A stretch of DNA of 64,000 nt from the NCBI RefSeq assembly GCF_028641065.1, contig NC_073389.1, positions 21,824,001 to 21,888,000 of the forward strand. Direction: 5' to 3'. Below are positions 1 to 64,000 of the stretch, in pieces (position 1 is the stretch's first letter; every line of letters begins with the position of its first letter). This stretch comes from Leucoraja erinacea. Lineage: Eukaryota. Position numbers and translations under genes: made by a program. Below the pieces are notes generated by a model. The model did no database searches. It saw only the letters and a program-made list of their open reading frames with translations, and was not told where the DNA came from.

Positions 1-335
1 GGGGGGGGGGGGGGGGGGGGATAGGCACATGTTTGTACAAAGGCCAGAGATGAAAGGACAGAAGGTGTGAGATAAGGATTGAAGATGTGGGAATTGTGAA
101 GCCAGAGGAAGGATGTTGGTTGAGGGGGAACGGAGAAATGAGTGAGAGTCCATGTGAGGCACAGGGAAGAGTGGAGGGGGAGAAGGGGGAAGAGGAGAAC
201 CTTTGGTTAACTACTTAAAATTGTAGAGTTCAATGCTCATACCATTGGGTTGTAAGCTGCCCAGACGGATTATGAGGTGGTATTCCTCCACTTATTTGCG
301 TGTGGCCTCACTCTGGCACCATAGGAGTCCCAGGA
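1..335 (-). mobile_element. Penelope-like element fragment (GIY-YIG ORF C-terminus plus 3' pLTR-type sequence)
   Basis: Minus strand encodes degenerate ...CQSEATRK..EE.HLIIRLGSLQPNGMSIELYNFK*, resembling the C-terminus of Penelope ORFs. A similar tail (CSLQPSGTTIDISKFK*) recurs on + at about 8287-8337. Confidence 0.65.
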
Positions 336-714
336 CAAATAAAATGGGCACAATGGGACTAGCTTTGATGGGCATATTGGTCAGTATGGAAGAGTTGGGC
401 TGAAGAGCCTGTCTCTGTACTGTGTGGCTCCATGATGAACTATTCATTCACAGAGTGTGCATATTGCTGGTGCTGTCCCCATTTATTTTCTGACTCCAAA
501 TGCCTGTAAAAGAATCAATCACATTGATGGATTTGGAGTCTGGAAACTGTGAAGAATAATAGATGTTCTTCCCTGAAGGGCAGTTGTGAGCCAGATGGGC
601 TTTTACCACATTCTTGTAACATAATGGCAGCCATATTGAGAGGAGGTTTCTCATTCCCGATTAATTTAATTACCTGAATTTGAATTCCCCAATGCTGTGG
701 TTATAATATGAACC

Positions 715-743
715 GTATTGTATTGTATTGTATTGTATTGTAT
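715..743. repeat. (TGTAT)n microsatellite
   Basis: gtattgtattgtattgtattgtattgtat. Confidence 0.9.
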
Positions 744-955
744 CATTTCTTTGGATCATTGGTTCAGGCCTCTGGATACCAATTCAGCAAATTAGTCACC
801 ATGTTACGATAACTAATAACAGTGTTTACTGTATCCTTAAACATATGTAAACGTTTCAATGCGTTGTGCCTCTATCCCTTTCAGAGCTTGTATTAAATAT
901 ACACCTTTTATTTTGAAGGAGTCTCGAATGCGGGATAGCTTTAGGATTGTAATCA

Positions 956-2839
956 TGGATAAAACTATTATATAACAAACCTACGGCTAGAATATTAACT
1001 AATAATATCTTATCCTCGAAATTTGAACTATCAAGGGGCAATAGACAAGGATGCTCATTATCACCGCTGCTATTTGCTTTGATAATTGAACCCCTTGCTG
1101 AAAAAATAAGAACTCATCCGGATATTTATGGTTATAATACAAAATACTCAAAGAATAAAATATCCCTATATGCCGATGATGTACTACTGTACATCACAAA
1201 ACCACAAATTAGTATACCAAACATATTAAACTTAATAGAGGACTTTGGATCCTTTTCAGGATATAGAATAAATTGGAACAAAAGTGAAATTATGTCGATA
1301 AAACCAAAAGACTCAACACAGCTTCGGAAATTTCCCTTTAAAATAGCCACAGAAAAATTCAAATATTTGGGAATTGAAATTACTAGAAATTACCAGGATA
1401 TGTTTAAAGCCAATTATAATCCTTTACTCAAGAAATTGAATAATCTGATTAAATTCTGGAAAACACTTCCGATGTCCTTAATAGGCAGAATAAATGCTAT
1501 TAAAATGGTTTTCTTACCACAAATTCTATACCTATTTCAATCAATACCTATATACCTCCCAAAAAAGTTTTTCAAAAAATTGGACTCAGACATTACAAAT
1601 TTTATATGGGATTATAAATCCCATAGAATACAAATAGCACACCTTAATAAACGAAAAGAGCTGGGGCGTCTAGCGCTCCCTAATTTTATGTATTATAACT
1701 GGGCAGTAAATATTAAAAATATGATTCACCTGCTGGACAATTCTGCACAGCAGGCGGACTGGATGGTAATGGAAAAAGGGGACTGCTCCCCGAGTAATAT
1801 AGGAGCGATCATCCTCTCACCAACAAATTTGAATAATAAAAATTATAATAAAAATCCAATTATACATAACACAATAAGAACATGGAAACAAATAAAACAG
1901 ACTCTAAAATTAAGAAACCTATCTCTTTTAATACCAATAGTCAATAATCCATCGTTTAAACCATCAATCATAGACAAATCATTTATACAATGGGAAAGAA
2001 TGGGAATTAAAACGCTCGAAGATCTGTATGAATTAGGGAATTTACTGTCATTTCAACAACTACAACTGAAATATAATTTGAAAAATAACCAATATTTTAA
2101 ATATCTTCAAATCTGTGATTATTTGAAAAAATACACAAAAGACTATCATAATATGGCTTCCGACTTATTGGATGAAGCAATGAAGACCAAGGCGGAATCA
2201 GCTAATTTAATATCGTACTTATATAACATCATTTTAAACATAGAAATACTCACAACAGATGGAATTAGAAAAGATTGGGAACAAGAATTAGCTATAAAAA
2301 TCTCAAAAGGGACCTGGGATAATCATTTACTACAGGTGCATAAATGTTCGATCAACGTACGGCATACGCTCATCCAATTTAAAACATTACATAGATTATA
2401 TTATTCCAAAACTAAATTAAATAAAATCTTCCCTAATGTTTCACCAATCTGTGATAAATGCCTATGTCAAGAAGCTACCATAGCGCACTCTTTTGTTTTT
2501 TGTACAAAAATCCAAAAATTCTGGTATGAAATATTTGATATTTTTTCAAAATTGATCAAAATAAAACTGGTACCAAAACCAGAATGGATTATCTTCGGAA
2601 TATCGGAAGATAACCCTGAATTAAACGTGTTTCAGAAGAATTTATTTAATTACGGGCTAATAATGGGAAAAAAGCTTATACTTAAATTCTGGAAAAATGC
2701 GCCGACACCAACAATAAAAATGTGGATATCAAATATGTTTGAAACATTACACCTGGAAGAGATGAGATTCCTCCTAGCAGGTAAAGCAGACCAATTTCAA
2801 AAGACGTGGTCTATGTTTCTGGACCTATTACAAGTATGA
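956..2839 (+). CDS. L1-clade ORF2 C-terminal portion (RT domain and Cys/His-rich tail), truncated
   Basis: Motifs RQGCSLSP, LYADD, FKYLGI, GRINAIKM, CDKC...IAHSFVFC. Uninterrupted frame of about 627 codons with no native start. Confidence 0.88.
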   Translation, partial: WIKLLYNKPTARILTNNILSSKFELSRGNRQGCSLSPLLFALIIEPLAEKIRTHPDIYGYNTKYSKNKISLYADDVLLYITKPQISIPNILNLIEDFGSFSGYRINWNKSEIMSIKPKDSTQLRKFPFKIATEKFKYLGIEITRNYQDMFKANYNPLLKKLNNLIKFWKTLPMSLIGRINAIKMVFLPQILYLFQSIPIYLPKKFFKKLDSDITNFIWDYKSHRIQIAHLNKRKELGRLALPNFMYYNWAVNIKNMIHLLDNSAQQADWMVMEKGDCSPSNIGAIILSPTNLNNKNYNKNPIIHNTIRTWKQIKQTLKLRNLSLLIPIVNNPSFKPSIIDKSFIQWERMGIKTLEDLYELGNLLSFQQLQLKYNLKNNQYFKYLQICDYLKKYTKDYHNMASDLLDEAMKTKAESANLISYLYNIILNIEILTTDGIRKDWEQELAIKISKGTWDNHLLQVHKCSINVRHTLIQFKTLHRLYYSKTKLNKIFPNVSPICDKCLCQEATIAHSFVFCTKIQKFWYEIFDIFSKLIKIKLVPKPEWIIFGISEDNPELNVFQKNLFNYGLIMGKKLILKFWKNAPTPTIKMWISNMFETLHLEEMRFLLAGKADQFQKTWSMFLDLLQV

Positions 2840-3248
2840 GGTGCAATAGTAATCTAAAAAAAAACAAATATATAAATAAGCGGAATCAGGACCTGGTAAC
2901 GGGAGGTAAAATAACAAAAACAGACTTGGTTGGTAGTCCCCTCTCTGCGGAGTTTAATGTTATAATAGAGCGATTGTTTCTACTTTCTCCTTCTTTTCTT
3001 TCTAGGGTCTATTTTCTCACTTTACTTCCTTCTCTAACTTCTTTCCTAAGGGGCTTTCTTTTCCTTACACTCTCGCACTGCACGATTTTCTTGCACTTTC
3101 TTTACTTTCCTAACTTCTACTTTTTTTCTTAAAGCTCTAAAAAAAAAAAAAAAAAAATGAAGCGGTATAAAAAATGTATCAAGATATATGTGTTGTGTAG
3201 AATTGTAATTTACCGTACTTCTAATAAAAAAAAAAAAAAAAAAAAAAA
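956..3248 (+). mobile_element. 5'-truncated L1-clade LINE with poly(A) tail and 13-bp TSD
   Basis: TSD aggattgtaatca at 943-955 and 3249-3261. AATAAA at about 3223 runs into poly(A). RT frame is open from 956 (WIKLLYNKP...RQGCSLSPLLF). Confidence 0.93.
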
Positions 3249-3689
3249 AGGATTGTAATCAAGAATAATAGCTCTAGGACTATCGAACTATGTCTTTTAA
3301 AAAATGTCTGTATTAGAACATCTCGACCATTTGCCATAAAGGGTTTGAAAAGATTATTTGGGAAGTAGAGGTTTTGAGGAGAATGTTGTGGAAGGAAAGA
3401 AGCTTTCTTCATCTTTCCATGAATTATTTCTTCAAATACAGTAGCTGGTGGACTTGAGGTTTGGGTTTTCAAGTACACCCTTTACGAGAAGTTTAATGAT
3501 TACTCTCGTGCATAAGGCCGTTAAAAATGTATTTCACTGAGAATTCCAAATCTAGCTTCCCTCATGTATGTGAGAGGGACGTTAAGTCAAATATGTTGTA
3601 GCGTGGAAACCATTGCTAGATGCACATCTGTGTGAGCGTTAGTATGTGTGTAGCTGATATGCACTGAAAATACATTGGTTAGACTGCAC

Positions 3690-3993
3690 AGAGGCAAAAC
3701 GGTAGAGATGCTGCTTCACAGTCTCAAGGAACTGGGATTGATTTTGACCACGGGTGCTGTACGTGGAGAGTTTGGACGTTCTCTCTGTGACCATGTGGAG
3801 TTTCTCCGGGTGCTCCCCCCCCCCCCCCCCCCCTTCCACCCCCACATTCTATAGACGTGCAGGTTCGTAGGTTAATTGGCTTCTGTAAATTGCCCCTAGA
3901 GTGCAGGAGGGATAGTGTGTGTGGGTGATCGATAGTCGGCATGGACTCAATGGGTTGAAGGGCATGTTTCCACACTGCATCTCTAAACTAAAC
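3690..3993 (+). mobile_element. tRNA-derived SINE (HE1-like)
   Basis: Body gggtgctg...gagtttggacgttctc...taggttaattggc...aattgcccctagagtg and tail gggcatgtttcc...tctctaaactaaa are shared with more than 15 copies in the window. Confidence 0.7.
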
Positions 3994-4220
3994 ATTATGC
4001 TACCAATCAGCAAATGGCTCAGATATAATATTTAACGGAACTTCGTAGTCTCCCTTAGCCTTGCACAATAAGATATGATTTAGCACAAACAAGCCATGTT
4101 TAATGATCATTGTCAACTTGCAAGGTACAGTAGCTGCTGATTATTAGCTTTTCTCCTCCTCTTTGGCTGCGGCTGCAATTCTATGCAAGTGATGGCTTTG
4201 TCCAGCCATCTAGATATCCT

Positions 4221-4441
4221 AGACAAAAATGCTGGAGGAACTCAGGCGGGTGAGGCAGCATCTATGGAGCGAAGGACAGGCAACGTTTCAGATCGAAACC
4301 CTTCTTCAGACATCTGAAGGAAGGTTTCGACCCGAAACATTGCCTATTTCCTTTGCTCCATAGATGCTGCCTCACCCGCCTGAGTTTCTCCAGCATTTTT
4401 GTCTACCTTCCCTTTTCCAGCATCTGAAGTTCCTTCTTAAA
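4221..4441. mobile_element. Penelope-type inverted pLTR pair with hammerhead-like cores
   Basis: Inverted arms of about 90 bp. CTGAAG(G/A)A..stem..GAAAC cores on both strands. Flanked by near-direct repeat catctagatat(c/t)ctag (4207-4222, 4442-4457). Confidence 0.7.
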
Positions 4442-4516
4442 CATCTAGATATTCTAGTTGCTCTGTGTATAGAATGCGTTAGTAGACATTCTTCTTCCAA
4501 TACCCAATTATTGGGG

Positions 4517-5157
4517 AAACATAGAAACATAGAAATAGGTGCAGGAGTAGGCCATTCGGCTCTTCGAGCCTGCACCGCCATTCAATATGATCATGGCGGA
4601 TCATCCAACTCAGTATCCCGTACCTGCCTTCTCTCCATACCCTCTGATCCCCTTAGCCACAAGGGCCACATCTAACTCCCTCTTAAATATAGCCAATGAA
4701 CTGGCCTCGACTACCCTCTGTGGCAGAGAGTTCCAGAGATTCACCACTCTCTGTGTGAAAAAAAAGTTCTTCTCATCTCAGTTTTAAAGGATTTCCCCCT
4801 TATCCTTAAACTGTGACCCCTTTGTCCTGGACTTCCCCAACATCGGCAGCAATCTTCCTGCATCTAGCCTGTCCAACCCCTTAAGAATTTTGTAAGTTTC
4901 TATAAGATCCCCTCTCAATCTCCTAAATTCTAGAGAATATAAACCAAGTCTATCCAGTCTTTCTTCATAAGACAGTCCTGACATTCCAGGAATCAGTCTG
5001 GTGAACCTTCTCTGCACTCCCTCTATGGCAATAATGTCCTTCCTCGGATTTGGAGACCAAAATTGTATGCAATACTCCAGGTGTGGTCTCACCAAGACCC
5101 TGTACAACTGCAGTAGAACCTCCCTGCTCCTATACTCAAATCCTTTTGCTATGAAAT
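4517..5157 (-). mobile_element. CR1-clade LINE 3' fragment
   Basis: LYRVLVRPHLEYCIQFWSP and RRLRGDLIETYKI motifs; (CTATGTTT)n tail. Confidence 0.9.
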
Positions 5158-5227
5158 ATGTTGAGAACATACCAAATGAACTGTGTACTGAGTTCCCCAG
5201 AGACAGTTGTGCGCATTCAGCATGACC

Positions 5228-5850
5228 TTTAGACTTTAGAGATGCAGCACGGAAACTGGCCCTCTACCCGAGAGCGGAACTCACTATCAAAACATGGAGG
5301 GGACGGGGACACAATTTTTTGGCGGCCGCGTGCGCATGCGCACACTTACACACGCGCGCGAGGCTTCGGAGGCTCAATCCAGCGCTAAATGCAGCTCAAC
5401 TATGCCTGTCTCACCAGGTTAACCAACAGCCCTGTCTGGACTGACGGGATACCGGTGCTGCTTCTCCGCGCTGGCCATATTTCCCGCAAGCCCAGGCAGG
5501 TTAACCTGGCGGGGATGTCACCCACCTCTCAAAATATGGGGGGGGACGTGTCCCCTCTGGCCCCCCCGGGTTTTCCGCCCCTGACTCTGCCCACCGTGTC
5601 TGCACTGACCAGCGAACACCCCATTCACTAGCACTATCCTACACACTAGGGACAATTTACTATTTTTTTTAACCAATGCCAACTAACCTACAAACTTGTG
5701 CCGTCTTTGGACTGCGGGAGGAAACTGGAGAAAACCCATGTGGTCAGTTAGAACGTACAAACTCCATATAGACAGCACCCTTAGTCAGGATCGAACCCGG
5801 GTCTCTGGCACTGTAAGGCAGCAACTCTACCGTTGCACCACTGAGCTGCG
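5228..5850 (-). mobile_element. HE1-like SINE interrupted by a putative hAT-type MITE (about 5268-5583)
   Basis: SINE tail and body are split by a GC-rich insert ending ttccgcccctg with a degenerate left counterpart. Imperfect 8-bp flanks cctctacc/actctgcc. Confidence 0.55.
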
Positions 5851-6169
5851 ATGTAAGTGCTTTGAGGGTGGATGGGAGATGATAATACTGCAGAAAGCAC
5901 AATCTCCTCTTTTGCTTCTACTTTTCTTTATTGCTTTCCCATGACCTGCATGAAAATGTCAAACCAGCAGGTTGAAATCCATTTCCTTATTCTTGTGCAC
6001 ACTCCCTGGTTAACTAAGCCTAGCAAGTTAGACAGTTTTCTTTGACACTGTTTTTGAAGCTTGCATGCTCCATTTTTTCTATCCTGTTGCATTAATTATT
6101 TTATATATGCTTCACTTTGCCCTTAATTGTTATCAATAGTTACTAAGTCAAAAGTATGTTATGTTGATT

Positions 6170-6560
6170 GAGACACAAGGAGCTGCAAATGCAGGTTTAC
6201 AAAAAAAATGCCAAGTGCTGGAATAACTCAGGCAGGTCTGGCAGCATGTTCAGAGATGTGTGCATTTTCTCAGGGTGTTCCCGTTTCCTCCCACATACCA
6301 AAGACACAGGTTTGTATGTCTCGACCCAAAACATCACCCATTCCTTCTCTCTAGAGATACCGCCTGTCCAGCTGAGTTACTCCAGCATTTTGTGTCTACC
6401 TTCGATTTAAACCAGCATCTGCAGTTCGTTCCTAAACAGGTTTGTAGGTTAATTAGCTTCTCTAAATTGTAAATTGTCCCTAGTGTGTAGGATAGTGTTG
6501 GTGTACGTTGTGATCGCTGATCTCGGTGGGCAGAAGGGCCTGTTTCCACGCTGCGTCTAT
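6170..6560. mobile_element. Interleaved Penelope-type repeat and SINE fragments
   Basis: gctggaataactcaggcagg and gagttactccagcattttg arms nested with SINE body sequence. Confidence 0.55.
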
Positions 6561-7021
6561 CACCTCAATATGACTACAGCTAATATCACCCAAGACACAC
6601 ACACAGAGGGTACTGCTACTGTCGGAGGTCAGTGCACGTGCCTGAGAATCATTACTTCTGTTTCAAGAACAAGTTCTTCCCAATACCTGTTAGATTCTTG
6701 AACCACATTAAACAACCCTAACCACAACCCTACCTCGGTGCCAAATTATTGTGGGCTTTGATTTGTCTATGTACAATGTGTCTTTTCACAAACATGATCT
6801 AGTTTACTCAGAATAACTGAATAACTGACTCCATACTTATTTTTGTTGTTGTTACTGTGCCTAATATGCCCTTGAAGCTGCAGCAAGGAAACATTTCATT
6901 GTTCTGGTTCATATCTGTTGTTCTGGTTTCCTCCCACATCCCAAAGGCGTGTGGGTTTGTAGGTTGTTTGGCCTTCTATAAATTGCCCCTAGTATGTAGG
7001 GAGTGGATGGGAAAATGAGAT

Positions 7022-7390
7022 AACATAGAAACATAGAAAATAGGTGCAGGAGTAGGCCATTCGGCCCTTCAAGCCTGCACCGCCATTCAATATGATCATG
7101 GCTGATCGTCCAACTCAGTATCCTGTACCTGCTTTCTCTCCCTATAGCCACAAGGGCCACATCTAACTACCTCTTAAATATAGCCAATGAGCTGGCCTCA
7201 ACTACCTTCTGTGGCAGAGAATTCCAGAGATCCACCACTCTCTGTGTGAATTTTTTTTTTCTCATCTCGGTCCTAAAAGATTTCCCCCTTATCCTTAAAC
7301 TGTGACCCCTTGTTCTGGACTTCCCCAAAATCGGGAACAATATTCCTGCATCTAGCCTGTCCAACCCATTAAGAATTTTGTATGTTTCTG
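7022..7390 (-). mobile_element. CR1-clade LINE 3' fragment nested in a SINE
   Basis: Nearly identical to 4517-4900 (RTRGHSLRIRG...FTQRVV). Confidence 0.85.
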
Positions 7391-8274
7391 GTATTAACTA
7401 GTAAGAACTAGCATGGACATGCGATGGATGGTTAGCATGGAATCGGTGGGCCGACGAGGCTGTTTGCATATTGTATCTCTAAACTAAATATTAATTTCAT
7501 AACATTGTATATGGTTCAATAGGTGGAGAGATGGCAGAATGTGATTTTTTGTGAAGCTAAACCAACCCAGGGGCAGCACAATGGGGACTGAAACATTTGG
7601 ATATTGGTATTTAATTGTACACCTGCCCGAAGCCAGAGTTTTCTGTATCAATTAAAAATTAATAATAGCAAGCATCGTTAACCTCACTGTAACTGTGCCT
7701 GCAAAATGTGGCCTTTGATCACTGTGATGCACATGCATAAGAAAGGAAATCAATATATGGGCAAATATATTTTCCTAAACAAACCCAGATTAATTCCTCA
7801 AGTTTGCATGCTTTAACTGGTGGTACAGCATTGACGTGCAGCTCAGAATCTCTGATCTAGGGAAAATAGATGTTCTTCTGTCTCTTGGTTGTTATGTAGT
7901 TCTTACTTTTGGAAAGCGCCTTTGTTTTGGGGTTGTGTAAGGACATGGATCGACGCGGCGATCGTGGCTGCTGTTTGAATTGTCCACTGCGATGCATTAT
8001 GTATGTCTGCACATAAAGCCTCAGAGGTTATACTGGGTTAATTAGAACAGCCGGTGTCCATGGAAACGCAACCGTAAAGAAAAATCAGCACAGTTGGGAA
8101 AGATTAGTGAAGGAGAAGCAAATAAAAGAGAAATAAACAGAAAGAGAATGTTAGTAGGGCTGGCAGCTTCCAAGTCACACTGGTATAACTGGGAATTCAC
8201 AAGACCCAATAGTCTGAAGGTGAAAATAAAGTACACACTTTAAAGTGTAAATACTTAGAAAAGAAGCAAAAAAG

Positions 8275-8612
8275 AGATTTTGTTTGTGCAGCTTACAACC
8301 CAGCGGTACAACTATTGATATCTCTAAATTCAAGTAGCTATTGCATTCCCTCTCTCTCCACCCCTGTCCCACCCCAATCATCCTGCTGGTTTCACTGATT
8401 TTTATACCTTAATTGTCACCTCTTTTACAACCAACAATGGACCATAATGGACTCCACCTTCCTTAAGTCATCGGTGCCGGCATTTTCACACCTCTAGTAT
8501 CCCTCTCCCCTGACTCTCAGCCTGAAGAAAGGTCTTGACCAGAAAAGTCACCTATTGCTTTTCTCCAGAGATGCTGCCTGTTCCTCTGAGTTACTCCAGC
8601 ATTTTGTGTCTT
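8275..8612 (+). mobile_element. Penelope-like 3' end with degenerate hammerhead core
   Basis: ORF tail CSLQPSG...FK* followed by ctgaagaaaggtcttgaccagaaaagtcacc (8522-8552) and the common pLTR tail. Confidence 0.65.
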
Positions 8613-9122
8613 CAAATCATCACAGTAGTGTCGGAAATAGAACATGCTGGCACTATTATAGTAAATCAATTTTCTTACATAACGTTATGTTTTTTTCTGA
8701 TTTCTCACATCTAATCCTTGAAATGCATGTCTATTTTGCCAGCATCTGGAAGCAAGGAGAAATATTAATTATATACAATTGGAAATATTCATCTAATGTA
8801 TGTTTCATTACTGTCTTTTTTTAACAATTATGTTGCACGAAACAATCTGAATTCTGTTGCACAGATAACGGAAAATCTGTCAATTCTCTCAGTTAAAACT
8901 GCCAGTGCGATCTGGCAACAAACACTGCAATTAATTGCAGATACAGTATTTGCTGCCAGTGTTGGTCCTCAGGGCACAAACTTCTGGTCTTCACTGAAAG
9001 GGAGATTCACAAAATTCACTAGTTTGGCATGAATTTGGGAGATTGTTCTCGGAGTGAAAATACTATTAAATGGGAAGAATTGGGATCAGTGTAATCAGGA
9101 GAAAATGATATTTTAACAGTTT

Positions 9123-9410
9123 GGGTGGCACAGTGGTGCAGTGGTAAAGGTGCTGCCTCAGCTCCAGAGACATGGGTTTGATCTTGGCTCCGGGTGCTGT
9201 GGGTTTGGAGTTTTTACATTCTCCCTGTGACCACATGGATTCTCCAGGTGCTCCGGTTTCCTCCCGCAGACGTACAGGATTGTATGTTTATTGGCTTCTG
9301 TAAAGTGTAATTTGTTCCCAGTGTGTGTAATGGTGCTAGTATACGGGGTGATCGCTGGTCGGTGGGCCAAGGGGCCTGTTCCCACGCTGTATCTCTAAAG
9401 GCTAAAGTCT
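9123..9410 (+). mobile_element. HE1-like SINE
   Basis: A-box-like gtggtgcagtgg, B-box-like ggtttgatc, family body and tail. Confidence 0.75.
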
Positions 9411-9669
9411 AGAGAATTTGCTTAACAGTGTAGACAATGCCAAATACAGAAAAATTAATATCACAAGAGTAAGGTTTTAGTCATAGCATCAGCAAATGGT
9501 AAACTGTATTAGGAGATTATTTACCCCAAATCAGTGCCGCCTATCTACAAAAGCAACCCAGTTTCCTGGCGAGCGCTGTGCAGCCGTACTGGAGTGACCC
9601 AGCCTTTGCTGTGGATCCAACCAGGACCAGGCTCGGTCGCCGCCACAGAGCCAACCCAGACTCAGCCCG

Positions 9670-9845
9670 TTGGCGAGAGAAAGGGACATCAGAGAGAGAG
9701 AGGGACATTGGCGAGAGGAGAGGGATATCAGAGAGCAAGGGAGGTTGGCAAGAGGATGTTGGAATGAGGAAAGGGATGTCAGAGAGAGAGAGAGAGGGAC
9801 ATTGGCGAGGGGACAGGGACGTTGATGAGGGAAGGGATGTCAGAA
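9670..9845. repeat. Purine-rich imperfect tandem repeat (about 20-nt units gggacat/gggatgt...agag)
   Basis: Repeated gggacatcagagag, gggacattggcgag and gggatgtcagagag units. Confidence 0.6.
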
Positions 9846-10229
9846 CGCCGTTTTCCACGTGAGTCCTGACAGTCGACCGAGGAGGTAAGCAAAGCAAGGA
9901 ATTTCACTGTACCAAAAGTATCACTCATTCAATCAATCAATCAATCTATCTATTCCACCCCACTCTTTCCTAGCCGCATTTCAATGATTATTCATCAAGA
10001 ACTGGTCCAAAACCACATTTTGTGCTGCCTCCAGATGCTGACCACCCGCTGTGTAACAATATATTCTTCCTCCTGAGAGTTCTCATTCCATTGTCAATCA
10101 TTTAGACCTGGATCTCATGGTACTACCAATAAAAAAACATTTCACTCCTACCTTCCTGACTGGACTCCTCATGATACTGAATACCTCTATTACATCCCCC
10201 TCTACTCTTAGCTTAGTCGGCCCAAGAAC

Positions 10230-10512
10230 AGATAGAGATACAATGCAGAAACATCGCGGGCCCGCCAAGTGCACGCCGACCAGCAAGCACCCGTACAATA
10301 GTGCTATCCTACGACAATTTGCAATTTTATCAACCCAATTAACTTACAAACTTATAGTTCTTTATAATGTGGGAGGAAACCGGAGCACCTGGGGGAAACC
10401 CATGTGGACACAGGGAGAATGTACAAACGCCGTACAGACATCACCTATTGTCGAACGCGGGTCTCTGTCGCTGTAAGGCAGCAACTCTACCGCTGTGCCA
10501 CCGTGATGCCCT
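10230..10512 (-). mobile_element. HE1-like SINE
   Basis: Reverse complement of the family consensus ending gcaactctaccgctgtgccaccgtgatgccc. Confidence 0.75.
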
Positions 10513-10675
10513 GTCGTCAATCATAGTTTCTCCAGGCTAACCATGTGACGTGCTAAGAGCAATTTACAGAAGCCAATTAGCCTACTGCACATCTTTGGAA
10601 TGTGGGAGGAAAACCAGAGCACCAGGTGAAAACCCATGTGATCACTGGGAGAATGTACTAATCCATACAGACAGC

Positions 10676-11652
10676 ATAGAAACATAGAAACATAGAAACA
10701 TAGAAAGTAGATGCGAGAGCAGACCACCAGGTCCATCGAGCCCGCACCGCCATTCGCTCATGGCTGAACACTAAACAGACACACTTACCCACAAAACAGT
10801 AGACACAAGACACAGAACACAAGACACTACCCTCCCCTTTATACCGCTATCACCCCTCTCCACCCCAAGAACCTCGTGATCTCCTGGGGGAGGCAAAAAA
10901 CCGGATAAAAACCCAGGTCCAATTCGGGAAAAAAATCCGGGAAATTCCTCTCCGACCCCAATCTAGGCGATCGACACTTGTCCAGGAGATCACTCAGGTC
11001 TTACTATACTAACCATACCTAGGTCCATATCCCTGCCCTCTCCCCGTAGCCCCTTATCCCCTTGGCAGCTAAAAAACCATCTATTTTAGTCTTAAATATA
11101 TTTAAAGTTTCTGCTTCCACTGCTCCCTGGGGCAGTGAATTCCATAAATTAACCACCCTCTGGGTGAAGAAGTTCTTCCTCATCTCAGTTTTAAAAGAGC
11201 CCCCCCTTATTCTGCAACTATGTCCCCTAGTTCTAGTTTCCCCGATCATTGGGAACATCCTCGGGGCATCCACCCGATCAAGGCCCCTCACGATCTTATA
11301 CGTTTCAATGAGATCGCCTCTCATTCTTCTAAACTCCAAAGAGTAGAGTTCCAGCCTACTTAACCTTTCCTCATATGTCAATCCCCTCATTGCAGGAATT
11401 AATCTTGTAAACCTTCGCTGCACTGCCTCCAGGGCTAGTACATCCTTTCTTAAGTATGGACCCCAGAACTGTACACAGTATTCCAAATGTGGTCTCACTA
11501 ATGCTGTGTACAGCTGCAGCAAGACCTCCGTGTTTTTATACTCAATCCCCCTAGCAATAAAGGCCAAAACTCCATTGGCCTTCCTGATTGCTTGCTGCAC
11601 CTGCATACTAACTTTCAGTGATTCATGTACTAATACCCCTAGATCCCTTTGC
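10676..11652 (-). mobile_element. CR1-clade LINE 3' fragment (distinct 3' UTR) inserted in a SINE
   Basis: Open 211-aa frame QRDLGV...RPHLEYCVQFW...RRMRGDLIE; (CTATGTTT)n tail; SINE halves at about 10530-10675 and 11653-11730. Confidence 0.88.
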
Positions 11653-13247
11653 AAGCACAGTGATGATTGAGTTGGGGTATCTGGTGCTGAGAAGTAGCAA
11701 CTCTACTGCTGCACCACTGTGCCGCCCCAATGAATGGATGCTAAACCTGATATTGAACCATGGTCGCTTTACCATTCCTTATGAATGTGAATATCTATAC
11801 TAAATATCCCAGCTTTATGGAATCTGCATCTTTTAGAATATCCCTGCGCATACAAATCAGTAACAAATGTCACATAAAAGGATGGTATCATTGATGTCCA
11901 TTTTTATCACACCCTTTCATTCTATGGACTTGAATTCTGGTATGAATTCAATTAAGTGCTAATTTATCAAATTCTCTGGAAATCCTTATCCCCCACATTG
12001 CTCTCGTCAATCCTCATTGATTACTCAATTAGATTTGTTGGTTTTCATTTTGGTTTGCTGGTTCCCATTAATTAATTGACTTTCAGCCAAGCGACCCTTA
12101 GGTTTTCCTGATTTATTGCTTGTCATAACAACTTCACAAGTGAGGATAACCAGAATGGCATTTAAATGCTGGGTTCTTCCTTAGGACCTTATCTTAAACA
12201 AGTGACAGAATGCTACAGTTCTTCAGTTGTCCTCCATGCCTGTTTCTGAGGATGGTTGGCCTGTCAAGGTGGGTGTCTCTATAATTTCTTTCCTCAACAA
12301 CCTAGGATACATCCCATTCAAACCTGCTGACCAACCTACTTTAAATATGGCTTGCCTTCCTCTTTATTGCATTTTAGCCTCTTAACTACCTTACCATCTC
12401 ATCTTTACCTCGATAAAGATAGAAGCAATTTACTAATCGAGTCAGCAGCTATCAACAGGTCACCATTTTTGGTCTCTAATGGGCTTCCCTTCCTCCCCAA
12501 CATTACTTACTGCCTGCTTGCTACCTATAGGACTATGGAAAATTTTTGTTCCTTTTTATGTTATTCAGTACATGTATATGACAGATTCAGAGGGATGTGA
12601 GCCAAACGCAGGCAGGTGGGACTAATATAGATGGGACATGCTGGTCAGTGTGGGCAAGTTGGGCCGAAGGGCTTATTTCCACACTGTATGACTATGACTG
12701 TCAACTCTCCTCCTAATGACTATATGCACCCAGTTATCATTTTTATAGTCAATCCAGTATTGATCAGAAGAAAATTAAGTTGTATTAAAAAATATTTTTT
12801 TTCCCTCGCCCCAGTGTGACCTAACCTCAGCCTAGTTCTGTGTCTTTTTCCTTTTTTTCTTTTTCTTTTTTTTTTTAATTTTGTATGAATTTATTGACAT
12901 TTAATCTATTCAATTAATTTGATCAATCTCTGTAAAGCACTTTGGTTCAAAGTGATTTTGTTTAAGTGCTATATAAATAAAAATTATTATTATTATTATT
13001 ATTCCCCTGTGCAGTAATATAAAATAGTAAGATTAAACGAGAACTTACCAGTTTGAAGTTTGATCTGTATTTTATGAGGAGTTACGATGAGGGATTACGT
13101 GAAGAAGCCCGCCCAGGGCGCAGGTGCGGCATGCTTCCAAGCAGCGGTGTGGAATCACAGACAGACACGTATTTGAAGTAACATAGTAAAGAACAAGGAG
13201 ACATCAATTATCAGTTTGATCCATGTAATGAGGGTGGGAGCGGAGGG

Positions 13248-13360
13248 CACGTAATCCCTCATCGTAACTCCTCATAAAATACAGATCAAACTTCAAACTG
13301 GTAAGTTCTCGTTTAATCTTACTATTTTACTTCGGAGTCACGTGAGTGACTTCGTGAAGA
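13248..13360 (-). repeat. Internal complementary region (ICR) of DIRS element A
   Basis: 13248-13328 is the reverse complement of 13021-13101. 13325-13360 is the reverse complement of the 5' terminus ending at 17860 (1 mismatch). Confidence 0.93.
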
Positions 13361-13525
13361 TTTCAAAGCTCTGTGATTTCAAACCGTGTAACAGTTTTAC
13401 TCACTCACTACCGAAAGCTCTTGAGGAAGGAAGTGTTATTGTAATCAACCAATGAATCTGTTTTGAAAACAAAACGGTATTTATTAACAATAACAAAAAG
13501 AAAAATAGCTCCCCCGGGCTTTAAA

Positions 13526-14635
13526 TTAAATATTTGCAGTTTCTAAAATGCTGGCTGCAAATACGTCAGGTTCCACCAACGGCTTATTATAAAATGTTCG
13601 GAATGTTGCTTCCCGTGACCATCCTGCTCTGTTGAGGATTATGTCAACAGGCACATCCATCTTTGCTGCCGATGATGTGGATGCTGCCCTGGTGGAATGA
13701 GATTTAAATATATTAATGTTTATTCCAGCAGCTTCCAAAACCTGTTTCAACCACCTTGAAATGGTTTGGCTCGTTACCCTGCCATGTGGCTTTCTGTGGC
13801 TGACCCATAAGGCTCTCTCACTTCCTCTGATATTGTGGGTTGTGTCTATGTAAATATTTATGTGGGTCACCACACACAATCGTGGCTCTAGTGGGTAAGC
13901 CCGGAATGCCACTAGCGTGTTGGATGTTCCTGGCCTGGACTGTTTTATCAGACCTTGTATAGTAAATGTGATCTGATCCGATGTTGAGTCCATGTTGTCC
14001 AGTCGAAGTTTATTTAAGGACTGGACCCTCTGTGCAGATACTAGCGCCATCAGCATGAGCGTTTTTAAAGTCAATTGCTCTAAACTGAGAGATCTTGCTG
14101 GTGGTCTGTCCCGAAGGTATGCGAGTACAACACTGACATCCCAGATTTTTGTATATCTAGGGGTGGGGGGCTTGCTGTTAAATATGCCCCTCATCAGTTT
14201 GACCACCAGCGGATGGGATCCCATGGCCTGGTGACCTGCAGGTTTGAGGTAATTAGAAAGTGCACTACGTGCCGTGTTGATGGCACTGTAGCTCATATCT
14301 TCACGATGATGTAAATCCGCCAGGAATTCCAGAACATCCGCTACTGTGGCTGTTTTGTAAGCAGTCCCCGTCTTCTGGCAGTACGTTTCCCATTTCCTGA
14401 TGCAGGTTAGGTACTGCCTCTTTGTGGATGTTCTTAGGGATGCTGACATGGTGGCGATGGTTTGTTGCGATAACCCCAGATCCAGATAAGGTCGGTCTAG
14501 AATCTGCAACCCAGGAGATTCATGTCTTTGTGGCATGGGTGGCTGATGCCTGATACTGGGTGAGTCAGTAACCCTGGATGACTGGGGAACACCATAGGTG
14601 CTTCCACCACCATATCCTGGAGAATTGGGAACCAT
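13526..14635 (-). CDS. DIRS tyrosine recombinase (true 5' end probably at splice acceptor 14503)
   Basis: Catalytic-type motifs SAQR, HSTR, AGW, FRTFY; N-terminal R.ST..QY...W and LSYSAIN-like region. Confidence 0.9.
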   Translation of the reverse strand: MVPNSPGYGGGSTYGVPQSSRVTDSPSIRHQPPMPQRHESPGLQILDRPYLDLGLSQQTIATMSASLRTSTKRQYLTCIRKWETYCQKTGTAYKTATVADVLEFLADLHHREDMSYSAINTARSALSNYLKPAGHQAMGSHPLVVKLMRGIFNSKPPTPRYTKIWDVSVVLAYLRDRPPARSLSLEQLTLKTLMLMALVSAQRVQSLNKLRLDNMDSTSDQITFTIQGLIKQSRPGTSNTLVAFRAYPLEPRLCVVTHINIYIDTTHNIRGSERALWVSHRKPHGRVTSQTISRWLKQVLEAAGININIFKSHSTRAASTSSAAKMDVPVDIILNRAGWSREATFRTFYNKPLVEPDVFAASILETANI

Positions 14636-16428
14636 GGCTGTGTAGGCCAGTCGGGCACTACCAAAACTCCAGACGCTGAATCCGTCTGGATTTTCCGAAG
14701 TACCCGACTAATGAGGCAGAAGGGAGGAAAGGCATAGAAAACAAACTTTCCCCAATCCAGCGTAAATGCGTCTACCGCTGCTGCCTCCGGATCTGGTTCC
14801 CACGCGACATAGATAGGTAGTTGGTGATTCAGTCTTGATGCAAATAAATCTATATCTGGCTTACCATATCGCTTTACAATTTTAGCGAATGTTTTAGGAT
14901 TTAACATCCATTCGATGTTGTCATTGAATTTCCGTGACCTGGTGTCCGCCACTGTGTTTAGCTTACCTGGTAGATAGGTAGCTGAAAGCCAAATATGTCT
15001 TTCGACACACCATTGCCAAATCGTATTGACCAATTTGTCGCATGATAAAGATTTTATGCCGCCCATATGGTTAATATAAGCCACCACCGTTGTATTATCT
15101 ATTTGTAATCTAACATGCAAGTGATGCATATTAGATGCATATGCTTTCAAACCATAAAAGGCGCCCAACATTTCCAAAGAGTTAATGCCCAGTGTAGATA
15201 GTAATGAGGATTCTGAGTTAGTCCATCTACCACCTGTGCTGGATATGGAGTTAGTTGCTCCCCAGCCTTGAGCACTAGCATCGGTTTGGAGTACTAAAGT
15301 AGCATTAGAAATAACAATAGGACTATAACTGTGCCAAATATATTGTATCCACCACTGTAGCTCTGATATTGCTTCAGGGGGTATAATCATGACCCGATCA
15401 TAATGACCTTTGTGCCGTTTTAGTGCCGTTATCTTTGCTCTTTGCAAATTTTGATAGTGCAAAGGTCCAAATTGGATAGCTGGAAATGCTGCTACCATTT
15501 TGCCAATTACTGTTGCCACTTGTCGAATAGTTGGTCTTTCCTTTATCTTTAAGTCATTACATGATTGTATCAATGCAATCATCTTTCCCCTTGGCAGGGT
15601 AATAGTCATTTGGACTGAGTTAATTGTGAACCCCAAATAGTCCATAATTGTGGATGGATTTAACTTGGATTTATCTGGATGTAAGACAAACCCTAGAGTC
15701 TCTAGGAGCTGTTTGGTAGCTGATACTGCTGCTACAGCCAATTCCATAGTTTTCCCAACTATGAGGATGTCGTCCAAATATGCCATGACTATATGGTTTT
15801 GTTTTCTTAACGTTGCCATGGCTGGCTTCAATATTTTAGTGAATAGTCTTGGAGCTGAAGTAAGCCCATTAGGCAGTGCTTTATACTGCCAAAGCTCCCC
15901 CATCCAGATAAATTTAAGATATCTGCTATAATCTTTATGTATAGGTACTAGATAGTAAGCATCTTTGAGATCGATGCTGGCCATATAGTATCCTTTGAAA
16001 ATCAGTTGTCTAGCAGTCACAAATGTTTCCATTTTGAAATGTATATACTTAACAAATACATTCAAGGATGTCAAGTCAATGATGATGCGACATCCACCAT
16101 CCTTTTTACTCTTAGTAAATATGTTGGAAACAAATTCCAAGGGCTCATGAATAGTTTTTTCTATGACCCCTTTGTTTATAAGCCTCACCAGTTCAGCTTG
16201 TCCCTCCTGTTGTTGTTTGTTGGAGAGTACAAATGCCCTCTCAGGCATGTGTTGAACTGGCGGTATATTTGAAATAAATTCTATTTTATACCCTCGAATA
16301 CTATTAAGTATATATTTATCATCTGTGATCCTCCCCCATGCATCTTTAAACAAGTGTAACCTTCCCCCTGTTAGTAATGCACCCTTATTCTCAATATGCG
16401 GGTAGGAACCAGATCCATCTACCTCCAT
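14497..16428 (-). CDS. DIRS pol: reverse transcriptase, RNase H and methyltransferase-like domain
   Basis: KKDGGCRIIIDL, IDLKDAY, LPNGL, YLDD; TDAS..GWG, IDN, NTVAD (RNase H); IDLFAS, YAFPPF, VPDWPTQPWF (MT-like). First ATG at 16428 (accATGG); frame is open further upstream. Confidence 0.93.
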   Translation of the reverse strand: MEVDGSGSYPHIENKGALLTGGRLHLFKDAWGRITDDKYILNSIRGYKIEFISNIPPVQHMPERAFVLSNKQQQEGQAELVRLINKGVIEKTIHEPLEFVSNIFTKSKKDGGCRIIIDLTSLNVFVKYIHFKMETFVTARQLIFKGYYMASIDLKDAYYLVPIHKDYSRYLKFIWMGELWQYKALPNGLTSAPRLFTKILKPAMATLRKQNHIVMAYLDDILIVGKTMELAVAAVSATKQLLETLGFVLHPDKSKLNPSTIMDYLGFTINSVQMTITLPRGKMIALIQSCNDLKIKERPTIRQVATVIGKMVAAFPAIQFGPLHYQNLQRAKITALKRHKGHYDRVMIIPPEAISELQWWIQYIWHSYSPIVISNATLVLQTDASAQGWGATNSISSTGGRWTNSESSLLSTLGINSLEMLGAFYGLKAYASNMHHLHVRLQIDNTTVVAYINHMGGIKSLSCDKLVNTIWQWCVERHIWLSATYLPGKLNTVADTRSRKFNDNIEWMLNPKTFAKIVKRYGKPDIDLFASRLNHQLPIYVAWEPDPEAAAVDAFTLDWGKFVFYAFPPFCLISRVLRKIQTDSASGVLVVPDWPTQPWFPILQDMVVEAPMVFPSHPGLLTHPVSGISHPCHKDMNLLGCRF

Positions 16429-16430
16429 GG

Positions 16431-17666
16431 TTATTGGCGGGGTTGAGGTTTTTTCTTTTTGAGTGTTCTCTGTCGACGTGCTGGCGATGTTGGGGGGAGG
16501 CGCATTTTCCAGGGGGTCCACTGCAGGCCCTGACCTAAAAAAGGTTTCTGGGGATAGTGCGGCCCCAAGCTTTGACCAGTCGCATATGCGGGATGCCGAC
16601 TGGTGGATGCAGCGGTGTGCTGCCGCCTGGGTGTAATGAAGAGCTTAGGTATATTTGCTGCCGGTGGTGCCCTCATGAGGCTAAAGGTCTTAGACGCCTC
16701 CTCCATCTCTTTGAGTTGTTTGTTCAAATCCTTCCCAAAAAGAAATGAATCGGTCTCTACTGATGGAGCTTTGCACAATCCTGCAAATTTAGGATTGAGG
16801 GCCGGCCTGATGTTGTCTCTTCTCAGGTTATTCAGCTCATATTGTGTCGTGCACATGAGCGCCAGGACATCCTGTTGGTGAGCTGTCATGTCTACGGTCT
16901 CGACACCCCGCGCATAGGCTGTTATAGCCGCCATCAGGAGGCGAAGTACGCGCTGGAGTTTGACCTCCTGAGTCCGAATCGGTCCCCCCACGTTGCCCCA
17001 TATTTGTGGATTGAGGCTCTTGACCTTGAGGGCCTCACAATTATCCGGGGCTATGTGCTCGTCCAGCACTTGGGCGAGCACCTTCTCCTGCAGTGGTTTG
17101 TTGGAGAGATGGTTTATACTGGCAGCCATTCTAGGCTGCAGTGGTGCTCCAACCCGTGGGGTAGCGACGAATCGGCTTACGACCCCTAGCAGCTCTTCCT
17201 GCACACCCTGCTCTCTTTCGGTTCCTTCCGCCTGCCCCATGTTCAGACCAGCCTGCCCCTGGTCACCGATGCTGACCTCCCATTCCTGGTCCGAGGTCGC
17301 AAAGGGAGGTGCCGGACTCAGCACCATGGAGGGGGCGCCTGTCCTGTCTGACCGAGAGCGCTGCTGCTCCCGGTAGACCATCCCCTCCAATAGCTGCTGG
17401 ATGCAGCTTAGGCGGCTGTCTCTCCCCCGCTTCGGGGTGGACATCTCCTCCTCCGACGAGTCGGAATCGACCGGCCGGTTTGTCTTTCGGGTGGCTTTCC
17501 CAGCCCGCCGTGTAGGCTCTGGCGTGACTGGGCCCGGCTCGGTCTGAGGAATTTCAAACCGCTGTTCCAGCGGTAGTACCGCTGGTTGCTGCCCCGCTGG
17601 AATTGACTCCTCTGGTGGAGTTAAAGCTCGGGCAGCTCTACTGGCGAGTTTTTTACGTTGGGACAT
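16431..17666 (-). CDS. DIRS ORF1 gag-like protein
   Basis: Long open frame from MSQRKKL, upstream of pol. P.NC..L..., RRDNIRPAL and LFGKDL motifs are also seen in elements B and C. Confidence 0.82.
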   Translation of the reverse strand: MSQRKKLASRAARALTPPEESIPAGQQPAVLPLEQRFEIPQTEPGPVTPEPTRRAGKATRKTNRPVDSDSSEEEMSTPKRGRDSRLSCIQQLLEGMVYREQQRSRSDRTGAPSMVLSPAPPFATSDQEWEVSIGDQGQAGLNMGQAEGTEREQGVQEELLGVVSRFVATPRVGAPLQPRMAASINHLSNKPLQEKVLAQVLDEHIAPDNCEALKVKSLNPQIWGNVGGPIRTQEVKLQRVLRLLMAAITAYARGVETVDMTAHQQDVLALMCTTQYELNNLRRDNIRPALNPKFAGLCKAPSVETDSFLFGKDLNKQLKEMEEASKTFSLMRAPPAANIPKLFITPRRQHTAASTSRHPAYATGQSLGPHYPQKPFLGQGLQWTPWKMRLPPTSPARRQRTLKKKKPQPRQ

Positions 17667-17974
17667 GTTTCTTCCAAAAACACCAACTCCAACTCGCTCC
17701 GTTCCCAACGCACCGTTCACTTACCTGATGGTGCGCTTTTAAAGTGCAGCTGGAGAGCCTGACTCCAGCTGCCGCCGCTGTTGCACTTGCTGGCGTAATG
17801 CCGCACCTGCGCCCTGGGCGGGCTTCTTCACGAAGTCACTCACGTGACTCTGAAGTAAAATTGAATTATATCCCTTCTTTTAAAGTCCTGATTTGTTGTC
17901 TGTGTATATCATTTAACAGTCTTCACTTGGTCTGAAGAGCAATCTTTGGTTTCACCAGCTCACAGATTTACTGT

Positions 17975-18205
17975 GTGGGAAGGAACTGCAGATGCTGATC
18001 TGTAGCAAAGATAGACACAAAATGCTGGAGTAACTCAACGGATCAGACAACATCTCCGGAGAAAAAGTAAAGGTCATGTTTCAGGTTGAACCCTTCATCA
18101 GACCAAAGAAGTCTGCAGAGGGGTTCTAAGTACAAACGTCACCAATTATTTTCTCTGGTGATGCTGCCTGACCCATTCAGTTGCCCTAGCATTTTGTACC
18201 TATCA
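17975..18205. mobile_element. Penelope-type inverted repeat pair (degenerate)
   Basis: aaatgctggagtaactc...cttcatcagac and gtctgcagag...aaacgtcacc...agcattttg arms. Confidence 0.6.
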
Positions 18206-18386
18206 CAGGGGTTAAACATGGGATCAGAAGCCTGATCTATATGAATCTCTGCTGATAAACCCCCCCAAAATCTCTTGCCAATTATGCACTTTGCCATTGA
18301 CAAAAGCTGTTGGATCACATACGAAATCATGCCTGTTATAGAGCCCGCTCAAGAATCTCCAACAAAAAAATCCTAATTATTTCCAT

Positions 18387-18744
18387 AAGACCGTAAAACC
18401 ATAAGACACAGGAGCAGAATTAGGCCATTAGGGCCATTAAGTCTGCTCCGCCATTCGATCATGACTGATCTATTTTTCCCATTCTCCTGCCTTCTCTCCA
18501 GAACCATTGATGCCGTACCTAATCAAGAACCTATCAATCTCTGCTTTAAAAATACCCAATGACTTGGTCGCCACAGCCGTCTGTGGCAATGAATTCACCA
18601 CCTTTTATCATTCCCCTTTCCCGTTATACCCTTTATCATGTATCTGTACACTGTGGATGACTCAATTGTAATCATGTATTGTCTTTCTGCTGACTGGTTA
18701 ACACGCACCAAGAGCTTTTCACTGTACCTCAGTACACGTGACAA
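18387..18744. mobile_element. CR1 3' end (minus) plus Rex1-type 3' tail (plus)
   Basis: gagcagaattaggccatt... CR1 tail; ttgtctttctgctgactggtta...ttcactgtacctc matches 26230-26330 in reverse. Confidence 0.6.
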
Positions 18745-18964
18745 NNNNNNNNNNNNNNNNNNNNNNNNNNNNNNNNNNNNNNNNNNNNNNNNNNNNNNNN
18801 NNNNNNNNNNNNNNNNNNNNNNNNNNNNNNNNNNNNNNNNNNNNNNNNNNNNNNNNNNNNNNNNNNNNNNNNNNNNNNNNNNNNNNNNNNNNNNNNNNNN
18901 NNNNNNNNNNNNNNNNNNNNNNNNNNNNNNNNNNNNNNNNNNNNNNNNNNNNNNNNNNNNNNNN
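18745..18964. other. Assembly gap (220 N)
   Basis: Run of N. Confidence 1.
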
Positions 18965-19142
18965 AAATTCCTCCTCATTTAATTTCCTTTAATTTTTAGG
19001 AAACCGCCTCCCTAAACATGGAGTCCAGCCAGAGCAGTGTAATGTAGACAAACTTGAAGCAGTATATCAGAACAGAGTTTGAATGAAAGTGAAGAATAAC
19101 GTTTTTGGCATCATCTCACATGAAAATGTGACAACAGCTTAC

Positions 19143-19175
19143 CAAAATTCTTCATCGTTCTTAATTGTAAATTTG
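19143..19175 (-). CDS. Candidate small cytoplasmic exon of the TIGIT-like gene (TNLQLRTMKNF)
   Basis: Acceptor ttcctctctgatgctgtag, donor TTG|gtaagc, 33 bp, phase 1-1 compatible. No homology support. Confidence 0.3.
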
Positions 19176-19871
19176 CTACAGCATCAGAGAGGAACACAGC
19201 AGAGTACGCTGTAACTGCACAGACACCTTTAACTCTCCTCCATTTGGTTGTGCCACTTAACTAGCTGGCAAGGTGACCTGTGTCAGCTATTAATTGAAGT
19301 ACCAAGTATCATGTTCTGCACTGACAACAGTTTTCTTAGAGCTGCAAGCATAAAAACTCATCTAAATTTCCCATTTTAAGTTATTTTTAAGCATCATTAA
19401 TTTTAGATATGGCAAAGATTATGAGAAAATCAATGGCGCTAATTTATGCAATTAGATAAATAGTTTAATATCCCTGTTAAAATAGCAGGAAGATATGTTT
19501 GAGACCTTCATTAAGAATTCTTCTACTAATATCCTATGATGTAATTTCAGTCTATTTGTCCTTTCTCTTTCCACAGACAGGACTAAATGTCATATGCATG
19601 AGTAGCATAATTCAATAACAAGTGTATTAATGTCCAGGATGATGTCAAACTTAGTCATGCAATACTGAAAGGAGGCCTGAGATCATCTTTAAATTAGAGA
19701 GCTCCTACTTTGGTTCTTCAGCATAATTATAACAAAAACACAAATGTAAAACTGATAATGTTGGAAGTGCTGAACAGATCCTTGAAACAAGCAGAGAGCC
19801 CACATTATGTTTGGTGATGAGAAAGGTTTAGCTAATAATATATGTTTAATAACAATCATACTATGCTGTGA

Positions 19872-20107
19872 AAGAAAAACACAGTGCTGGAGTAACTCAG
19901 CGGGTCAGGCAGCATCCCTGGAGAACATGAATAGGTGACATTTTGGGTTCAGACCATTCTTCGGACTGAATCTGAATTTGAATCTGAAGACGGATCCCGA
20001 CCTGAAACGTTACCTATCTATATTCTTCGGGATTCTGCCGGACCCACTGAGTTACTCCAGTACTTTGTGTCTTTTTTTGTAAACCCGCGTCTGTGGTTCC
20101 TTGTTTT
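19872..20107. mobile_element. Penelope-type inverted repeat pair
   Basis: gtgctggagtaactcagcgggtc and gacccactgagttactccagtac arms; ctgaagacggatcccgacctgaaacgtt core. Confidence 0.65.
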
Positions 20108-20844
20108 TCTATATTATACTGAGGTCTTATTTCACATTTGAAATGGGAAAGCACACACAGACCCTCGATTGCTGTAAGGCTGACTTCTGTGTGGCTACCA
20201 CAGGTGCTAAAGTATCTGTATCAGCCGTATCTGATAATGGGCAAAGATCTTTGGTAAAAAGTTGATAATCGGGTGGCATAGTGGCCTAGTTGCTGCCGTA
20301 CAGTGCCAGAGACCTGGGTTCAATCCTGTCTGTAAGGAGATTGTGCATTCTCCCTGTGGCTCCGTGACTTTTCTCCGGATGCTCCGGTTTCCTCCCACCT
20401 TTCCTCCCAAAAGACATACAGGTTTGTAAGTTAATTGGCTTCAGTAAAATTGTAAGTTGGCCTTAGTATGTAGGATAATGCTAGTGTACAGGGTGATCAT
20501 TGGTTGGTCTAAAGTTTAAGTACTCATGCCATGATGTGCTAAAGCTACCTGAATTAGCAATAGATTCACAGTTTGTGTAGAAGAAATGGTAGAAGAAATT
20601 GTGTTGTGTGTGTGTGTGTGTGCAGCCTAAAGCAAAGGTTACACTGACCATAATCTATCTCATGTATTTTAAGTAAGACATGCATGAATGAGATTATTTT
20701 AATGAAGCATCACCATTTAATCAGATGGGATCTGAGTTCTGAAGTTGTGTTCAGCTGCCCCAATAGAACTGTTAGGATCATACTAATGGCCTCATTAAAG
20801 CATGTAACTGTAAATGTGAAATAATGTTTACTTTAGATGGAGGG

Positions 20845-21300
20845 GTAATGTTGGGCACTATAGCACACATGTGATGGAAGTAATGTGCCCAATAGGAGAA
20901 ATGTACACTTTAACACACAAGTGATGGGAATAATGTTGCCCACTGTAGCGCACAAGTAGTGGGAGCAATGCCCACTCTGGCACACACATGATGGGAATAA
21001 TGTTGTGCCCTAAAGCACACAAGTAGTGGGAACAGTGTGCTCTATAGCTCACTCATGGGAGGGAGTGATGTTCACTATAACACACAACTGGTGGGAGTAA
21101 TGTACACCATAGCACACAAGTGATTGGAGAAATGTTGCACACTATAACACAAGTGCTGGGATGAATGCTGTGTACTATAACACACAAGTGATGTGCACTA
21201 TAGCACACACATGATGGAAGTAATGTTGTGCACTATGGCACATGTGTTGGGGAGTAATGTTCACTATAAGAGAAGTGGTGGGAGTGATATACTCATATAA
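20845..21300. repeat. Degenerate minisatellite, about 32-35-bp unit, about 14 copies
   Basis: Consensus approximately taatgttgtgcactatagcacacaagtgatgggaa. Confidence 0.8.
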
Positions 21301-22301
21301 TTGAATCAGATGATAATGATTGAAAGATGCCCCATTTTTGTTTGTCCCACCTGCCGTGCTTGGCCCGTATGCCTCTAAACCTTGCCTTTCCATGTACCTG
21401 TCGAGATGTCACTTAACTCTACGACAAGAGAATGTCACTTGGCAACGATGATCCTTTCGATGCTGTGTACACTGAATGTTTTACCCAAGTCCTCTATAGT
21501 TCTTTCCCATGTTGATTGTTTTCTTAAATCTATTTGTTTTTGGTAGCAATACTTTTGTTTTGAAGACAATACTTTTGTTTCCTCCTACCCCATCATAATC
21601 TTTCAGAATTTTGAACATTCCAAATCAAATCTTTTAGTTCCAATCATTTTTTGTTCAGAACAATTACAGTTTCTCAAATCTATTCCCATCACTGCAGTAA
21701 GGTAGCCCTGGTCTCACCCTTGTAAATCTCTGATCCCATGCTGAGGCCTCAGAAACTTTACCCAATAGGTATCCGGAGTAGGCCACAGTCCCATAGCTGG
21801 TGCTTAATCAACATTTTACCTAGGTTTAGTATCAGTTCCTTGCATTAATACTCTTCTGCATCTACTTACAAAGCTAAAATGTGTCTTTGTATCTCCTCAA
21901 CCTTTATTATTATATCAATCAGTTTACACTGACTCTCCCCACTCTTCCTAACAAATTGAATTAATTCATCCCCAATTGGCCTTAATTTGATCTGCCATAT
22001 TGTTATTCATTTCATTGGTTATTATCCTATTGGCGGCTTACTAAATTTCCATGTTTTGTTCCATCTCCAAACTTCACTATGAAACCCTGTTTACATAAGT
22101 CTGGGTCATTAATGTAAATCAAAAGCACAGTTGGTCTTAATGCCAAACCCTGAGGAACACCATTGTATCCCTTCTAGTCTGAGAAAAAAATATTTCACCA
22201 GCACACCTTATTGTTTGTCTCGCAGTCAATCGAGCATTTGAATAGCCTTTAGGACTTTTACTTTGCCAGAGAATTATTGGTACAGGACTTATTGAACTTA
22301 C

Positions 22302-22355
22302 TGTTATCCACATTTTCATATATTGGAGGTATTTTGGATGCGTTTTGACCATGCT
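22302..22355 (-). CDS. TIGIT-like gene cytoplasmic exon (EHGQNASKIPPIYENVDN)
   Basis: Acceptor atctctcaacag, donor ACA|gtaagt, 54 bp, phase 1-1. YENV matches the YxN Grb2/ITT-like motif type. Confidence 0.62.
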
Positions 22356-23234
22356 CTGTTGAGAGATAATCATAATATATAAAGAGTATATTAGTAAAAT
22401 ATAGAATTAAGAAAATAGGAAATTAAATCTCAATCCAGATGAAGGATCTTGTCCTAAAATGTCAACTGTACATTTCCCGTCACAAATGCTGCCTGAATTG
22501 CTGAGTTTCTCCAGTAGTTTATTGTTTGCTGTTGATTCCAACATCTGCAGTTTATTGTATCTTCAGACATAAATAATAACCAACTGTTGGTGGTCTTATG
22601 AATGTACTGCTTCAACCTAACTAATGATTCCACTTACATGCTTATGGCAGATAACATATCGAATGCTTTTAGTGTGTCTCCTCAATACTTTATCGTGCAC
22701 CAGTTCAGCAACATTTCAAACTGGAATGAGGTATGGTTAAGCTTCATCAGGCCACAGCAGTGACAATGACATCCCAATCATTCATAAGTGAGAAATGACC
22801 CATGCAGTTTATATGGAATTGCAATAACATGGACAAGCAAAGCCAAATGAAATGCACTCCATCCTGTTGAATGAAGCTATTAGATTAGATCCAGCTGTAT
22901 TCATTGTAAATTGTGATATACGGTGCTTGGTGTGCTATCCTCATTTTCATACAGGGATATATGACTTTTGATTTATTTCTGTGGGAAAAAAAGGCAAAAT
23001 ACTGATGGTGGCAAACTACTGATGAAAGAAGACTTCATCCACAATGTGAAAAACTGCAATATTCTCACCCGGAGAAATTCCAAACACAATTATAGTTCCT
23101 CAGTGCTACTCTTTAAAGAAACCACCAATGGACATCAAAAATGAAATGTGCAGCAGCGTGTATGTCTCAGGAATTCTCACAGAATTCAGAGTAGGAGTAT
23201 ATCTGCTGAAGTCTTTTTAATGAAATCTGTCGCT

Positions 23235-23555
23235 TTACTTTAGACTTTTAGAATTTAGAGATGTAGCACAGAAACAAGCCCTTCAGCCCACCGAGTACAT
23301 GCCGATCAGCGATCACCCTGTACACTAACCTACACACACGCACTAGGGGCAATTTTACAACTTAGCGAAGCCAATTAGCCTACAAACCTGCTCGTCTTTG
23401 CAATGTTGGAGGAAACCAGAGCGCCCAGTGAAAACCCACGTGGTCACAGGGAGAACATACAAACTCCATATAGACAGCACCCCTAGTCAGGACCGAACCC
23501 AGGTCTCTGGTGTTGTAAGGCAGCAACTCTACCACTGCGCCACTGTGGCATCCCT
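23235..23555 (-). mobile_element. HE1-like SINE
   Basis: Full-length reverse copy with (actttag)-type tail. Confidence 0.78.
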
Positions 23556-24289
23556 AAGCTGTTTGACATTAAACTGTTTGCCTGTACTGTCAGTCTTGTA
23601 AAACTTATCATATGTAGATTATTGGGGTGAATTCCAGTGATTGACAACACATAAATAGCTGCATATGTGTAAATTTGTGCAGTCACAGCCATTCATGAAT
23701 GGTAAATCATAACCTCATGGGTGGCAATAGACTTTTCTCAATTGCCAATTAAGTCTTTGCAATGAATTATAATAAACAAGATTTGTAGATTATTGCGTAG
23801 CATTATTCAATAAATGATGCATCCACTATGTTATCCCACTTTCACATCCATTCCTTACAAACTAGGAACAATTTACAGAGGACCATTAACCTACAAACTT
23901 GCATGTCTTTGGGATGTGGGAGAAAACCGGAGCACCCAGGAGGAAACTCATGACCTGGTTAATGGGAGAATGTGCAAGCACCAAAACCCAGGTCTCTGGT
24001 GATGCAAGGCAGCGACTCTACCAGCTGATCCCTGTGCCGCCTGCAGTTGTTTTCGGAGTTATTTAAAATTGCTTGGTTCTATCTCCCTTGGATGTTGTTT
24101 AAATACTTTCAACTACACAGATTGAGAGACTAGGTATAATATAATGAACTAAGAATAGGGCTAAATTCATTTTTTAAATACTTTTTCTGGGAAGTTGAAA
24201 GTATACAGAGCAAATTGACTGGTAGTGTGTGAAGGCGCGTTTTGGTGCGATTTAGACCAAATACGCCGCTATGGACTTCTACTACCGGC

Positions 24290-26063
24290 TGCGAGGCACG
24301 TTTTGATGCAGCAAACACCACACCCAAGAGGAGAGCCAGCCCCTGCTTACAAACCGACCAGCCAGTCCTGACCATAGACACAATGGACACACGGAGAATC
24401 CTGTCTAAGGTCAACCCGTGGAAAGCAGTCGGACCCGACAACATCCCAGGACGTGTGCTAAAGGAATGTGCTGAGGAGTTAGCAGATGTGCTAACAGACA
24501 TCTTTAACATCTCCCTTAGTCAGGCCATTGTCCCCACATGCCTCAAAACTTCCACGATAATCCCCATAGCGAAGAAACCAGTGGTTGCCTGCCTAAATGA
24601 CTGTCGCCCTGACCCCAATAATAATGAAGTGTTTTGAACGCCTGGTGAAACCCCACATTACTGCCAGCCTCCCCTCATCGTTAGACCCCCTACAGTTTGC
24701 CTATCGCCCCAACCGCTCTACAGAGGATGCCATCTCTACCACGCTGCACACAGTAATCGCGCATCTGGAACACAAGAACACATACGCCAGAATCCTGTAG
24801 ATTGACTTCAGCTCAGCGTTTAATACCATCATCCCACAGAGACTTGTGGAGAAACTAACCCTGCTGGGCCTCAACACCACCCTGTGTCACTGGATCTTGG
24901 ACTTTCTGACAGAGAGACCGCAGTCAGTCCGTGTGGGCAAGAACACTTCAGGCTCGATCACGCTGAGCACCGGCTCCCCTCAAGGCTGTGTGCTCAGCCC
25001 GCTGTTGTTCACTCTGCTCACACATGACTGTGCTGCCAGATTCAGGGAAAATAAAATCATAAAATTCGCGGACGACACTACAGTGGTGGGACTCATCAGT
25101 GGAGATGACGAAACAATGTACAGGGAGGAAGTAGAACAACTGGTGGACTGGTGCGGCAAAAACAACCTAGAATTGAATGTCGACAAAACTAAGGAGATGG
25201 TTGTCGACTTCAGGAGGGCGCAGCCAAAGCATACACCGCTCAACATTAGTGGCACTGCAGTGGAGAGAGTGGAGAGCATAAAGTTCCTCGGTGTGCAAAT
25301 AACGGACAGCCTCACCTGGTCCAGGAACACCACTGGGACCGTCAAACGGGCCCATCAGCGACTGCACTTCCTGAGGAAACTAAAACAGGCCTCACTCCCC
25401 ACCAACATCCTCAGGACTTTCTACAGGGGCACGGTGGAGTCTGTACTCACGTACTGCATAAATACGTGGTACTCCACCTGCAACTGTTCGGACAGGAAGG
25501 CTCTGCAGAGGGTAGTGAGGGGAGCAGAGAGGATCATTGGCGTCTCCCTACCCTCGGTACAAGAACTGTTCCAGAGCCGCTGTCTGAAGAAAGCACAGAG
25601 AATTGCCAAGGACAAACTGCACCCCCTCCACGCACACCTGGATCTCCTGCCATCAGGCAAGAGATATCGTAGCATCAAAGCCCGGACTACGAGGCTGTTA
25701 AACAGCTTCCTACCACAGGCTGTGAGGCTGCTAAACAGTCACTCTGCACCCACAGTCACTTGACTTGACTCTGCGGCTGGCACGGACACTTTAATACTGG
25801 CACTGGCCACTCGAATCAGCGGCCCCGGACATTTTTTATGATTGGTTTATTGAATTTTAACATTGTGTTTTTTTTTTACCTGCTTTTAACTATTTATACT
25901 GTTCCATCAGGGACTGGATTGTTTTTAGTGTTATTATGTGTGAAGTGTTTAAATTTCATGTGCGATGCTCCGCTATTCACTGGGAAACGTCTTTTCATTT
26001 TGCACTGTAACAACTGTTGCTTGCAAGATGACAATAAAGTTTGATTGATTGATTGATTGATTG
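24290..26063 (+). mobile_element. Rex1/Babar-clade LINE, 5'-truncated, disrupted RT
   Basis: [67 protein letters not shown]. Frameshift near 24600 and in-frame stop at 24798-24800. AATAAA plus (TTGA)n tail. Confidence 0.9.
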
Positions 26064-26215
26064 AAGACTTGCTGCCTGCTCCGAGGATAGTGTCAGACCA
26101 GTTCTTCATTGCCAAGGAGATAATAATTCTGATCTTCCATGGCTCCTTAATTAACCAAACGTAAATCAAACTGGGGAAATCCATGATCCTTCAATCCCAA
26201 AGGATAGGCTTCAGT

Positions 26216-26690
26216 AGTTAGTTAGTTTAGTTTATTGGCAAGTTTACCAAGGTACAGTGTGTTGCGTGCTATCTAGTCAGCAGGAAGACTATACATGATT
26301 ACCATCGAGCTGTACACAGTGTACAGATACAGGATTAAGGGAATAACGTTTAGTGCAAGATAAAGTCCAGTAGAGTCTGATTAAAGACAATCTGTAGACG
26401 TCCAATTATATAGGTGGCTGCTCAGGACCACTCCCTAGAGGTGATAGGATGGTTGAGTTGCCTGATAACAGCTAGGAAGAAACTGTCCCTGAATCTGGTG
26501 GTGTGCGTTCTCACACTTCTACACCTCTTGCCTGATGTGAGAGGGGTGAAGAGGGAGTTACTGGGGTGCAACTGGTCCTTGGTTATGCATGCGGCCTTGC
26601 CGAGGCAGTGTGAAGTGTATATGGCGTCAATGGAAGGGAGGTTGCTTTGTGTGATGTTCTGGACTGTATCCACAATTCTCTGCAATTTCA
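26216..26690 (-). mobile_element. Rex1-like LINE 3' fragment
   Basis: HPSNSLF..L.SGKR.RS..T.TTRFRDSFF..VIR.LN C-terminal motif. Confidence 0.75.
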
Positions 26691-27934
26691 TGACGTCTCT
26701 TGAAGTTTCTCACTAGAAATCCCTTTTAAATAAATATTTATCCCCAGAGACACAAGGACCTGCAAATGCTGGAATCTTGAGTACAAACAAAGTATTGGAG
26801 GGACAGATACTCTATTAACCTGTGACCCATTGAGTTACTCTAATATTAATCCCAATTTGACATCACAATGAGATTGCAGCTTCTGTCTGTATGAAATATA
26901 TTCCCATATATTTATTGTAAATTCTCCTATCTATCACACAAGGAACAAACACGAAAATCCAATAATTCCAGGCATGTCTGCTCTTCTTCAGCATTTGCTT
27001 TGAAGAACATCTTTATTTCATCTTTAGTTCTGTCCTTAAAACTCTTCTTTTAACAAGGGCAGCCAAGTAATTTTCCAATTTTCAATGCACATTGGGGTGA
27101 ATTAGATGTAAGGAGAAACAAATCGGTTTTGATCAGTTGACTGCTTGCTCTTTTGTTTTCAAACTACAAAGTAATTTTGACAGTGGGAATCTTTATTGAC
27201 AGACAGTGCAAAGCCAAGTGTGAAAATCCAAACATGCTTTTTGCAAAAATGAAAGAGGCAGCCATCAAGGCATCAGCAGGTTTCACGCATTACCATGTCT
27301 CGCAGAGCCCGACCCATCTGTTTTCTTTTTAAAGACAAAAAATAGCTCTTTGTATTTCATTGTAAATTGTAAACGAGGCTGTGTTACCAGGCTGTTTATA
27401 TTCAGCAGAACAAACCGCTTTTTTTTTCTGTAGACAATACCGGCAACTGGTGGTCCGACATCTCTTTTCATTTGGGCAAAATTACGAGAGCACACTTGAA
27501 ATCCCCCCCTCCCCCCTGGAAATCCCTCCGAAAATGTGGTGCCTTGGCCAGGTAAGGCGGCCGATATTGACTTCATCGGGACTTCCGTGACCAATCGGTG
27601 GGTTGAATTTTCGACCGGAGCCTGTAGATCCGTTCCCTTAGCCAACCTCTGAGGCTGACTTTGTAGGCCGGTATTTTGGCACCCTGGTGGATTGGGTGGA
27701 CAGTCCAGGCACCATTTCATTCCTCTATTTGGTCCAGCTAATCCAGAAAGGCTCTGGAACCAAGAGTGCCGGAAAATCAGTGGTGGACCTCTAGTTCAAG
27801 GAAGAACGTTGAAGAAGGAGAGGTGTTGTTTTCTGCACTTCCTAAATGTTGTTATACCCATTGTGAAGCCACAAGGAAATGCAGATGCCAGAAATCTTGA
27901 GAAAACCACTGTTCTTAATGTTTATAATTTACTT

Positions 27935-28700
27935 AACCATATAACCATATAACAATTACAGCACGGAAACAGGCCATCTCGGCCCTACAAGTCCGTGCCG
28001 AAAAACTTTTTTTTTTCCCCTTAGTCCCACCTGCCTGCACTCATACCATAACCCTCCATTCCCTTCTCATCCATATGCCTATCCAATTTATTTTTAAATG
28101 CTACCAATGAACCTGCCGACACCACTTCCACTGGAAGCTCATTCCACACCACTACCACTCTCTGAGTAAAGAAGTTCCCCCTCATGTTACCTCTAAACTT
28201 CTGTCCCTTAATTCTGAAGTCATGTCCTTGCTTGAATCTTCCCTATTCTCAAAGGGAAAAGCTTGTCCACATCAACTCTGTCTATCCCTCTCATCATTTT
28301 AAAGACCTCTATCAAGTCCCCCCTTAACCTTCTGCGCTCCAGAGAATAAAGACTTAACTTATTCAACCTATCTCTGTAACTTAGTTGTTGAAACCCAGGC
28401 AACATTCTAGTAAATCTCCTCTGTACTCTCTCTATTTTGTTGACATCCTTCCTATAATTGGGCGACCAAAATTGTACACCATACTCCAGATTTGGTCTCA
28501 CCAATGCCTTGTATAATATTAACATTACATCCCAGCTTCTATACTCAATGCTCTGATTTATAAAGGCTAGCATACCAAAAGCTTTCTTTACCACCCTATC
28601 TATATGAGATGCCACCTTCAAGGAACTATGCACGGTTATTCCAAGATCCCTCTGTTCAACTGTATTCTTCAATTCCCTACCATTTACCATGTACGTACTT
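27935..28700 (-). mobile_element. CR1-clade LINE 3' fragment
   Basis: QRDLGI...RPNLEYGVQFWSP...RRLRGDLIEVFK; (tatggtta) tail. Confidence 0.88.
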
Positions 28701-29166
28701 CTTTTGTTAGAACAATGTAAAGGTAATTTTTGGAAGCACATTAATGCCAAACTGATTTTTCTTCAAATGCGACATCTTGAAGTTTCTTCCTAGCTGTTAT
28801 AAGGCAACTGAACCATCCTATCAATAGCTGAGATGTTGTTATTGGGTTGCTACCTTACAGCGCCAGAGACCCGGGTTTGATCTTGATTAGGGATACTGTC
28901 ACTATAGAGTTTGTACATGCTGCCCATGACCTGCGTGGGTTTTCTCCAGGTGCTCTAGTTTACTGTAATTTTTACTGTTCCTTGGTAAACTAAACTAACT
29001 AACTAACTAAATTGAATTACCAGGAGGATTGCTGAGGAAAAAGCAATACACATTGTCTATGTGGATTTTAGCAGAGCCTACCAGAGATTTTAGCTGACCA
29101 ATGATCAACTGTACACTAGTTCTATCCTACACCATTGGGACAATGTACAGAAGCCAATTAACCTAA

Positions 29167-29402
29167 TGCCCCTGTCCCACTTAGGAAACCTGACCAGAAA
29201 CCTCTGGAGACTTTGCTCCCCACCCAAGGTTTCCGTGCAGTTCTCGGAGGTCCCTGGAGGTTTTTGTCAGTCTCCCTACCTGCTTCCACTACCTGCAACC
29301 TCCGGCAACCACCTGCAACCTCCGGGAACTGCACGGAAACCTTGGGCGGGGCACAAAGTCTCCAGAGGTTTCCGTTCAGGTTTCCTAATTGGGACAGGGG
29401 CT
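29167..29402. mobile_element. PIF/Harbinger-type MITE nested in a SINE
   Basis: TIRs gcccctgtccca and tgggacaggggc with long sub-terminal inverted arms; TAA TSD (29164-29166, 29403-29405). Confidence 0.8.
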
Positions 29403-29589
29403 TAACCTGTACGTCTGTGGGATGTGGGAGGAAACCGGAACGCCCGGAGAAAACCCAAGTGATCCCAGGAAGTACGTACAAACTCCGTACAGACAGCAAC
29501 CGTGGTCAGGATTGAACCCAGGTCTCTGGCGCTGTAAGGCTGCAACTCTACCGCTGCACTACTGTGTCGCCCTTGTGCCCTTTGGTTGG

Positions 29590-31560
29590 GTGTTTATTCC
29601 CTTGAAACATAGAAGGCTGAGGGGTGATCTTACAGAGGTTTACAAAATCATGATGGGCATTGATAAGGTGAATGGTCATTGTCTTTTACCCAGAGTAGAG
29701 GAATCAAAAACTAGATGAGAAAGGAAAGATTTCATGGGATATGGGGGTGGGGGGGGGGGGGCAACTGTTTCACACAAAGGGCGATGGGTATTTGGCACAA
29801 GCTGCTGGATGAAGTGCTAACGGTGGGTACAATTACCTACTTTAAAAGACAATTGGACATGTATACAGATAGAATGGTTTTGGAGGGATACTGGACAAAC
29901 GCAGACAGATGCGACATTGGTCAGCATTGACCACGTTGGACCAAAGAGCTTGTTTCCATGCTGTTTAACTGACCATACAATGCAAACATCTGAATTTATA
30001 CTTGTATTTATGAAGCATGATATGCATTGATTCAAAGTTTATCATCTGAAATGTAACTGGGATTGAAATATTAGTCTATAAGGAATAGTGGGCGCTTGCA
30101 AATGCAATTCACAGCAGACTAGCACCAGTGGCCTTGACTCAGCCGGAAGCACACAGCCAAATGTTATATTGTGCCACAAAGAGATGAGATTAACTTTGAA
30201 GAGTGCAGCACAGGGACAAGCTTTTTGGCTCATGATATCTGTGCGAAACCTGACGCCAAATTAAACTAATCCCTTCTGCCTGCACATGATCCATATCCCT
30301 CCTCCCCTTCATATTCATGTGCCTATCTAAAAATCTCTTAAATGCCTGTTATTCTGCTTCCACCACCAACTCTGGCAGCACATTCCAGGCATTACCATTT
30401 GCTGTGGGCAGCACTGCATTCTTGGCTCTGTTAATTTAATCTGCCTTTTCTCCACCCATATCTGTAACTGATCTAGATTCAGTTGCATCCTTTGATGGCC
30501 TTCTTCACTGTCTATTTTTGAATCACCTGCAAATTTGCTAAACAGCCCATCTACATTTTTGTCCAAGTCTCACACACACACGCACGCACTTAGACAGATA
30601 GACAGACAGATAGCACAAACAACAGAGGTCCCAGCACTGTTCCCTGCAGAACACACAGGTCACACAGTCAGAATAACACTCTTCCACTTCTAACCTCCGT
30701 CATTTTATATGAGTAAGCCAGTTCTGAATACAAACTATCAAGTCATTGTGCACCATGCATCTTAATCATCTAGATCAACCTTCCAAGAGGGACCTTGTCA
30801 AACGTAGACAACATCCACAGCCCTACCCTCAACAGTCACCTACTTCAATTCTACAAAAAACTCAATCAAGCATGCAAGACATGTCCTGTTTTACACACAG
30901 GCATGCTGACTGTCCCTAATTAGCCCATTCTCTTCTAGATGCATGTTAATCCTATCCCTAAGAATCTTCTCCAATAACTTCCCTTCCATTGTTGTGAGAC
31001 TCTCGTATAATTTTCTGGATTATCTCAATTTCCCTCTTAAACAAAATTACACTTTTTTTTTCTCCAGCCCTCCATAACCTTGCTTGGCTAGAGTAGATAC
31101 AAAGACCTTCACCAAGGCCCTGACAATCTACACTCTTGCCATCATGCCAATAGACAATAGGCGCAGGAGTAGGCCATTTGGCCCTTCAAGCCAGCACCGC
31201 CATTCAATGTGATCGTGGTTGATCATCTATAATCAGTACCCCGTTCCTGCCTTCTCCCCATATCCCCTGACTATCTGCTATCTTTAAGAGCCCCATCTAG
31301 CTCTCTCTTGAAAGTATCCAGTGAACCGGCCTCCACCGCCCTCTGAGGCAGAGAATTCTCTGTGTGAAAAAGTGTTTCCTCATCTCCATTCTAAATTGCT
31401 TACCCCTTATTCTTAAACTATGGCCCCTGGTTCTGGACTCGCCCAACATCAGGAACATGTTTCCTGCCTTTAGCGTGTCCAAACCCTTCATAATCTTATG
31501 TGTTTCAATAAGATCCCCTCTCATCCTATATTCCAGAGTATACAAGCCCAGCTGCTGCCT
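29590..31560. mobile_element. Cluster of degraded CR1-clade fragments (both strands)
   Basis: RRLRGDL, SKFA.D.KI and RTRGHSLRI remnants. Confidence 0.7.
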
Positions 31561-31901
31561 TGGGGATTCATCCATCTTTTTACTTTTTAAGAGACCTAAC
31601 ACCATCTACTTGATCTTCAAATGTCCGAACATATTGGTATATCCCACACTGATCTCAGTATCCTCCATGTCCTTTTCCTTGAGGAAATGTAATTTTGTAA
31701 TTTAAGGGGTAGAGAAAACCTATGCAAGTTGGAATAATGCCATGTGGCAATTTTCCTACATTTTAGGCCAGGGAAGCAAGTCTCCTTGTTTGTGACATGT
31801 TATTGGAGTTGTTTGCATTGTGAAATAATAATGTCTGTTTGGAAATTAAATTTAGAGGAAGTTAAGCAGAAAGGAAATGTATGCAGTCACGTAGGACTCA
31901 C

Positions 31902-31970
31902 CTGAAGACTTTCTCTTCAACTTCCATGTAATCAACACAGCAACAATAATTGCTATGGCACCAATTGAAA
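31902..31970 (-). CDS. TIGIT-like gene transmembrane exon (VSIGAIAIIVAVLITWKLKRKSS)
   Basis: Acceptor ttcttattatttcaacag, donor CAG|gtgagt, 69 bp, phase 1-1. With the previous exon it gives a 22-aa hydrophobic helix followed by basic KLKRK. Confidence 0.8.
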
Positions 31971-32527
31971 CTGTTGAAATAATAAGAACACCAATTGCTG
32001 TAAAATGATGCTGCAGTTCCCTATTTACACAGCCCTTGTGTACTATCATTTGCACTGTTGCAATGTGATGCATTTTGTTATTGACAATCCTTCCCCGAGT
32101 CCAATTGCTGTTGAGCTTCCCGTTTTATATGAAGATTAAGAGCATTAAAAACACCGCAAATTAGCTGCTCAAATTATTTGGGTTAAAAACCACAGCCGCC
32201 CAAAAGTAGTTGATAATGCATTCATGATATTTCAAGTGAAATCAAATTGATTGTACAGAAGTCATTGAAACATAAAAGCTTAAAGGGCAAGATAAATTAA
32301 TACTGTATAACCATTAGGATAACATAATAAAAATAAATAACATAAGTTCAGTATAACTGGATTTGAAAAGCTATGTAGTAACTTCTATTTGCATAACTAG
32401 CATAACCTGTACATGTTTTACAGATTCTTTGTAATATTCTACCAACATTAAATTAATAGTAATTCAAGATTATAAACTAATACTGAAATTGTGAGGATAA
32501 TGGACAGAGTTTTGTTTTAATTCTCAC

Positions 32528-32584
32528 CTGCAAGGTATATTAAGATATTTTTCTTAAGACGGTACTTTGCAGTTATGTCATACC
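32528..32584 (-). CDS. TIGIT-like gene stalk/TM-start exon (GYDITAKYRLKKNILIYLA)
   Basis: Acceptor ttttttgttattaacag, donor CAG|gtgaga, 57 bp, phase 1-1. Confidence 0.7.
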
Positions 32585-33418
32585 CTGTTAATAACAAAAA
32601 AGGTTTACAAATGCATGTTCAAATTATTCACTGAATTATATTATTATTGATCAACTTCAAAGATCAGATTCAATGAATGAATCACCTCAAAAACGTTGTG
32701 GTACAAGAAATGGAATGGACCATGGGGCTGCTAAGGCCTGTTCTTTCACCCATCAAGGACATGGCTGAAGATAGACTCAAAATGCTGGAGTAATTCAGCA
32801 GGTGAGGCAGCTTTTGTGGAGTAAGAAACAATTAACATTTCATCAGTTTTATCTAAGGGCCGTCAACATGAAACATTAAGTCGGAAAGGTTTTCAATCTG
32901 AAACATTAATATTGTTTCTCCATCCACAGATGCTGCTTAACTTGTTGAGAATTTCAAGCACTTTTTGTTTATGTTTCAGATTTCCAGCCAACACCTACCA
33001 ATATGCTCCACCTACATTAGTCTCACCTGCCTGCATTTGGCCCACATCCTTCTAAACCTCTCCTATCTATGTACCTGTCCGAATGTTTTTTAGATGTTGT
33101 AATAGTACACAACAACCTACTCAACTGCCCACTCTGGCAGCTAGTTCCATATAACTTCCACCTTTTGTATTAAAAAGTTGTGGTACTTTTATAAACACTA
33201 TTAGCGTGATCCATAATTGGCAGATGAGAGTATTTAAGAAAAATCTTTCAGCAAATTGGGATTTCTAATCATTATAAAAATGTATCCATTTGAGATTTAT
33301 CTGAGCTCTCTGGAATAAATATATCCATTCACCATTTTGAAAACCTCCATTTAAATATTGCTTAATTTTACATCATTCAAAGCAGTTCATAAATTTGACA
33401 TATTTTGTAAAACATTAC

Positions 33419-33748
33419 CGTTTACATCCAAGTGTACTTTGCCCTCTATTTTGCCGTTTGGATAGGTATGAAATATGCAGGTGTACCAGCCACTGTCTGC
33501 TGGCTGAACTCCTGTGATTGTGATCGTGGATCGATGTCCATTAACTTCCAATTTTATTCGTTCACTGTGGGGAGTTGTTGCGTTTGTGGCCACGTGGAAC
33601 ACACCAAGTTTCGTTCTGTTTTCGGACTTCTCCCATTCAACTAATACCAGTTTGAGATCTTTGTTTGAAGAGGCACAATGTAATGCTGCAGAACTGCCTT
33701 TTACAGCAGTTACAGACCCACTACTTTCAAGCTCTTTTGTTTGAATAC
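33419..33748 (-). CDS. TIGIT: IgV domain exon of a nectin/PVR-family immune receptor, TIGIT-like
   Basis: 330-bp phase 1-1 exon: GIQTKELESSGSVTAVKGSSAALHC...VLVEWEK...DSGWYTCIFHTYPNGKIEGKVHLDVN. It has B-strand Cys, C-strand Trp, DxGxYxC and the T(Y/F)P motif. It resembles TIGIT as recalled (ETTGNISAEKGGSIILQC...NWEQ...CIYHTYPDG). Orthology is not verified. Confidence 0.72.
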
Positions 33749-33781
33749 CTGGGGGAGTAAAGAAAAATGTGTCATTACACT

Positions 33782-34070
33782 TTTTAGTTTTGTTTCATTT
33801 CGAGATACAGCGTGGAAACAGGCCTTTCAGCTCACTCAACCATGTACAGTAGTTCTATCCTACGCACTAGGGATAATTAACCAAAGGCAATTAACCTACA
33901 AACCTGCATGCCTTTGGAATGTGGGAGGAAACCAGAACACCCGGAGAAAACACACGCAGTCACAGGGAGAATGTACAAACTCCGTACAGATAGCACCCAT
34001 AATCAGGATTGAACCAGGTTTTCTGACATTGTAAGGCAGCAACTCTACTGCTGCACCACTATATCACCCC
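33782..34070 (-). mobile_element. HE1-like SINE
   Basis: Family consensus, reverse orientation. Confidence 0.72.
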
Positions 34071-35469
34071 TTATTCTGTGGATAACAGTCGGGTCCGGTT
34101 GAAAGTCTACTTAACTAGGAACCCAGCAATATTGGACTCATTTCAGAGCCAAGTACCTGTGAAGGAATTAATCTTTTTGTCGTTTTGGTATGGTTTTCAA
34201 TTGGTCCAATCATTTTTTTAATGGTATAACACTCCTCAAGATACCATCAACAGGTGTAATGCCTGCAATCCACTGCATGTTTTTCAGCCTCACTAGCCTG
34301 AAAGATAATAGTTCCTAATGGCTTTATTAATGCTAAAATGTGCTATTTGAGGGACTAACTCAAACTGCATGGTTTTCTGAAGGAGACTCTTCTGACATGC
34401 AGGTTTGTAGATTTATTGTCTTTGGTAAAAATATTGTAAATTGCCTCTAGTGTGTAGGATAGTGCTACTGTATGGGGTGATAACTGGTCGACACGGACTC
34501 GGTAGGTCAAAGAGCGCTGTGTTTCTAAAGTCTAAATCATGCAAAGGAACTTTTGAGTTTTTCTTTGTTATTTCATTATTTAAAAGACCTCAATCTTCCT
34601 TTTCTTAATGGGCCTGTCCCACTATGGCAACTTTTTAGGCGACTGCAGGAGACTATGCAGTCACCACATGGTCGCCACATGTTCGTGGGTAGTTGCCGGG
34701 GAGTCGCCTTCATGGTAGCGAGGAGTTCCCGCATTCTGGGAACTAGTCACGGCCTGATTATGGTTGCTACGAATTTTTCAACATGTTGAAAAAGTAGCGG
34801 CGACTAGATTGAAGCCGCCATGGAGAGTAGCGAGAATTCTCGTGCCGTAGGCGGGTCACCCGGAGGTCCTAGTGGGTTGCTAGGAGGTCGAAGGTTCTCA
34901 GAGGTTCTCATAGGTTGGAGCTGGTGCTGACCGGTGAACTTCATTGGCTCATTGGGAAAAAAAAGGTAAGCAGTAGTTTTCAGAACCAAGGATAACAGAC
35001 CAGTAATGTTAAATTTCCGCCGAGCTTCACAGCCGTGTATCTCTGGATTATTAAAAGTTGTTTCCACTCCTTCTCTTCCATTCTCACCCACTTCTCCACC
35101 CCCCCCTCTTTTAAAGGACTTACCGTACACTGTGCCAGCCATCTTAACTACAGCGCCAACCTTCTTGTTCATCGTGTGTGTGTCTGGATCACCTTGGCTT
35201 TGCACCGTGTGATTTTTTTTTTTAGACACTGCTCCCCCCGCTTGCCCTGTCCCCCGCCTGCATAACGGGCTGGTAAAGGAAACAATGTATTTGTGTGTGT
35301 GTGTGTGTGTGTGTCTTTTAATTTATTGTTGTATTTTTGCGCTTTATGTGAGCTGTTATGTTATGTTCTGTTATGTTGTCTGTTTATGATGTCTTGTTTA
35401 TTCCACTGTACAGCACTTTGTTCAACATTGGTTGTCTTAAAGTGCTTAACAAATAAAGTTGGATTGGAT

Positions 35470-35690
35470 GTTACACAAAAAAGCTGGAGAAACTCAGCGG
35501 GTGCAGCAGCATCTATGGAGCGAAGGAAATAGGCAACGTTTCGGGCCGAAACCCTTCTTCAGACATGTTGCCAACGTTCGAAACGTTGCCTATTTCCTTC
35601 GCTCCATAGATGCTGCTGCACCCGCTGAGTTTCTCCAGCTTTTTTGTGTAACCTTCGATTCTCCAGCATCTGCAGTTCCCTCTTAAACAC
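35470..35690. mobile_element. Young Penelope-type inverted pLTR insertion with 14-bp TSD and hammerhead core
   Basis: Near-perfect arms of about 73 bp. TSD aagttggattggat (35456-35469, 35691-35704). Minus-strand CTGAAGAAGGGTTTCGGCCCGAAACGTT. Confidence 0.8.
35535..35562 (-). ncRNA. Minimal hammerhead-ribozyme-like core
   Basis: CUGAAGA(A), GGGU/UUCG/GCCC stem II, GAAAC-GUU. Helix I and helix III are very short. Confidence 0.5.
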
Positions 35691-36499
35691 AAGTTGGATT
35701 GGATTGTGTGTGTGTGTTCCATTCTGACAGTCAGCATTCCAGTTGCCGGTAAAATCGTCGAAGTGGGACAGGCCCATGAAGCTAGATTCCTGCCTGTTCC
35801 TTCTGTCTTGCTGGCTGTGGCTTCTAGTTCTAGAATATGCCCTGTAAATATTTTTGGCACATTCTTCAGTGTCTCTTTATATAATATAATGAGCCGGACA
35901 GTGAATTGACAGCGAATCCACATAATTATAACGTCTTCACTTCTTATGTCTGTTGCTGTAGAAATGATCCCCCGCGCTCTGTTCACAGGCTCATTGGCAT
36001 ATTAAGCTGCATTGCTAATTTTATTCATTTCTCAATCTGTAATTCTAGATCTGTTTGTTTTTATTAATTAAAAAGTCAAGATTCAAGATTGTTTTATTGC
36101 CATATGTCTTAAAACAGAACAATGAAATTCTTACTGGATAGATACAAAATGCTTGTGTAGCACTGTTGATCAGGCAGCATCTCTGGAGAAAATGAATAGG
36201 TGATGTTTTGGGTCAGAAGCCTTTAAACTGAAACATGGAGGTGGGGGAGGGGGAACCTGTGGCGAGAGGCTGGAACAAATGACGGCCTTTCCTCGTTGTC
36301 GTTGAGAGAGAGAAAGAGGTTGTAATAGACTTTAATTCCAGGACTCACTTGCTTTACTCAATCCATTATTCATGCTGTAATTAGCTGATGGTGGCAGTGG
36401 AATGTTGTGTGGTTTCCGAACTCTGTCATAAACGATCAACCTCCTTCTCTGCTGCTTTAAATTTGTTGAAGGGATTTTCCCCTCCACGATACGTGAGAT

Positions 36500-37340
36500 C
36501 GCAAAGTTCAAGTTCAAGTTCAAGTTCACATTAATTGTCACGTGCACCAATTACGGTACAGTGATATTTGAGTTACCATACAGCCATACAAATAAAAAGA
36601 ACACAATACAGGATAGAGATTAACGTAAACATCCATCACAGTGGAATCAACATTCCTCACTGTGATGGAAGGCGATAAAGTTCAGTCAATCTTCCTCCTT
36701 TCATCACCTTTGGTCGGGGTCTTGAACCCTCCGTAGTCGCTGCCAGGGACAGCCCGATGTACAAGCCCTCTCATCGGGATGATCGAAACTCCGACGTCGA
36801 GACGGAAATGAAGACACTGCGTGGTTTGGAGTTTCCGAATCCGACGCTTCTTACCGGAGACCGCGGCTTCACAATGTTAAAGACCACGGGCCAGTGGTCG
36901 GAGCTTCTTCTGGTGATCCCCGGCAAGGGATCCCAGGCTCCACGATGGTAAGCTGGTGCCCTCGGCTAGAATCTCCGAAGACCGCTGCAGTCAGCAGACC
37001 CCCGCGGTCGGAGCTCCAACACTAGCGACGCTTGGCAAAGGATCCCAGGCTCCGCGATGGTAATTCCACACCGAGCCTGACGCTGTAACTCTGGGCTGGT
37101 CTCCGGTCTGGAAAGGCCGCACCAAACTAGTTGTTAGGCCGCGAGGGGGACGAAGATACGACATGGAGAGAAGTCGCATCTCCGTCGAAGTAAGTGACTG
37201 TGAACGCTTTCGCCCTATTCTCCTCCCACCCCCCACATTAGAAATACAGAGAAACATTAAATCATACAGTTAGACGCATTAAAAATAACAAAAAAAGTTG
37301 AAGGCACAGGCGGGCTGCTGGCGAGACTGCTGCTCGCCGT
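36500..37340 (-). mobile_element. Unclassified non-autonomous retroelement with Rex1-type tail and internal 30-bp direct repeats
   Basis: (gaactt)n tail after cactgtacc...gtgacaat; repeats ggcaa(g/a)ggatcccaggctcc(a/g)cgatggtaa at about 36921 and 37034. Confidence 0.5.
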
Positions 37341-37848
37341 GACGTTAAGGGAAGGTTTTCCACTCTTCCTCCCTTTTTCAACATTCCAGCATAGAATTAT
37401 ACAGCACAGAAACAGCTCTTTGGCCCAACTTGCCCATATCGACTAAACTACCCCATCCATACTAGTCCCACCTGCCCACATTTTGCCCATATCCCTCCAA
37501 ACCTTTCCTGTCCATGTACATGTCCAAATGCCTTTTAAATGTTGTTGTACTACCTACCTCAACTATCTCCTATGGCAGCTCATTCTATACACCCACTTCC
37601 CTCTGTGTGAGCAGTTTACTATTTCTGGATAATATTCTTTACTTTGTTGCTTAATTGCACATGGTGTGTAGAAAAACACCACACTGAGGTCAGGATCGAA
37701 CCCGGGTCTCTGCTGCTGTAAGGCTACAACTCCACTACTGAACCAAGTGTTCCTCATTGTCCATTTTCTGCCTTCATACTGCTATTCATGACCAATCATT
37801 AAGCTTCTAAGTCTTCCCTTCACCTACTCTTCCAGTGCATATATTCAA

Positions 37849-40800
37849 TTTTACTTCGGAGTCTCGTGAGTGACTACGTGAAGAACCCGCTTCCAACGCA
37901 TGCGTGTCATATCGTTACACGCATTGCAACGAGTCACACAGGGGGAACGGCGGGAGAATTTGAAAGTCGGGAACAGCAGGTAAGAGACTCTGCGTTCCTT
38001 CCACTTACCTTTTTAGGTGGAGACATGGAGGCTGCGGAAAGCTGGCGGGGGAGAACCGCGGAGTGCGGGCAGCCGGCAACAGCAGCAACGGCACCGATTT
38101 CCAGGAGAAGAAACACCTGTGCCCGACTTCGCTCCCGCACCGGCAAAATTCACTTCTCGGCCGGGCAGGAAGCGAAGCAAAGACGTCCCGTATGCCAGGC
38201 TCAAGCGAGTCTGGCTTGGAGCAGTCGCTAGCGGCCAGCGCCGAGGCTGCAGGACAGAGAGCAACGAGGGACCAGTGCTGTAAGTACCGGGGGTACACAG
38301 GAGAAGCTCAGCGGGTGCAGCGGCACCAATGGAGCAAAGGAAGTGGGGACGTTTCGGGCCGAAACCCTTCTTCAGACGGTAAGTACCGGGGTTGGTCCAA
38401 GGGGTCCCTACGAGCAGCCGGGAGCGGCCAGGGCTGAGGGAACAGCCGGTTTTACCGACTGCGGAACTGCCGCGAGGGACCAGTCCCGTGAACACCGGGG
38501 TCGGTCCGAGCGGCTCGAATCTGACACGCAGGGAACGACGTTCACCAGCGGGAGAATTTGAAAGTCGGGAACAGCAGGTAAGAGACTCTGCGTTCCTTCC
38601 ACTTACCTTTTAGGTGGAGACATGGACCGGGTCCATGAAGGCTGCGGAAAGCTGGCGGGGGAGAACCGCGGAGTGCGGGCAGCCGGCAGCAGCAGCAACG
38701 GCACACCGATTTCCGGAGAGGAAAACACCTGTGCCCGACTTCGCTCCCGCACCGGGGAAAAATTCACTTCTCGGCCGGGCGGGCAGCAAAGCAAAGAATC
38801 AAGTAGAAAGTATGCCAATATCGCTTTGGAAGCAAGTCTGGTTTGAAGCAGCGCTAGCGGCCAGCGCCGAGGCTCACAGAAATGAGGACATTGGAGTGGG
38901 GTTGACCGGCTGCAAACGACCGCGAGGGACCAGTACCGTGAGTACCGGGGTCGGTCCCAGCGGTTTAAGTTACAGAGAGCGGGAGCGCCCAGAACTGAGG
39001 GCATTGGAGTGGGGTTGACCGGCTGCAACGACCGCGAGGGACCAGTACCGTGAGTACCGGGGTCGGTCCCAGCGGTCTGAGATAAACGAGCAGCCAGGAG
39101 CGCTGAGAGCGTTGGAGCCGGTTTTGACCGGCTACACAGCAAAATCCCGACGAATCGGGTACAACCCCACGGACCCCATTGAATTGAGTGGCGGTGCAGG
39201 CTCGAGGGGCTGAATGGCCTGCTCCTGCACCTAATTTCTATGTTTTTTCTATGTTACTATGACCCTTATTATAGGTATGTGGGAAAATGGTGTAGACCTA
39301 AAAATAGGGTTTTTTCATAAAAATCTGTTTGTTAATCCTTTGGTTAAAGTATTAGATGGGTCCAGGGCGCTGGAAGTACGGAGACGGCGTGGACCCGCTA
39401 GCCCACGCTGGAGGAAGCCGGTACGAGTGGCTGCAGCATGACAGCAGCCAGCACAGGTGCCTGTGAGTACCGGGACCGTGTGGAGAGGTGGACCTACATA
39501 CAAGACCGGTGCGGTCAGCGGTGGGGCGAGGAAAACCCGCAAACCAGTGCCCGTGTGTACGGGGGACGGAAACAGCGGGGGGAAAAAGGAGCTCCTTCAC
39601 AGTAGCAGTCACATGGATGTGGAGACTAGCCACAGTGGGCAGGAGGTAAGCCCCACATGGGTACCCCGTGCGGGACCCCTAGAGATCTCTAACTCTATAA
39701 AAAAGAGTAGGCAGGACCCTGATGGGCCAGAGCCTGGTAATACAGCGTCCCATGATCCTAAAACAGCAGGGACTCTGCTGGACATGGTGGCTGATTACTT
39801 TAAACCAAGTCAAACAGGGGCAGACTTGGATCCCAGGATGGCAATAGTATTAACTATATGTCTGGCCACAAACTCCAACAAGAAATATTTACAGAGACTG
39901 GCCAAACATCTGCCACCTGGCAACTGTGAGGCATTACAGGTGCCCAGTGTAAACCAATGCATTTGGCAGCATATGGGGAGGAACATCAGGAACCAGGACC
40001 TCAAGATCCAGAAAACCTTAAAGGGACTGACGGCAGGGATCACAGCATACACCCGCACCCTGGACAAAACAGAGCTAACCAAAGACCATCAAGACGCACT
40101 AACTCTGTTTTGCAATGTGCAATATGAGCTGAACTACATGCGGAAGGCTGCCATTCAGCCAGCACTGGACCCCTAATATGCTACCATTTGCAAACAAAGA
40201 ACCATGTTTGGACAAGACTTGACCGCACAAGTCAAAAAACTGGATGACGAAGCCAAGACACTGGGGCTCATCAAGGCCAGCGCAAAGGCCTATTTTGGAG
40301 CACGATACCAGCCACATGCAAAACCATAAAAATGTAGCTCATACCAGTGGCAGTGCCAGAAATCAATATTACCCGCAGCAGCCTTTTTTAGGGTATGGCC
40401 AGGGACGGCCACCCTGTAAGATGCGGAAGCCTCAACCTCCCACACAACCCTGAACAAGAGATATCAAACCAGAACCCCCCTTTTCAAAAAACCAAGGAAA
40501 TAACACAACCACCAGTAACCATGGCGGTAGGTGGGTGTGGTTCTTCTGTAAAAAAGGGGGAGGTTGCAACACTACAGTTATGAATGGTGTAAAATCACTA
40601 CAGACTCATATATTCTAAGCAGTATTCAGGGTTATCTGATAGAATTTACTTATCCCAATAACCCCCCAGTACAACATACACCAGAAAGGCATTTTGTCCT
40701 TACAAAAACCGAACAATCTAAAGCCCACATGGTGCTACAAAGATTGTACACAAAAGGTGTGATTGAGCATACTATTCATGAAAAATTAGAAGTTGTATCA

Positions 40801-42863
40801 AACATATTTATTAAAAATAAAAAAGATGGGGGTTGCAGGATTATCATTGACCTTTCAACCCTAAACACATTTGTTCAATATGTTCATTTTAAGATGGATA
40901 CTCTTATTACTGCTAAAGAATTAGTGTCAGCTGGGTTTCTATATGGCAAGCATTGACTCAAAAGATGCATACTATACAGTACCCATCAGAGGGGATCACA
41001 GACGGTATTTGAAATTTAACTGGATGGGGGGACGCTGGCAATATAGAGCTTTACCAAAGGGGCAAACATCAGACCCAAGATTATTTACTAAAATTCTAAA
41101 ACCAGCTTGGCATTGTTACGTAAACAAAGCCATAGGGTGATGTATTTCCCCCGTTCTGCCTCATCAATCGGGTACTAAGGAAAATTCAACAAGACTCGGC
41201 ATCTGAGATTCTCATAGTACCCGACTGGCCTACTCAACCGTGGTATTCGGTCATACAGGGGATGGTGTTAGAACCATGTTCCCTTATGGACATAGCCCGA
41301 ATTTATTAATTCATCCAGTGACTGGGGGCAGTCATCCATGCCATAAGACTAGGGATTTGTTGATTTGTAGAGTCTGAAAGACCCACTACACGGCATGGGG
41401 CTGTCAGACAGGACGATGAATCTCATCTCATCTGCACAAAGACTGTCAACACGGAAGCAGTACCTTGGACACATCAAGAAATGGGGCATATACTGCTTGG
41501 ACAACAACCTCGACCAAAAGGCCAAGAACATTCCGGCCGTATTGGAATTTTAACAAGCCTCCATTATGATAATCGATTGAGCTACAGTGCCATCAATAGT
41601 GCCAGAAGTGCACTCTCCAATTACCTATCACAAGGAACGGAGCGGCACACGGTGGGAACACACCCCCTGGTAACAAAACTCATGAGGGGCATATTCAATG
41701 CAAATCCCCCTAAAACCAGGTACTCCAAAATCTGGGAGGTGGGTGTCGTTCTAAACATGCTGAGGAGCTGGTCGCCCATAACAGCATTGTCACTTCAGAA
41801 ACTGACCATGAAGATGGTTATGCTCATGGCGTTAGTTACCGCACAACGAGTCCAGTCATTAAGCAAACTGAGCCTGGACTCCCTGATCATCTCACCCGAG
41901 AAACTGGTGTTTGTCATACAGGATTTAATAAAACAAAACAGACCAGGTTCATCGGGTCAAGTGTTTGAATTTATGGTATATCCATATGACGAACGACTGT
42001 GTATAGCAAGACACATCCAACTATACATAGAATATACTAAGAGCATTCGAGGTCAGGAAATGGCGTTGTTAATCTCTTACAAGAAACCGCACAAAAGGGT
42101 CACGACCCAAACTATATCAAGGTGGCTCAAATATGTCCTAAAGATGGCAGGAATAGACACTAATGTTTTTAACTCTCATTCCACCAGGGCTGCAGCAACA
42201 TCCGCAGCAAAAATTCTAGAGGTACCCACAGACCAAATCCTCAGAATGGCGGGATGGTCATCCGAAAGGACTTTCCAAAGGTTTTTTATAATAAACCAGT
42301 TTTTGGAGCCATCATCGTGTTCGGAATTCATTTTACGTTCAACAATATAATTTGCCCGAAAGGTTACAGGGCTATGATTTTCAATTAAAAAATTTATATT
42401 TTTTCGTTATACCACACAACTCTTTGTATAAGTGTGTTTTTAAAATTACTAATGATGCTCTCTGCCAATACCCAAGGCAGTTGTGAAGCATGGACTCGTT
42501 CCACGGCATGAGGTCACAGAGCTTTGAAATCTTCACGTAGTCACTCACGTGACTCCGAAGTAAAATAGTAAGATTAAACGAGAACTTACCAGTTTGAAGT
42601 TTGATCTGTATTTTATGAGGAGGAACGTTGAGGGAATACGTGCCCTCCGCTCCCACCCTCCTATGATCATATCAAAAACTGGTATCTCTTTGATAATCTT
42701 ACTATGTTAGGTCATTATAGGTTTCTGTGACCTCACACCGCTGCTTTGAAGAATGACACGCATGCGTTGGAAGCGGGTTCTTCACGTATTCCCTCAACGT
42801 TCCTCCTCATAAAATACAGATCAAACTTCAAACTGGTAAGTTCTCGTTTAATCTTACTATTTT
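37849..42863 (+). mobile_element. DIRS1-type element B (defective: internal duplications, RT/RNase H deletion, frameshifts)
   Basis: 5' ttttacttcggagtc...; ITRs 37875-37910 and about 42753-42788; ICR 42530-42642; 3' ...cttactatttt. gag, RT, MT and YR remnants. Confidence 0.93.
39457..42350 (+). pseudogene. Disrupted gag, pol and YR of DIRS element B
   Basis: PPGNCEAL, KKDGGCRIIIDL, IDSKDAY. Sequence jumps at about 41141 from just before YxDD to the MT FPPFCLI motif. YR HSTR is present but frameshifted near its start and at the catalytic Tyr. Confidence 0.85.
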
Positions 42864-43419
42864 GTATCACTCTCTGCATGAAGTTTTGTTTCTTGCCATT
42901 TATTCTGCTGCACTTTTACTATTTTGACTGACTATTTGGTATTTTGCCTCTAAATATCACTTGAAGACATTGTCCGAAATTGTTGCTCAGTCTACTAGGT
43001 TCCCACGGCTAATTTTGTTGCTCCAGGTTCTAGCTTCTGCAGTCTCTTGCGGTCTGCATATGCCTTGTTTATCTTTCAAATTCTTTGACATGTCTTTTTT
43101 AAGATCTCCATTTCTACATATTTAGTTTAAACTGAAAAACCCCAAACTATCTGGTTATTTTTTTGTAGATTTGTGCTTGTGACTTGTGGTCAGCAAGAAT
43201 AGAACCATTTACATGCAACAACTTAAACTGGACATTTATATGTAAAATATCACATTACATTTTGGCCGGCTCTTTCTTTACCCTTTTAGCTATTTAATTT
43301 ATTATTAACTTAATGTTTAATCTGAAATTAGTTCTGTCGTTTACCTAATTTCTTACCTCATTTAGACATTTTCATTTTTTCCCCCTCTATCTCATCTATT
43401 GTTACATAGAACAGTACCA

Positions 43420-43556
43420 AAGATAGACGCAAAATACTGGAGTAACTCAGTGGGACAGGCAGCATCTCTGGAGAGAAGGAATGGGTGATGTTACTCATTC
43501 CTTCTCTCCAGAGATGCTGCCTGGCCCGCTGAGTTACTCCGCCATTTTGTACCTGT
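43420..43556. mobile_element. Penelope-type inverted repeat pair
   Basis: ggagtaactcag...ggcagcatctctggagagaaggaatg and cattccttctctccagagatgctgcc...ctgagttactcc. Confidence 0.7.
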
Positions 43557-44271
43557 CTGGTTTAAACTTCCTAAACATAGAACAACACCACACAGGAACA
43601 GCCTCCCCACAATGTCCGTGCTGACTATGATGCCAAGATAAACTAACCCCCCCCACCCCGCCACCGAAATGTGACACATATCCCTCCATTCCCTGCATAC
43701 ACATGTGCCTATCTAAACGTCTCTTAAATGCCTTTACTTTGCATGCGGTTACGCTTTTGTTTTGTTCAAGGCCTGAGGACATTTGACTACATTAAAAGCT
43801 GAAGCTAAGCATAGATTGTTATTGTAATCGGTCGCTGCTGACTGTGATTACTTGGGCATGTGTGTAAGATGCAAGATGTTGGTTGATGTCTAGTAAGATC
43901 TCGCTATAGACACAAAGTGCTCCATGGACCCAACTCAGAGGGTCAGGCAACATCTCTGGAGAACATGGATATGTGGCGTTTCAGATAAGGACCCATCGCC
44001 AGACTCTTGAGATCTCTTGACCTCTTATTTGCATTTGTTTGTCATTTATTGGTTTTGTTCTGTTCACACATACTTCATCCATCTTATTAATTAATTTCAA
44101 ATTACTTACTCTGACTCCATTGTCCTGCCTAGTTATACGTTCATTTCAATTTTAATGTTTCCAATCACAAGATTATGGCCTTTTGACAAAGTACTCAGTC
44201 CTCCCTCAATCTCAATGTAACTACTCTGAAAAGTATTTGTTACTTGGTCTCTAATTTCACTAAATCTTTGA

Positions 44272-45000
44272 GACAATAAGACCATAAGACAATAAGACAT
44301 AGGAGCAGAATTAAGCCATTCGGCCCATTGAGTCTGCTCTACCATTCAATCATGGCTGATCTATCTTTCCCTCTCAACCCCATTCTCCAACCTTCTCCCC
44401 ATAATCTTTGACACCCGTACTAATCAAGAACCTACAGGCGGCAAGGTGGTGCAATGGTATATTTTGTGCCTTACAGTGCCAGAGACCCGGGTTTGATCCT
44501 GACTGCGGGTGCTGTCTGTACGGAGTATAAATGGCTTCCTGTGACCGCCGGGGTTTTCTCCAGGTACTCTGGTTTCCTCCCACACTCCAAACACATACAG
44601 GTTTGTAGGTTAATTGGCTTCAGTAAGTTGTAAAATAAATTGTCCCTGGTGTGTGCAGGTTAGTGTAGGGGTGATCACTGGTCGGTGTGGACTCGGTGGG
44701 CCGAAGGGCCTGTTTCTGTACTGTATCTCTAAAGTCTAAAGTCTACCCTATCAATCTCCGTTTTAAATAAACCCAATAACTTGCTTTCTACAGCCGTCTG
44801 TGGCAATTAATTCCACAGATTCACCACCCTCTGACTATAGAAATTCCTCCTCATCTCCATTCTAAATGTACATCCTTTTATTTTGAGGATGTGCCCTCTG
44901 GTTCTAGACTCTCCCACTACTGGAAACATCCTTTCCACACCCATTCTATCCAGGTTTTTCATTATCCAGTAGGTTTCAATAAGATCCCCTCTCACTCTTC
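44272..45000 (-). mobile_element. CR1 3' fragment with nested HE1-like SINE (44436-44742, +)
   Basis: MRGDLIET...RTRGH...SQRVVNLWN; the SINE splits the CR1 3' UTR. Confidence 0.8.
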
Positions 45001-46451
45001 TATTCTCAAAATAATCCTCACAATATTTCTTAGTTTAATCCTCCGGAGCTGCAGCGTTCATGGCAAACAGAACTCCCTCAGTAGCCGAGTATTGCCTCTG
45101 GTGCTCAACTTTATTTCCCCTCAACCATTGAGAGATATGAGGCCAAACTGGGTGGATAAGGTAGGCATAGACACATTACTGAATGGCAGAAAAAGCTTGA
45201 GATGCTGGTCTTAAATCTCTTCTTCACCAAGTATTTATTTCTTCTGAGTTGATCAGAAAAGGACCACTATTAAATCATCAATTCTGATGGTGTTCTGTTG
45301 TAAAACAGCTAGATAAAAAGGGAAATGAAATAAAAGGGTAGTAAAAGAGGAGATCCTAACTATGGGCGCTGTCTGTATGGAGTTTATATGTTCTCCCCAT
45401 GACCTGCGTGTTTTTTCTCCAGGTGCTCCGTTTTCCTCCAATGCTTCAAAGGCACACAGGTTGGTAGGCTAATTGGGTTGGTTAAATTGTCCCTAGTGTG
45501 TGTAGAATAGTGTTAGTGTGCAGGGATCATAGGTCAGCGTGGACTCAGCGGGCCAAAGGTCCTGTTTCCACTCGTATCTCTAAACTAAACTAAACTAAAA
45601 TAAAGATAATAATGGAGTTATTACTATAGATGATGAACTAAAGGGAATGAAAGATATAAAAATCACCGATGAAAAGCATAACTGAATTTAATGCTGTTTG
45701 CCACAGAAATGACCGGATATAAGTATCTATTCTTTGGACTTTACTTTAGACTTTAGAAATACAGCATGAAAACAGGCCCTTCAGCCCACCGGGTCCACAC
45801 TGACCAGCGATCACCTGCACACTAGAATCTTACACACTAAGGATCATTTACTGAAGCCGATTAGCTTATAAACCTGCACGTCTTTGGAATGTGGGAGGAA
45901 ACCCGAGCACACGGAGAAAATCCACGCGGCCACTTGGAGAACGCTGTCAGGCAGCAACTCTACTGCTGCGCCGCCCTTGATGGGATGCAGGTGTCACTGG
46001 TGAAGTTGGTGTCTAATTTTCCATTGAACTCAATATCTTTCTAAACCATTTAGAAGTGCTGATCGTATTATGGGCCAAGAGTCACACATATTCCGGGCCA
46101 GTTAAATCTGGCAGATTACCATCCTTCAGAATATCAGTAGACAACTTATTTAAATAACATTTACATTTAAACTTTCCTGACAAGATTTTAATTCTCGAAA
46201 TAGTAGTAAATTCTGTAATCACATTTCCCAAATATGTGCATGACGACCTCAATCTTTGGCAACAATCTCGTATAAACGTGATTTTTTTCTCCCTGCTGAA
46301 CAATTAATAGTTAAATTGTTTAATCTACCATTACATTACCACATTATCTTTGCTCTAAATGAGGCCATAAAGTAAATGCCTTCGCATAAACTACTTACAG
46401 TTGTAAAATAATTAAAAAGTTGCCAGTTAACTAATTTTGCACTGCATTCGT

Positions 46452-46652
46452 AGAGACAAAGAGCTGCAGATGTTGGTTAATACACAAAAGCCCACAAAGT
46501 GCTGGACTAACTCAGCAGGTCAGGCAGCATCTCTGCAGAACATGAACAGGTGACGTTTCAGGTCTGAAGAAGGGTCCTGACCAGAAACTTCACCTGCCAA
46601 TATTCTCCAGCAATGCTGCCTAACCTGCTGAATTGCTCCAGTACTTTGTGTC
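46452..46652. mobile_element. Penelope-type inverted repeat pair with hammerhead-like core
   Basis: caggt-ctgaagaagggtcctgaccagaaacttc-acctg at about 46559-46596. Confidence 0.65.
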
Positions 46653-46727
46653 ATTTGTACTGCATTTGTTACATTCACAATATTGCCGTTATATAAATCA
46701 TCTCTTTTAATGTAGGATTGTACTTAC

Positions 46728-46791
46728 CAGGCACATATAGGATGCAAATGGCAGAAGCTTTCATTATCTTCATCAATGTCAACCAAAACAT
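46728..46791 (-). CDS. TIGIT-like gene signal-peptide exon (MFWLTLMKIMKASAICILYVP-G)
   Basis: aaaATG, donor CTG|gtaagt in phase 1 matching the IgV exon. Upstream acceptor tttattttctacag at 46821-46822 suggests a further 5' exon. Confidence 0.65.
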
Positions 46792-47630
46792 TTTGTTCAA
46801 AATTAATTTTGTGTCTGCTTCTGTAGAAAATAAAACAAATGACCGATTGGTGAAACAGGAAATTCCTGCAAGTATACCTTGAGGTCAGACCAAATCATCT
46901 GCCCGGAAACTATGTACAAAATGAAATATTGCGCAAAGGTTTATTATGGTAAAGTTGTAAATCTATAACCATCTTTGAGAGACGAGCATTTGAAGTTGTT
47001 CATTCAGGCACAAAGTGACCAATGAAGACCATTTTCCAAAAGTTCACCAGATAGAAGGTGGATACTTATAGGTGACCAGCCTGTAAAGTTCCAAAAACAC
47101 TCAAAAATTATTTGTTTTAAATGCATATACTGGAAGTGTGAAATAAAAATAGAAAATGCTGGAAATACCCTAAGTCAGGCAGCAGCAATGGAATGAGAAA
47201 TTGAGCTCAGAATAAAATTGTAAATTGTCCCTTGTGTGTGGAGAATAGTGTTAATGTGTGGGGATCACTGGTCAGCACAGACTTGGTGGGCTGAAGGGCC
47301 TGTTTCTGCGCTGTACTGTATCTCTAAACTAAACTAAACTAATCTAAACTAAACCTTCAAAAAGAAAATGAGGAGGAATTTCTTCAGTCAGAGAGTGGTG
47401 AATCTGTGGGATGGTGTCAAAGGTTATGGGGAGAAGGTAGGAAAAGGGGTTGAGAGGGAAAGATAGATCAGTCATGATTGAATGGCGGAGTAGACTTTAT
47501 GGGCCAAATGGCTCAATTCTGCTCCTATCGCTTACGAACATAATAGTTTAGGACAATGCCTTTTCACCGGAATTAAGCTGTTGGGAAATGTATGTTTTAA
47601 GTTGGAGGGGGGAGAGGTGTCGAAGAGTAA

Positions 47631-47880
47631 ATGGGCTGTCCCACTTGGGTGACCTAATTGGCGAGTTTAGAAGAGTTGAGGAGAGTTTGAAAAAATGTCA
47701 TGTTGAAGACCTCCTTCGACTATGCAGAAGACCTCCTTTGACCTCATTCGACTGTGTTGAAGACCAGCTTCGACTAGCTACGACTCGCTACGACTAACTT
47801 CGGGAAAATTGGACAGCGAATAGTAGAGAGTGAAGCCGATCTCCTTCGATCCTCTTCGACCTCGTTTGTTGACCACATCA
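47631..47880. mobile_element. PIF/Harbinger-type MITE, left half only
   Basis: gggctgtcccactt TIR followed by cttcgac/tacgac short repeats, as in 60670-61228. Confidence 0.55.
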
Positions 47881-48235
47881 GATGGTGTTTCAACCTGTTC
47901 AGCAGAAATACCAAAGGAAGAACTCCTGCCCCGAAAAAATATTTAGAATGCGCCAGCACTTTGGTAAAATCCCAACATAATGCCATCCCTCTGCCATCTG
48001 TTGTGAGATCTCTGATTTGGATGAATTATGAAGATTGAGTATTTTGGAGCCAGATTTTCCAGGATCGTATTCAGCTGCTAGAATGATGCAGTGTGATCTG
48101 CACAGCCGTACGTTTACACTTCCATTCCCACAACAATATCCAAATTCTGATCCATATTTCATATCGAGGGTGCTCCTAATAGACAATTTGGGAGCTTGGT
48201 AAATCAGAATGTAATATGTAGACTCCAACCACCAA

Positions 48236-51200
48236 TTTTACTTCGGAGTCACGTGAGTGATTCCGTGAAGAAGCCCGTCCCAGGACGCGTTGCGGCATTA
48301 CGTTTCAGCAGGCCAAGCGGCAGCGCGGGAGACAGGGCTCCCGCAGAAACGAGAAAAGCTAAAGTTTAGGTAAGTACTTACCTTTACTTTACAGCCTTTG
48401 CGTCTGCTTGTTCCCTGCAGGGCATGCAAGCGGCCCCTTGGACTCCGGGAGGAGTTTTTCCGTTGTCGGGAGGGGAGGAAGACGCAACTAGGACTCACCG
48501 GCGGACCATGGTGCGGGTGCCGGTAAGCTGTCCTCAGGGGCGACATCGGCGCAGGGCTAGCACTGCGCTGGGGTTCCCCTCAGTCCTCCCTCGCCCTCAA
48601 GGACTGTCCAGGTGAGGCAGGCAGGCGGGCGGGAGGAGGCTTCCGACTTTTGCGGAGCCGTTAAGGGGACCCACGGAGCAGTGCTGGCGTGGAGTGCGCT
48701 GCAGCCCGAGTGCAGCAGCCCGAGGAGAGAGAGAGAGGGAGAGGGAGGACCGCTAATCAGCGCCCCGCTCCCGACTCTGTACCAAGCCCGTCAGCATCAG
48801 CTGCGGGCTGGGAGGGAAATGCTGCACCTGCCCGACGAAACGACGTCTTTGGGCAGCAACAGGTGGTAGGACCGCTTAGGGGGCGGTCCACAAACCCGAC
48901 ACCGGGACCTAGCCAGCCCGCTAGCGCCTGAGCAACGGGCTGGATGTGTGTAAAACCCGGCGGTGGAGCCAACATCGGACTGGGAAGTCTCTCCACCCAG
49001 GAGGAGGAGAGACTGCCGCCTGAACTACAGGAGCAGCTCTTGGGCATTCCAAAGGTAAGTTTGCAGTTGTGTTTTTATTACATAGTTCAGGAACACAACG
49101 CAAAACTCGCAAAGAGGTACTGCCCCGCTCCAACTATACCAGCAGCGGGGCAGCAACCGGCGGCAGCGTCGCTCGCAGAGCGTTTTCGCTATCCCTGAGA
49201 CCGAGCCAAGCCAGTCTCGCCAGAGCCTACACGGCGGACTGGGAAAGGGGCTAGGAAGCCAAACGGCCGGTCGTCTCCGACTCGTCGGAGGGGGGAAATG
49301 TCCACCCCAAAGCGGGGGAGAGACAGCCGCCTAAGCTGCATCCAGCAGCTATTGGAGGGGATGGTCTACCGAGAGCAGCAGCGCTCTCGGACAGACAGGA
49401 CAGGCGCCCCCTCCATGGTGCTGAGTCCGGCACCTCCCTTTGCGACCTCGGACCAGGAATGGGAGGTTAGCATTGAAATGAAAATGAAATGAAATGATTC
49501 AATTTATTGTCATTGTCAGTGTACAGTACAGAGACAACGAAATGCATTTTTAGCATCTCCCTTGAAAGGGAGACACAGGGCGTCGCGGTGTGCCCGCGCC
49601 TGCCGCCGTAATTACATTCCATTACAGGCAAAGGTGGGTGAAGTGTCTTGCCCAAGGACACAACGACAGTATGCACTCCAAGCGGGATTTGAACCGGCTA
49701 CCTTCCGGTCGCCAGCCGAACTCTTAGCCCATTGTGCTATCTGTCGCCCTGGTGACCATTGGTGACCATTGGTGACCAGGGGCAGGCTGGTCTGAGTATG
49801 GGGCAGGCGGAAGGAGCCGAAAGAGAGCAGGGTGTGCAGGAAGAGCTGCTAGGGGTTGTAAGCCGCTTTGTCGCTACCCCACGGGTTGGAGCACCGCTGG
49901 AGCCAAGGATGGCTGCCAGCATAAATCATCTCTCCAACAAACCTCTGCAGGGACAGATTCGGAGACAGGAGGTCAAACTACAGCGCATACTTCGCCTCCT
50001 CACGGCGGCTATAACAGCCTATGCGCGGGGAGTCGAGACCGTAGAGATGACCACTCACCAACAGGATGTCCTGGCACTCATGTGCACGACACAATATGAG
50101 TTGGATAACCTAAGAAGAGACAACATCAAGCCGGCCCTCAATCCTAAATTTGCAGGTTTATGCAAAACTCCATCAGTAGAGACCGACTCATTCTTATTTG
50201 GGAAGGACTTGAACAAACAGCTCAAAGAGATGGAGGAGGCGTCCAAGACCTTTAGCCTCATGAGGGCACCACCGGCAGTGAACATACCAAAGCTCTTCAT
50301 TCCACCCAGGCGGCAGCACACCACTGTATCTACCAGTCGGCGGCCCGAACATCCGACTGGTCAAAGCTGTGGGCCGCACTATCCCCAGAGACCTTTTTTT
50401 TTTTTCAGGGCCTGCAGCAGACCCCCTGGAAAATGCGCCCCCCCCCAACATCGCCAGCACGTCGACAGGGAAACACTCACACTCAAAAAGAAAAAAAATC
50501 ACAACCCCGCCAATAACCATGGAGGTAGGTGGGTCTGGTTCCTACCAGCATATAGAGCGCTTTCTTGGACTATCTTGGCTTTCATATTAATTCAGTCCAC
50601 GTAACTATAATGTTGCCAAGAGACAACATAGTTGAATTGGCACAAACAAGGGACAAATTAATGGTCAAACTACCAACTACTCGACAAATAACAGAGTAAT
50701 TGGGGGAAAATGATACCATTTTCTGTCTACATGATTCAGATGTTAGTATCAAGAACAACATATAGGTTGTCATTGAGCATCTCATGAAGTTACCGACTGA
50801 AATAATATCAGAAAGACAGTGGTGGGGTTACCACTTACACTGGGCATTAAGTATCTAAAAATGCTCGGGTGAAATTCATGAGTTTAAGCACTTGCATGTA
50901 TGGGTATAAATAGACTACACTATGGAGGTGGCCTATATTAACCATATGGCAGCATAAAGTCGGTATCATATGACAAGTTGGTCAAAACAATTTGGCAATG
51001 GTATATCCATAGAGGTATTGGACTATCAACAACTTACCTGCCTGGTAAGCAAAATACAGTGACAGACACCAGGTCACAAAAAATTAAGGACAACATCAAG
51101 TAGATGTTTTCATATAAAGTTTAACAAAACTATCAAGCTATACGATGCATTTCATTGTCTCTGTACTGCACACTGACAATGACAATTAAAATGGAATGTG

Positions 51201-53106
51201 AATCTGATATCGATTATTTGCATCAATGCTATATCACCAGGGGTTCGGGGATGTCCTATGTATGTCGCGGGGGGAAACTAGACCCTGGGGCAGTGGAATC
51301 CTCATATATAAAAAAAAATTTCTCTGGGACAGATAGTTCCAGCAGAAAGCTTGTCAGCTATATATATTAACTTTTCTGACCTATAGGTCATGTTGTCATT
51401 CAACAATATATTTATAATATTGATAGACAAATGCGTTCATGTTGCATTGGTGAAATTAATTCTATGTATTTTTTCCCTTCTGCCTCACCAATCGAGAACA
51501 ACGCACAGTACAAAAGGATTCTGTTTCAGAACTTACGCTATGACATGATTGTTGGAACTTGCATGGAGTTTTTCCAGTACCCAGGATTATTAACAATCGG
51601 AGCCGGGCACAAATCAACTGTGCCATGAGAAAATAAGCTCCTGAGCTGCAGATTCTGCGCAAGCCTCTGGGACTGGGATTGTTATACTGAACAATCAACA
51701 CCATGTCAGCATCCTTTTGAACATTCACTGGACTACAACACTTGTCCAGCATCAACAGAAGTGCTGCAAGGATACAGGGAAAACCTACTCATCCGATACA
51801 GGTACTACAAACTGGAATTCCTGGAGAACCGTCATCACGATGAAGGATTCGGCTACAGTACCATCAACACAGCTAGAATTGCCCTGACTGTTCTTTTCAA
51901 AACAGCTACAGGACAACAGGTATGGGTTACTGGCTGGGGGTAAATTTGAAGGGTATTAAACTCTAAAACCCTAGACCAAGTACACCCATATGTTGGGATG
52001 TCACAATGGTTAACCATACTTCAGGGGATACTCACCAGCCAGAGCCCTAAACCTGAACCTTCTATGCACTAAAAACATATGTTGAAGGCACACTGAGCAG
52101 CACAGAGGGTCCAGTCACTACTCCTATTTCAACTGGACACCATGCTCACAGCTTCAGACCAGATCTCTATCATTTGTCCAGGGAATGGTCAAACCAGACC
52201 AGGAATACCTTATCCAGTCATAAAATCCGGGCTTACCCGCCAGAAAACACGGTAATGTACCAAGACCCTTTTTTACCTTACATAGACACAACCTAATTAT
52301 GCGAGGGAGATGAAAAGCCTTGTGGGTTGGTCACAAAAAACCTTGTGGTCGGGTAACAAGCCTTTTTTGAAATGGCTCAAGCAGGTTAAAGCTCCTGGGA
52401 TAAAACTAACATGTCAAAGTTGTCATCCCACAGGAGAAGCTTCCACGTCAACGGCAAAAGAATGGACGTACCTATAAACCACATCCTGGCTCCAGCAGAA
52501 TAGTGGGGGTAAAACGTTCAGAGAAATAATTTATTATAAACTGTTGACAAAACCTGTTTTTTCATTTGCAGGAAAGATTCCAATCTGCAAATATTCAAAT
52601 TAGCCAAAGGGAGCATTTAAATTTCTTCAGTGTCTATTGTAAAATACCATTGGGTTTTCTATAACAGAATCATTGGTTGGTTACGATACACACTTCCTCC
52701 CTCAAAGACTTCGGCAGTGAGTGTAGTATAACTGTTACACGGTTTGCAATCACAGAGCTTTGAAATCTTCACGGAATCACTCACGTGACTCCGAAGTAAA
52801 ATAGTAAGATTAAACGAGAACTTACCAGTTTGAAGTTTGATCTGTATTTTATGAGGAGTTACGATGAGGGTTTACGTGCCCTCCGCTCCCACCCTCATTA
52901 CATGGATCAAACTGATAATTGATGTCTCTTTGTTCTTTACTATGTTACTTCAAATACTTGTGTCTATCTGTGATTCCACACCGCTGCTTTGAAGTATGCC
53001 GCAACGCGTCCTGGGACGGGCTTCTTCACGTAAACCCTCATCGTAACTCCTCATAAAATACAGATCAAACTTCAAACTGGTAAGTTCTCGTTTAATCTTA
53101 CTATTT
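48236..53106 (+). mobile_element. DIRS1-type element C (non-autonomous, decayed ORFs, perfect terminal structures)
   Basis: 5' ttttacttcggagtcacgtg; ICR 52766-52878; right ITR 52996-53030; 3' ...cttactattt. gag is close to element A; pol and YR are heavily frameshifted and deleted. Confidence 0.92.
49474..49749 (-). mobile_element. tRNA-derived CORE-type SINE with Rex1-like tail, inserted in the gag of element C
   Basis: A box tagcacaatgg, B box ggttcaaatcc, CORE-like gtgtccttgggcaagacactt, tail catttcgttgtc...tgacaataaa(tttca)n. Confidence 0.72.
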
Positions 53107-53309
53107 ACATTGTTTTGGCATCGGGTTAAGTATATTTTACAGGCAAGCATTTTGGAGACCTAATCTTCAAGTTCCTCATGCTCATCATTAAGGTAAACAA
53201 GTCTCATTTCTTATCAGTTGCCATATCAAAGTGTGAAGCATCCAGATAGGATGCTTTCTATGGTCTATAGGTAGAAATTGGCAAGACCACTGCAATGTTC
53301 ATAAGTTAT

Positions 53310-56280
53310 AGAAAGATAGAAAATAGGTGCAGGAGGAGGCCATTTGGCCCTTCGAGCCAGCACCGCCATTCATTGTGATCATGGCTGATACCATTGAAGT
53401 CCCCAATCAATAACCCGTGCCTGCCTTCTCCCCATATTCCTTGATTCCACTAGCCCCTAGAGCTCTATCTAACTCTCTCTTAAATCCATCCAGTGATTTG
53501 GCCTCCACTGCTCTCTGTGGCAGGGAATTTCACAAATTGACAACTCTCTGGGTGAAAAAGTTTTTTCTCACCTCAGTCTTAAATGGCCTCCCCTTTATTC
53601 TAAGGCTGCGGCCCCTGGTTCTGGACTCACCCAACATTGGGAACATTTTTCCTGCATCTAGCTTGTCCAGTCCTTTTATAATTTTATATGTTTCTATAAG
53701 ATCCCCCCTCATCTTTATAAACTCCAGTGAATACAAGCCTAGTCTTTTCAATCTTTCCTCATATGACAGTCCCGCCATCCCAGGGATCAATCTTGTGAAT
53801 CTACGTTGCACTGTTTCAATCACAAGGATGTCCTTCCGCAAATTAGGAGACCAAAACTGTACACAATACTCCAGATGTGGTCTTACAAGAGCCTTATACA
53901 ACTGCAGAAGAACCTCTTTACTCGTTTATTGAAATCCTCTTGTTATGAAGGCCCACATTCCATTAGCTTTCTTCACTGTCTGCTGTACCTGCACGCCAAC
54001 TTTCAGTGACTGGTGTACAAGGACACCCAGGTCTCGCTGTACCTCCCCCTTACCTAACCTAACCCCATTGAGATAATAATCTGCCCCCTTGTTTTTGCTG
54101 CCAAAGTGGATAACCTCACATTTATCTATATTATACAGCATCTGCCACGCATCTGCCCACTCACTGAACCTGTCCAGGTCACCCTGCAACCTCCTAACAT
54201 CCTTTTCACAGTTCACACTGCCACCCAGCTTTGTGTCATCCGCAAACTTGCTAGTGTTGCTCCTAATTCCCTCTTCCAAATCATTAATATATATGGTAAA
54301 CAGTTGCGGCCCCAACACCGAGCCTTGCGGCACTCCATTCGCCACTGCCTGCCATTCTGAAAAGGACCCGTTCACTCCTACTCTTTGCTTCCTGTCAGCC
54401 AACCAATTTTCTATCCATGCCAACACCCTACCCCCAATACCATGTGCTCTCATTTTAGTCACCAGTCTCCCGTGCGGGACCTTATCAAAGGCTTTCTGAA
54501 AGTCTAGATACACTACATCCACTGGCTCTCCTTCATCCATTTTATTTGTCACATCCTCAAAATATTCCAGAAGATTAGTCTAGCATGATTTTCCTTTCAT
54601 AAATCCATGCTGACTTGGACTAATCCTTTTACTGCTATCCAAATGCCCCATTATTATCTCTTTAATAATTGACTCCATCATCTTTCCCACCACCGAAGTC
54701 AGGCTAAGTGGTCTGTAATTCCCCGTTTTCTCTCTCGCTCCTTTCGTGAAAAGTGGGATAACATTAGCTATCCTCCAATCCACAGGAACTGATCCTGAAT
54801 CTATTGAACATTGGAAAATGATCACCAATGTGTCCACTATTTCTAAAGCCACCTCCCTGAGGACCCTGGGATGCAGACCATCAGGCTCAGGGGATTTATC
54901 ATCCTTCAGTCCCATTAGCCTACCCAATACTAATTTCTCGCCTAATGAAAATTTCTTTCAGTTCCTCTACACCCTTAGATACTCTGTCCTCCAGTACTTC
55001 TGGGAGATTGTTTGTGTCTTCCTTAGTGAAGACAGATCCGAAGTACCTGTTCAACTATTCTGCCATCTCCTTGTTCCCCATAATAATTTCACCCGCGTCT
55101 GCCTTCAAGGGACCCACATTTGACTTTGCTACTCTTTTTCCGTTAACATATCGAAATAAGCTTTTACTGTCCTTCTTTATATTCCTGGCCAGCTTCTCCT
55201 CGTACTTCATCTTTTCAGCCCGTATTGCCCGTTTTGTTTCCTTCTGTTGTCCTATGAAATTTTCCCACTCCTCTGGCTTCCGGCTACTCTTTGCTGTGTT
55301 ATACATCTTTTATTTTAGTTTTATTCTATCCCTAACTTCTCTTGTCAGCCATGGTTGCCTCCTACTCCCCTTAGAATCTTTCTTCCTTTTTGGAATGAAA
55401 TGATCCTGCATCTTCTGGATTATACGCAGAAATTCCTGCTATTGCTGTTCCACTGTCATTCCTGCTAGGATCCCTTTCCAGTTGACCTTGGCCAGCCCCT
55501 CTCTCATGCCTTCATAGTCCCCTTTGTTCAACTGCATCACTGACACTTCCAATTTAACCTTCTCCTTCTCAAATTGCAGATTAAAACTAATCATATTATG
55601 ATCACTACCTCCAAGTGGTTCCGTAACCTCTAGTTCTCTTATTAACTCTAGTTCATTGGACAACACTAAATCCAGAATTGCCTTTTCTCTGGTTGGCTCC
55701 ATTACAAGCTTCTCTAAGAATCCATCTCGGAGGCACTCTACAAATTCTCTTTCTTGGGGTCTTGAACCAACCTGATTTTACCAGTCTACCTGCATATTGA
55801 GATCCCCCATCACCACAGTGGCATCACCTTTGTTATATGCCAGTTTTAACTCCTTCTACAACTTACACCCTACATCCGGGCTACTATTTGGGGGTCTGTA
55901 GATAATACCAATTAGTGTCTTCTTGCCTTTGCAATTCCTCAACTCAATCCACAGTGACTATACCTCGTCAGTCCCTATGTCTTCCCTCGCAAGGGACTGA
56001 ATTCCATCCCTCACCAGCAGAGCTACCCCCCTCCTCTGCCCACCTGCCTGTCCTTTCTATAGAATGTATAGCCCTGAATATTAAGTTCCCAGGCCCCATC
56101 CTCCTGCAGCCACATCTCAGTAATTCCCACCATGTCATATTTAGCAACCTCTAACTGAGCCTCAAGCTCATCTACTTTACTTCTTATACTTCGCGCATTC
56201 ATATACAATACTTTAAATTCCTTATGCATCTCACCTTTCACATCGATCCCTATTACGCTTGGTCATACTCTCCTATCCTA
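53310..56280 (-). mobile_element. Near-complete CR1-clade ORF2 (APE endonuclease and RT), frameshifted
   Basis: LYMNARSIRSK..GITE.W, PTR..AILDLV, SDHN, GNYRPLSLTS, YLDFQKAFDKV, VPQGSVLGP, KFADD, RPHLEY. Confidence 0.92.
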
Positions 56281-56283
56281 ATG

Positions 56284-56750
56284 GAACAGAATTAGGCCAT
56301 TCGGCCAATCAAGTCTACTACGTCAATCAATCATGGCTGATCTATCTTTCCATTTCAACCCCATTCTCCTGCTTTCTCTCCATAACCCTGACACCCATAC
56401 TAATCAAGAATATGTCAAGCGCTGCGTTAAAAATATCCATTGACAGCCTGCACAGTAGTCTACACAATGAGTTCCACAGATTCACCACCCTCTGACTAAA
56501 GAAATTCTTTCTCATCTCCTTTCTACAGGTGTGTCCTTTTATTCTGAGGCTATGGCCTCTGGTCCTAGGCTCTCCCACTAGAGGAAATATCCTCTTCACA
56601 TCCACTCTATCGAGACCTTTCACTATTCGGTAAGTTTCAAAGAGGTCCCCCCCCTTCCCCTCTTCCTTCTAAACTACAGCGAGTACAGCTCCAGTTCCAT
56701 TAAACACTCCAGATATGGTAACCCAATTATTCCTGGGATCATTCTCATTG
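56284..56750 (-). mobile_element. CR1-clade 3' fragment
   Basis: RTRGHSLRIKG...SQRVVNLWNSL. Confidence 0.8.
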
Positions 56751-57043
56751 GTGTGCTTTCTTGTGTCAATGTGGTTAAACCAGGATAAGATGTTGGTGAT
56801 ATTTCGCTCTTCACCATCGCCACATGATACAGACCAATTGATATAGACAGATATGGATGTTATAGTTGTTATAGTTGTTCTATTCTACATGCTAGGGATA
56901 ATTTACAGAAGCCAATTAAACGACACATTTTTGGAGTGTGGGTGGAAACCGGAGAGAACCCATGTAGGTGTCAGGGAGAACGTGCAAACTCCATAGAGAC
57001 AACACCCACAGGCAGGAACGAACCTGGGTCTCTAGTGCTCTAA

Positions 57044-57349
57044 TGGGCCTGTCCCACGTGGCGATTTTTAGGCAACTGCCGGCGACTATCATAGTCGTAG
57101 CAAGTTGCCAAAAAAATGATGACAACCTACGTCATCCTGGCGACAGTCTGCGACAACACGTACATCATGAGAAGTCAAGCTACGCTCATTGGCGTCAAAC
57201 CCACTGTCGACAAAAAATGTTCAACAGCCCAGAAAGACGCTACGACTTTTTGCCCGACAGGAGACTACTCCCAGCGACCACCGGCAAACATACGGTGACA
57301 AACTAGTCGCCCTTAGTTGCCTAAAAAATCGCCTAAGTGGGACAGGCCA
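57044..57349. mobile_element. PIF/Harbinger-type MITE nested in a SINE
   Basis: TIRs tgggcctgtcccac and gtgggacaggcca; TAA TSD restores the SINE motif taaggcagc. Confidence 0.8.
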
Positions 57350-58454
57350 TAAGGCAGCAACTCTACCACTGTACCTCTGCGCCGTTCTGCACATTACACT
57401 CTCTCATGGATATTGAAGAAAGTTGTGATATTTCTTGGTGTGGACAAGCATAAAAAAGATCTTGACATTTTAAGATGGAGGGGAGAGGGTGGATTCCAAA
57501 ACTTTGGGGCTTTGCGACTAAAGGCCTGGCTGCCAATGGAAAGGCAATAAGAATGAGAAAAAGCATTGGTAACCAAATCCTGAGGGAAATTGGGAATAAT
57601 AGGGAATATTGTAGGATTGGATAAGGTTAAAGAAATATGAAGCCATGAAGGGATTTAAACAAGATTAAAAATAATCAACTTGGAGTTCTTAGGTAACAGA
57701 GTAATTGAAGAAACGTTATCAGATATTAATGTGAGTAAGTATTTCACAGAACTCCATTGCTTCATCTTGTAGAATTGGCAGATGCACAATGGTAACAGAA
57801 TATAAATTGATGATTTTGATCACCTGGATATTAACAGGATTCTCATTTTCCAATGGTTTACATTGTTACTTTTAGTCATGTTGACATTGGGTGGCTGCCT
57901 GGGAACAAATTTTGAGCCTGTCACAATTTTGAGCGAAGATAGACAAAAAATGCTGGGGTAATTCAGCGGGACAGTCATCATCTCTGGAGAGAAGGAATGG
58001 GTCATTGTCGAGGTGTGATACCTCTGAGACTGCAGTTTTAAAGGTGAAAGATGCAACACTAAGAGTGAACTGTATGTGTGCTAAAAGCAATATCTTTAAT
58101 TATTAAGAATGTTGTAATGACATTTGACCCATGAGGATTGAGTTTCTATTTCTGGAGCTTGAAATTTTTAAGTATTTTCCCATGTATTCATCTGAAGAAC
58201 TGTGCAGAATTCTTATCTTTTCCAGGCTACCATAAATTCACCTTTAACTTGTTGTCATGGATGTTGTGATCACTAATGAATAGCTTTTAATTATACATGC
58301 AGTCATAGGCAACTGGTGGACAGTTTGACAGATATCAGGTGTCTTAAGTTCCTTCCATGGAGGATCTATATGGACAGTTTAACCAGCAGGGTATTCATTT
58401 GTTCAATCAGATTGAAGGCTATTAGAGGGATAGAAAATGAATTAAAGATGGGGA

Positions 58455-58762
58455 AGTTAGAGATGCAGCATGGAAACAGACCCATCGAGTCCACACCGAC
58501 ATCAATCACCCATTCACATTAGCTCCATGTTATCCCACTTTCGCATCCACTCGCTCCATATGAGGGGCAATTTTCAGAGGCCAATTAATCCACAAACCTG
58601 CATGTCTTTGGCATGTGGCCAGAAACGGGAGCACCTGGGACAAAACCCAGGTATTCACAGGAAGATCATGCAAACTCCACATAGACAGCCCCTGAAGTCT
58701 GGAGTGAAACCGGGTCACTGGTGTTGCGAGGCAGCAGCTCCACCAGCTGCGCCACTGTGCTG
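58455..58762 (-). mobile_element. HE1-like SINE
   Basis: Family consensus, reverse orientation. Confidence 0.7.
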
Positions 58763-60130
58763 CAGTGAAATAAGATGGAAGATGGAATAAGAGTAGATTA
58801 AAATGGTCCAAGATAATTTTTTTATTGTGTAAGTCTCCACCAATAATCAATTTGTACAAGACATACAGTAACTGGCTGAGTTTATCCTCTTTCTCTGCAT
58901 TTTGCAACTCGCATGGTCATGGGTCTGCTCCTGTGCTGGACTGTTCAGTATTCCCTATTTGCTAACTGCTCGCATTCATTCACTCACTGATCATAAGATA
59001 AAGGAGCAGAATTAGACCATTCAGCCGATTTTGTCTACTGCCATTCAATCATGGCTGATCCATTTTTCCCCCTCTGCCCTATTCTCCTACCTTTTCCCTA
59101 TGACGCTCTTCCTATAAATCTCAATTTAAAAAACACCCAATGTATTGGCCTCCGCAGCCATCTATGGCAATTAATTCCACAGATTCACCACCCTCCGGCT
59201 GAATAAATTCCTCCTCAACTCCATTCTGAAGGTACCGTTCTTCTAACCAGATAAACGTGTCTACAACTCATTCCTATGGTCATCCAGTTTTACCCTATAA
59301 GAGATATTCCCCTCCATCACATCCTACCCTCCCCCCTCACCTCCTAACTCTCCCACATCTTTAGAGACTTATTTTATTTTATTTTACGCTGCCAATTCTA
59401 CAGTTGGCACATAAATCTTTTTCTCCAAATAGTTTTGTGATTTGGAAGCACATAAAGAGATTTGAAACTACAATGTTAGATATGTTATTATGCTATAACA
59501 TACATCAATTAGGCATAACGTAGTCTTTGAAATTTGACAAAAGGTTATCTTTGAAAATGCATAATATAATCTTTGAGGTTTGCCAGTAGATCTTTAAGCA
59601 TATACAAAACACCTGTTAGATGTGCTTTGCAGTCACAGCTGTACAGGCAGAAAACAAAGAGGTGGTACCAAGAAGATCATGGCAAGCTGCTCTTCTTTCT
59701 CGAAGCATCTTTTAATATATACATGCAATGACATTTTTAAGGTTCATGCACGGTTGGCTGCCCAATGATTGTATAGATAATTAGCAATCTGCCAACCAGC
59801 TACCATACGGACCCGGGGAGGAGGGAACTTAAATGGTAATTATAACTTATACATGAAATGGTTGATCATGTAACATTTATTATGTGCAAAACAGGAGTAT
59901 AATTCTATGAGATACTTATGCATGAATACAATTTGTACACATTGTGTTTACAATGATAGGTTGCTGAAGAAATGCCATCCCCACAAAACTTGTTTGTAAA
60001 GCCCTATTTATTGTTCATGAGGATGGAAACCAAAGAGAGCTGTGGTTTGTTGCTATCATGATTTGTTGCAACGAAAGGTTTCAATATGAATTATGTCTTC
60101 ACAACCTTTTAATTGTAGTCAAAATGTTAT

Positions 60131-60337
60131 ATGATGAGGCCAGTTCATTGGCTATATTTAAGAGGGAGTTAGATGTGGCCCTTGTGGCTAAAGGGATCAG
60201 GGGGTATGGAGAGAAGGCAGGTACAGGATACTGAGTTGGATGATCAGCCATGATCATATTGAATGGCGGTGCAGGCTCGAAGGGCCGAATGGCCTACTCC
60301 TGCACCTATTTTCTATGTGTCTATGTCTATGTTTCTA
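60131..60337 (+). mobile_element. CR1 3' UTR fragment
   Basis: Reverse complement match to 4517-4710. Confidence 0.85.
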
Positions 60338-60669
60338 TCAGTGACAATCATGCCAGTAATGGTGCGAACATTGCATTAAGTAAATTATTTAAAAAAATTC
60401 CTCATATTTAAGATATCTGCTGTGGAGGTTACGAGTTACAAACACATTTCTTGTACAGGTAATGAGCTGTATTATAGTGTAAGGTTGTTTTGGGCAAGAG
60501 GTGTTGCAGTGGTAGAGTTGTTGCTTTACAGCGCTTGCAGCGCCAGAGACCCAGGTACGATCCCGACCATGGATGCAGTTTATACAGAGTTCTCCCCGTG
60601 ACCGCGCGGGTTTTCTCAGAGACCTTCAGTTTCCTTCTACACTTTAAAGACATGCAGGTGTGTAGGTTA

Positions 60670-61228
60670 AGCCCCTATCCCACTTTCACGACCTAATTGG
60701 TGACCTCTGCCGAGTTTTCCCTTGACTCATACACGCAGCAGGGTCGCCACGAGGTCGTAGGAGGTCTTCGTAACTCTTCCTCATGCTCGTGAGTGGTCTC
60801 CGTGTACTCATGGCCTCAAGTGGGTCGCGGCGTTTTTTACAGCCTGATAAAAAATGTCCACGAGTAAAAAAAAGGTTGGCATAGAAAAAATTGATACTTT
60901 TTACTCGTAGGTAGGTCGTAGTAGGTCGTGATAGTAGCCGTAGGTAGTCTTAGATAGTCGTAGGTCGGTAACTGACCCGAGAAAAAAAATGCAAACATGA
61001 CATCATTTTTTCATGTGATCATTTTCCACTCGTAGCTAGTCATAGTCGGTCTTAGGTGTGGAAGAGTGAGGTTGAGGGAGGGTTGTAGGAGGTCGTAGAT
61101 ATCATCGTAGAAGATCGTAGACATAGTCGTAGGACGTCTTTTACTTTGGTGAGTCAACACGACCTTGACATTTTTTTCAACTTGTCTAGAATCTTCGTGG
61201 ATTAGATCGTCCAAGTGGGACAGGCCCT
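60670..61228. mobile_element. PIF/Harbinger-type MITE nested in a SINE (60490-61350)
   Basis: TIRs agcccctatcccactt and aagtgggacaggccct; TTA TSD restores the SINE motif aggttaattgg; internal gtcgtag repeats. Confidence 0.78.
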
Positions 61229-61589
61229 TTAATTGGTTTGGTTTAAGTATAAATTGTTCTAAGTGTGTGTATGTGTGGGGATCGCTGGTCAGTGCAAACT
61301 CGGCAGCCTGAGGCGCCTGTTTCTGCACAGTATCTCAACACTAAACTAAAAGGTTATACAGAGGCTAACTTTTGATATCGGATATTGTGAAGGGAGACAG
61401 TCTGGAAACTGAACATTTTCCCTCAAGTCAGATGAGGAACAATTTGTAGAAAGGCACAATGGTGGCTCGTATGCACATGCTGGGAACCAATTACATAATA
61501 CGCTTCATTTCTGGCATAAATGAGGATGATTTTCTATACGGCAAATTCCTGTTAAATCGCTGTAGTAGTGATGTAGGTAAGAAGAAGAT

Positions 61590-63230
61590 ATATAGTCATA
61601 CAGCACAGAAACAGGCTCGCTGGCCCAACTCATCCATGCCAACCATGCCAACCTGTCCAAGTGCCTTCTAAATGCTGTTATACTTTCTGATTCAACCACC
61701 TCATTTGAAGAGTGTTGACCAAAAACATCACCCATCCATGTTCTCCAGAGATGCTGCCTGACCTGCTGAGCTACTCTGGCGCTTTGTGTCCATTTGCGTA
61801 TTAACCGGCACCTGCTGATCCTTGTTTCTACCTCCTCTGGCAGCGTGTTCCATATATCCATCACCGTCTGAGTGAAAACATTGCCCCTTAGGTTTGTATT
61901 AAATCTTGCCCCTCTCAGCTTCAACATATGTCCTCTTATTTTCGACACCCCCTACCCTTGGTAAAAGACTTTGTGCATTCACCCTATCCAATCACCTTTT
62001 GAATTTATACCAGTTGGAGGTTAATCTTAAAGTAGTGTTATATTACGGAGGGAAACATATGGAAAACCAGAATCCTAACATTAATAATAAAAATGGAAAA
62101 TGTTAGTGAAATATAACCAAATTAAAAAAAAACACGTTAAATTGTTTATTCAAGGATTTAGATGTGCCAGACGCAGACACCTAGCTGTCTGATATTCATG
62201 TATTTGTCAAAGCAGATCGCAGTATGAGCTCATTCTAGCATGGGGTGAATGATTTGTTGCTTTGGCAACAGACTCTGCCAATTCCTCATCAATCAACAGG
62301 AGGCAAATATCAATTGAGCTTACATGATATGGATGCCTGTGATCTCCTACACAGGGTGCTGTTGTCAGCCTAATCCCTGCCAAACACAGTATGACTGTCA
62401 TGGACAACAGCAGATTCTACCAGCGGCACACCGTCTCAATCTGTATCTATGTGTCACGGGGGGAGGGGGGGGGGGGGGCGAGTTTATCCTGATATTTAAT
62501 ACAGATTAAATAATTACAGATTATTACAAATGAATGCAGATAAGAAATCCTGATATTTTACACAGATGAATGTATAAATTATTTACTTTTACTAAAGGTA
62601 GACACAAAATGCTGGAATAACTGACCTCTTCTCTTTATTCTCATCTGCAAACTTACCGATCACGCGATCCACATTCTCATCCAAATCATTGATATAAACC
62701 ACAAACAGCAATGGGCCCATCACTAGTCACAGAGGCCCATCTCCAGTCTGAAAAGCAACTTCCACCATCACCCTCTGCTTCCTTCCATGAAGCCAATTTT
62801 CAACCCAGTCGGATAACTCTCCCAGGATCCCATGCAACCTAACCTTCCAGTGCAGCCTACAATGTGGACCCTTATCAAATGCCTTGCTGAAGTCCATATA
62901 AACAGTCTGTGGCTTTGTTATGGTTATTTCTTCCAAAAACACAGATATGTAAGGTACAATTTCCCATGTATAAAACCATGCTGTTTATTCCTAATCATCC
63001 CCTGTCTATTCAAAGTCTTATCCCTCAGAATCTTCACCAGTAACTTGCCTAACACAGATGTTAGGCTCACTGGTGTATAGTTCCCAAGCTTTTCCTTACA
63101 GCCCTTCCTAAATAGTGGCACCACATTTGCCACCCGCCAGTTTTCTGGCACCTCACCCATATTTATGACGACTCGTAAATCTCAGCGAGGGCACTTGCAA
63201 TTTCTTCTCTAGCTTTGCACAGTGTCCTTG
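61590..63230 (-). mobile_element. Degraded CR1-clade fragments
   Basis: RGHMLKLRG, YMDFSKAFDK and VPENWRVANVVPLF remnants. Confidence 0.7.
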
Positions 63231-63485
63231 GGTATATCTGATATATTTGTCATATCGGATATATCAATTGCCAGGTCCTACCTCCACATCTCTTCCAGCT
63301 ATTCCCCAAGCCCTCCCTCCCTCGCCCCCCCCCCCCCCCCCCCCCCCCCCCCACCATGCCCCCCCCCCCCATGCCACCCCCCCCCCCCCCATCAGTCTGA
63401 ATAATGGTCCTGACGCAAAACCACCTTTCCATTTTCTCCAGAGATGCTACTTGACCCACTGAGTTACTCCAGTGCTTTGTGTCTA
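63230..63485 (+). mobile_element. Penelope-type pLTR fragment with poly(C) tracts
   Basis: cagtctgaataatggtcc... followed by ctccagagatgct...gagttactccag. Confidence 0.6.
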
Positions 63486-64000
63486 CATTAATTATTTACT
63501 GCTTTTAAAGGACTTCACATTTCTCTCATTAATTAATCTAGGCGAATATGAAGTAAAGAGCATCATACAAACGAGCCAAATTGTGACTTCAAATTAGCAC
63601 AAAATTCCAGGAACTAGGTTTAGATTTAAGTTTATTATACTCACGTGAACCGAGGTGCAGTGAAAAGCTTTGTTTTGCAAGCTATCCAAATAGATCAGAC
63701 ATACCATACATAGGTATAAATCAGTTCAAACTCGTACACTAATTATTATTATATTGTGGTTTTTTCATTCAATATAAACTATTTCAATTTTAAAGCCATT
63801 TTGCATGCTTTATCTTTCCCTCTAAATAATGGAGCACTATGAAGAGGTTTGCCAAATATAACTGTGTTGAAATTAAGCTTCATCCTGAAATTGAATAAAG
63901 CAGTGAAATTATCATGAATAGTTCATCTCAGTTCTGACCCAAGGGACATATGATAACTGGAGCGGAAAGTCCCAGGAACATAGTGCAGGAGTGTGAGCAC

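What the first reader, a model, noticed from the sequence alone, without database searches (positions are those of the whole stretch)
16535..17727. Positionally conserved 5' splice donor about 131-136 nt into each DIRS leader, paired with an acceptor at the end of gag
The three leaders are dissimilar beyond the ITR, yet each has a near-consensus donor at the same distance from the 5' end. These are CAG|GTAAGT (A, exon ends 17725, nt 136), CAG|GTAAGA (B, 37979, nt 131) and TAG|GTAAGT (C, 48369, nt 134). Near the end of gag each has a pyrimidine run plus AG: cctttttTAG (A 16536-16535; B 40390-40391) and t12-CAG (C 50407-50408). Inference: an intron removing gag gives a subgenomic pol mRNA, conceptually like foamy-virus Pol expression. 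With the second intron this makes a three-transcript programme. Caveat: a gag-frame ATG (KMR) lies between this acceptor and the pol ATG, so leaky scanning or reinitiation at TAAccATGG would be needed.
Basis: partly seen in the sequence, partly recalled or inferred. Interest (0 to 1): 0.75.

Follow-up and report, generated by a model that had tools for sequence, protein, structure and literature searches.

The report
Real leader donor; acceptor is frameshift
These fish jumping genes carry a conserved splice-donor signal near their start, but the supposed partner signal at the end of the first gene is likely a ribosome-slippage site that makes the copying enzyme as a fused protein, so the donor likely works as a binding site on unspliced RNA rather than cutting the first gene out.

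Summary
The leader donor is real: 55 of 60 unselected DIRS 5' ends in this genome (21 of 24 leader clusters) have an 8-9/9 consensus donor at nt 120-150; shuffles give 0.2%. The proposed pairing is not supported. The gag-end 'acceptor' is U_UUU_UUA in -1 frameshift geometry, with the pol frame open from it in all six pol-intact copies. In 28 of 29 distant relatives the same position holds a slippery heptamer, 18 of them A-rich with no AG; 0 of 14 with a mapped 5' end have a leader donor. No gag-less join was found in the genome (four family probes) or in RNA (two lays, seven runs, modest depth). In 41 of 55 copies a strong acceptor sits only 22-56 nt after the donor. Best reading: Gag-Pol by -1 frameshift; the donor likely binds U1 on unspliced RNA. 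The scan earlier noted the second (pol) intron in this genome and splicing in related elements elsewhere. Side finding: a near-perfect donor lies about 25 nt from the right end in 16 of 16 relatives.

The parts
13020..17860 (-). Element A: DIRS1-like retrotransposon, 4841 nt, three open ORFs
17719..17727 (-). Leader 5' splice donor of A (CAG|GTAAGT, exon end 17725, nt 136), 9/9 consensus
17671..17680 (-). Weak proximal T-run+AG of A, 54 nt after the donor and 4 nt before the gag ATG (strong in most other families)
16431..17666 (-). gag-like ORF1 of A (411 aa; no Pfam hit); its ATG lies downstream of the donor
16536..16542 (-).
16429..16542 (-). Open -1 (pol) frame from the heptamer to the pol ATG, 114 nt; holds the gag-frame KMR ATG (16505-16503) and the gag stop (16433-16431)
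14497..16428 (-). pol ORF of A from the Kozak-context ATG (643 aa; RT, weak RNase H hit); second donor 6 nt after the ATG
13526..14503 (-). Tyrosine recombinase exon of A from the acceptor at 14505-14504, in frame with the pol ATG
13248..13359 (-). ICR of A; carries the antisense copy of the terminal donor (13308-13298)
13043..13051 (-). Terminal donor CTG|GTAAGT in the right extension of A, 29 nt from the end
37977..38016 (+). Element B leader donor (exon end 37979) and 37-nt mini-intron with an antisense CTTACC; donor repeated at 38575-38582
40384..40391 (+). Element B heptamer + AG (decayed copy)
48367..48420 (+). Element C leader donor (exon end 48369), palindromic with its antisense copy, followed by acceptors at 25 and 51 nt
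49052..49085 (+). Second donor + 31-nt mini-intron module in C, just before its gag fragment
50392..50408 (+). Element C T12-CAG, a private change of the family's T6-AG site

Best explanation
The leader donor is conserved across this genome's DIRS families, but the gag-end T-run is a U_UUU_UUA heptamer that likely makes Gag-Pol by a -1 ribosomal frameshift, and the donor likely serves as a U1-binding site on unspliced RNA rather than removing gag. Shown: donor position and conservation; heptamer geometry; open -1 frame; the same geometry in relatives without the donor; a strong acceptor only 22-56 nt behind the donor. Inferred: that ribosomes slip there; that the too-close acceptor and the antisense copy hold the donor in a non-productive state; that bound U1 helps transcription or read-through of the full-length RNA, as shown for the foamy-virus donor; that the recombinase comes from the same frameshift (or the pol ATG) plus removal of the pol intron. 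I put about 0.8 on the frameshift and about 0.5 on the non-splicing role of the donor.
For: Heptamer in X_XXY_YYZ geometry with the -1 frame open to the ATG in 6 of 6 pol-intact copies and 18 of 21 further copies picked by protein search (mostly one family, one is a repeat of L138). Overlap lengths 111-135 nt, all multiples of 3; gag stop 2, 17 or 20 nt before the ATG, always the same phase. Synonymous-codon null: chance of an open -1 frame 0.02-0.66 per family, 8 of 8 open. Relatives: 29 of 29 with a separate gag have pol in the -1 frame, 28 of 29 a homopolymer heptamer in -1 geometry (10 U-type, 18 A-type) against 2 of 29 in upstream control windows; no Met between slip site and pol donor in 26 of 28. 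Five relatives in the tree have gag and pol in one ORF. A-type arose at least twice. 0 of 14 relatives with a mapped 5' end have an 8/9 leader donor; 0 of 10 U-type relatives have a phase-2 gag donor. Donor kept at 8/9 in all 13 B-like and all 9 C-like copies, and the C-like families have a deleted, decayed pol. Proximal acceptor in 41 of 55 copies against 0-6 of 55 at shifted positions. No precise joins in the genome or RNA. PMC5009743 (passages) gives the motif; PMC3694450 (abstract, section 8) shows splicing-independent U1 function at a leader donor.
Against: No stimulatory structure stands out 3' of the heptamer (z -0.64 to +1.92 in 12 copies). The AG after the heptamer is kept in all 10 U-type relatives and in decayed copies here, including forms that lose the heptamer but keep pyrimidines+AG. 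The Kozak ATG (35 of 37) and the leader donor appear on the same branch, which the frameshift alone does not explain. Element A itself has only a weak proximal acceptor, and the feature holds in 13 of 21 clusters. Donor pairing in folds is uneven (0.21-0.97). RNA negatives are weak: coverage is even on both strands, 1-6% of each run was read. Spliced RNAs may simply not be packaged, so the genomic negatives do not exclude splicing. No frameshift was measured.
Confidence: 0.58

Rival explanations
1. One reading: the leader donor splices to the AG after the heptamer, giving a gag-less mRNA from which Pol (and, after the second splice, the recombinase) starts at the Kozak ATG by leaky scanning or reinitiation past a short upstream ORF.
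For: Donor lies upstream of the gag ATG, as in retroviruses; donor and Kozak ATG both mark this clade only; the AG is invariant; the KMR ATG is dispensable (absent in L144, L163); the proximal acceptor is too close to compete; foamy-virus pol uses a suboptimal acceptor in gag (PMC5035957, passages).
Against: Motif predates the donor and is swapped for an A-rich heptamer in relatives; open -1 frame is not needed by this model; another AG lies 10-13 nt upstream in 12 of 12 copies; out-of-frame upstream ATGs remain after the join in 10 of 11 copies; no join in DNA or RNA; donor kept where pol is dead.
Confidence: 0.25
2. The pol ATG is used by termination-reinitiation on RNA that still holds gag: ribosomes stop at the gag stop 2-20 nt upstream and restart. 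Compatible with the frameshift; the donor is then unrelated to pol.
For: Stop-start cassette with A at -3 and G at +4 kept in 35 of 37 copies; ATG plus recombinase exon is in frame in 6 of 6 intact copies.
Against: No test here; relatives lack the Met; no reinitiation signal was looked for.
Confidence: 0.2
3. The donor is used in splicing, but to another acceptor: the proximal one (a 5' UTR mini-intron, possible only in the 50-70 nt families), the recombinase acceptor (env-like), or host exons.
For: Strong proximal acceptor in 41 of 55 copies; the recombinase ORF has its own ATG in good context.
Against: Most mini-introns are 22-43 nt, below the usual vertebrate minimum (recalled); no copy lacking the mini-intron in the B or C families, though an intron spliced from the copied RNA would be lost; no such joint at depth 10-56. 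The donor-to-recombinase join was not probed in the genome.
Confidence: 0.15

Closest known systems
DIRS1-like tyrosine-recombinase retrotransposons (PMC3266345, PMC9210276, PMC7192593, PMC5633606; passages read)
   Same: Three overlapping ORFs, RT and recombinase, ITRs, ICR complementary to both ends, TTT start.
   Different: The passages returned for my search terms describe no natural splicing, leader donor, terminal donor or slippery site.
-1 programmed ribosomal frameshifting at X_XXY_YYZ, as in HIV-1 gag-pol (U_UUU_UUA) and A_AAA_AAC sites (PMC5009743, passages)
   Same: Same heptamers, same geometry at the gag-pol overlap, open transframe region.
   Different: No clear 3' stimulator found; pol also has its own Kozak ATG here; slippage not measured.
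Foamy-virus major splice donor and spliced pol mRNA (PMC5035957 passages; PMC3694450 abstract and section 8)
   Same: Cap-proximal donor upstream of the gag start; pol with its own ATG; a donor that can act through U1 binding without splicing.
   Different: Foamy viruses have no Gag-Pol fusion; these elements keep a frameshift site, have a too-close acceptor behind the donor, and no spliced pol RNA was seen.
Plant Ty1/Copia EVD splicing and U1 control (PMC5580714, abstract and section headings only)
   Same: A retrotransposon in which U1 at a donor guards the unspliced RNA against early termination.
   Different: There the donor lies near the gag end and splicing makes a Gag-only RNA.

Membership tests
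DIRS1-like retrotransposon | gag, pol (RT/RH) and tyrosine recombinase ORFs | tested here: met
   Three open ORFs in A; RVT_1 E 7e-20, Phage_integrase E 5e-9; ORF1 has no Pfam hit and is called gag by position.
DIRS1-like retrotransposon | Methyltransferase domain after RT/RH | tested here: inconclusive
   No Pfam hit in A at E 0.01; PF05869 is listed for several full-length homologs.
DIRS1-like retrotransposon | ITRs and an ICR complementary to both ends | tested here: met
   82-nt inverted pair 13020-13101/13248-13329; ICR matches the 5' end.
DIRS1-like retrotransposon | NTT at the termini, no target-site duplication | tested here: inconclusive
   TTT start seen; target sites not examined.
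-1 programmed ribosomal frameshift | X_XXY_YYZ heptamer in the zero frame inside the overlap | tested here: met
   6 of 6 pol-intact copies; 28 of 29 relatives.
-1 programmed ribosomal frameshift | Open -1 frame from the heptamer into pol | tested here: met
-1 programmed ribosomal frameshift | 3' stimulatory stem-loop or pseudoknot | tested here: inconclusive
   Only modest hairpins, no significant z-score; pseudoknots not modelled.
-1 programmed ribosomal frameshift | Measured slippage or a transframe peptide | not testable with these tools
   Needs a reporter, ribosome profiling or proteomics.
Foamy-like spliced pol expression | Leader donor upstream of the gag start and pol with its own ATG | tested here: met
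Foamy-like spliced pol expression | No Gag-Pol fusion route | tested here: not met
   A conserved frameshift geometry is present.
Foamy-like spliced pol expression | Spliced pol mRNA detected | tested here: inconclusive
   No joint at modest depth; no genomic join.

The most novel reading that the evidence does not exclude
This clade re-used its inherited frameshift heptamer as a splice acceptor after gaining a cap-proximal donor and a Kozak ATG, so the same eight bases give Gag-Pol by slippage on unspliced RNA and free Pol or recombinase on gag-less RNA, with a too-short decoy intron setting the ratio: a living intermediate between frameshifted and foamy-like spliced pol expression.
Probability: 0.25. 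Interest if true: 0.72.

Novelty: new variant of a known kind. Interest (0 to 1): 0.5.

Why it matters
How DIRS elements express three overlapping ORFs from one RNA is not settled in the papers I could read. The comparison gives a concrete, testable scheme: one slippery site, one optional pol intron whose donor lies within 44 nt of the gag stop, and donor-like U1 sites at the leader (this clade) and right end (all relatives checked). It also warns that a U-rich slippery site followed by G reads like an acceptor to a sequence-only reader.

Tried and rejected
(1) Counting stops in the +1 frame as a control for the open -1 frame: invalid, because the TAG of the site itself is always one (seen); not used. 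(2) The product of the per-family null probabilities (2.8e-5) overstates the case: the overlap regions are 49-87% alike; taking the weakest value in each of five groups gives about 7e-4 (hand arithmetic), and shared ancestry still counts. (3) Genomic junction probes: 0 matches; the one match (L171) is not a junction. (4) RNA: no listed holder was on record as RNA. The joint 129->560 in L170 (3 reads, 2 starts) has CT..GT ends, 5 nt off the donor, and is not counted as a splice. X23/X24 and X19/X18 report identical record counts, so the seven runs may be fewer independent samples. (5) An internal gag donor feeding the gag-end AG: none conserved in 8 copies here or in phase 2 in 10 U-type relatives. 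(6) viral contigs held no relative. (7) Rfam: no match in the window. (8) Searching for more distant DIRS families in this genome with a relative's RT returned mostly the A-like family. (9) Literature: five DIRS searches plus (0 papers) showed no paper on these signals by title or abstract; term look-ups in PMC3266345, PMC9210276, PMC3783388, PMC8547959, PMC5633606, PMC5009743 (first 300,000 of 449,034 characters) found none. The supplements of PMC3266345 gave no motif hit; its PPT file could not be read. Poulter and Goodwin 2005 and Poulter and Butler 2015 were not seen and may discuss frameshifting.

Full report
What the elements are. A (13020-17860, minus) is a 4841-nt DIRS1-like retrotransposon with three open ORFs, RT and tyrosine-recombinase hits, ITRs and an ICR. 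B and C are decayed relatives. The 5' terminus motif occurs 4570 times in G000, control 0. The nearest named homolog of pol is a Leucoraja erinacea protein, 83% identical over 46% of the query.

The donor is real. I fetched the first 61 listed termini, dropped one that was an ICR, and analysed 60; they were picked by an exact 35-nt motif, so they lean to well-kept copies. 55 of 60 have a donor matching a recalled 9-letter consensus at 8 or 9 places, with the exon end at nt 120-150; shuffles give 0.0019. By leader cluster (80% identity, single linkage, A-C included) it is 21 of 24.

What follows the donor. In 41 of these 55 copies a pyrimidine-rich YAG ends 22-56 nt after the donor, usually shortly before the gag start in the intact families; the same rule at shifted positions finds 0-6 of 55, and 5.5% in shuffles; by cluster it is 13 of 21. 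A has only a weak version. 28 of 60 carry an antisense CTTAC within 60 nt, 15 of 60 directly after the donor; C's leader folds with z -2.85, B's -1.86, but pairing of the donor varies from 0.21 to 0.97. No copy lacking the mini-intron was found in the B or C families. Since copies are made from RNA, the copied RNA is unspliced here (inference).

The 'acceptor' is a slippery site. [quoted passage not shown] In all six pol-intact copies (A, L138, L144, L151, L162, L163) and in L113, L116, L120, L143, L166 the -1 frame is open from heptamer to pol ATG over 111-135 nt, always a multiple of 3; the gag stop is 2, 17 or 20 nt before the ATG, always in the same phase; upstream of the heptamer the -1 frame closes within 1-45 codons. 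18 of 21 scorable copies among 25 further loci agree (mostly one family). A synonymous-codon null gives 0.02-0.66 per family for an open frame, and 8 of 8 are open. A pol that starts at its ATG would not need this. C's T12-CAG is private: 9 of 9 readable siblings have the A-like site.

Relatives settle the ancestry. 74 metagenome loci encode relatives at 30-56% identity; 56 had the RT start and 29 of those a separate gag of 150 aa or more. All 29 have pol in the -1 frame; 28 have a homopolymer heptamer in -1 geometry, 10 U-type and 18 A-type, against 2 of 29 in upstream windows and 4 and 1 in the other phases; 26 of 28 have no Met between slip site and pol donor. Others have gag and pol in one ORF. 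None of 14 with a mapped 5' end has an 8/9 leader donor, and none of 10 U-type relatives has a gag donor in the phase that would join this AG to pol. In a 37-row RT tree (L193 and L201 left out as too short) this genome's elements form one clade (100/100) among U-type relatives, and the A-type needs two changes (midpoint root). So the motif, AG included, is older than the donor and can be swapped for one that cannot be an acceptor.

This clade alone has both the leader donor and an ATG in strong context just before the second donor (35 of 37 copies). The AG is kept even where the heptamer decays. No stimulatory structure stands out. Foamy-virus pol uses a weak acceptor in gag (PMC5035957 passages). 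Against it: an AG 10-13 nt upstream in 12 of 12 copies, out-of-frame upstream ATGs after the join in 10 of 11, and an 8/9 donor in all 13 B-like and 9 C-like copies, the latter with a deleted, decayed pol.

Direct tests were negative but weak. Junction probes for four families found no gag-less copy (the one match is not a junction); the gapped probe type does return matches. Reads of X18, X21, X22, X24 on A (depth about 1-10 just past the donor) and of X22, X23, X19, X16 on L170 (about 10-56 at the donor, 7-51 at the gag end) showed no joint from the donor at the threshold of 3 reads from 2 starts. Coverage is even on both strands in the bulk runs, so much is probably read-through of old copies; 1-6% of each run was read, and two pairs of runs report identical counts. 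12 and 5 reads begin at element nt 66 in X22 and X23, upstream of the donor, and gave no listed joint; this may be a start site or an RT stop.

Mechanism. Most likely Gag is read from unspliced RNA, Gag-Pol by -1 slippage (inferred), and the recombinase after removal of the pol intron, which is in frame in 6 of 6 intact copies. In 28 of 28 relatives a phase-0 donor (6/9 or better) lies 2-44 nt after the gag stop, close enough to escape junction-triggered decay by the recalled 50-nt rule (inference). The leader donor likely binds U1 on the unspliced RNA, held back from splicing by the too-close acceptor; splicing-independent action of such a donor is shown for foamy virus (PMC3694450, abstract and section 8) and indicated for a plant Copia element (PMC5580714, abstract and headings). 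This last step is the least supported.

Novelty. My searches and term look-ups in the DIRS papers named found no description of these signals, but two key reviews were not seen, and earlier scan notes mention a ribosome slip proposed in print for Ngaro elements. Each part has a known model; the combination in DIRS is a new variant. The terminal donor (16 of 16 relatives; 44 of 53 copies here) may be the more interesting lead.

Noticed in passing
window 13043-13051 (minus); right extensions of L172, L174, L175, L177, L179, L185, L190, L191, L193-L195, L197-L199, L202, L227: An 8-9/9 splice donor lies 23-31 nt from the right end in 16 of 16 relatives with a mapped end and in 44 of 53 copies here; the ICR carries its antisense. 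It could act on sense RNA, on antisense RNA from the right ITR, or in tandem arrays. Not found in the papers searched.
   Followed up: partly
gag stop to pol donor, L172-L227 and window 16433-16421: The gag stop lies 2-44 nt before a phase-0 donor in 28 of 28 relatives and 8-26 nt before it here, which would let a pol-spliced RNA escape nonsense-mediated decay.
   Followed up: partly
window 48367-48383; L123, L130, L131, L145, L147, L165, L167: The donor is followed directly by its own antisense copy in 15 of 60 copies. It resembles the 5' end of U1 snRNA (recalled) and may be a fold-back or a captured U1 end; earlier scan notes report snRNA capture by DIRS here.
   Followed up: partly
window 38575-38620 and 49052-49085: Non-autonomous B and C repeat the donor + mini-intron module inside their lengthened leaders.
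   Followed up: no
L046-L070 (C family): Leaders 98-100% identical across 40 hits while pol is deleted and decayed: a young non-autonomous family with a gag close to A's.
   Followed up: partly
L118 (G000:C1:3640950-3641192, minus): A 245-nt mini element: leader with donor joined straight to the right ITR, no ICR.
   Followed up: no
L170:6888 (element nt 66): 12 reads in X22 and 5 in X23 begin here, just past the ITR: a possible start site or RT stop.
   Followed up: no
L170:3259-3854: Single-cell run X16 shows a strand-biased pile-up over the 5' part of the recombinase ORF.
   Followed up: no
L180-L183, L185, L209: Relatives with gag and pol in one ORF; several keep the phase-0 donor at the gag-pol boundary.
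   Followed up: no
window 953-2839 and 24801-25763: Two further RT-bearing ORFs of LINE type.
   Followed up: no
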